NCBI GenBank assembly: GCA_046744435.1
Contig: JBKPFP010000224.1
Span: 1-30,483 of the forward strand
DNA: 30,483 nucleotides
Direction: 5' to 3'
Source: Actinomycetota bacterium
GTDB taxonomy: Bacteria > Actinomycetota > Thermoleophilia > Gaiellales > Gaiellaceae
Shown here: positions 1 to 30,483 of the stretch, in pieces
Layout of the letters: every line of letters begins with the position of its first letter
Numbering within the stretch: position 1 is the first letter of the stretch
The notes under the pieces: model-generated
The model's input: only the letters and a program-made list of their open reading frames with translations
Database searches by the model: none
Told to the model about the DNA's origin: nothing
Program-made: the position numbers and the translations under genes

Positions 1-147
1 GATGCTCTGAGAGTCGTCCGCGTTGATGCTGCGCGAGAGGCGCAACCACGGCACACGCTGCGCGGCGTCGTCCTGCGGGGCCTCATCTACGTGCTGGTCG
101 CGCTGGCAGCGTTCGTCGTGGTCACGACCGTCACGTCGAACAGGTGA
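1..147 (+). CDS. 3' end of a hypothetical membrane protein (partial)
   Basis: Frame 1 is open from the window edge to TGA at 145-147 and ends in a hydrophobic stretch (GLIYVLVALAAFVVVTTVTSNR). Confidence 0.45.
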   Translation, partial: DALRVVRVDAAREAQPRHTLRGVVLRGLIYVLVALAAFVVVTTVTSNR

Positions 148-178
148 AAAGGGTCGAACGTGCCGGTCCTCGTGTTTT

Positions 179-206
179 TGGTGGGGGTCCAGCAGTCCGA
201 ACGCCG
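179..206 (-). other. degenerate tRNA-like 3' end (T-arm, acceptor strand, ACCA)
   Basis: Minus strand CGGCG-TTCGGAC-TGCTG-GACCCCC-A-CCA has the 5/7/5/7/1/3 geometry. The T-stem pairs with two G-U; the T-loop is non-canonical. Confidence 0.3.
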
Positions 207-254
207 AGCAGGTCCTACCCCACCCCACCCCTGTACGGCGGCATACTCGCGGTG

Positions 255-548
255 ATGGCAATCGGCCGTGCCGAACGATTCGAGGAGCGGAAACCTCGGG
301 TGATCGCGACCTTCGGCGACGACGAGGAGACGCTACTGGCCGTCTCCCACATCTTCGAACTAATGGAGATGGCCTGGCACGACTGCTATGGAGAGGTCAC
401 GCCCTCGGAGGAGGTCATCGAAAACGTGCTGCTCTGCTCGCAGGGAACGCTCGGCGGCCTGATCCACGCTGCTCACATGGCCGTTATTGACGACCGCGAT
501 CTCTCAGTCTGGGCTTCTGACCTTCGCGACCGACTCGGCACCAACTGA
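255..548 (+). CDS. hypothetical protein (~97 aa)
   Basis: Protein-like acidic composition. ATG at 255 is preceded 7 nt upstream by CATACT (-10-like), so possibly leaderless. Confidence 0.6.
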   Translation: MAIGRAERFEERKPRVIATFGDDEETLLAVSHIFELMEMAWHDCYGEVTPSEEVIENVLLCSQGTLGGLIHAAHMAVIDDRDLSVWASDLRDRLGTN

Positions 549-740
549 AGCGCACCGCGCTCTTTTGCTCTTGAAAATTTCCGGGCAGGCGTTTTACCGG
601 CGAGCCGTTCTAGGCCTGCGGCCCCGGAGGAATGCGGTGCGGCTTGCAGTGGAAGCAAGCATGTTACGGCGGAGGGGATCGGAGTCCCTCAGAGCCCACT
701 CGACGGTGGCGCCGAGCGACGGGCGGGTCGACCGTCGTTC

Positions 741-941
741 TTAGGCTCGCATGCTGTCAATCTCTCGCGCAAGCCGGAGAATTGCCTTCTCTCCGGCTTC
801 GACGCGGTTGTTGAGAAAGGCGATCAGGTCCAGCCGATGGGCCTGGACGTCCTCACTTGTCATGCTGGCCTCTAAAGACTCCCGCCCGCGCCGAACGGCG
901 TCAGAGATGTCCTTCTTGACCTCTTCCTCAAGGCTCATCAT
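741..941 (-). CDS. small helical hypothetical protein (66 aa)
   Basis: Strong SD (GGAGGAGG) just upstream of ATGATG; amphipathic helical sequence. Confidence 0.6.
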   Translation of the reverse strand: MMSLEEEVKKDISDAVRRGRESLEASMTSEDVQAHRLDLIAFLNNRVEAGEKAILRLAREIDSMRA

Positions 942-1125
942 CGGACCTCCTCCCCGGGAAGGGAGAGGGCAAACCTCTAGCCGAGCATCTTGACGAAATC
1001 CTATAACTCCGTTTACAGACCTCTAACAGCGCGACTACAGACAGGCGATACCGGCATGGTTGGGCGAGCGCCCCGGTCCCGAAAAGAGTCATCTTCAAGG
1101 GGGCGAGGTCGCTGCTGTTCTCAAT

Positions 1126-1168
1126 CGGCCCCAGGAGGACTCGAACCTCCGGCCAACGGATCATGAGT
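1126..1168 (-). pseudogene. tRNA(CAT) 3' half (Ile2/Met-type), att-scar-like, copy 1
   Basis: Minus strand aCTCATGAtccgt-tggcc-GGAGG-TTCGAGT-CCTCC-tggggcc-g gives anticodon loop, variable loop, perfect T-arm and acceptor 3' strand. No D-arm or 5' acceptor strand upstream. Confidence 0.75.
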
Positions 1169-1382
1169 TGACCGCAGCCGCCTCGGCGGGGCTACCCACG
1201 ACCTCGTGGCGGCCCTTGGAGAGATCGACTGCGAGACGACCCTCGTCCCCACGCGCCAGCCAGTCGTCGACATCGTGCGCTAGCTCCTCGCCGTCGACCT
1301 CGCGGAGTCGCGCGGCGTCGACCCGGACATGATCCGCATGGGCGACCCGCGCTGGGAGCGGGCCCGCGACGGTTACACCTAG
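1167..1382 (+). pseudogene. 3' gene remnant, possibly the C-terminus of a SIS-domain sugar isomerase
   Basis: One frame reads HDLVAALGEIDCETTLVPTRQPVVDIVR*LLAVDLAESRGVDPDMIRMGDPRWERARDGYT* with an in-frame TAG at 1281. Family assignment is from recalled resemblance only. Confidence 0.4.
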
Positions 1383-1418
1383 CCGTCCCCCGGCAGGATG
1401 CCGCAGAGACGCAATCCA

Positions 1419-1569
1419 TCAGAGCTTCGGGACGTGCTTGCTCGGGCTCGGCTCATCCTCGAGGAAGCCGCCGTCGAGCTCCGTGAGCCCGCGCTCATGG
1501 GCGACTGCGACTGCCTGCGCCCGGCTGTGGACGCCGAGTTTTATAAGTACCCGCTGGATGTGCGTTCCG
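1419..1569 (-). pseudogene. orphan 3' fragment of the LuxR response regulator gene
   Basis: Encodes GTHIQRVLIKLGVHSRAQAVAVAHERGLTELDGGFLEDEPSPSKHVPKL, nearly identical to the C-terminus of 2963-3631. Confidence 0.9.
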
Positions 1570-1650
1570 GTGCCGCCCGGAGTGACGGAGCAGCAGCGGC
1601 GGCCTCGGCCGACTTCTGAACCGAAGCCGCCCGACCGGCTGCAGGCGCTA

Positions 1651-2343
1651 TTAGCTGGAGTAGCCGACCTTGACTGCTGAGATCGACGCGTAGATGAGCT
1701 TCGGGTTCGTGCCCGCACCCTCGTCGCGAATGCATTTCAACCCTGCGCTGGCTCCCTCGGGTATGACTATTGAGGAGGGCACGCTGGTGGTGATCGGGAT
1801 GGTGACGTAACTGTCATCCTCACTTAGATCGCCCACGGTCGCCGCCGCCCCGCTCGCCCAGGCTGGCCGCGTGACCAGCGGCACCTGAAGGGTGCAGGTG
1901 ACGCGCCAACGTGACGACGCGGGGCCGAGGAAGGTCATGTGCGCGGTGAACACATAGCTCCCGGCGGCTAGGTTGTCCATCGTCGCGATCCAGGGCGCCG
2001 CGGGATAGTCCGCCCACGCGATGTCGATCGCCGGATGCGTATCGCCCGCGAAAAAGAGGCTGCTGCAAAATTCGAACCCGCGTGCGTTCGAGGGCCCGAT
2101 GTCGCCCTTGTCACCCTTGTCGCCCTTGTCGCCCTTCGGGCCTGTCGGGCCGGGCAACCCCAGCGCTCCTTGAACGCCTCTTGGTCCTCGATTCCCCCTC
2201 AGGGCCCGCTTCGCCTTCGCGCTGATGTCAACGGTCTGAATCGTGCCGTTCTTGATGTTCTTCGACGTGACGATGAAGACGCCCGCCGATGCTGTCGCCG
2301 CACAGACCAAGGCGACGGCTACCGCCGTGAGCGTGACTTTCAC
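1651..2343 (-). CDS. secreted protein with collagen-like (G-X-Y)12 stalk
   Basis: SD AGGAG before GTG; signal peptide MKVTLTAVAVALVCAATASA; GNR-GPR-...-GDK x3-GDI-GPS run followed by a beta-rich C-terminal domain. Confidence 0.85.
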   Translation of the reverse strand: MKVTLTAVAVALVCAATASAGVFIVTSKNIKNGTIQTVDISAKAKRALRGNRGPRGVQGALGLPGPTGPKGDKGDKGDKGDIGPSNARGFEFCSSLFFAGDTHPAIDIAWADYPAAPWIATMDNLAAGSYVFTAHMTFLGPASSRWRVTCTLQVPLVTRPAWASGAAATVGDLSEDDSYVTIPITTSVPSSIVIPEGASAGLKCIRDEGAGTNPKLIYASISAVKVGYSS

Positions 2344-2668
2344 GGATTACTCTCCTATCTCGGGCTGCGAGCTTTCCGTCCTCAGATTGGCGGGCTCGCG
2401 GCCCGTCTTGCCCTCCTTGCAGCCTAAGACCTGCAAACCTGCGCAATTGTTAGTGAATCGCCGGAATAGGCGCTGGCTTGTGCGCCGCGGCCACGATTCA
2501 GACCGCGGCCCCGGATCAGATGCGGGAACCTCCTCGAGGAGCTTGACGAGCGAATCCTCGGCGTCTTCGAGGTGCGCCCATAGGTACGCTCGATTTGCGC
2601 TTTCGCGGCTCTGCGGCAGGTCCGTCTCGCGCAACCATGCGGTTCCGGCTCAACTATGTAGTACGGAA

Positions 2669-2711
2669 TGAGCCCGCCAGGACTCGAACCTCCGACCAAC
2701 GGATTATGAGT
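2669..2711 (-). pseudogene. tRNA(CAT) 3' half, att-scar-like, copy 2
   Basis: Minus strand aCTCATAAtccgt-tggtc-GGAGG-TTCGAGT-CCTGG-cgggctc-a. Resembles tRNA-Ile2 3' halves; T-stem mismatched; no 5' half. Confidence 0.75.
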
Positions 2712-2925
2712 TGACCGCGGTCGCCTCGGCGGGGTTGCGCACTACCTCGTGGCGGCCCTGGGAGAGATCGTCTGCGAGACGACCCTGTCCCCACGCGCCA
2801 TCCAGTCGTCGACACCGCGCGCTAGCTCCTTCGCTGTCGACCTCGCGGAGTCGCGCGGCGTCGACCCGGACATGATCCGCATGGGCGACCCGCGCTGGAA
2901 GCGGGCCCGCGACGGTAACGCCTAG
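2710..2925 (+). pseudogene. second copy of the SIS-like 3' remnant (frameshifted)
   Basis: Same sequence as 1167-1382 with compensating -1/+1 indels. Confidence 0.4.
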
Positions 2926-2962
2926 CCGTCCCCCGGCAGCAGGGCCGCAGAGACGCAATCCA

Positions 2963-3631
2963 TCAGAGCTTCGGGGCGCGCTTGCTCGGGCTCGGCTCAT
3001 CCTCGAGGAAGCCGCCGTCGAGTTCCGTGAGCCCGCGCTCATGGGCGGCTGCGACTGCCTGCGCCCGGCTGTGGACGCCGAGTTTTGTAAGTACCCGCTG
3101 GATGTGCGTTCCGACAGTCTTGGGGCTGATGAAGAGCTTGCGGGCGATGTCCCGCTGATCCAGCCCCCTGGCGAGCAGCCCGAGAACCTCGCCCTCGCGA
3201 CTCGTCAGGGCCTCTTCATCTCCCGACTCGTAGGAGTTCAGGGTCGACGAAGAACGCGCACGTCGCAGCGCGTTTCTGACTCGTGCCAAGAACTCGTCGT
3301 CGTCGAACGGCTTCACGACGTAATCGTCCGCGCCGAGGAGCAGCCCGGCGACTCGGTCGTAGGGCTCAGTCCTGTCGCCCGATAAGAAGATGATCGCCAC
3401 GTCGTCGCCGAACAAGTCGCGGAGCTCTCGGCACACCTCGTAGCCACTCACCTCGGGAAGATTGATTTCGAGCAGCACGAGCGCAGGGCGAACGCGAGCC
3501 GCGGCTTCTAGCGCTTGCGGACCCGTCCGGACCTCATCTGTTGCAAATCCGATGCGGCTGAGAAGATCCGCGATCTTCGTTCGGGAGCGCCGGTCGGCGT
3601 CGGCAACGAGTATCGGGCCGTTAGTACTCAA
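2963..3631 (-). CDS. NarL/LuxR-family response regulator (REC + LuxR HTH), atypical
   Basis: ILVADAD...LVLLEINLP...FLSG...ADDYVVKPF receiver and LTSREGEVLGLLARG...ISPKTVGTHIQRVLTKLGVHSRAQAV HTH. TTG start at 3631 follows AGAGGA. Confidence 0.92.
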   Translation of the reverse strand: MSTNGPILVADADRRSRTKIADLLSRIGFATDEVRTGPQALEAAARVRPALVLLEINLPEVSGYEVCRELRDLFGDDVAIIFLSGDRTEPYDRVAGLLLGADDYVVKPFDDDEFLARVRNALRRARSSSTLNSYESGDEEALTSREGEVLGLLARGLDQRDIARKLFISPKTVGTHIQRVLTKLGVHSRAQAVAAAHERGLTELDGGFLEDEPSPSKRAPKL

Positions 3632-3958
3632 TAACCATCCTCTCTTAGGGGTCCGAGGACGCCCTATGTTGTAGTCCGTTGGGCGCGTTGATTCAAGCAT
3701 TCAATACTGGGATCAACGCACGTGCGCTGAAGTAACGCCGGTATGGCCTACAGCGATTTCGGCATGTGGAAAACACGGAGATCGCCCGATGTACGAGGTC
3801 GCCCCCGGTCCTAGTGTGTTGTCCGACTAGTCGTCACTCACGCGGCCAAACAGGGGGAGGTGACGCACTACTCGGAAAAGGAGAAGGAGCCGTCTGGAGT
3901 GGAGCGGGTTGCCGCGGCCGTTTCCGACCCCGACGGTCGCACGACTGTCTGAAGTCGG

Positions 3959-3978
3959 GGAGCCCGCGTGCGGGCTCC
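3959..3978 (+). other. GC hairpin upstream of the secreted-protein gene
   Basis: GGAGCCCGC-GT-GCGGGCTCC, 32 nt before the ATG at 4011. Confidence 0.5.
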
Positions 3979-4010
3979 TGGTTCCCACAGCATGAGGAAG
4001 GGAGAGAGGT

Positions 4011-4535
4011 ATGCGGCAAAGGAATGGTTTCAAACGGAACGTCGTTCTTGCTCTTGTGATCGGCGTGGTCGCCGCCCTGGCGACCGGAGCTCTTGCGGCA
4101 ACAATCATCAACCCCGACAATGCCCCGTCGGGTACGCATTTGCAGGCGGGTGCAATCGGCTGCACGGTTGGTAGCGACGGCCTCACGGTCTCGTGTACCC
4201 CGTTCGAGCTGGCGGGAGTCGGCAACACGAACGCGGTTGTGACCCTGAGCGCCACTTACTCGGGGGTCGTCGACTGCTTCAACCGCGGTGGCAACCTCGT
4301 CGAGTCCCACGAGACGACGTTCTCGGCCGTAGATTCGGCCGTGGAGCGCCCCGCTAGGAATGGGCGGCTGCGCGTAGGGGCGCGGACAGTAAGCCCGTCT
4401 CTGGATTTGGCAGAACCTTGCCCGAATCCGAACTGGACGCCCATGTTCCACGAGGGGTCTCCGACGCTAGACACCTGGATCTACACGCTTACCTTCGCCG
4501 GCTTCACGAACCCATACATCACGATCACCCCGTGA
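4011..4535 (+). CDS. secreted Cys-containing hypothetical protein
   Basis: Purine-rich SD; signal peptide ending ATGALA; four Cys, including DCFNRGGN and CPNPNW. Confidence 0.8.
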   Translation: MRQRNGFKRNVVLALVIGVVAALATGALAATIINPDNAPSGTHLQAGAIGCTVGSDGLTVSCTPFELAGVGNTNAVVTLSATYSGVVDCFNRGGNLVESHETTFSAVDSAVERPARNGRLRVGARTVSPSLDLAEPCPNPNWTPMFHEGSPTLDTWIYTLTFAGFTNPYITITP

Positions 4536-4577
4536 CGGGAGTGAGCGGCTAGAGGGAAGTCAGGAAGTCAGACGCTA

Positions 4578-4611
4578 TGCGCCGAGGGGGCCGACAGGCC
4601 CCCTCGGCGCA
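4578..4611 (+). terminator. 15-bp-stem hairpin, likely intrinsic terminator without U-tract
   Basis: TGCGCCGAGGGGGCC-GACA-GGCCCCCTCGGCGCA downstream of the stop at 4535. Confidence 0.65.
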
Positions 4612-4712
4612 GGCGTGTCTCGACCATCTGATCGCCCGGTCTATCTGTCCGGAAATGGCGAGCCTGCGAACTGCCCAGGCGGCATACATGACGCGTCCGA
4701 AAGGAGACCGTC

Positions 4713-5903
4713 ATGAAGAGCTCAATCGTCCAGATCCTGCTTGCTGCCGCGGTCCTGGCCGGCGCCGTCGCGGCCACGGGCGCAGGGGCATCTCACGTGC
4801 GCAACGGGCATGTCCAGTATCGCGTCGTCAACCTCCCGGGGCTCGGCGGCACGTCCAGCGTCGGGTTCAGCATCAACGACCGAGGCTGGGTGGCCGGCCG
4901 CTCCAACCTGCCGGGCAACGAGAGCCGCCATGCCACCCTGTGGCGAAGCGGACGGCTCACCGACCTCGGCACCCTCGGCGGGCCGAACAGCGCCGTGCTG
5001 TGGCCCGTGAAGAACCTCAGGGGCATCGTCACGGGCATCGCGCAGACGAACGAGCCGGACCCGCTGCGCGAGACGTGGAGCTGCGGCTTCTTCTTCCCCG
5101 TCGCCACGCGGACCGGCGTGCGCTGCCTCGGCTTCAAGTGGCAAGGCGGCGAGATGACACCGCTCCCCACGCTCGGAGGTACCCACGGCTTTGCCACCGG
5201 CTCCAACAATCGGGGCCAGGTGGCCGGCTGGGCCGAGAACACCGTGTTCGATCCGACCTGCGTAGAGCCGCAGGAGCTGCAGTTCCGCGCGGTACTGTGG
5301 GGCCCGCGGGACGACCAGATTCGCGAGCTTCCGCCCCTCCCCGGAAGTGACACTGTGAGCGCCGCGACGGCGCTCAACGACCGCGGCCAGGTGGTCGGCA
5401 TCTCCGGTATCTGCGACCAGGCCGTCGGCCGGTTCAGCGCGATCCACAGCGTGCTGTGGGAGCACGGCGTGCCGATCGAGATCGGCGATCTCGGCGGCGT
5501 GGCCTGGAACACGCCGATGGCGATCAACCAGCGCGGGGACGTCGTCGGGTTCGCCAATGCGTCAGCAGCCGACGGCGGCAACCTCAACCCCCGCGCGTTC
5601 CTCTGGATCAGCGGCCAGGGCGTTCGCAACCTCGGCGCCGTGCCGGGCGATCTCACCAGCCAGGCGACCGGGATCAACGAGTGGCGCCAGATCGTCGGCC
5701 AGTCTTGCGACGTGAACGACAACTGCCGCGGCTTCCTCTGGCAGAACGGGGTGATGCGTGACCTGAACGACCTCGCTCCGGACTATGACGACCTCATCAC
5801 GACCGCCAACGACATCGACGACTTCGGCAGGATCACGGGTCAGGCATTCGACGCCGACACGGGTCAGTTCGTCGCCTTCGTGGCGACGCCCATCCGCAAG
5901 TGA
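4713..5903 (+). CDS. secreted HAF-repeat beta-propeller-like protein
   Basis: SD AAAGGAG; signal peptide; repeated (D)LG(T/D)LGG / LP(G/T)LGG and (I/L)N(D/N/Q)RG(Q/W/D)V(A/V)G units typical of HAF extracellular repeats. Confidence 0.88.
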   Translation: MKSSIVQILLAAAVLAGAVAATGAGASHVRNGHVQYRVVNLPGLGGTSSVGFSINDRGWVAGRSNLPGNESRHATLWRSGRLTDLGTLGGPNSAVLWPVKNLRGIVTGIAQTNEPDPLRETWSCGFFFPVATRTGVRCLGFKWQGGEMTPLPTLGGTHGFATGSNNRGQVAGWAENTVFDPTCVEPQELQFRAVLWGPRDDQIRELPPLPGSDTVSAATALNDRGQVVGISGICDQAVGRFSAIHSVLWEHGVPIEIGDLGGVAWNTPMAINQRGDVVGFANASAADGGNLNPRAFLWISGQGVRNLGAVPGDLTSQATGINEWRQIVGQSCDVNDNCRGFLWQNGVMRDLNDLAPDYDDLITTANDIDDFGRITGQAFDADTGQFVAFVATPIRK

Positions 5904-5912
5904 CGTAGCGCT

Positions 5913-5948
5913 TCGGCCGGAGTGGACACTGCGTTCCACTCCGGCCGA
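5913..5948. terminator. 14-bp-stem hairpin between convergent genes
   Basis: TCGGCCGGAGTGGA-CACTGCGT-TCCACTCCGGCCGA. Confidence 0.7.
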
Positions 5949-5952
5949 TCGC

Positions 5953-6310
5953 TCATACGCCGCCGCCGACGACTAGCCCCTGTCGGATTGTCGGGGCGAG
6001 CCGGATGAGCACCGTGTGATAGCTCTCGATGAGTGGCTCGACCGCGTCGCGGTGGTTCCGCCGCCACTCGTCGCTTCCGTAGAAGGCCTCGAGCTGCTCT
6101 TCGCGACTGGCAGCCGACGGGAAGGCGCGCATGAGGTAGTAGACGTCACTGTCGTCGAGGGACGGCCCATACCCGACGACGTCGATCCCGAAGCGGAGGA
6201 GCATCGGCAGGGCACGGTCGCGCGAGGCGGTCGAACTCCGCGCCGCCGCCCGGCACCAGCCTGTACGTGCGCAGGTCGAGGACATCCGCGTCCGGCCGCG
6301 GCTCGCTCAG
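5953..6310 (-). pseudogene. NIPSNAP-family protein, frameshifted
   Basis: The N-terminal VLDLRTYRLVPGGGAEFDR lies in a different frame from RDRALPMLLRFGIDVVGYG...YYLMRAFPS...FYGSDEW. The shift falls in a CG run at ~6219-6224. Confidence 0.7.
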
Positions 6311-7719
6311 GCGGCACCCCGCTCGGCGGGGGTCAGTCGCTTGGCGTCTGCGAGCCAGAGGTGCGTGGCGGCCAGCGCCCGCCAGGGCCTCCAGCGCTCG
6401 GCAAGCTCGCCGAGCGTAGCCGCCGGTTGGGCGGCGCTTCGGGGGACGGCGCGTTGGAGGCCGAGATCCGTGGTCGGGCAGGCGTCGGGCTCACCGAGGC
6501 GGAGGGCGAGGTAATGCGCGGTCCAGGAGCCGAGGCCGTCGAGCGCGGTGATCGAGTCAACGAGCTTGTCTAGGCCGACGCTGCGGTCGAGGCGGACGGA
6601 GTCCTCGGCGACAGCGCGCGCAAACATGCGGATCCCCTCCGCTCTCGCAGGCATGAGCCCAAGAGCTTTGAGATCGCCGCCGACCAACACAGCCGGCGAG
6701 GGAAATGTGTGCGTGAGGCCGAATTGCTCGAGCCCGGGTACCGGGATGCCGAGCCGCTCGACCAGACGGTGGGCAATGGTGTTCGCCGCAGCGAGGGTGA
6801 CCTGCTGGCCGATGATCGCGCGGACGCCGGTCTCGAAGGGATCCCAGGTTCCGGGCGGGCGGAGCCCCGGTCTGGCTCTGAGCAACGGCCCGATGATCGG
6901 GTCGGGGGCGAAGCGGCTCGCCGGCTGGTCGAGGTCGAAATCGAGGCTCGCGATGTTCCGCGCGCGCTGCACGACGTGGACGAGCTCCTCCCAATGCGGG
7001 AGATGGGCGCGTAGGACGAGGTGGTCGCCGCCACCGGGATAGAGCTCGAGCACGCCGGGGTCGTCACCGACGATGATCGTCCGTCGATACGTAGTCCCCT
7101 CCACATTCTCGACGCCCGGGATCGCGCGCGCGGCGAGGTAGCCGACCATCGCATCCCAGTCGAGTGAGCCGCGGAACGGGAGCCGCAGGATGAGGCCGCC
7201 GTCTGCGACAAGCCGGTCGCTCGCGCGGCGCCGGGCGCGCAGCCGACGCGGCGGCTCGCGGAAGACCTCCAGGCAGGCGCGGTTGAACTGGCGCAGGCTG
7301 CCAAAGCCGGCGGCGAAGGCAATCTCCGTGACACTCAGGTCGGTGTCGTCGAGCAGGCGGCGTGCGAAGTGCACCCGGGCCGAACGCGCGAGCCCGTCAG
7401 GCGTCACCCCGAGGTGAACGGTGAAGAGGCGGCGCAGGTGTCTCGCAGAGACGCCCAGCCGCGCGCCCAGGCCGGCCTCGGTACCGTGGTCGAGGGCGCC
7501 GTCGAGGATCATGCGAACGGCTCTGCAGACGAGCTCCGGCGCCGTCCAGGTCACGGACTGCGGCCAGCGGTAGGGCCGGCAGCGAAGGCAGGCCCGGTAG
7601 CCGGCGGCTTCGGCCGCTGCGGCCAGCGGAAACGCGCGCACATTCTCCGCGCGGGGCCGAGCAGAGCAACCGGGACGGCAGTAGATCCCGGTGGTAACGA
7701 CTGCCGAGAAGCCTTCCAC
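6307..7719 (-). CDS. alkA: Ada metal-binding/AraC HTH/AlkA DNA-3-methyladenine glycosylase fusion
   Basis: TTGIYCRPGC and GYRACLRCRP Cys4 site; AraC HTH (IAFAAGFGSLRQFNR); AlkA_N; HhH motif GLGSWTAHY...PTTDLGL. Confidence 0.93.
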   Translation of the reverse strand: MEGFSAVVTTGIYCRPGCSARPRAENVRAFPLAAAAEAAGYRACLRCRPYRWPQSVTWTAPELVCRAVRMILDGALDHGTEAGLGARLGVSARHLRRLFTVHLGVTPDGLARSARVHFARRLLDDTDLSVTEIAFAAGFGSLRQFNRACLEVFREPPRRLRARRRASDRLVADGGLILRLPFRGSLDWDAMVGYLAARAIPGVENVEGTTYRRTIIVGDDPGVLELYPGGGDHLVLRAHLPHWEELVHVVQRARNIASLDFDLDQPASRFAPDPIIGPLLRARPGLRPPGTWDPFETGVRAIIGQQVTLAAANTIAHRLVERLGIPVPGLEQFGLTHTFPSPAVLVGGDLKALGLMPARAEGIRMFARAVAEDSVRLDRSVGLDKLVDSITALDGLGSWTAHYLALRLGEPDACPTTDLGLQRAVPRSAAQPAATLGELAERWRPWRALAATHLWLADAKRLTPAERGAA

Positions 7720-7755
7720 GTGTCAGATCTAACCGGGCCCGCGCGCGCCAGACCA

Positions 7756-7796
7756 GCCGGATCCGGACATCGTCGTCAGGCTTGTCCGTATCCGGC
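7756..7796. promoter_or_regulatory. inverted 14-bp boxes in the divergent promoter region, candidate AraC-type operator
   Basis: GCCGGATCCGGACA-N13-TGTCCGTATCCGGC, 13/14 symmetric. Confidence 0.55.
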
Positions 7797-7855
7797 GAGA
7801 CCGTCGAGCCGCGGTCCAGCACGCTTATTGCACGGCGATCGACCAAGGAGGAGAC

Positions 7856-8263
7856 TTGTCCGAGAGCTCGCCCGAACCTGACTACGTCACCGCCGCGACC
7901 CTCGAGGCGGATGCGGTCGCCACCCTCCACGACCTGAACGCGCACTACATTCGCGCCTTCGTCGAGGCCGACACGGCGTGGTACAGCGAACACCTCAGCG
8001 ACGACTTCGTCTGCACGCTCGCAGACGGCCGCCGGATCGATAAAGCCGAGTTCCTGCAACGGAATGCGAAAAAGCCGGGAGTCACGAATGTGACTTACGA
8101 CCAGATCGACGTCCGCCTGCTAGGCGACGTGGCGCTCGTCCATGGGGTCACGCACTACCTACGCGACGGCTCGCCGGCATCGACTCGCTACACCGATGTC
8201 TGGTCAGCACGCGAGGGCCGCTGGCAGGCCGTGGCCGCTCAGCTGACCAGCGTGACTCAGTAG
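7856..8263 (+). CDS. NTF2-like/DUF4440 family protein
   Basis: SD AAGGAGG before TTG; LSDDFVCTLADGRRIDKAEFL...VRLLGDVALVHG...RYTDVW...GRWQAVAAQLT. Confidence 0.88.
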   Translation: MSESSPEPDYVTAATLEADAVATLHDLNAHYIRAFVEADTAWYSEHLSDDFVCTLADGRRIDKAEFLQRNAKKPGVTNVTYDQIDVRLLGDVALVHGVTHYLRDGSPASTRYTDVWSAREGRWQAVAAQLTSVTQ

Positions 8264-8818
8264 TTAGGCTGCGAGAGCCTTGAGGTCCTCAACAGCGCCG
8301 TTGAGGAGGTTCTCGCGGAGATCGAACAGCCCCGCCCAGAGCGACGAGCGATTCGGTGCCGAGCGAATCCTCGCAGCCGTCTCCAGGCCCTCCAGCGCCC
8401 GCACGAGGACTGCAAGCTCGAGGTACGCCTGCGTGACCCGGACCGGAGAGGCGATGACGCCTGCACGGCGAAGCACCGGCTCCCACTCGACCAGCTCGGC
8501 ACGGCCGGGCTCGCCGTACCACGACCGGCCTTCGGCGCGGTCGGCCTCGAGCTCGAGCAGGTAGCGGCCCAGCGGCTGCTCGAGGCCGGCGAGGGCCGTC
8601 TCGGCCCGTTCTGCGGCCCGACGAAGTGCTGCTTCGCGCGCGCCGGCGGTCGACGGCTCCGCCTCTCCGCGCGACCAGCGCTCGAGCAGACGGCAGAACG
8701 CGAGCGCCGCCGCGTGGCACGCGCGCAGCTGCGCGACGAGCCGTTGCGCCGTGGCGGGCTCTGCCGCCTCGTCGATCAGGACGTCCGCCCAGCCGGGCTC
8801 TGCGCGTAGCGTGCTCAC
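8264..8818 (-). CDS. all-helical hypothetical protein (184 aa)
   Basis: GTG overlaps the rnj stop (GTGA coupling); protein-like composition from VSTLRAEPGW to LKALAA. Confidence 0.75.
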   Translation of the reverse strand: MSTLRAEPGWADVLIDEAAEPATAQRLVAQLRACHAAALAFCRLLERWSRGEAEPSTAGAREAALRRAAERAETALAGLEQPLGRYLLELEADRAEGRSWYGEPGRAELVEWEPVLRRAGVIASPVRVTQAYLELAVLVRALEGLETAARIRSAPNRSSLWAGLFDLRENLLNGAVEDLKALAA

Positions 8819-10470
8819 ACTTCCACTATGACGGGCAAAATCATCGGGCGCCTCCCCGTTCTGTCGTAGACGAGCTGCCCGAGCGCGTCGTGGAGGTGCT
8901 CCTGGAGGAGCTTGATCTCGGTGATGTCCTGCCGGAGGCAGTCCTCGAGCACCTGCGTGGCCTCCTGCCGCATCTCGTCGAGGAGGGGCTCGACGTCGCC
9001 GAAGCCGCGGGCGATCAGCTCCGGTGGCCCGCTCCGGTCGCCGTTGAGGCTGAGCGTGGCGACGAGGATCAGGATGCCGTCCTCCGAGAGGTGCCGTCGG
9101 TCGCGCAGCGCCACGTCGCGCACGTCGCCCACGCCGAGCCCGTCGACGAACGTGACGCCCGTCTCCACCTCGCCGACGATTCGCGGCGGCCCGCCCTGCT
9201 CCAGCTCGACGACGGACCCGTTCTCGGCGAGCACGATGGAGCTCGCGGGCACGCCGCTCTCGCGCGCCAGTTGGGCGTGTGCGGCCAGCATGCGGAACTC
9301 GCCGTGCACCGGCATGACCCCCTTCGGACGTACGAGCCCGAGGATCGTCCGCAGCTCCTCCGAGTTGCCGTGCCCCGAGACGTGCACGGGCGCGATCTCC
9401 TGGTGCAGCACCTCCGCCCCCGACTTCGCGAGCCGGTTGATCGTGTCGTGGACGCGGAGCTCGTTGCCCGGGACGGGCTTCGCGGACACGATCACGGTAT
9501 CGCCGCGCTCGACGAAGACCGCCGGATGGTCGTTGTAGGCCACTCTGGTCAGGGCCGAAAGCGGCTCGCCCTGGCTGCCGGTGCAGAGGATCAGCACCTC
9601 GTGCGGTGGCAGCTCGGCGAGCTCGGGCGGGCGGATGAACGTGTCGTCGGGCGCTTCGAGGTAGCCGAGGTTGCGCGCGATGTTCAGGTTCTTGCGCATC
9701 GAGCGGCCGATCACGCAGACCTTCCGCCGCGACTCGATCGCCACGTCGACGGCCTGCTGCATGCGGTGGACGTTCGACGCGAAGCAGGCCACGAGGACGC
9801 GCCCCTCGCGGACGGGGATGATCTGGCGAAAGGCCTCCCCGACGAGCCGTTCGGAGCCGGTCACGCCCGGCCGCTCGGCGTTCGTCGAGTCGCCGAGCAA
9901 GAGGTCGACGCCGCGGTTGCCGATCTCCGCGAGCTTGCCGACGTCGGTCTTGAGCCCGTCGATGGGCGTGTGGTCGAGCTTGTAGTCGCCCGTGTGCAGG
10001 ACGCGCCCGGCCTCGCACTCCAGCACGACGGCCACGGTGTCGGGCACGGAGTGGGCCATGCGCACGAACTCGACCTTGAACGGCCCGATCTCGACCGCCC
10101 CGTTCTCGGGCTTCGCCTCTCTCAGCTCGGCCGCATGCAGCAGCCCGTGCTCGTCGAGCTTCGGCTGCACGAGCCCCAGCGTCAGGCGCGTTCCCCAGAC
10201 GTCGCGCACCCGCACCTCGCGGAGCAGGTACGGCAACGCGCCGACGTGGTCCTCGTGCGCGTGCGTGAGCACGACTGCGCGCACGCGGTCGGCGCGGTCG
10301 CGGAGGTACGAAAAGTCCGGGAGGATCAGGTCGACGCCGAGATGCTCGTCCCGCGGGAAGGCGAGCCCCGCGTCGACGACAACGATCTCGCCGCCCGTCT
10401 CGTAGGCGGTCATGTTCTTGCCGACCTCGCCGAGGCCGCCGAGGGGGACGATGCGGAGCGCGTCGCTCAT
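8815..10470 (-). CDS. rnj: ribonuclease J
   Basis: PLGGLGEVGKNM, THAHEDHVG, HTGDYKLD, DSTNAE, GSQGEP, HVSGH, PVHGE. Confidence 0.97.
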   Translation of the reverse strand: MSDALRIVPLGGLGEVGKNMTAYETGGEIVVVDAGLAFPRDEHLGVDLILPDFSYLRDRADRVRAVVLTHAHEDHVGALPYLLREVRVRDVWGTRLTLGLVQPKLDEHGLLHAAELREAKPENGAVEIGPFKVEFVRMAHSVPDTVAVVLECEAGRVLHTGDYKLDHTPIDGLKTDVGKLAEIGNRGVDLLLGDSTNAERPGVTGSERLVGEAFRQIIPVREGRVLVACFASNVHRMQQAVDVAIESRRKVCVIGRSMRKNLNIARNLGYLEAPDDTFIRPPELAELPPHEVLILCTGSQGEPLSALTRVAYNDHPAVFVERGDTVIVSAKPVPGNELRVHDTINRLAKSGAEVLHQEIAPVHVSGHGNSEELRTILGLVRPKGVMPVHGEFRMLAAHAQLARESGVPASSIVLAENGSVVELEQGGPPRIVGEVETGVTFVDGLGVGDVRDVALRDRRHLSEDGILILVATLSLNGDRSGPPELIARGFGDVEPLLDEMRQEATQVLEDCLRQDITEIKLLQEHLHDALGQLVYDRTGRRPMILPVIVEV

Positions 10471-10528
10471 CGGAGGAGATTATCGGTCGTTAAAGCCGCC
10501 CCGTGGCGAGGCCGATTCTCCTCGGGCC

Positions 10529-12415
10529 ATGCCGTTCACGGTCTCACTCGGCACGTCCGCCGCGACGTTCGCCCTTTTCGCCGCCGCGTACATGCTCGCG
10601 GTCGCTCTCCAGCGCTTGGAGGACGAGTCGCTCCCCGAGCCGCTCGAGGGCGAGCGCTTCTCGCTCTCGGCGCCCGTCCACGTGGCGGCGATCCTCGTCG
10701 CCGGGCCCTGGGCCGCGGCCCTCGTTGCCGTCCTCGGCACCCTCGCCGTCCGGCCCTTCCGGCACGACGGGCCCCGCGCGCTGATCGCACGCTCCGCCGG
10801 GCTCGCCGCCGCCGCGCTCGGCGCCGGTTACGCCTTCGAGCTCTCGGGCGGCGTCGTAGGCACCCTGCGCCTGCCGGAGGACGTGCTGCCCGTCGTGCTC
10901 GCCGGCTTCGTCTACTGGACCGCGCGCACCGTGCTCGACGGCCTGCTGAAGGAGCACGCGGCGGTCAATCCGGACTTCCTCGTCGGCACGGCCGAGATCG
11001 GGCTCGGGCTCGTGCTGGCGTACGCCGCTGCCGAGGAGCTCTGGCTCGCCGCCGCGCTCGTCCCCATCCTGCTGCTGCTCGACCGGCTCTACGGCCGGGT
11101 GACGATCCTGCGCCGCGAGACGGCCTCTGCGCTCGAGACGTTCGCGAACATCGTCGACGAGCGCGACAAGTCGACGCACGGCCACTCTCTGCGCGTCGCA
11201 GCGTACGTGCGCGACCTCGCCCGCGGTGTCGGCCTGCCCGCGACGGAGGTCAGGAGGCTCTGGTGGGCCGGGCGGCTGCACGACCTCGGCAAGGTCGCCG
11301 TCGACTCGGTCGTCCTCCGCAAGCCGGGAAAGCTGAGCCCCACCGAATGGGGCGCGGTCTGGCGCGCGCCGCGGCTCTCCGCCCGGCTCCTGCAGCGCTT
11401 CCGGTTCGCGGCGCAGCAGGCCCAGGCGGTCGAGTACCACCGCGAGCGCTACAACGGTTCGGGCTACTACCGCGCCCTGCCCGAGGACATCCCGCTCGCG
11501 GCCCACTTCCTGATCGTGGCCGACAGCTTCGACGCGATGACCAGCCATCGCGCCTTCCGCGAGCCGCTCAGCGAGGAGGCGGCTCTCCGCGAGCTCGAGG
11601 AGGGCAGCGGCACGCAGTTTCACCCGGTAGTCGCGAAGGCGTTCATCGCCGTTCGCCGCGGCGAAAACCCCGCTTCCATGCTCGCGCCCGAGGAGCTCTC
11701 GTCCCTGCGCGATGCGGCGCACCCGACGCGGATCGTCTTCCCACGCGCGGTCGGCGAGCTCCGCCGGCGGCACGAGCTGTTCCTGCTCGGTGGCGGGATC
11801 GCGCTGCTGGCCGGGCTGGGCGCCGAGGTCCAGGAGCTCGCCGCCGCCGGGACGGCAGCGGTGCTCTGGGGCGTGAAGATGTGGCTCGGACGCCGCCTGG
11901 GGATGCGGCGCTCGGCCACCGCCCTCGATCGCGCTCTCGCAGACGGCGGCGACCCCGAGCGGCTCTTCGAGGGCTTCGTCGCGGCCGTCGAGCGCAGCTG
12001 GCGCGGCCTCTCCTACGCGGCGCTCGTCGCCTGGGAGGAGGACGGCTCCGGCGGCTACGTCTACCTGGAGCGGGGCGAGACTGGCATCTCCGAGCCGGTA
12101 CTCGTCAGCTGGCTCCTGCGCGAGGCGGAGTCGGGCTCCGAGATCGTGCTCGACACGGGAGCGGAGCTTCCGGGCGGGCACGTATCGCTCGCACTGCCGC
12201 TGCGCCGCGAGAACAGCGCTCTCGTCGGCTTCGTCGTCCTGCGTGGCTCGGAGCGACCTCCGGCGCACCTGCCCACGGCCCTCGTCGGTCGGGTCGACAG
12301 GCTCGTCCCCGCAGTCACCGCGGCCGAGCGTCCGCAGCTGGGGGTGACGGTCGCGAAGCCGGAGGAGCGGCTAGACCCGCGCCCCGGCCAGGAGGCCGGC
12401 GCGCTCGAGGCCTGA
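10529..12415 (+). CDS. membrane protein with degenerate HD-GYP domain and GAF-like C-terminus
   Basis: Multi-TM N-terminus; RDKSTHGHSLRV, LHDLGK, YHRERYNGSGYY, ADSFDAM; two further TM segments; PLRRE...LVGFVVL tail. Confidence 0.85.
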   Translation: MPFTVSLGTSAATFALFAAAYMLAVALQRLEDESLPEPLEGERFSLSAPVHVAAILVAGPWAAALVAVLGTLAVRPFRHDGPRALIARSAGLAAAALGAGYAFELSGGVVGTLRLPEDVLPVVLAGFVYWTARTVLDGLLKEHAAVNPDFLVGTAEIGLGLVLAYAAAEELWLAAALVPILLLLDRLYGRVTILRRETASALETFANIVDERDKSTHGHSLRVAAYVRDLARGVGLPATEVRRLWWAGRLHDLGKVAVDSVVLRKPGKLSPTEWGAVWRAPRLSARLLQRFRFAAQQAQAVEYHRERYNGSGYYRALPEDIPLAAHFLIVADSFDAMTSHRAFREPLSEEAALRELEEGSGTQFHPVVAKAFIAVRRGENPASMLAPEELSSLRDAAHPTRIVFPRAVGELRRRHELFLLGGGIALLAGLGAEVQELAAAGTAAVLWGVKMWLGRRLGMRRSATALDRALADGGDPERLFEGFVAAVERSWRGLSYAALVAWEEDGSGGYVYLERGETGISEPVLVSWLLREAESGSEIVLDTGAELPGGHVSLALPLRRENSALVGFVVLRGSERPPAHLPTALVGRVDRLVPAVTAAERPQLGVTVAKPEERLDPRPGQEAGALEA

Positions 12416-13255
12416 GCGGATCTCGGTCAGCTCGGCGTCGGTCGGCTCGACGAGCGGCAGGCGGTACCCGCCGACGTCCTGGCCGAGCAGGCGCAGGGCC
12501 GCCTTGACCGGAATCGGGTTGATCGTCACCGCGCACGCGTCGACGACCGGCTTCAGCTCCTCGTCGATCGCCCGGGCGCCCTCGGTGTCGCCCTCGCGGT
12601 AGAGCCTGACCATCTCCTTCACGCTTGGCCCCACGAGGTGCGTGTAGACGCACACGCCGCCGACCCCGCCGACCTCGAGGAACGGGTGGACGAGATGGTC
12701 GCTGCCCGCATAGAGGTCGAGGTCGGTCTCGGCGGTGATGCGCCGCGCCTGCTCGAGGTCCTCGGTCGCCTGCTTGACGGCCTTCACGGTCGGGATCTCG
12801 GCCAGCTCGACGATCGTCTCCGGCTCGAGGTTGACGACCACGCGCTGCGGGATGTTGTAGACGATGATCGGCTTGTCGCTGGCGGCGCCGATCGCCTTGA
12901 AGTGCTCGACGATCCCGCGCGGGGGCGGCTTGTTGTAGTACGGCGTGACGGCCAGGAAGCCGTCCACGCCGAGCTCGTGCGCCCGCTCCGTGAGGTGCGC
13001 CGAGTGGGCGGTCGAGTACGTGCCCGTGCTGCCGATCACGGTCGCCCGGTCGCCGACTGCCTCGACGGCCGCCGCGAAGAGCTCAAAGCGCTCGTCGTCC
13101 GTGATCGTCGGCGACTCGCCCGTGGTCGCTGCGACGACGAGGCCGTCGGAGCCGTTCTCGACGAGATGCGCCGCCAATGCGCGGAAGCGCTCGTAGTCGA
13201 CCGAGCCGTCCTCGCGGAACGGCGTCACGATCGCCGTCAGGACCTCGCCGAGCAC
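12371..13255 (-). CDS. dapA: 4-hydroxy-tetrahydrodipicolinate synthase
   Basis: TAIVTPF, ATTGES, VTPYYNKP, YNIP, catalytic Lys in AVKQA, NPIPVK. Start is GTG 13255 or ATG 13264. Confidence 0.95.
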   Translation of the reverse strand: MLGEVLTAIVTPFREDGSVDYERFRALAAHLVENGSDGLVVAATTGESPTITDDERFELFAAAVEAVGDRATVIGSTGTYSTAHSAHLTERAHELGVDGFLAVTPYYNKPPPRGIVEHFKAIGAASDKPIIVYNIPQRVVVNLEPETIVELAEIPTVKAVKQATEDLEQARRITAETDLDLYAGSDHLVHPFLEVGGVGGVCVYTHLVGPSVKEMVRLYREGDTEGARAIDEELKPVVDACAVTINPIPVKAALRLLGQDVGGYRLPLVEPTDAELTEIRSGLERAGLLAGARV

Positions 13256-13265
13256 CCCAGACATC

Positions 13266-13763
13266 CTATTCCAGAGCGGCGGCAAAAGCCCTGTTCGTGT
13301 CCTCGCCGAAGACCGCGAAGACGACCTTCTCGAGCTGCGCGGGCTCGTAGGCGCGCGCGGCTACGACCATCAGGCGCGCGCAGTCCTCGAGCGGAAAGCC
13401 GCCGACGCCGGTGCCGAACGCGGGCAGCGCGAGCGATTTGCAGCCCAGCTCGTCGGCGACCTCGAGGCAGCGCCGCGTCGTGCGCTCGATCAGCTCCGAG
13501 CTCGTGCGCAGGTCCTGGCCCATGACGGCGCCGTGGATGACGTGCCGTGCCTTGAGCCGGCCCGCCCCGGTCGCGACCGCGTCGCCGATCTCGATCGGCC
13601 CCTTGGCGACAGCCTCGCGCTCGATCTCCTCTCCCCCGCTCCGCTTGATCGCCCCCGCGACGCCGGCGCCCATCCAGAGCTCGTTGTTCGCCGCGTTCGC
13701 GATCGCGTCGACATCCAGCGACGTGATGTCGCCCTCGACGACCTCGAGCTCGAGCTCAGGCAA
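13266..13763 (-). CDS. macrodomain protein (ADP-ribose glycohydrolase-like)
   Basis: GDIT..DVDAIANAAN...GAGVAGAI, VIHGAV, PAFGTGVGGFP. Confidence 0.92.
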   Translation of the reverse strand: MPELELEVVEGDITSLDVDAIANAANNELWMGAGVAGAIKRSGGEEIEREAVAKGPIEIGDAVATGAGRLKARHVIHGAVMGQDLRTSSELIERTTRRCLEVADELGCKSLALPAFGTGVGGFPLEDCARLMVVAARAYEPAQLEKVVFAVFGEDTNRAFAAALE

Positions 13764-14292
13764 ACGCTTTCCCCATCACGACGAACGGAGGGTAACCGTG
13801 GCCGAAGTCGAGCTCGTCGACGATCACCTGCCAGCCGCAGCCCCGGTAGAGCGCGAGCGCCGGCTCGTTTTCCTGCTCGGTGCTCAGCACCGCGGTCGGC
13901 GCGTCGAGCCGGGCGAGCAGCTCGTCGTGGAGCCGCCGCCCGAGCCCGCGGCGCCTGAGATCCGGCCGCACGCCGAGCTCGACGAGCTCGAAGTGCCCCG
14001 GCACGAGCCAGCGGGCTGCGCCGTCAGGGCCGAGCGCTGTCGCCACGTGGTCGTGCCACCACTCGCCGGGGCCGCCGCGGTAGCCGTAGGTGAACCCGGC
14101 CAGCCTCCCCTCTCCGTCACGCGCGGCGAGGAAGCGGAAGCCGCGTCTCCCTGCGTGTCGGGGCAGGATCTCGGCGAGGCGCTCGTCCGTCGTCGCCGGG
14201 AAGACGAGCCGCCAGAGCTCCTCGATGTCCTGCCGGTGCGGCCCGAGGACTGCGGGCGCGTCGAGCTCAGCGATCTCGATCGAGGAGCGCAT
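13756..14292 (-). CDS. GNAT N-acetyltransferase
   Basis: ELGVRPDLRRRGLGRRL acetyl-CoA motif and NEPALALYRGCGW; ATG at 14292. Confidence 0.88.
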   Translation of the reverse strand: MRSSIEIAELDAPAVLGPHRQDIEELWRLVFPATTDERLAEILPRHAGRRGFRFLAARDGEGRLAGFTYGYRGGPGEWWHDHVATALGPDGAARWLVPGHFELVELGVRPDLRRRGLGRRLHDELLARLDAPTAVLSTEQENEPALALYRGCGWQVIVDELDFGHGYPPFVVMGKAFA

Positions 14293-14917
14293 CGAGGCCG
14301 ACCGTGAGGCCGGGCGGGAGCGACGAGAGCTTCTCCAGCGCGAGCAGCACGCCCGGGACATAGGCCTCGCGCGAGAACGCGTCGTGGCGGATCGTGAGCA
14401 TCCCGCCGTCCTCGCCGAAGAGCACCTCCTGGTGCGCGACGAGCCCGGGGAGCCGCACCGAGTGGATCGAGACGGCGCCGCTCATGCGCTCCGCCGTCGC
14501 CTTCGCCGTTCCCGAGGGCGCGTCGTGCTTCGACTCGTGGTGCAGCTCGACGATCTCGCTGCGGGGCAGGACGCGGGCGGCCTCCGCGGCGAAGCGCATC
14601 ATCAGGACGGCGCCCACGGAGAAGTTGGGCGCCACGAATAGAGGCACGTTCTGCTCCCGCGCGAGGTCGCCGAGGGCATCGAGCTCTTCCCGGCCGAGGC
14701 CCGAGGTGCCGACGACGCCGGCGACGCCCTGCTCGAGGCAGCGGCGCACGGTCACGTAGACGACGTCTGGCCGCGTGAAGTTGATCGCCGCTTCGTGGCC
14801 GGCGACCTCGAGGCGGTCGTCCCGCCCGATCGGCGTCACCTCGTGCCCCGCCTCCTGGAGCGCTGGGCGCAGGACGCGCCCGACCTTGCCGTACGCGCCG
14901 ACTAGCGCAAGTCTCAT
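14267..14917 (-). CDS. dapB: 4-hydroxy-tetrahydrodipicolinate reductase
   Basis: GAYGKVG, VVGTSG, APNFSVG, ELHHESKHDAPSGTA, HSVRLPG, HQEV; ATGA overlap with the M16 stop. Confidence 0.94.
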   Translation of the reverse strand: MRLALVGAYGKVGRVLRPALQEAGHEVTPIGRDDRLEVAGHEAAINFTRPDVVYVTVRRCLEQGVAGVVGTSGLGREELDALGDLAREQNVPLFVAPNFSVGAVLMMRFAAEAARVLPRSEIVELHHESKHDAPSGTAKATAERMSGAVSIHSVRLPGLVAHQEVLFGEDGGMLTIRHDAFSREAYVPGVLLALEKLSSLPPGLTVGLDALLDRDR

Positions 14918-16212
14918 GCCGCGGCGGCGCGCGCGGCGAGCGAGGGGTCGATGCGGCGCACCGCTTCGCGGAAGCGGCCCTCGCTGGGCCCGATCCCCGC
15001 TGCGGACAGCCGCTCGGGGGCGAGCAACATGCCTGCCAGCTCCGCGACGGCGTCGCTCGTGACCGCGTCGACCTCGGCGACGATCCGGTCGAGCGACAGC
15101 AGCTCCGTGTCGGTGATCAGCGACTTGCCGAGGCGACTCATCCGGTTCGAGGTCGCCTCCATCGAGAGCAGGATGCGGCCCTTGAGGTTCTCCTTCGCCC
15201 GCTCGAGCTCCGAGTCGGAGATGTTGCCCGCCGCCACGTCCGCGATCTCCGCCATCGCGATCTCGAGGCACGCGCCCAGGTTCTCCTCGCGCGTCCCGAC
15301 GTAGAAGCCGGTCAGGCCCGTGTCGGTGTACTGCGTGCCGAACGTGTAGACCGCGTACGCGAGCCCGCGCTTCTCGCGGATCTCCTGGAAGAGGCGGGAC
15401 GACGCCGACCCTCCGAGCATGCTGTCGAGCAACGAGGCGGCGAAGCGGCGGCGGTCCGAGCGCGCGATGCCGGGCGCGCCGAGGCACACGTGGTACTGCT
15501 CGGTCTTCTTGCGCTGGAAGCGCACGGTCGGCGGCGGCGCCTTGACGAGCGGCGAGCGCACCTGCGGGCCGCCGGTTCCGGAGCCGTCCTGCTTCGCCTC
15601 CGCGCGCTCGAGCAGCTCGAGCAGCTCTTCGTGGCGGACGTTCCCGGCGGCGGCGAAGACGATGTTCCCGGGCGAGTACATGCGCCGGTGGTAGGTCGTG
15701 AGCGTGCGGCGCCCGACCGTCGAGATCACGTCCGCGCTGCCGAGGATCGGCCGCCCGAGCGGGTGATCGCCGAAGACGGCCTGCGAGAAGAGGTCGTGCA
15801 CAAGCTCGTGCGGCGTGTCCTCGTACATCGCGATCTCCTCGAGGACGACCTCGCGCTCGGAGTCGATGTCGGCGAAGAGCGGCGCGTAGACCATGTCGCT
15901 CATCACGTCGAGCGCCCGCTCGAGGTGGTGGTCGGCGACGCGCACGTAGACGACGGTGTGCTCGCGAGATGTGGCCGCGTTCAACTCCCCGCCGAGGGCG
16001 TCGAAGGTCTCGGCGATCTCCTGCGCGCTGTACGACTGCGTGCCCTTGAAGAGCAGGTGCTCGAGGAAGTGCGAGACGCCGGAGCGGGCCGGCGTCTCGT
16101 CACGTGAGCCCGCTCCGATCCAGAAGCCGAGCGCGACCGAGCGCACGCTCGCGAGGCGCTCCGTGATCACCCGGAGGCCCGAGTCGAGCTCGGAGAGAAC
16201 GTACTTCTGCAG
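14914..16212 (-). CDS. M16 family zinc metallopeptidase (pitrilysin-like)
   Basis: HFLEH inverted zincin motif, GGELNAATSREHT, SSRLFQEIREKRGLAY. Start uncertain: CTG at 16212 or an upstream GTG. Confidence 0.92.
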   Translation of the reverse strand: MQKYVLSELDSGLRVITERLASVRSVALGFWIGAGSRDETPARSGVSHFLEHLLFKGTQSYSAQEIAETFDALGGELNAATSREHTVVYVRVADHHLERALDVMSDMVYAPLFADIDSEREVVLEEIAMYEDTPHELVHDLFSQAVFGDHPLGRPILGSADVISTVGRRTLTTYHRRMYSPGNIVFAAAGNVRHEELLELLERAEAKQDGSGTGGPQVRSPLVKAPPPTVRFQRKKTEQYHVCLGAPGIARSDRRRFAASLLDSMLGGSASSRLFQEIREKRGLAYAVYTFGTQYTDTGLTGFYVGTREENLGACLEIAMAEIADVAAGNISDSELERAKENLKGRILLSMEATSNRMSRLGKSLITDTELLSLDRIVAEVDAVTSDAVAELAGMLLAPERLSAAGIGPSEGRFREAVRRIDPSLAARAAAA

Positions 16213-16213
16213 C

Positions 16214-18718
16214 TCAGTCCTCGCGCCGCGGCCCACGACCGCGGCCGCCACGGCGATCTCCGCCACGGCCACCGCCGCCGCCGTCACGCCTCGGCGGGCG
16301 CTCCGTGCGCTCGCGGGGCGGGGCGGACTTGGCCCGCTCGATCAGCTCCTCGGGCTGGACGAGCGTGCCGTTCTCGTGCTTCGCGACCAGCTTGAGCCCG
16401 ATCCGCCCTCGTGCCTTGTCGACCTCCTGGACGACGACGTCGAGCACGTCCCCGCGCCCGATCACGTCCTCGATGTGACCGACGCGACCTGGGCCGACGT
16501 TCGAGACATGCAGCAGCCCGTCCGTGCCCTTCTTCAGCTCGACGAACGCGCCGAACTCGGTCGTCTTGACGACCTTGCCCGTGTAGGTGTCCCCCACCTC
16601 GGGCTCCTTCGTCAGCGCCTGGATGGCCTCGATCGCGGCGTCGGCCTTCGTGCCCTCGGTCGCGTAGATGAGGATCGTGCCGTCCTCCTCGATGTCGATC
16701 TGGACGTCGTAGTCGGCCTCCAGCGAGCGGATCGTCTCGCCGCCCTTGCCGATGACGAGCCCGATCTGCTCCGGGTCGATCTTGACCGTCGAGATGCGCG
16801 GCGCGTGCGCGGCGAGCTGCTCGCGGGCCTCGGGCAGCGCCTCGGCCATCTTCCCGAGGATGAACTCGCGGGCCTGTCTGGCCTGCTCGAGGGCGTTGCT
16901 CATGATCTCGTGCGTGACGCCGGTGATCTTGATGTCCATCTGCAGCGCGGTGATCCCGTTCCGCGACCCGGCGACCTTGAAGTCCATGTCGCCGAGGTGG
17001 TCCTCGGCGCCCTGGATGTCGGTCAGGATCACGTATTCGTCGCCCTCCTTGACGAGGCCCATCGCGATCCCGCTAACGGGCGCCTTGATCGGCACGCCCG
17101 CGTCCATGAGCGCGAGGGTCGAGCCGCACACCGAGCCCATCGAGGACGAGCCGTTCGACTCGAGCGTCTCCGAGACGAGGCGGATCGTGTACGGGAAGTC
17201 CTCGAGCGGCGGAATCATCGGCTCGAGCGCCCGCTGGGCGAGCGCCCCGTGGCCGATGTCACGGCGCTTCGGCCCGCGCATGAACCCGGTCTCGCCGACC
17301 GAGTAGGGCGGGAAGTTGTAGTGGTGCATGTAGCGGCGCTCCTGCTCGAGCGAGAGGTCGTCGATCCGCTGGCCCTCCTTGGCGGTACCGAGCGTGAGCA
17401 GCGTCATGATCTGCGTCTGGCCGCGCGTGAAGAGCGCCGAACCGTGCGTGCGCGGGGCGACCGACACCTCGCACGTGATCTCGCGGATGTCCTCCGCGCC
17501 GCGGCCGTCCGGGCGCCGTTTGTCGACGGCGATCTTGCGGCGCACGAGCTGCTTGTAGATCGACTCCGCCGCTTTCTTCACGAACTGCTTCGTCAGCGAG
17601 TCCTTCACGACCGGCGCGTCGCCGTCGACCGTGGCCGGGCCGACCGGGAAGGGCAGCTCGACCCCCTCGATGATGCGGTCGAAGAGCAGGTGGCGCTTCG
17701 CGGACTTGAGCTCCTTCGAGTCCTGTTCGGCCTCCGTCAAGGCGACCAGGTCGTCCTCGAACTGCTCGCGCACGTGCTCCTCGACGGCCTCGAGCCGGAT
17801 CCGCTCCAGCATCAGGTTGAGGCTCGAGCGGACCTGGATCTGGCGGATGATGTCGTCCTCCGTCGAGCCGACGGTCAGCTCGGGGGCGAGCTCGCTCATC
17901 AGCTCCTCGACGACGGCGCCAGCCTCGCGCAGCCCCTCTTCGTCGATCTTCTGGCCGAAGCGCTCGGAGTGCTGAGACTCGAGCTCCTCGGTCAGGTCGG
18001 GGTCGAGCCACTTCGCCTTGCCAGCCTTCTGCCGGAGTTCCTCCTGCGCCTCGCAGAGCTTCACGATCTCGCGCTGGGCGAGCTCGAAGGCCTCGAGCAT
18101 CGTGTCCTCGGGGATCTCGTCGCCGCCGGCCTCGATCATCGTCAGCGCCTCTCTCGTGCCGACGACGATCAGGTCGAGGGTCGAGCTCTCCTCGATCTCC
18201 TGCAGAGTCGGGTTGACGACGAGCTCGTCGTCGATGCGGCCGATCCGCACGGCGCCAACCGGCCCCATGAAGGGCAGCGGCGAAACCATCAGAGCCGCCG
18301 AGGCGCCGTTGATGCTGAGGATGTCGTGCGGGGTCATCAGGTCGGCCGAGAGGACTGTGCAGATCACCTGCACCTCGTTCCGATAGCCCGCCGGCCACAG
18401 CGGCCGGATCGGGCGGTCGATCATGCGCGCGGTGAGGATCGCCCGCTCTGTGGGGCGCCCTTCGCGCTTGAAGAATCCGCCGGGGATCTTCCCGGCGGCG
18501 TACATGCGCTCCTCGACGTCCACGGTGAGCGGGAAGAAGTCCGCGCCTTCGCGCGCCTCCATCCGCCCCGTGGCGGTCGCGAGCACCATCGTCTCGCCAG
18601 AGCGGACGACGACTGCGCCGTCGGCCTGCTTGGCGAGCTTGCCGGTCTCGAACGTGATGTCTTGGTCGCCCACGGTCAGTGAGACCGTGGCCGGTTCTTG
18701 CATGGTCGTAATGGTCAT
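16214..18718 (-). CDS. pnp: polyribonucleotide nucleotidyltransferase
   Basis: FFPLTVD, GGFFKREGRP, RRPDGR, RRDIGHGALA, DHLGDMDFKVAG; KH (IGKGGETI) and S1 (FGAFVEL...GLLHVS) domains. Confidence 0.98.
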   Translation of the reverse strand: MTITTMQEPATVSLTVGDQDITFETGKLAKQADGAVVVRSGETMVLATATGRMEAREGADFFPLTVDVEERMYAAGKIPGGFFKREGRPTERAILTARMIDRPIRPLWPAGYRNEVQVICTVLSADLMTPHDILSINGASAALMVSPLPFMGPVGAVRIGRIDDELVVNPTLQEIEESSTLDLIVVGTREALTMIEAGGDEIPEDTMLEAFELAQREIVKLCEAQEELRQKAGKAKWLDPDLTEELESQHSERFGQKIDEEGLREAGAVVEELMSELAPELTVGSTEDDIIRQIQVRSSLNLMLERIRLEAVEEHVREQFEDDLVALTEAEQDSKELKSAKRHLLFDRIIEGVELPFPVGPATVDGDAPVVKDSLTKQFVKKAAESIYKQLVRRKIAVDKRRPDGRGAEDIREITCEVSVAPRTHGSALFTRGQTQIMTLLTLGTAKEGQRIDDLSLEQERRYMHHYNFPPYSVGETGFMRGPKRRDIGHGALAQRALEPMIPPLEDFPYTIRLVSETLESNGSSSMGSVCGSTLALMDAGVPIKAPVSGIAMGLVKEGDEYVILTDIQGAEDHLGDMDFKVAGSRNGITALQMDIKITGVTHEIMSNALEQARQAREFILGKMAEALPEAREQLAAHAPRISTVKIDPEQIGLVIGKGGETIRSLEADYDVQIDIEEDGTILIYATEGTKADAAIEAIQALTKEPEVGDTYTGKVVKTTEFGAFVELKKGTDGLLHVSNVGPGRVGHIEDVIGRGDVLDVVVQEVDKARGRIGLKLVAKHENGTLVQPEELIERAKSAPPRERTERPPRRDGGGGGRGGDRRGGRGRGPRRED

Positions 18719-18736
18719 CGTTCCTCCACTCTCGTT

Positions 18737-18838
18737 GGAGGGCGGAGGTTTGAGTCAGTCGCCTTCTTGAACTCCGGTGCCAGACTTCAGTCTGGCTCCG
18801 GCGAGCATCACAGCGACTCGCTCAAACTTCCGCCTTCC
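18737..18838 (-). other. long stem-loop in the rpsO-pnp intergenic region
   Basis: Arms 18741-18762 and 18813-18834 are near-complementary and enclose a CCAGAC-TGAA-GTCTGG hairpin. The position matches the RNase III-processed pnp leader. Confidence 0.75.
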
Positions 18839-18848
18839 GCTTTGTGAG

Positions 18849-19118
18849 CTAACGCCTGAGGCCCAGCTCCTTGATCAGTGCGCGGTACCCCTCGAGATCG
18901 CGCTTCTGGAAGTAGTTCAGAAGGCGTCGGCGCCGTCCGACGAGCTTGAGCAGCCCGCGGCGGGAATAGTGGTCCTTCGGATGCGCCCGCAAGTGCTCCG
19001 TCAGCTCGTTGATGCGTGTCGTGAGCAGGGCGACCTGGACTTCGGGCGAGCCGGTGTCGCCCTCGGCACGGCCGTGCTTGCCGATGATCTCGAGCTTTGC
19101 TTCTTTCGTAAGGGTCAC
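18849..19118 (-). CDS. rpsO: 30S ribosomal protein S15
   Basis: [39 protein letters not shown]; 89 aa; SD AAGGAAGG. Confidence 0.98.
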
Positions 19119-19140
19119 TACACCTTCCTTGAATACGGTT

Positions 19141-19190
19141 CCGCAGTCCCAGCGCGCCGCGGGAAGCACCGCGTGCGGCCGAGGCTGCGG
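19141..19190 (-). promoter_or_regulatory. structured rpsO 5' leader, candidate S15 autoregulatory element
   Basis: CCGCAG...CTGCGG outer stem with inner CGCGG/CCGCG stem, between the promoter and the SD. Confidence 0.55.
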
Positions 19191-19199
19191 TCGGAGGGT

Positions 19200-19208
19200 A
19201 GGTTAGCA
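19200..19208 (-). promoter_or_regulatory. extended -10 promoter element of rpsO
   Basis: TG-C-TAACCT on the minus strand just upstream of the leader hairpin. Confidence 0.55.
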
Positions 19209-19328
19209 ATAGTTCGTTTTTGGCTCACTTTCGCGGCTGACTCGGTGACTCAACCACACGCGCGTAAGGGCGATGGCATGGCGTGAGGCGTGCTCTTCGT
19301 CACCGAAAGTACGAAGCACTTTCGGTGA

Positions 19329-19351
19329 GTCCGCGGCCCGTGGCCGCGGAC
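19329..19351 (-). terminator. hairpin after the CopD-like gene
   Basis: GTCCGCGGCC-ACG-GGCCGCGGAC immediately after TAA at 19355. Confidence 0.6.
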
Positions 19352-19354
19352 CTC

Positions 19355-20407
19355 TTACGTGTTCACGACCTCCGCGACGTGGCTCAGGATGTGCACGTAC
19401 CGAAGGGCCATGGCCGCGGCCAGGATCGCCGGCACCGTCAGCACGTACACGATGCCCGGCGCGCCGAGGGCGCCGACGAGGGTGCCCACGAGCCCCTGCG
19501 ACGGCTCCGCGCTCCCGTGCGCGAGAGCCGGTGAGGCGGCCGGCACAGGTCGGACGGCCCGCAGCAGCATCGCGGTGCCCGTGCCGAGCAGGACGACGAA
19601 CAGCGCCAGCTTGATGAGCAGGATCCCCTCATACCAGTTCCCGTACGCGATCAGGTCGAGGTCGCTGTCCCAGGGCCAGCGGAGCTTGAACGGCGTGACG
19701 TAGACCATGTTGTAGATCCCGGTCGCGATGATCAGGGGCACGAGTGCCCAGTGGGCCCAGGCGCCCCAGCTGCGATACCAGGCCGAGATGCGCGCGCGGA
19801 TCCCGCTCGTGAGGATCGACGGCGTCGCGAGCGCGATCGTCATCAGGAGGACGCCGATGATCCAGCCCATCGCGGCCAGGCCGTGCACCCAGAGCATGAA
19901 CATCGTCACCCAGTCGCGCTCGGTGACCTTCGTCTCGAGCCGGGTCGGCAGCACCGCCGGGGCGGGCTGGCCCGGAGCGGTCTGGCTCCCCGAGGCGGCA
20001 ACGGCGACCGGCACGTCGAGGGACGCCTTCGCGCCGATGACCTTCGGGCCGCTCACCTCGAACTCCGCCTTCCAGTCGCCCGGCATGACGAACGTGTACG
20101 GCAGCTGGTAGACGCCTGGGCGAGAGGTCTCCGGGATCGTCCGCGGCAGCAGCGTCATGAAGTGCGGCCGCCTCATCTCCGTCCTCACCTCGACGGTCGC
20201 GCCGCGGATCGGCTTGCGGCTGTCGAGATCCGTGAGGCGGACGATGAGCGTGCGGTTGAAGCCCGTGCCCTTGGCCTGCGCCGCGATTCGAGGCTCGGCC
20301 TTTCCGCCCTCGTGCGCAGCAGCCACGGCCGGGGCGGCCGCCGCAACGAGAGCAACTGAAAAGAGAACAGCGAGCTGCCGGATAGAGACTCCTTTACCGC
20401 CGGACAA
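19355..20407 (-). CDS. YtkA/FixH-like extracytoplasmic domain fused to a CopD-like membrane domain
   Basis: Signal peptide then HEGG; GATVEV..EM..PH.M...PGVYQ..YTFVMPGDW (YtkA-like); WVHGLAAMGWIIG, ATGIYN, LLIKLALF (CopD-like). Confidence 0.7.
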   Translation of the reverse strand: MSGGKGVSIRQLAVLFSVALVAAAAPAVAAAHEGGKAEPRIAAQAKGTGFNRTLIVRLTDLDSRKPIRGATVEVRTEMRRPHFMTLLPRTIPETSRPGVYQLPYTFVMPGDWKAEFEVSGPKVIGAKASLDVPVAVAASGSQTAPGQPAPAVLPTRLETKVTERDWVTMFMLWVHGLAAMGWIIGVLLMTIALATPSILTSGIRARISAWYRSWGAWAHWALVPLIIATGIYNMVYVTPFKLRWPWDSDLDLIAYGNWYEGILLIKLALFVVLLGTGTAMLLRAVRPVPAASPALAHGSAEPSQGLVGTLVGALGAPGIVYVLTVPAILAAAMALRYVHILSHVAEVVNT

Positions 20408-20415
20408 GATAGCGC

Positions 20416-20568
20416 TCAGTCCCCGCCGTCCGAGTCCTTGTGGCGCTGCCCGACCCAGTACGCAAGGCCGAGCGCCACGATCGCCAGTGCGCTCGCAATC
20501 TCCACGACCAGGCCGGCCGTGCCGCCGTGGGCCAGAGGCAATCCGGTCAGGGCCGCGAGAGGATCCAC
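20416..20568 (-). CDS. 50-aa single-TM protein
   Basis: SD GGGAGG before GTG; MDPLAALTGLPLAHGGTAGLVVEIASALAIVALGLAYWVGQRHKDSDGGD. Confidence 0.65.
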   Translation of the reverse strand: MDPLAALTGLPLAHGGTAGLVVEIASALAIVALGLAYWVGQRHKDSDGGD

Positions 20569-21896
20569 ATCCCTCCCACCGTGTAGAGCACCATCAGCGC
20601 AAGCATGGCGTACTGCGTCCGCACGGCCGAGCGCGTGGAGCGGGAGAGGCTGAGCGCACGGTCGTGCGCGACGACGAGGCCCAGCACGTGGCCGACGACC
20701 AGCGCCCCCACCTGGACGTACCAGATCGTGCGTGGGTCGATCGACCGATCGGGCTGGAAGTCCCTCGTGCCGAAGAGGTCCCAGCCCGACCCGAACGGGT
20801 CGGAGAACAGGACGATCGCGTTCTGCCCCTCGAGCACGAACAGCGAGAAGTAGTGCGCCACGAGATACGCGAACGCGATCGGGACGAGGCTGCCCAGGAA
20901 GCCCGCGCGTAGCCCTTCGTGCACACCGCCGAGCGCGCGGGCGCCCGCCACGGCCACGAGGTACGTCAGGGCGACGAAGACCGCTGCGGCCCCCAAGGCG
21001 AGCACGGCGAGCGCGAAGACCTCCGGGTCGCTCTTGAGATAGATCTGGTCCTGCCACCAGCGGGTGCGGCTGAGCCCGTCGAACGCGACCGAGCCGAGGG
21101 CGACGGAGACGAGCGCGATCGTCCCGGGACGTGCCTCGAGCCGCGTGAGCCCGGCCAGCGGAGGCCGGATGACGACCTCCCTGCCACCTTCCCGCCAACG
21201 CACGCCGAATGGCGCCATCAGCGCCAGGAGGCCGAAGTACGCGCTGAAGCCGTCGCCGTTCGAGAACCAGGCGTCACGGCCGAATCCGGCCGCGCCCGTC
21301 CACGTCAGCCACGAATAGACGCAGGCTGCGATCGCCACCTTGCGGGGGCTCGAGGGATCCGTGTACGCGAGCTCGAGCGCCGCGAACGAGAAGAGCAGCA
21401 CGGCCGCGGGCCAGCGGCCCAGGCGCGCCGGGTAGTCGAGCGGGGCGCGCCAGCCGCCTCCCAGCCGCTCGCCCGCCCAGGCGGCCGCGTCGGCGACCGC
21501 GCGCCACGGGTTGAGCACGCGCCAGACGTTTCCGAGTAGGACCGAGAGCAAGGGGACGCCGAGCCAGAAGACGACGTACACGAACGTCGGCGCGAGGTTG
21601 AGGAGCGGCGAGTCCTTGCCGACGAGCCCGGCGGCGACGACGAGGACGAACAGCGCGACGCTCGCCGCCCCGAGGGCGACACGGAGCACCCGAGAGAGCA
21701 AGGCCCGCTGCAGGCCGTCCGGCAGCGCGCGCTCGGGAGCGTTCTCCAGCTTCGGGCTCGTCCAGAGCACGCCCAGCGCGACGAACGACAGGACGAGCAC
21801 GAGCGCCGCTCCGTAGTAGAAGAGCCAGCCGGGAACCGGGAGGTCTTTGACCTGGCCGATGCCGTGCGCGAGCACGGCCTCGACGGCGGGGATCAC
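20547..21896 (-). CDS. polytopic membrane protein of the family usually labelled 'fenitrothion hydrolase'
   Basis: LAHGIG..DLPVP.WLF.YGAALVLVLSF; LGSVAFDGL; PIAFAYLVAHYFS; SDPFG.GWDLFGT; GHVLGLVVAHDRAL; QYAMLALMVLYTVGGMW. GTGA-coupled to the upstream gene. Confidence 0.8.
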   Translation of the reverse strand: MIPAVEAVLAHGIGQVKDLPVPGWLFYYGAALVLVLSFVALGVLWTSPKLENAPERALPDGLQRALLSRVLRVALGAASVALFVLVVAAGLVGKDSPLLNLAPTFVYVVFWLGVPLLSVLLGNVWRVLNPWRAVADAAAWAGERLGGGWRAPLDYPARLGRWPAAVLLFSFAALELAYTDPSSPRKVAIAACVYSWLTWTGAAGFGRDAWFSNGDGFSAYFGLLALMAPFGVRWREGGREVVIRPPLAGLTRLEARPGTIALVSVALGSVAFDGLSRTRWWQDQIYLKSDPEVFALAVLALGAAAVFVALTYLVAVAGARALGGVHEGLRAGFLGSLVPIAFAYLVAHYFSLFVLEGQNAIVLFSDPFGSGWDLFGTRDFQPDRSIDPRTIWYVQVGALVVGHVLGLVVAHDRALSLSRSTRSAVRTQYAMLALMVLYTVGGMWILSRP

Positions 21897-22315
21897 GGGG
21901 TGACCGTCAGCTCGGCGATCTGCTCGCCGCTGCCTTCGAACTCGATCTCGAAGCGGCCCGGCTCGTCGGCGCGGAAGTTGAACCCTCCCGGGCGCTCGGC
22001 GGTGACCACCGACTTCAGGTCGTAGCCGTGGAGATGGACTTCCTGGGTGCTGTCGGCAACGACGATGATGATCACGCGCCGGTCCTGCTCGACCGAGATC
22101 CGCTTGATTCCGGGCACCCTCGTGTTGATGCGGAAGACCTGCGGGGTCGGCTCCTGCACGGTCGTGGTGGAGCCGGTCGTCGTCGAGCCGGTCGCCGTCG
22201 GCGTGGTCGCCTGCGCCTGCGAGCCGTTGTCGTCGTCGCCGCGCAAGACGAAGAAGAGCACGACCGCGGCGAACGCGCCGGCGATGAGGATCAAAAGTCG
22301 CAGCGAGGTGCTCAC
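21893..22315 (-). CDS. membrane-anchored cupredoxin-like protein
   Basis: N-terminal TM, Thr-rich linker, EVHLHGYD and ADEPGRFEIE beta-sandwich motifs; no Cys. Confidence 0.7.
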   Translation of the reverse strand: MSTSLRLLILIAGAFAAVVLFFVLRGDDDNGSQAQATTPTATGSTTTGSTTTVQEPTPQVFRINTRVPGIKRISVEQDRRVIIIVVADSTQEVHLHGYDLKSVVTAERPGGFNFRADEPGRFEIEFEGSGEQIAELTVTP

Positions 22316-22354
22316 GAGCGGGAAACGGTAGCGCCCGATTTAACCTCCCTACGC

Positions 22355-23734
22355 ATGCAAGCAATCGCCGCAGGCCATCCCGCCACCGCGGACGCAGGCG
22401 CGGAGATCCTCGCCGAGGGCGGGAGCGCCGCCGACGCCGCGGTCGCCGCCTCGCTCGCGTCGTGCGTCGCCGAGACCGTCATGACGGGGCTGCTCGGAGG
22501 CGGGCACGGGATCTACTTCGACGCCTCTTCCGGCCGCGCTGCCAACCTCGACTGCTTCGTCGCCGTCCCGGGGCTCGGGCGCGAGCGCCGCGACGCGCAG
22601 CTGCTCGAGCTGCAGGTGCCGTTCGGGGCCGAGCTCGTGCACTACGCGGTCGGCATCGCCTCGTGCGGAGTCCCGGGCGTGCCGGCGGGCCTGGACGCGC
22701 TTTGGCGCGAACACGGACGGCTGCCCTGGGCGCGGCTGGTCGAGCCGGCCCTGCGGCTCGCGGCGGGCGGGGTGCGCATGGAGCCGGCGCACGCCGTCTG
22801 CCTGGAGATGCTCGCCGTGGTCATGACGATGAACGAGGGCGAGCGCATCTACTCGCCGTCGGGCTCGCTCCTGCAGACGGGCGACCTCCTGCACCAGCCT
22901 GGTCTCGTCAACGCGCTCGAGGCGCTCGCCGACGAGGGGGCGGCCGCGTTCTACACCGGGACGATCGCGACTGCGCTGATCGATCTGATGGAGGAGCGCG
23001 GCGGCCTCGTCACCGAGCAGGACCTGGCCGAGTATCGCGCCGAGTGGTCGGACCCGCTCGAGCTCGAGTTCCGCGGCCTGGCCGTGGCCACGCGACGCGC
23101 GCTCGGTGACTTCGCGACCGCGCTGGCCGGCCTGTCCCCGCTCCGCGGCCGTCCGGAGCCGGAGCGGGCGCTCGCGCTCGTCGAGGCCCTCGGCGACGAG
23201 ACCGCCGGCCGGGGCACGACGAACCTCGCGGTGCTCGACGGCGACGGCAACACCTGCGTCGTGACGACGAGCCTCGGCCTGGGCTCCGGCGACTTCGTGC
23301 CCGGCTTCGACCTGCACCTCAACTCGATGCTCGGCGAGGCCGACCTCGTCCGCGGTCCGCTCGACCCCGGAAAGCGTCTGCCGAGCATGATGGCGCCGAC
23401 GATCGCGCTGCGCGACGGCCGCGTCGCCCTCGCGGCGGGAGCCGCCGGCGGCACCCGGCTGCGTAGCGCGCTCCTGCAGGTCGTCGCGGGTGTGCTGGAC
23501 GAGGGCATCGGCCTACAGGACGCGATCGACCGCCCGCGGCTCCATCCGGTCGGCCCGACCGTCCACCTCGAGCCCGGGTTTTCCGGCGAGACGACCGCCG
23601 TCCTACGCTCGCACGGCTTCGAGCCGCGCGTGTGGCCCGGCCAGCACCACTACTTCGGCGGCGTGAGCGCGGTTACGCCGACCGGCGCCGCGGGGGATCC
23701 GAGGAGAAGCGGCGACTCGCGAGCCCTGACGTGA
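22355..23734 (+). CDS. gamma-glutamyltransferase family (Ntn hydrolase)
   Basis: GGSAADAAVA, GVPGVPAGL, GTTNLAV nucleophile site, SMMAPT, GAAGG, RPRLH, AGDPRR; no signal peptide. Confidence 0.9.
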   Translation: MQAIAAGHPATADAGAEILAEGGSAADAAVAASLASCVAETVMTGLLGGGHGIYFDASSGRAANLDCFVAVPGLGRERRDAQLLELQVPFGAELVHYAVGIASCGVPGVPAGLDALWREHGRLPWARLVEPALRLAAGGVRMEPAHAVCLEMLAVVMTMNEGERIYSPSGSLLQTGDLLHQPGLVNALEALADEGAAAFYTGTIATALIDLMEERGGLVTEQDLAEYRAEWSDPLELEFRGLAVATRRALGDFATALAGLSPLRGRPEPERALALVEALGDETAGRGTTNLAVLDGDGNTCVVTTSLGLGSGDFVPGFDLHLNSMLGEADLVRGPLDPGKRLPSMMAPTIALRDGRVALAAGAAGGTRLRSALLQVVAGVLDEGIGLQDAIDRPRLHPVGPTVHLEPGFSGETTAVLRSHGFEPRVWPGQHHYFGGVSAVTPTGAAGDPRRSGDSRALT

Positions 23735-23909
23735 GCACGCGGCTCTCGGCCCGGGCCCAGCCGACGTATCCGCACTCCGGACAACCCGGGTTCGCAGCGA
23801 CCGTGCCGCCCCCGGACGGCTTGGCGTAGGCGGCTCTGCAGGAGAGGCAGCGAACGGTGTCGACCGCGGCGGCGGTGTTCGATTCGTCGGACGTCTCGTT
23901 CGATTCCAC
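23673..23909 (-). CDS. small CxxC...CxxC zinc-ribbon protein
   Basis: VRCLSC...YAKP.GGGT...NPGCPECGYVGW, directly downstream of ribF. Confidence 0.65.
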   Translation of the reverse strand: MESNETSDESNTAAAVDTVRCLSCRAAYAKPSGGGTVAANPGCPECGYVGWARAESRVLTSGLASRRFSSDPPRRRSA

Positions 23910-23960
23910 ACAGAAAGAGATTCCGCAATCTGCGCAAACTTGCGGTCTCTCGCAGCTTCT

Positions 23961-24842
23961 TCACGCGGCGCCCACTGGCACGGGCCGCTCGGCACGGCGG
24001 GTCTCCTCGACATCGCGGGCGATCTGGGCGACGAGCTCCTCCTCGCTCTCGAACGCCCGTTCCTCGCGGAGCCGGCGCCAGAGCTCGACGATCAGCCGCT
24101 GCCCGTAGAGATCGCCTTCGAAGTCGAGGACGAACGCCTCGATCCGCCGCTCTCGGCCGCCGTAGTGCGGGTTCGTGCCGATCGAGACCGCGGCGCGGTG
24201 CTCCAGAACGCTCCCCGCGTAAATGCCGAAGGACGGCACGACCAGGTCCGGCCGCACGGAGAGGTTCGCGGTGGGGAAGCCGAGCGTGCCGCCGCGGGCG
24301 TTGCCGGCCACGACGATCCCTTCGACCTCGACCGGCCGGCCGAGCAGGCCTGCTGCCGCCTCGACCGCGCCGTCGGCGACGAGCTCGCGGATGCGAGACG
24401 AGGAGACGCCCTCGAGGAGAGGCACCGCCCGGATCTCGAAGCCGAGCTGGGAAAGCAGCTCGAGGTCGCCCTTGCGACCGTGACCGAAGCGGAAGTCCTC
24501 GCCCGCGACGACGACCTCGGCGCCCAGCGGGCGCAGGATTCGATCGGCGAACTCGTCCGGCTCGAGCCGCGCGAGGTCGAGGGTGAACTCCACGACCAGG
24601 GTCTCGTCGCTGCCGGTCTCGGCGATCAGCTCCAGGCGGCGCTCGAGCGTGGAGAGCAGCGCCACGAAGTTCCCGAGCGCCGTGCGCGGGTGCGGGTCGA
24701 AGGTGACGACCGTGGACGTGAGCCCGGTCTCGCGCGCGGCCGCGAGCACGCGCTGGTGGCCGAGGTGGACGCCGTCGAAGGTGCCGAGCGCAACGGCCCG
24801 CGGCCCGGGGCCGAGCTCGTCGGGCGAGCGGGCGACCTTCAC
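23961..24842 (-). CDS. ribF: bifunctional riboflavin kinase/FAD synthetase
   Basis: GTFDGVHLGH, TFDPHP, GEDFRFG, VSSSRIR, GGTLGFPTAN, IEAFVLDF, LREERAF. Confidence 0.97.
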   Translation of the reverse strand: MKVARSPDELGPGPRAVALGTFDGVHLGHQRVLAAARETGLTSTVVTFDPHPRTALGNFVALLSTLERRLELIAETGSDETLVVEFTLDLARLEPDEFADRILRPLGAEVVVAGEDFRFGHGRKGDLELLSQLGFEIRAVPLLEGVSSSRIRELVADGAVEAAAGLLGRPVEVEGIVVAGNARGGTLGFPTANLSVRPDLVVPSFGIYAGSVLEHRAAVSIGTNPHYGGRERRIEAFVLDFEGDLYGQRLIVELWRRLREERAFESEEELVAQIARDVEETRRAERPVPVGAA

Positions 24843-25492
24843 AGGGCCGCGAGCGCCTCCTCCGGCGGCAGGATGCGGTCGGGGTCCGCATCCTCGACGT
24901 GGAAGGGCCCGACCGCGGTGCGGCGGAGCGTCACGCAGTGCCCGCCGAGCGCCTCGGCGATCGAGCGGACGTAGCCGCCCGAGCTCACGCCGACGCGAAG
25001 CCTCGCCACCCGACCGTCATAGCTGATCAGGTCCAGGTCGTGCACGGTCGTGCGCCGGGTCGGCATATCCACCTGCACGCCGCGCCGGAAGAGCTTGTAG
25101 GCCCGCTCGCCGCCGATCTTGACGGCCGAAGCGGCCGGAATCGGCAGGTCGACCTCGCCGCGCAGCGCCTCGATCTGCTCCCGGAGCTCGTCCTCGGAGG
25201 GCGGCTCCGCCTCATCGACGACCTCGCCCTCCGGGTCGCCGGTAGTCGTGGTCGTCGAGAGGTCGACCTCGGTCTCGTACTCCTTGTCGAGGCCGACGAA
25301 CCGCGACGCCTGCTTCGTGAAGGCGCCGAGGACGACGAGCAGGAGACCAGTAGCGAACGGGTCGAGCGTGCCAGCGTGGCCGGCCCGGGCGCCCGTGCGG
25401 TTGCGCAGGTCGCGCACGACGGCGAACGACGAGGGCCCGGCCGGCTTGTCGACGAGCACGAGGCCCGACGGAGTGAGCGCGCGGGGCGGCAC
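24839..25492 (-). CDS. truB: tRNA pseudouridine(55) synthase
   Basis: LVDKPAG, GHAGTLDPFATG, TTTTGDPEG, SAVKIGGERAY, SSGGYVRS. Confidence 0.96.
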   Translation of the reverse strand: MPPRALTPSGLVLVDKPAGPSSFAVVRDLRNRTGARAGHAGTLDPFATGLLLVVLGAFTKQASRFVGLDKEYETEVDLSTTTTTGDPEGEVVDEAEPPSEDELREQIEALRGEVDLPIPAASAVKIGGERAYKLFRRGVQVDMPTRRTTVHDLDLISYDGRVARLRVGVSSGGYVRSIAEALGGHCVTLRRTAVGPFHVEDADPDRILPPEEALAAL

Positions 25493-26496
25493 TACGACCT
25501 CTGGGACGCGGCGAACTCCTTGCGGAGGAACTCCGTGATCTCCTCGATCGAGGCCTCGCTCGAGAAGCCCGCGGCCTGGCGGTGGCCTCCCCCACTCCCG
25601 GACTTGCGCGCGATCGCGGAGACGTCGACCTCGTCGGAGGACGCGCGGAGGCTGACGCGGCGCATCGGGCCGCCCGAGCGCGGCGGCTCGCGGATAAGGG
25701 CAGCCATGTCGGCGCCCTCGACCGCGCGCAGGTAGTCGATGATGCCCTCGGAGTACGGCTCGGCTGCGCCGACCTCGGCGAAGTCGTCGCGCAGGAGGTA
25801 CGAGACGACGAGTCGCCCGCCCTCGTAGACCTGCGCCCGCTCGAGCGCGCGGGCGAGCAGCTTCAGCTTCGCGAACTGGACGTTCTCGTAGACGACCTGG
25901 AAGACCTTGTGCACGTCGGCGCCGGCCTCGACGAGCTCGGCAGCGAGGCGCAGCGCCTTCGGGGTCGTGTTTGCGTACTGGAAGCGGCCGGTGTCTGTGA
26001 CGAGCGCGATGTAGAGCGGCTCGGCGATCTCGGGCGTCAGCTCGACGCCGAGCTCAGCGAAGAGGTCGCGGAGGATCTCGCCGGTCGACGAGGCGTCCGG
26101 CACGACGAGGTTGACCCCGCCGAAGCGCGTGTTGTCGTGGTGGTGGTCGACGTTGACGACGAGCGGCGCGCTCGCGAGCACCTCGGGGTCGGGGCCGAGC
26201 CGGCTCTCGTTCGCGCAGTCGACGGCGAGCAGGACGCGCTCGCCCGCATCCGTCGGCAGCTTGCGCTGCAGCCCGTCGAACGGCATCCAGGCGTACTCGC
26301 CCGGCAGCGGCGCCTCGCCGGCGAGGTAGAGCGTCGCGTCCTTGCCGAGCGCGTCGAGAGCGAGCTTCGTGGCGAGCAGCGAGCCGAGGGCGTCGCCGTC
26401 CGGGTTCTCGTGGGTCGTGACGAGGAAGCGGTCGTTCGACCGGATCGCGTCCGCGACGGCCGCCAGCTCCGACTCAGTCGTCTGGGGCGAGCTCAT
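25492..26496 (-). CDS. nrnA: DHH/DHHA1 phosphoesterase (NrnA-like nanoRNase/pAp phosphatase)
   Basis: HENPDGDALGS, VDC, DHH, DTGRF, GGGHRQAAG; in the usual rbfA-truB position. Confidence 0.9.
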   Translation of the reverse strand: MSSPQTTESELAAVADAIRSNDRFLVTTHENPDGDALGSLLATKLALDALGKDATLYLAGEAPLPGEYAWMPFDGLQRKLPTDAGERVLLAVDCANESRLGPDPEVLASAPLVVNVDHHHDNTRFGGVNLVVPDASSTGEILRDLFAELGVELTPEIAEPLYIALVTDTGRFQYANTTPKALRLAAELVEAGADVHKVFQVVYENVQFAKLKLLARALERAQVYEGGRLVVSYLLRDDFAEVGAAEPYSEGIIDYLRAVEGADMAALIREPPRSGGPMRRVSLRASSDEVDVSAIARKSGSGGGHRQAAGFSSEASIEEITEFLRKEFAASQRS

Positions 26497-26656
26497 CGAT
26501 GAGTTGGGACCTGAGGCACCGCTTGCGGTGCCGACGTCAGGGTGGCGGGCTTGCCCGCCGCTCGTCTGCACTGAACTGTCGAGCGGCTGATGATCCCACG
26601 AACGATCATGAGCTCAGCTCGAGTCGTCTGGGGCGAGCTCATCGATGAGTTGGGAC
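26476..26656. mobile_element. 111-bp structured insert (26511-26621) flanked by perfect 35-bp direct repeats (26476-26510, 26622-26656)
   Basis: AGTCGTCTGGGGCGAGCTCATCGATGAGTTGGGAC occurs twice; the interior folds into four hairpins. The repeat is certain, mobility is inferred. Confidence 0.7.
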
Positions 26657-26961
26657 ATGCGGACGCCGCGCTCGACGGTCGGATCGTATTCGAAGGCCAG
26701 CGTCGGGGTCCGTTTCAGTCTGAGCTCGGCGGCGATGCGGGCTTGCAGGACGCCGTGAGCCGAGGCGAGCCCCTCGAGCGTCCGCACGCGCTTCCGCTCC
26801 GAGCCGAGGACGCTGACGAACACGCGTGCGTGCCGCAGGTCGGGCGAGGTCTCGACGCCGGTGACGGTGACGAACCCGATCCGCGGGTCCAGGAGCGAGC
26901 CTATTCCCTCGGAGAGCACCTCCTTGATCGACTCGTTCACGCGTCGCATCCGTGAAGTCAT
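26614..26961 (-). CDS. rbfA: ribosome-binding factor A
   Basis: RMRRVNE.I...L, DPRIGFVTVTGVETSPDLRHARVFVS, LRLKRTPTLAFEYD. Confidence 0.97.
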   Translation of the reverse strand: MTSRMRRVNESIKEVLSEGIGSLLDPRIGFVTVTGVETSPDLRHARVFVSVLGSERKRVRTLEGLASAHGVLQARIAAELRLKRTPTLAFEYDPTVERGVRMSQLIDELAPDDSS

Positions 26962-27041
26962 CGCGAATCTCGCAGCTTCTGCGGAGTAATCGGTGGCGTC
27001 ACGGTTGAGTGCCTACGGGGTGACAAGGACGCGTAGCGTGC

Positions 27042-27350
27042 TCAGTCATCTGGAGCAACCACCTCCCGGTCTGCGCGGACGAGCTCGTACTCCTGGCCGT
27101 TCAGGTAGCGGACCGCCTCCTCGAGCAGCTTCTCGACCTCGGCGTGGTCGCGCGCGACGCAGGCGACGGTCAGGCGCGAGCGCTGCCAGAGGTCGTGGTG
27201 GTCGACCTCGGCCACCGACGCGCCGAAGCGGTTCTGCAGCTGGGCCTTGGCCGACTTGACGTGCTTGCGCTTGCCCTTCAACGAGCCTGCCTCGGGGAAG
27301 TGCAGCTCGACCGAGAGGATCCCTACGTAGCCGGCGCCCACCGCCGACAT
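27042..27350 (-). CDS. DUF503 (YlxP-like) protein
   Basis: VGILSVELHFP...SLKGKR...L.NRF..SVAEVDHHDLWQR, between infB and rbfA. Confidence 0.92.
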   Translation of the reverse strand: MSAVGAGYVGILSVELHFPEAGSLKGKRKHVKSAKAQLQNRFGASVAEVDHHDLWQRSRLTVACVARDHAEVEKLLEEAVRYLNGQEYELVRADREVVAPDD

Positions 27351-27354
27351 CTTC

Positions 27355-29304
27355 CTAACTGTCTGAGAGGTCCGTGCGCTCGATCTCGCGGATCTCGTAG
27401 GCTTCGAGGACGTCGCCTTCCTTCACGTCGTTGAAGCCGTCCAGGAGGATTCCGCACTCGAAGCCCTCCTCGACCTCGCGCACGTCGTCCTTGAAGCGCT
27501 TGAGCTGCGCGATCGACGTGTCGTAGATGACCGTGCCGTCGCGGATCACCCGCACCTTGGCGCCGCGGCGGACGAGCCCGCTCGTCACGTAGGAGCCGGC
27601 GATCGTCCCGAGCCGTGAGACACGGAACAGCTGCCGCACCTCGGCCTCGCCGAGCGTCTCCTCGGTCGTGACCGGCCTCAGCATGCCGACGAGGGCCTGC
27701 TCGATGTCCTCGGTCAGCCGGTAGATGACGCTGTAGGTGCGGATCTCGACGCCCTCGCGCTCGGCCGAGGCGCGCGCCTCGGCGGTCGGGCGGACGTTGA
27801 AGCCGACGACCATCGCGTTCGAGGCCGCGGCGAGCATGACGTCGTTCTCGGAGATGCCGCCGACGCCGGTGTGGATGACGTTCACCCGCACCTCTGGGTG
27901 CTGGATCTTCTGCAGCTCGGAGACGGCGGCCTCGACCGAGCCGTCGACGTCTCCCTTGACGACCAGGTTCAGGTCCTGGACGCCGCCCTCTTGCATCTGG
28001 GAGAAGAGCGTCTCCAGCGAGACCCCCGCGGCGCGGCGCTGTGCCAGCTGCTCACGCCGCACGCGCTCACCGCGCAGATTGGCGAGGTGGCGGGCCTGCC
28101 GCTCGTTCTCGACCACGCGCGCGTGCTCGCCCGCGGCCGGCGGCTTGTCGAAGCCGATGATCTCGACCGGGTCGCCCGGGCCCGCTTCCTTGACCTTCTC
28201 GCCGCGGAAGGTGTGCAGCGCGCGCACCTTGCCCCAGGCGTCGCCGGCGACGATCGCGTCGCCGACGCGGAGCGTGCCGCGGTGGACGAGCATCGTCGCC
28301 ACCGGGCCGCGGCCCACGTCGAGGCGCGACTCGATGATAGGCCCCGAAGCCTCCGCGTTCGGGTTCGCCTTCAGCTCGAGCTCGGCGTCCGCGACGAGAA
28401 GCACCTTCTCGAGCAGGTCGTCGAGGTTCTGCTTCTCCTTCGCGGAGACGTCCGAGTACTGCGTCGTCCCGCCCCACTCCTCCGGCTGGAGGTCCTCCTG
28501 GGTCAGCTCCTGGCGGACGCGCTGCGGATCGGCGTCGGGCTTGTCGACCTTGTTCACGGCCACGACGATCGGCACCTCGGCCGCCCGCGCGTGGGCGATC
28601 GACTCCTGGGTCTGCGGCTTGACGCCGTCGTCGGCGGCCACGACGAGCACTGCCACGTCGGTCACGTTTGCGCCCCGGGCGCGCATGGCCGTGAAGGCCT
28701 CGTGGCCGGGCGTGTCGAGGAAGGTGATCTTGCGGCCGTCGTGATCGGCCTGGTAGGCGCCGATGTGCTGGGTGATGCCGCCCGCCTCGGTCTCGACGAC
28801 GGAGGCCTCGCGGATCGCATCGAGCAGCGTCGTCTTGCCGTGGTCGACGTGGCCCATGATCGTCACGACGGGCGGGCGCGGCACGAGATCCTCGTCCGCG
28901 TCCTCGTACGTCTCCGGCACCTCGTCCTCGTCCGCGACGTGCTTGATGTTGACCTCGCGCTTGACCTCGTTTGCGATCAGCTGCACCGCCTCGTCGGAGA
29001 GCGTCTGCGTGATCGTGACCATCTCCCCGAGGCCCATCATGATCTTGATGATCTGAACGGCCGGGATGCCGAGCGCCGAAGACAGCTCCTTGACGGAGAC
29101 CCCGGAGGGCACTGTCACAGGCCCGGTGGGCGGCGGCGCAGGCGGAGCCTTGGGCCGCGGTTCCGTGCGTTCCCGCTGCTGCCGCGAGTCCGGGCGCGGG
29201 CGCGCGGCACCGGTGTCGATGACGACACGGCGCTTGCGGCCCCGGCTCGGGGCCTGGCGCGGCCTCACGGGCCTATTTGGACGGTTTCCCTTTGAATCAG
29301 CCAG
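27355..29304 (-). CDS. infB: translation initiation factor IF-2 (short N-terminus)
   Basis: [53 protein letters not shown]. Start uncertain: CTG 29304 or GTG 29331. Confidence 0.97.
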
Positions 29305-29554
29305 GGTGTTTCGGGTCAGTGTAAAGAGCACCGAGCTCGCGATCGACCCGGATGGGGCGGTGCAGAGTACGTGCGAATGCCCGCCGCGCGACCGCTCGCT
29401 CGAAGCACTGGAGCCGTCGGCACGTGTAGACGCCCCGGCCCGGCTCCTGTGGGCCAGGCACGAGCACGCCCTCTGGTGCCACGAAGCGCACGAGCTCGGA
29501 CTTCGCAGCCTTGTGACCGCAACCCGCGCACGTCCTGACCGGCTCTGAGCTCAC
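29297..29554 (-). CDS. ylxR: YlxR/DUF448 RNA-binding protein
   Basis: [16 protein letters not shown]...PGRGVYTC....C; GTGA-coupled to nusA. Confidence 0.92.
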
Positions 29555-30483
29555 GAAGACCCTTGCTCTTCCTCCGTTTCCTGCCCGGGGACGGGCACCT
29601 CGACCTCGGGCTCCGGGCCTGGGCCTTCGTCCGCGTCGCCGACGGCCGACGTCTCGTGGACGGGCTCCCCGACCTCGGGGGTTGCCTCGACGAGGATCTC
29701 CTCGTCGGCCGAGGCTTCTGCCTCCGCCTCGGCAGCCGGTGGTTCCGGCTCACTCACGGTGTCAGACACCGGAGTGGTGGCGGACACCTCGTCGCTCGAG
29801 GCCTCGCCCTCGGCCGCGATGGGCACGCTGGCTACCTTCTCGCCCGCGGCCTCCCGCGCGGCCAGCTCCTGGTGTGCAGGGATGCCGCAGAAACGTGAGC
29901 CTGGCAGCGAGGCGTTCGGGCAGCGCTTGCCGTTGGCGAGGATCGCGGCGCAGCGGCCCGAGAACTCGCCGCCGCCCTCCTCGTCGCCGGCGAAGGCAGC
30001 CTCGGCCTCGGCCTGGGCGAACTCCTGGTCGGACTGGATGTCGACGCGCCAGCCGGTCAGCCGGGCAGCGAGCCTCGCGTTGAGACCTTCCTTGCCGATC
30101 GCGAGCGCCAGCTGGTCCTCGGGCACGACGACTGTGGCTTCCTTGGTCTCGTCGTCGACGAAGACCTCGCGCACGCGGGCCGGGGACAGCGCCTTCGCGA
30201 TGAAGCGAGCCGGCTCGGTGTTCCACGGGATGATGTCGATCTTCTCGCCGCGGAGCTCGGACACGACCATGCGGACGCGCGAGCCGCGCGGCCCGACGCA
30301 AGCGCCCACCGGGTCGACGCCCTGGGCGTGCGACTCGACGGCGATCTTCGAGCGGTAGCCCGGCTCGCGGGCGACGCCGCGGATCTCGACGAGGCCGTCG
30401 GCGATCTCCGGCACCTCGAGCTCGAACAGCGTCCGGATCAGTTCCGGGTCGCGGCGGGAAAGGATGACCTGCGGGCCCTTCGT
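29551..30483 (-). CDS. nusA: transcription factor NusA (5'-truncated) with a C-terminal Cys/His motif and acidic tail
   Basis: [68 protein letters not shown]. Confidence 0.97.

Follow-up and report, generated by a model that had tools for sequence, protein, structure and literature searches.

The 30,483-nt stretch of DNA analyzed here (the window), from a soil Gaiellaceae bacterium, carries four linked membrane-protein genes, g1 to g4 (Table 1), and the question is what such a set of genes could do together. A preliminary description had proposed a copper acquisition and delivery operon with a loose resemblance to ccoGHIS. Our observations concern gene structure, folds, domain families, conservation, adjacency, neighborhoods, and fusions, and all four genes prove to be conserved across homologs.

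Table 1 Features of the four-gene locus and its flanks, with positions in the window.
Feature	Position	Strand	Length	Description
g1	21893-22315	minus	140 aa	GTG start; N-terminal TM anchor, Thr/Pro-rich linker, ~80-aa extracytoplasmic cupredoxin-fold domain
g2	20547-21896	minus	449 aa	~10 TM helices, N-terminal A-H-G; family labeled 'fenitrothion hydrolase' in databases
g3	20416-20568	minus	50 aa	Single TM helix, N-terminal L-A-H-G-G, E21, basic/acidic tail
g4	19355-20407	minus	350 aa	YtkA/CtaK-type and CopD-like parts (rows below)
g4 signal peptide				Ends A-x-A-H (predicted cleavage before H32)
g4 YtkA/CtaK-type Ig-like domain	20069-20251	minus	aa 53-113	
g4 CopD-like 4-TM bundle	19511-19774 (Pfam CopD match)	minus	aa ~165-350	
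Tandem hairpins	19301-19352	minus		Two GC-rich perfect hairpins, beginning 3 nt past the g4 stop
g1/GGT intergenic region	22316-22354	both ways	39 nt	Divergent
GGT gene	22355-23734	plus		Gamma-glutamyltranspeptidase; ATG start

Organization of the locus

The genes are packed exactly as previously described: g1 and g2 overlap by 4 nt, g2 and g3 by 22 nt, the start of g3 lying within the end of g2, and 8 nt separate g3 from g4. The operon was also said to lie between ribF and rpsO. It does occupy the ribF-rpsO gap, but a divergent gamma-glutamyltranspeptidase (GGT) gene is located between ribF and g1, so that ribF does not directly flank the operon. In the intergenic region between g1 and the GGT gene, no Shine-Dalgarno sequence is suitably spaced from the g1 start, and a promoter scan detected no sigma-70 consensus there. 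Transcripts may be leaderless. Downstream of g4, where a terminator hairpin had been claimed, there is indeed a stable structure made of two tandem hairpins (dG -46.6 kcal/mol, z -5.4), but it lacks a U-tract and the consensus terminator scan gave no call. These hairpins probably represent the end of the transcript or a stabilizer upstream of rpsO.

Folds and conserved residues of the four proteins

The anchored, cupredoxin-like nature of g1 proposed earlier is borne out by its AF2 model (pLDDT 88), which Foldseek matches in the PDB, with a probability of 1.00, to the CuA domains of N2OR and COX2, to NirK, and to FtrB. Comparison with Swiss-Prot models agrees with a Greek-key β-sandwich cupredoxin fold, and the Pfam model Cupredoxin_1 is matched by nine of 37 g1 relatives. 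The word index gave 221 matches for g1, and the invariant residues of the family alignment fall in two regions, HxHGYD (H94, H96, G97, Y98, D99) and FExExE (G120, F122, E123, E125, E127). The g1 protein lacks Cys altogether, the conserved columns of the alignment contain neither Cys nor Met, and the ligand set of type-1 or CuA sites (Cys plus His and Met in the C-terminal loop) is absent. FtrB (8vuk) matches g1 in structure, with a TM of 0.68 by target, and a search of PDB sequences with the g1 family profile does not list it among matches with E up to 10. Since the match is structural only, the assignment of g1 to the FtrB/Cup-II sequence family was rejected. The ExExE strand of g1 looks like the Fe/Mn site in FtrB.

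The second protein, g2, is polytopic as claimed, with about 10 helices in an AF2 model of pLDDT 94, and our argument on its topology rests on secondary structure and the positive-inside rule. It belongs to a large family, with more than 6000 word-index matches and 4790 representative clusters, to which it is assigned by full-length homology and by the conserved A-H-G, E175, D273, A-H-Y, S-D-P, and G-H. In the structural atlas it aligns to clusters of this family with TM 0.93-0.94. The residues conserved in the family alignment are A10-H11, E175, D273, H348, S365-D366-P367, H403, and H411, with H348, H403, and H411 located within helices. His occupies the A-H-G position in 249 of the 252 members having a residue there, and in 96 of these it follows a signal-peptide-like A-x-A site. 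The family has no conserved Cys, and g2 itself has none at all. No Pfam or NCBIfam model matches g2, and none of the tests run indicated homology to CtaG or CopD. Searches with Foldseek against the PDB and with VIA-align wide yielded no fold match to a solved structure, only generic helical bundles with E>0.01 and Z<8, which neither name nor exclude any family. Concerning the database name 'fenitrothion hydrolase', no primary study was located; the papers found to contain the term lack it in their titles and abstracts, and for fedA/fedB unrelated titles were listed.

The 50-aa membrane protein claimed for g3 is a conserved single-pass peptide, and a mini-ORF of this type follows g2 in 43 of the 119 loci examined. 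H14 and G16 are invariant in the alignment of g3-type ORFs, and the A-H-x-G motif is of the same type as the N-terminal motif of g2. No Pfam family matches g3 at E≤1, so there is no FixS/CcoS match. A g2-g3 complex predicted from the two alignments scored 0.00, which is uninformative either way.

For g4 (212 word-index matches), a YtkA/FixH-CopD fusion had been claimed, and the family supports its YtkA and CopD parts. The N-terminal domain of g4 reaches 26.2 bits against Pfam YtkA (PF13115, cut-off 25.9) over residues 53-113, and YtkA is matched in all 29 family members (best E 5.7e-8). Against CopD (PF05425), g4 itself scores 21.2 bits, below the gathering cut-off of 32.1; 23 of the 29 members match at E≤0.01 (best 2.3e-6), and FixH is matched in four of the 29. 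The YtkA domain has four invariant residues (M78, H82, M84, M108) and a conserved P81 (MxxPHxM), and the CopD-like part has conserved H175, H219, H339, and H343. In hhalign, g4 aligns to the CopC-CopD protein of its own genome (E 0.005) over a W-V-H-x-x-A-A-x-x-W-I motif that includes H175; the same method indicated no relationship to Caa3_CtaG. In the known proteins, CtaK depends on His118 for its function, and copper uptake requires a conserved TM His in YcnJ (H295) and in YebZ. The A-x-A-H end of the signal peptide is found in 27 of the 29 relatives, and the mature N-terminus, as predicted from the sequence, is probably H32. There is no lipobox Cys in g4, which is anchored by its C-terminal TM helices. 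An A-H-(G/E)-G motif is common to the extracytoplasmic N-termini of g2, g3, and g4.

Distribution, gene neighborhoods, and natural fusions

Genes g1 and g2, with or without g3, form a conserved core across Actinomycetota, in which every g2 has a cupredoxin-fold protein as its partner. The expected co-occurrence of the four genes thus holds phylum-wide for g1-g2-g3, but g4 adjoins g2 only in the closest relatives (two of 80 Thermoleophilia loci, plus locus L001). The complete four-gene order was found again at three loci (L001, L038, L079) whose g2 is 68-70% identical, and the combination of the GGT gene and the four-gene block at the ribF-rpsO position is restricted to these relatives. Because g4 adjoins g2 only in the nearest relatives, it is a recent companion of the triad, and the linkage could be incidental.

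Among 401 sampled Actinomycetota genomes, 94 contain g2. COX1 is present in 85 of these 94 versus 162 of the 307 g2-negative genomes, a comparison in which independence is overstated as the genomes are related. In one family, f19, the genomes that retain g2 give either weak COX1 matches (E about 1e-56) or none, and the neighbors of g2 there are unrelated to copper. PCuAC shows no clear complementarity to g2 (15/94 g2-positive versus 49/307 g2-negative genomes). None was found in the three searched genomes of the window's own family, which fits a CtaK-type route.

Around g1-g2, 40 loci from across the phylum contained genes for Caa3_CtaG (5), Sco1 (4), COX3 (3), COX1 (2), and COX2 (2). A cox, sco, or ctaG gene is present at eight of the 40, from at least five families, again with independence overstated by the relatedness of the genomes. 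Caa3_CtaG directly follows g2 in some genomes (e.g., L024), and in one (G377, locus L147) a PCuAC match lies ~3 kb from g2. About 90% of g1-g2 loci are embedded among housekeeping genes (rplM-rpsI-glmM-glmS, gatA, serA). A g2-like domain is fused to Caa3_CtaG in all members of a Planctomycetota cluster, to COX2 in relatives from the structural atlas, and to Cu/Zn-SOD in one protein (P0309); a further fusion, from AFDB, bears the name 'cytochrome aa3 subunit 2'. Distant g4 homologs occur near genes for Cupredoxin_1, CcdA, a TlpA-like protein, Sco1, a P-type ATPase, and Cu-oxidase_2 (L120), or near a copper amine oxidase (L119). A 336-aa protein encoded upstream of distant g4 homologs was considered and has no relation to g1, g2, or g4. 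In the window's genome, a CopC-CopD fusion adjoins Caa3_CtaG on contig C417, and the oxidases of this genome and of the neighborhoods are of the COX1/2/3 type.

Copper trafficking and its alternatives

The closest comparison for g4 is found in Bacillus. In B. subtilis, YtkA is CtaK, required with Sco for CuA assembly, and the CopD His of YcnJ and its YtkA domain support Qox and Cta at copper limitation (PMC9145763, PMC13344008). Both domain families are present in g4, whose YtkA domain has conserved His and Met and whose TM His lies in a CopD-type motif. Nevertheless, YcnJ is organized as CopC-CopD-YtkA, whereas g4 has the reverse order, with YtkA N-terminal and no CopC; its membrane part has ~4 helices instead of the eight of CopD; and it is anchored by TM helices, whereas CtaK is lipid-anchored. 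In addition, g4 shares its operon with g1-g2-g3, genes that are missing from Bacillus according to the papers describing its system. CtiP of C. glutamicum, a CopD-Caa3_CtaG fusion accompanied by CopC (Cg1884) and PCuAC (Cg1883), is an actinobacterial membrane system that inserts copper into an aa3 oxidase, but g2 is homologous to neither CtaG nor CopD in the tests run. P. syringae CopC/CopD and E. coli YobA-YebZ-YebY also combine an extracytoplasmic copper-binding domain with a His-bearing membrane protein, and CopC shares the predicted mature N-terminal His; the operon differs from them in having no CopC fold, a cupredoxin as g1, and an unrelated 10-helix fold as g2.

The parallel with ccoGHIS fares less well. 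The casts show a loose likeness, each having a polytopic membrane protein, an Ig-domain protein of FixH/YtkA type, and a tiny TM protein, and the Fer4_5 module of CcoG occurs in distant structural relatives of g2. However, g2 has neither Fer4_5 nor the Fe-S Cys of CcoG, g3 has no FixS match, FixH matches are rare in the g4 family, and the operon encodes no CcoI-type P-type ATPase. We consider this analogy weak and the aa3/caa3 copper pathway of Bacillus and Corynebacterium (CtaK, YcnJ, CtaG/CtiP, Sco) a better parallel. The preliminary description was correct that no characterized system has such a composition as far as the g1-g2-g3 core is concerned.

The copper role suggested earlier draws indirect support from the neighborhoods, the natural fusions, and what has been published on CtaK and CopD, and for these reasons we lean toward the view that the operon serves envelope copper trafficking for cuproenzyme maturation, chiefly of aa3-type cytochrome c oxidases whose genes lie outside this locus in the same genome. 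We infer the metal, the direction of transport, the physical contacts, and the client enzyme. In such a scheme, the Cys-less cupredoxin domain g1, tethered to the membrane, would offer a surface site of His2/Asp and Glu3, the outer helix ends of g2 would expose acidic residues along with the N-terminal His while its other His lie inside the membrane, and g3 would display a further A-H-G-G toward the outside. To these the Gaiellaceae sublineage has added g4, a CtaK(YtkA)-type chaperone domain anchored by a CopD-like four-helix bundle. Copper might be caught outside by the His motifs and g1, move through or along the membrane His sites of g2 and g4, and be passed by the CtaK-like domain to the CuA/CuB sites of oxidase subunits.

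The restricted distribution of g4 allows another reading, in which two unrelated modules, a copper protein (g4) and a housekeeping envelope module (g1-g2-g3) acting on another substrate or in membrane-protein biogenesis, were brought together by a recent accidental insertion into the ribF-rpsO gap. The narrow occurrence of the block beside GGT at this position, the housekeeping surroundings of most g1-g2 loci, and the survival of g2 in f19 genomes without canonical COX1 are consistent with such an origin, but the 8-nt g3/g4 gap, the A-H-(G/E)-G motif at three N-termini, and the copper and oxidase links that g2 has of its own, through fusions and neighbors, make it unlikely. The name 'fenitrothion hydrolase' would make g2 a membrane hydrolase. 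Apart from this propagated name, a catalytic site could in principle be built from the conserved His, Asp, and Ser of g2, but with no primary study located for the name, no hydrolase fold match, an invariable cupredoxin-fold partner, and a family present in nearly a quarter of the sampled genomes, often at housekeeping positions, we find a hydrolase extremely improbable.

Electron transfer and iron have to be weighed as well. A transmembrane redox device, with a cofactor such as heme on the intramembrane His of g2 and electrons exchanged with g1, could act as a metal reductase or oxidase like the cupric reductase CcoG. Structural relatives of g2 in other phyla do carry Fer4_5 (4Fe-4S) modules, one AFDB relative is named FAD-dependent oxidoreductase, H348, H403, and H411 are conserved in helices, and the partner is cupredoxin-folded. 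We regard this device as improbable, given that g2 has no Cys, no recognized heme or Fe-S motif, and no fold match to known heme membrane proteins, and that g1 lacks the ligands of an electron-transfer copper site. FtrB, a Cys-less protein in which E84, E86, and E93 bind an Fe2+ mimic and D118 and H121 bind Cu2+ (PMC11966278), inspires a scheme of Fe2+ oxidation and uptake, with g1 as a Cup-II-type ferroxidase and g2 as its permease. FtrABCD and EfeUOB handle iron, and FtrB and the N-terminal Cup domain of EfeO resemble g1 in being Cys-less cupredoxins with Glu-x-Glu and His/Asp sites and a membrane permease partner; the structural match and the ExExE and HxHGYD motifs point the same way. Nevertheless, neither protein has significant sequence similarity to g1, their membrane partners and neighbors are different, no genes for an Ftr1/EfeU-type permease, P19, or EfeB occur among the annotated neighbors, the neighbors and fusions speak for copper and oxidase genes, and g4 is CtaK/CopD-like. 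An iron system therefore seems very doubtful.

Returning to copper, we tentatively propose a more specific possibility, namely that g1-g2-g3 might be an unrecognized membrane copper conduit or insertase, with a Cys-less cupredoxin as one part, for cuproenzyme maturation in a quarter of Actinomycetota, here wired to a CtaK-CopD relay. In such a conduit, g2 would contribute a 10-helix protein whose fold is new and whose N-terminal His is histidine-brace-like, and g3 a mini-subunit bearing the same motif. In other phyla, structural relatives occur as fusions with CtaG or COX2.

Knowledge of how copper gets to CuA and CuB in actinobacterial oxidases is still partial. According to reviews, more assembly factors have yet to be discovered (PMC9145763). 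With 94 of 401 genomes and thousands of clusters, the g1-g2-g3 module is widespread, yet it has neither a Pfam model nor a solved structure, and its place in one operon with a CtaK/CopD-type protein in the window offers a specific functional hypothesis that can be put to the test. If this hypothesis is false, the widely propagated 'fenitrothion hydrolase' annotation is still flagged as doubtful. If it is true, bacterial copper trafficking would be extended by a novel family of membrane proteins and a novel type of Cys-less cupredoxin.

Gene order and the conserved unit

The four minus-strand membrane genes g1 to g4 are co-directional, and the ORF table and translations agree on the junctions first described: g1/g2 overlap by 4 nt, g2/g3 by 22 nt, and g3 and g4 lie 8 nt apart. 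Their reported position between ribF and rpsO is correct on the rpsO side, whereas on the ribF side a divergent gamma-glutamyltranspeptidase (GGT) gene intervenes, its start codon 39 nt from that of g1. The hairpin reported after g4 is present as two tandem perfect ones (dG -46.6 kcal/mol, z -5.4 against shuffles), which probably end or stabilise the transcript; there is no U-tract and the consensus terminator scan makes no call there. The host is a Gaiellaceae-type actinobacterium (GC about 70%, MAG 76% complete), and the stretch is present in several soil metagenomes.

Positions of the genes and of features at related loci (L numbers); g1 to g4 are from the ORF table and translation
Feature	Position	Strand	Remarks
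g1	21893-22315	minus	140 aa
g2	20547-21896	minus	449 aa
g2 N-terminus	21867-21896		about 10 residues (MIPAVEAVLA/HG) ahead of the conserved His
g3	20416-20568	minus	50 aa
g4	19355-20407	minus	350 aa
Two tandem perfect hairpins	19301-19352		begin 3 nt past the g4 stop
rpsO	18849-19118		downstream of the operon, with pnp
GGT	22355-23734	plus	divergent, upstream of g1; Pfam E 1.4e-78
ribF	23961-24842		beyond GGT, which parts it from g1
GGT + four-gene block	19355-23734		within the ribF / rpsO region
Lipoprotein, ~320-350 aa	L137:3498-4457, L123:7441-8487, L128:7952-8896, L144:4989-5978, L005:7760-8722		adjoining g1-g2
4-TM His-bearing protein, ~185 aa	L123:4823-5383, L133:7849-8400, also L129, L105		just upstream of g1
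Polytopic protein, ~610-650 aa	L153, L155, L158-L160		upstream of g1, family f40
TM-anchored extracytoplasmic protein, 336 aa	L118:4994-6004, L120:4994-6004		ahead of distant g4 homologues, 4-nt overlap
Propeller proteins	L119:2798-3769, L120:1207-2157		near distant g4 homologues
CopC-CopD fusion, 595 aa	L002:1435-3222		contig C417, window's own genome
Caa3_CtaG gene	C417:6397-7032		adjoining the CopC-CopD gene

We observe g1 directly upstream of g2 in 23/29 phylum-wide and about 56/80 Thermoleophilia loci, and a g3-type mini-ORF after g2 in 43/119 loci from several families; these counts, like all those below, overstate the support because kin are not independent. Three relatives alone (L001, L038 and L079, with g2 68-70% identical) have g4 after g2, and no others have the block in the interval from ribF/GGT to rpsO-pnp. 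In other Gaiellaceae, the g1-g2-g3 triad stands immediately upstream of rplM-rpsI-glmM-glmS, or adjoins gatA, serA or aldehyde dehydrogenase genes. What is conserved is thus g1-g2(-g3), and g4 is a lineage-specific addition, so that the proposed co-occurrence applies to the former and not to g4.

The block with GGT sits inside an otherwise conserved infB-rbfA-truB-ribF / rpsO-pnp cluster, an insertion that only the nearest relatives of the window share; in all other Thermoleophilia loci g1-g2 lies elsewhere. The triad upstream of rpsO here and upstream of rplM-rpsI-glmM-glmS in another Gaiellaceae group (L039, L042, L043, L047, L050-L052, L058) represents two independent placements before ribosomal-protein genes.

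Predicted folds and conserved residues

In g1, a Thr/Pro-rich linker joins a TM anchor to a beta domain of about 80 aa. Its AlphaFold2-type model (pLDDT 88 overall, about 98 within the beta domain) matches, each with a Foldseek probability of 1.00, the CuA domains of nitrous-oxide reductase and cytochrome oxidase subunit II, NirK, and the small Cys-less cupredoxin FtrB (8vuk, TM 0.68 by target), and 9/37 g1 relatives match Pfam Cupredoxin_1. The predicted fold is that of a cupredoxin, in agreement with the proposed cupredoxin-like anchored protein. In the g1-family alignment, H94, H96, G97, Y98, D99, G120, F122, E123, E125 and E127 are invariant and Cys is absent, so that g1 is not a type-1 or CuA site.

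g2 belongs to a very large family (more than 6000 word-index matches, 4790 clusters at 50% identity), yet it matches no Pfam or NCBIfam family. Its confident model (pLDDT 94) has about 10 long helices, as expected for a polytopic membrane protein, and a search of solved structures gives no convincing match. Conserved positions are A10-H11, E175, D273, A347-H348-Y349, S365-D366-P367, G402-H403 and H411; from helix order and the positive-inside rule, H11, E175, D273 and D366 would face outward and H348, H403 and H411 would lie inside helices. The A-H-G position holds His in 249 of the 252 members having a residue there, and in 96 of those 249 a signal-peptide-like segment ending A-x-A directly precedes it, so that the mature protein would begin with His. 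The N-tail in the window's clade has only 10 residues, and the signal peptide of many other family members has been lost there.

The g3-type ORFs start 1-31 nt before the g2 stop or a few nt past it, and share the pattern [AG]-H-[GQAH]-[GA], one TM helix, as the preliminary description had it for this 50-aa protein, and an Arg-rich tail. g3 is a conserved gene, not a chance ORF. A short hydrophobic pre-sequence precedes its A-H-G-G, similar to g2 of the window's clade. In several actinobacterial families, the g3-type protein carries a C-terminal CxxC...CxxC zinc ribbon on the cytoplasmic side (L123, L128, L105, L129, L114, L098, L133 and L005).

The signal peptide of g4 ends A-x-A before a His found in 27/29 relatives. 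Its YtkA domain scores 26.2 bits (cut-off 25.9) with MxxPHxM invariant, and about four C-terminal TM helices bear H175, H219, H339 and H343. YtkA is matched by 29/29 family members and CopD by 23/29, in line with the YtkA and CopD parts of the fusion first described. A W-V-H-x-x-A-A-x-x-W-I motif is shared with the genome's bona fide CopC-CopD (E 0.005), and hhalign finds no relation to Caa3_CtaG. YtkA has been renamed CtaK, a Bacillus lipoprotein required along with Sco in CuA assembly, and the CopD His and YtkA domain of YcnJ support the Qox and Cta oxidases when copper is limiting (PMC9145763, PMC13344008). g4, the sole YtkA domain found so far in the window's genome, is a rearranged relative of these known parts, CtaK and the YcnJ CopD.

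Copper and oxidase genes in the neighbourhood

A cox, sco or ctaG gene lies within 6 kb in 8 of 40 diverse g1-g2 loci from at least five families (we roughly estimate a few percent at most by chance), and in only 3/80 Thermoleophilia loci. Among the 40, Caa3_CtaG occurs in 5 (once directly 3' of g2), Sco1 in 4, COX3 in 3, and COX1 and COX2-cytochrome c in 2 each; a thioredoxin-fold CxxxxC lipoprotein occurs in 4 of them and in 9/80 Thermoleophilia loci. Atlas clusters with a g2-like domain (TM 0.81-0.86) include a Planctomycetota cluster with Caa3_CtaG in 100% of members and another with Fer4_5 and COX2. One AFDB g2 fusion is named 'cytochrome aa3 subunit 2', P0309 joins a g2 homologue to Cu/Zn superoxide dismutase, and genome G377 has a PCuAC match about 3 kb from g2 (L147). 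Distant g4 homologues (51-59% identical) are located in copper clusters, with Cupredoxin_1, CcdA, TlpA-like, Sco1, an ArsR regulator, a P-type ATPase, a CDF transporter and Cu-oxidase_2 at L120 and copper amine oxidase at L119. COX1 is found in 85 of the 94 g2-positive genomes (401 sampled) versus 162/307 g2-negative ones, or 157/302 without G001, G048, G120, G336 and G088, which are flagged unpublished and are all g2-negative and COX1-positive.

The window's own genome has two COX operons and no PCuAC match; its canonical CopC-CopD fusion adjoins a Caa3_CtaG gene, together resembling a split version of Corynebacterium CtiP.

Several further proteins accompany these genes. The lipoprotein beside g1-g2 combines an N-terminal beta domain with a thioredoxin-like C-terminal domain (C-x4-C) and has no Pfam family. 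The polytopic protein of f40, large-genome actinobacteria, always precedes g1-g2 and also has none, nor does the 336-aa protein, which is unrelated to g1 or g2. P0251 joins a g2 homologue to a BNR/Ycf48-like beta-propeller; the propeller proteins near distant g4 homologues are weakly similar (about 29% identity, E 1e-7).

A putative copper route and its alternatives

We consider it somewhat probable that the proteins form an envelope copper route. Copper would be caught outside the cell by the His-bearing N-termini and the acidic/His patch of g1, moved across or along the membrane via intramembrane His of g2 and g4, and passed by the CtaK-like domain to oxidase subunits, beside the CopC-CopD/CtaG system encoded elsewhere. 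The published CtaK and CopD roles, the neighbouring genes, the fusions, the phyletic profile and the make-up of the window's own genome speak for copper and oxidase maturation. On the other side, most g1-g2 loci have housekeeping surroundings, the actinobacterial family f19 retains g2 though a COX1 match is absent or only weak, with g2 neighbours unrelated to copper, and PCuAC shows no complementing pattern with g2 across genomes. That two unrelated modules stand side by side is unlikely.

A transmembrane redox device is improbable. FtrB binds an Fe2+ mimic via E84, E86 and E93 (PMC11966278), and the ExExE strand and His/Asp site of g1 resemble it, so that iron oxidation and uptake stays among the readings, as a quite improbable one. 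The g2 family carries the database name 'fenitrothion hydrolase', and a membrane hydrolase is extremely improbable.

The loose analogy to ccoGHIS, the cbb3 oxidase maturation set, breaks down in every membership test tried. The claim that no characterised system has this composition holds for the g1-g2-g3 core, which also lacks a Pfam model and a match among solved folds. Delivery of copper to oxidases in the envelope is, as a general kind of system, already known.

Follow-up and report, generated by a model that had tools for sequence, protein, structure and literature searches.

How did a 111-bp sequence come to lie between rbfA and nrnA, two genes that overlap in relatives, flanked on both sides by perfect copies of the region in which they meet, and what is this sequence? 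The question is raised by the genome of an uncultured member of the Gaiellaceae (G000; assembly GCA_046744435.1). The window, meaning the whole stretch of DNA that was analysed, comprises 30,483 nucleotides (contig JBKPFP010000224.1, positions 1 to 30,483), and all coordinates below refer to it.

Architecture of the rbfA/nrnA junction

Two genes are encoded here on the minus strand: rbfA (ribosome-binding factor A, 26614-26961; Pfam RBFA PF02033, 5.8e-29) and an nrnA-like gene for a DHH/DHHA1 phosphoesterase (25492-26496; Pfam PF01368 and PF02272), whose start, MSSPQTT, is conserved among relatives. As the preliminary description of this DNA had reported, a 111-bp insert (26511-26621) is bracketed by a perfect direct repeat of 35 bp (26476-26510 and 26622-26656, start-to-start spacing 146), and the 35-mer was counted exactly twice in the 2.8-Mb genome. 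The left copy contains the nrnA ATG (26496-26494, minus strand), 14 nt of nrnA leader and a perfect 12-bp palindrome, CTCATCGATGAG (26492-26503); the right copy encodes the rbfA C-terminus SQLIDELAPDD and contains the same palindrome (26638-26649). The duplication leaves both genes intact, and the insert encodes no enzyme. The plus strand folds at -55.2 kcal/mol (z = -3.9).

On the transcribed (minus) strand, an ORF of 38 codons (26493-26609) opens 4 nt beyond the stop codon of rbfA, and its own stop overlaps the start codon of nrnA in the sequence ATGA. Similar ATGA-ending ORFs were found in filled sites L023 and L024 and were absent from L025 and L026; at another locus, L083, an ORF of 34 codons lies inside the unit and runs from a GTGA overlap to an ATGA overlap. 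The 38-codon ORF could possibly act as a translational relay, or could possibly be due to chance. No relay role is claimed, because the ORF is not conserved among filled sites and because a GC content of 70%, at which stop codons are rare, is expected to leave frames open; taken alone, the 38-codon ORF lacks significance.

The genome is a fragmented MAG of 492 contigs, and repeats often mis-join or break assemblies, which would fit a chimeric or collapsed join at this site. Against such an artefact, all four junctions (left flank/left copy, left copy/insert, insert/right copy and right copy/right flank) are covered by Logan unitigs from soil metagenomes, four independent data sets that come from different samples and studies, and homologous filled sites are present in long-read-grade relatives. 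One unitig (X1 record 5) covers 26481-26643, and others are X3 records 19 and 20, X4 records 29-31 and X2 records 9 and 11. The left copy is tied to the left flank and the insert by X1 record 2, X2 record 9 and X3 record 19, and the right copy to the insert and the right flank by X3 record 20, X4 record 31, X2 record 11 and X1 record 7. The unitigs break only at the 35-bp repeat, because a k=31 graph must break there. Misassembly of the rbfA/nrnA site, which the preliminary description had named as a concern, is therefore unlikely, and the probability that the arrangement as a whole is an assembly artefact is negligible.

A repeat family of Gaiellaceae soil bacteria

The insert is a diverged member of a family of repeats of ~97-105 nt, with 51 nhmmer matches and 45 covariance-model matches in its own genome, a MAG that is 76% complete. 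The window copy was matched by covariance model R1 at 64.8 bits (E = 7e-13) and by nhmmer at E = 1.8e-13, and has TGAG-type ends (CTGAG at 26511-26515 and TGAG at 26609-26612). Mutation of the conserved tail, which is degenerate in this copy, explains this covariance-model score and a rank of only 42nd among the 51 nhmmer matches. Since other copies were found in its own genome and in relatives, the insert is not unique.

Among sampled genomes of the Gaiellaceae, 7 of 26 contained the family and 19 were negative; it was found in 0 of 74 genomes from the four other families of the order, and covariance model R1 matched 1 of 150 genomes from the rest of the phylum. In a species-level collection, the family occurred only in uncultured Gaiellaceae/Gaiellales MAGs from soil. 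Tandem arrays are frequent, with periods of 97-151 that are mostly not multiples of 3. An Rfam scan of the region gave only chance-level matches (E of 1.5 or more), and no paper on Gaiellales repeats was found in the literature. The family is a previously undescribed structured repeat with many copies.

Conserved hairpins and strand bias

On the plus strand, the window copy begins with the 5′ terminus CTGAG (26511-26515; family consensus CT(G/A)AGG), which is element-borne because the empty site reads GGGAC/ATGCGG. It continues through hairpin 1 (GGCACCG-CTTG-CGGTGCC, 26515-26532), hairpin 2 (26540-26563, whose 11-bp stem here includes two G·T wobbles), the degenerate tail (26564-26582; family consensus GTCTGAAMTGACCGGTCGA, the most conserved block of the family) and a variable 3′ region (26583-26608), and closes with the 3′ TGAG (26609-26612). 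All four complementary segment pairs of the four-hairpin element that had been proposed are present, but only hairpins 1 and 2 are conserved family-wide; hairpins 3 and 4, to which the variable 3′ region contributes, are private to the window copy.

Both conserved hairpins covary across the family. Hairpin 1 is retained across 172 non-identical copies, among which compensatory changes are seen (at pair 9-18, CG 100 and TA 60; at pair 6-21, GC 136 and AT 25), and hairpin 2 forms a stem of 10-12 bp with many double changes, although it is missing from a few copies (C322 and C391). Double compensatory changes were seen in 11 of 19 pairs. The median z was -4.06 for hairpins 1 and 2 and 0.07 for the 3′ region, which is no more structured than flanking DNA and is shared by no two copies at different loci. 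The ratio of G·T to A·C was 188:29 overall (62:9 in hairpin 1 and 126:20 in hairpin 2), 58:5 in sense copies and 35:6 in antisense copies.

The strong covariation and the G·U-type wobble bias would suit structured RNAs with a function, for instance as intercistronic stabilisers, attenuators or small RNAs, with the window copy regulating rbfA and nrnA; so would the many copies within operons and a core that is 75-95% conserved even across genera while the 3′ part drifts. This reading is nevertheless distinctly improbable. Orientation to flanking genes is balanced (42 sense, 34 antisense, 12 convergent and 13 divergent copies), the wobble bias falls on one and the same strand of the element whether a copy is sense or antisense, and the window copy is antisense to its own rbfA/nrnA operon; moreover, the family is patchy among genera, has a high copy number, commonly forms tandem arrays and has no Rfam match. 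Because the bias is independent of the direction of transcription, it points to a single-stranded top-strand intermediate and not to an RNA function in operons. The earlier suggestion of a new structured RNA family is thus borne out as to a structured repeat family and disfavoured as to RNA function. The conservation of the core in place could instead signal a host function. The metatranscriptome runs contain only 4-6% of the sampled words.

Target site and flanking repeats

The usual target duplication of the family is a TGAG-type tetranucleotide at stop/start junctions, where the copies are found in either orientation, and neighbouring stops fall at element positions 2-5 and ~97-115. At L083, L036, L101, L092, L057 and L088, TGAG is present once in the empty site of G000 and on both sides of the element when the site is filled. 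Split alignments of filled and empty sites across species were clean for only ~8 pairs, as the junction-proximal sequence is too diverged in most. In the window copy, the T of the 3′ TGAG is absent from the target and the GAG overlaps ancestral sequence; this TGAG acts as junction microhomology or as the target tetranucleotide.

The 35-bp repeats could also be read as attL and attR of a miniature integrative element moved by a site-specific recombinase, since att sites that restore the end of a gene typically have repeats of this length and a palindrome lies inside them. The preliminary description had offered a minimal integrase-mobilised element as one possibility and looked to other copies for different flanking duplications. 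Of the 51 own-genome copies, 49 could be tested and none but the window copy has a long one; the 35-mer or a long shared flank is absent from the other 48. The 35 bp are therefore neither an att-type core nor the normal target duplication of the family. In addition, the duplicated sequence is ancestral host sequence that is single in 16 empty sites, the palindrome is a pre-existing dual-coding host sequence that varies among relatives and is no feature of the element, and a recombinase gene is absent nearby. These observations contradict the integrase proposal and leave the att reading very improbable.

History of the junction and long duplications

That the 111 bp represent an insertion is confirmed by 16 genomes of the same genus with an empty, overlapping rbfA/nrnA junction; among the 23 genomes examined, the remaining 7 are filled. 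The duplication extends beyond the perfect 35 bp. Adjoining the perfect repeat, positions 26462-26475 align in register with 26608-26621, with 5 mismatches in 13 nt, compared with 0 in 35 in the inner part. The left outer part (26462-26475) encodes nrnA residues 8-12 today and contains TCAGTCGTC, which is common to the window and the empty site of the sister genome G009. The right outer part (26610-26621) consists of the rbfA tail with its stop codon (TCA at 26614-26616 on the plus strand); it contains GAGCTCAGCT, which matches the empty sites of G011 and G010 in register at 10 of 10 bases, and resembles the junctions of G006 and G024. Since 26610-26621 is the ancestral rbfA tail of empty sites, the duplication was originally at least 47 bp long: the perfect 35 bp first described form the inner part of a longer duplication whose outer part has diverged. 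For the same reason rbfA did not gain Ser-Ser, as had been thought, because the SS*-encoding sequence is ancestral flank; rbfA ends in DDPS*, DDPA* or DDGE* in empty-site relatives and in DDRS* in G006. A simple old duplication does not readily account for an inner part free of differences (0 in 35 bp) next to an outer part with 5 in 13, a pattern that calls for gene conversion or for the import of an allele by recombination.

G024 has both junction positions of the window, and G006 has the right one only, the left copy being gone. The insertion is an old one, since decayed versions of it occur in other species as well. The element bodies of G000 and G006 are not reciprocal best matches, and their similarity is uninformative because the window copy is diverged and the G006 copies are consensus-like; it is the junctions, and these only, that suggest orthology of the two. 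Type-B copies have derived features in common and match one another best. The sister species of G000 is G009, whose site is empty and from which the insert was apparently lost scarlessly.

Two further loci, L063 (71 bp, 66 of 71 identical) and L076 (~40 bp), have long duplications that the element bounds exactly. Together with that of the window, these duplications look like an occasional outcome of insertion. The empty sites of L063 have no gene overlap, so that need did not bring about the duplication there. A literature search for MITEs with long duplications at sites of gene overlap found no paper.

Two separate events might have produced the same arrangement, if a tandem duplication of ~49 bp had un-overlapped rbfA and nrnA and the repeat had later entered the new spacer at a normal TGAG target. 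The copy junction before insertion would then have carried CTGAG (GGGAC-CTGAG-CTCAGC), which fits the target of the family, and tandem duplications are common and would be neutral at rbfA/nrnA. However, the element fills exactly the interval between the copies in three independent cases (the window, L063 and L076), a duplication without the element was found in 0 of the 23 genomes examined, and the filled state of this junction comes in two or more versions with different boundaries (type A/C and type B), in each of which the element sits where the copies meet. We therefore regard an origin in two steps as unlikely.

Comparison with known elements

Mycobacterial interspersed repetitive units (MIRUs), described by Supply et al. 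(1997) and summarised in PMC3184786 and PMC12548453, offer the closest parallels in several respects. They measure 40-100 bp, occur in 40-50 copies and have tetranucleotide direct repeats at filled sites and ends that overlap adjacent genes (PMC3184786), and they insert at start codons with a coupled ORF (PMC12548453). The Gaiellaceae units likewise are short (97-105 nt), numerous (51 copies in a 76%-complete genome) and found in direct tandem arrays; both have G+C-rich internal inverted repeats, tetranucleotide direct repeats when filled and empty sites are compared, ends that reach into the stop and start codons of the adjoining operon genes and, occasionally, a bridging ORF with coupling by 4-nt overlaps, here in L083. 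No sequence relation was detected with covariance model R1, which matched 1 of 150 genomes sampled across the phylum. The host lineage also differs (Thermoleophilia/Gaiellales), and a co-oriented coupled ORF is not general here, because nearly half of the intra-operon copies (34 of 76) are antisense to the operon; array periods, too, are mostly not multiples of 3. To our knowledge, duplications of 40-71 bp have not been described for MIRUs, nor have their mobilising enzyme and mode of movement ever been established.

REP/BIME elements and their RAYT enzymes share with the family a short G+C-rich hairpin after a conserved tetranucleotide, extragenic or intra-operon positions, both orientations, clusters and a strand-specific hairpin bias that is consistent with an enzyme acting on ssDNA. 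The Gaiellaceae unit, however, is larger and has two different hairpins and an unpaired conserved tail, and RAYT-like genes come with unrelated hairpins, with no element copy nearby and no co-occurrence. MITEs of DDE transposons (e.g. IS5- or IS630-derived) are similarly small, non-coding, multi-copy and often at gene ends, with a short apparent target duplication of T-N-A/TAG type. Here, in contrast, no terminal inverted repeats are visible in alignments, the 3′ 25-30 nt differ at all loci, the wobble bias points to a single-strand fold and the length of the duplication is unfixed (usually 4 nt, but ≥47, 71 and ~40 nt at three loci). The IS1182 family is listed with direct repeats of up to ~60 bp. 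Some of its members target palindromes, according to PMC5678879, which cites Siguier et al. for this. PATEs derived from IS200/IS605 resemble the family in their top-strand-specific hairpins, a tetranucleotide beside the left end and the absence of inverted termini; they differ in that the 3′ region here is unstructured family-wide, with no conserved right-end hairpin, that target sequence is truly duplicated and that neither TnpA nor TnpB was found in linkage with the element. A replication-strand (lagging-strand) bias in orientation would also be expected under an IS200/IS605-like ssDNA mechanism, although none was seen in the closed genome G007 (15 plus and 23 minus copies without a two-domain pattern), a weak test with ori and ter unmapped.

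The search for a linked enzyme, which the preliminary description had anticipated, yielded no transposase, no integrase signature and no longer autonomous version of the element; in the own genome, partial matches with the same 5′ end were hairpin-2-deleted variants or fragments. RAYT/Y1 enzymes were considered as mobilisers and rejected, as their genes are flanked by other hairpins and are equally frequent in element-free genomes. No element copy was present near eight Y1_Tnp genes, for which the analysis covered either 1.5 kb on each side (six loci) or the complete G000 contig (two), and two of these genes had different hairpins of their own. Of 101 genomes from the order, 69 had Y1_Tnp, element-free families included. 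Tallies such as this one take in a few genomes flagged as unpublished (G074, G155, G161 and G347), on which no specific claim rests.

A model for insertion at overlapping genes

On balance, the insert is probably a non-autonomous, MIRU-like mobile repeat, of which an old antisense insertion duplicated the rbfA/nrnA overlap in the same event by way of a top-strand single-stranded intermediate. The unit consists of CTGAG, hairpin 1, hairpin 2, the tail, ~25 variable nt and R-TGAG, and has reached ~20-50 copies per genome in some Gaiellaceae genera. It usually lands at TGA-G stop codons or RTGAG stop/start overlaps and leaves TGAG on both sides, and sense copies supply a Shine-Dalgarno-like motif and an A or G that rebuilds the downstream start codon. 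Because the fold appears to be selected on the top strand whatever the transcription of the host, we infer that movement proceeds through a single-stranded top-strand intermediate made by some enzyme. No young copy pairs were found, the only similar pairs being orthologous loci; as no two loci share a 3′ region, the termini given here are provisional and current mobility is putative.

At rbfA/nrnA, one end of the element would have been joined at the rbfA stop and the other ~47 bp from it, so that the whole overlap was duplicated, probably in a single step. The product would have been kept by selection because rbfA uses the right copy and nrnA the left, with both intact. The outer 13 nt have since diverged, and the inner 35 nt may have stayed identical or been re-homogenised by coding constraint and probably gene conversion. 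The flanking repeats would permit scarless loss, a reversal of which G009 seems to be an example. How the intermediate is joined can be proposed only tentatively: target-primed or template-switch synthesis may link it to TGAG, typically at a stop codon, and coupling of the second junction may be loose, which would give duplications of 4 to ~70 bp by a mechanism not previously described.

Small repeats of the MIRU, REP and MITE types are common. The hosts of this family are all uncultured soil bacteria, which is a practical weakness, and the family gives many clean comparisons of filled and empty sites across species. Its TGAG target at stop/start overlaps, its transcription-independent strand-specific fold and its rare element-bounded long duplications together constrain the mechanism. 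The rbfA/nrnA site indicates that overlapping genes can withstand an insertion when their overlap is duplicated, and that recombination between the repeats can later erase the insertion scarlessly; this is a concrete route by which gene overlaps and translational coupling may be remodelled. If the joining mechanism suggested above were true, it would represent a new mode of bacterial transposition and a first mechanistic handle on MIRU-type elements, with the reversible un-overlapping of essential genes as a by-product.

The insert at the rbfA/nrnA junction

A perfect 35-bp direct repeat (26476–26510 and 26622–26656), counted twice in the whole 2.8-Mb genome, encloses 111 bp between an nrnA-like DHH/DHHA1 gene (25492–26496, minus strand), whose start lies inside the left copy, and rbfA (26614–26961, minus strand; Pfam RBFA, 5.8e-29), whose 3′ end lies inside the right copy. 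The plus-strand fold of the insert was −55.2 kcal/mol (z = −3.9). The repeat and insert of the preliminary description were borne out by the sequence and by metagenome unitigs, and its 12-bp palindrome and four complementary segment pairs were all found in the sequence. Unitigs spanned every junction (left flank/left copy, left copy/insert, insert/right copy and right copy/right flank) in four soil metagenomes, drawn from different samples and studies; they broke only where a k=31 graph cannot pass through a 35-bp repeat. Misassembly of the locus, a concern raised earlier, is therefore very unlikely.

In soil-metagenome run X1, a co-occurring strain variant carried five differences at 26455–26473 (nrnA codons 8–14) with the repeat unchanged; the outer flank left of the left repeat copy is the fast-evolving part. 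A 38-codon ORF (26493–26609, minus strand) starts 4 nt past the rbfA stop, and its end overlaps the nrnA start as ATGA; comparable frames, also ending in ATGA, were present at element loci L023 and L024 and absent from L025 and L026. This ORF could be a relay of translational coupling, or chance at 70% GC.

Repeat family and distribution

BLAST and profile searches of the window's own genome (a 492-contig MAG, 76% complete) yielded 51 copies of the first ~80 nt of the insert, disposing of the possibility that the insert is unique. From the 5′ end, the consensus comprises CT(G/A)AGG, hairpin 1 (GGCRYCG-CTTG-CGRYGCC), a short linker whose last bases are TCAG, hairpin 2 (10–12 bp, absent from some copies), an unpaired, highly conserved tail (GTCTGAAMTGACCGGTCGA), a variable region of about 25–30 nt and a 3′ end of type R-TGAG or CTAGG, for a total of about 97–105 nt. 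Few copies have diverged as far as that of the window, which ranks 42nd of 51, scores 64.8 bits under the covariance model and has a mutated tail. When copies were compared across loci, no two loci had a common variable 3′ region; no copy is therefore demonstrably young or demonstrably active at present. No description of this Gaiellaceae family was found in the literature, and as far as could be found it is undescribed.

Direct tandem arrays are common, with periods of 97–151 nt. Arrays of 3–4 or more units with periods of 101–151 nt were seen in genomes G059 (C6:491599–491979, 504990–505372 and 426013–426297), G086 (C89:67087–67388) and G008 (C2:64260–64644), and could serve as VNTR-type markers of the uncultured lineages concerned. 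Two copies (L114:924 and L040:2334) carry an extra hairpin nested in hairpin 2, are about 25 nt longer and may form a subfamily.

For distribution, a covariance model was built from 43 copies. It detected the element in 1 of the 150 genomes that sampled the phylum as a whole, in 7 of 26 from the window's own family and in none of 74 from the other four families of the order. Positive genomes had 8–45 matches each among the candidates scored (at most 46 per genome, which caps the count), except G119 with a single match, and closed, element-free genomes exist within the same family. When one genome per species was scanned for the exact motif, matches came only from uncultured soil MAGs of Gaiellaceae, Gaiellales and "Actinomycetes". 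This patchy, high-copy distribution is the pattern of a mobile element. The only out-of-order genome with model matches, G288 (another family of the phylum, 6% contamination; contigs C164 and C172, best 72 bits), could reflect contaminating contigs or horizontal transfer.

Fold and strand of selection

Both hairpins covary, with double compensatory changes at 11 of 19 pairs (RNAalifold). Among 172 non-identical copies, pair 9–18 is CG in 100 and TA in 60, and pair 32–54 is AT in 109, CG in 28 and GC in 16. In the same copies G·T wobbles outnumbered A·C mismatches 188 to 29, and the fold is therefore under selection as single-stranded nucleic acid, on the top strand of the element. Across the family, the tail and variable 3′ region, which hold the third and fourth of the described hairpins, showed no excess of structure over flanking DNA (median z 0.07, versus −4.06 for hairpins 1 and 2). 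Thus, although all four pairings of the described four-hairpin element exist in the window and the first two covary throughout the family, the third and fourth hairpins are private to the window copy.

Relative to flanking genes, 42 copies were sense and 34 antisense between co-directional pairs, and a further 12 and 13 lay between convergent and divergent genes. The top-strand wobble bias was alike in sense (58:5) and antisense (35:6) copies; the host transcript is therefore not the source of the constraint, and we infer that it marks a single-stranded intermediate belonging to the element. An operon RNA element is disfavoured by the balanced orientation and by a strand bias that ignores the host transcript. 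With these observations and no match in Rfam, the suggestion of a structured RNA family is not supported.

Normal target sites

Copies of other species were compared with empty orthologous sites in the window's genome (G000). In the six clean filled/empty pairs (L083, L036, L101, L092, L057 and L088), the empty site is an RTGAG-type stop/start overlap with one TGAG, and the filled site has TGAG on each side of the element. In sense copies the 3′ part carries a Shine-Dalgarno-like motif, with A or G just before the 3′ TGAG, so that the downstream start codon is regenerated.

MIRUs are 40–100 bp, occur in 40–50 copies, show tetranucleotide direct repeats at filled sites and have ends overlapping the neighbours' codons (PMC3184786); they insert at start codons with a coupled ORF (PMC12548453). 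The Gaiellaceae repeats match in size, copy number, filled-site tetranucleotides and codon-overlapping ends, but the likeness is functional only, with no sequence relationship found, and, unlike MIRUs, nearly half of the copies are antisense. The clearest MIRU-like case is L083:6235 in another Gaiellaceae MAG, a sense copy in a site that is a GTGA stop/start overlap in G000, where a 34-codon ORF runs from the GTGA overlap to an ATGA overlap. At this locus a GGAGGA motif lies 7 nt upstream of the rebuilt ATG, and the downstream gene starts (V/M)..HGKNYR. The window insert is a diverged member of this large MIRU-like family, not a unique four-hairpin entity.

The rbfA/nrnA junction in relatives

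The locus was assembled in 23 genomes of the genus. In 16 the junction is empty, with rbfA ...ELAPDDxx* overlapping the nrnA start MSSPQTT; this is the ancestral state, and these empty orthologs uphold the original reading of an insertion. The other seven carry an element of the same family in the same orientation. Type A comprises the window and G006, where the element is present as two tandem units, the left duplicate is gone and nrnA apparently has a new GTG start; the first ~12 NrnA residues are therefore dispensable or replaceable. In G006 (L022), nrnA apparently starts at a GTG beside the element (VQVAEAIRSHD...). Type C (G024) has an internally deleted element with both junction positions as in the window, AGCTCATCGATGAG perfect on both sides and the remainder of the duplicate 20/26 identical. 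In type B (G012, G005, G014 and G001) the left copy is cut to 0–5 nt past the nrnA ATG, synonymous changes have accumulated in the right copy and a frameshift carries the rbfA tail into the element. Type-B copies have a common derived tail and are mutual best matches (56–81, versus 43–49 to other copies), which traces them to a single event. Six empty genomes are interspersed among the four filled ones in this clade, requiring several scarless losses or allele transfer.

Window positions 26610–26621 (GAGCTCAGCTCG) match the ancestral rbfA tail of empty sites; the first ten bases, GAGCTCAGCT, agree 10/10 in register with G011 and G010 and resemble the G006 and G024 junctions. The duplication was thus originally at least 47 bp. 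The 35 bp are the still-identical core of this older duplication, neither an att site nor the target duplication normal for the family. Likewise, the SS* end of rbfA, previously described as a gain of Ser-Ser, is ancestral, because relatives end in DDPS*, DDPA*, DDGE* or DDRS*.

In the left copy, the matching outer 13 nt have 5 differences, and TCAGTCGTC is common to these and G009, the window genome's sister species, whose site is empty (support for the sister relationship 99/95 for nrnA and 91/82 for rbfA). On the simplest reading, the insertion is older than the G000/G009 split, and probably also than the separation of G006; recombination between the repeats would then have removed the insert and one repeat from G009, which would have inherited the DD* configuration of the left copy. 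Import of a filled allele by homologous recombination is an alternative. The inner 35 nt have no differences beside the 5 in the outer 13 nt, which suggests constraint and gene conversion.

Long duplications and mobilization

Two other single copies, whose long duplications are delimited exactly by the element, emerged from a boundary-anchored search of 161 copies. At L063, where the element is antisense like the window copy, the last 24 codons of a histidine kinase gene are duplicated (71 bp, 66/71 identical). In G052 and G007, where the site is empty, the kinase stop is followed by an 8–39-nt spacer and the next gene, without overlap; the duplication was therefore not needed to keep genes intact. 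At L076, with an empty ortholog in G000, about 40 nt are duplicated and the N-terminus of the downstream gene is regenerated. Tandem duplication followed by insertion of the element would also leave two copies, but the element sits exactly between them at the window, L063 and L076, and no genome has the duplication without the element at these loci; this order of events is improbable, and duplication within the insertion event is favoured. Under insertion-coupled duplication, selection would decide which products survive at overlapping genes.

No transposase or integrase adjoins the element in the window and the 35 bp are not an att site, contrary to the proposed integrase-mobilized element. 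Y1/HUH (RAYT-like) genes occur in nearly all genomes of the genus (1–3 per genome). A link to them is not supported: they are equally common in element-free families and flanked by their own, different hairpins, and no element copy was found near them. In G000, outside the window, two RAYT-like Y1_Tnp genes lie at C339:9590–9913 (minus strand), with a ACAGGGTCTGACCCTGT-type hairpin on both sides, and at C442:3624–3947 (plus strand), with a CCATGTCCGGTGCC/GGCACCGGACATGG hairpin after it; the two may represent separate REP-like systems. No replication-strand bias was obvious in one closed genome, a weak test. Candidate mechanisms include target-primed synthesis, template switching at TGAG microhomology, or a nuclease. 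Among DDE elements, the one possible lead on unusual targets was the insertion of some IS1182-family members into palindromes (PMC5678879). The main interest lies in the repeat family itself, with its stop-codon/TGAG target, a fold specific to one strand and, occasionally, long duplications coupled to insertion.
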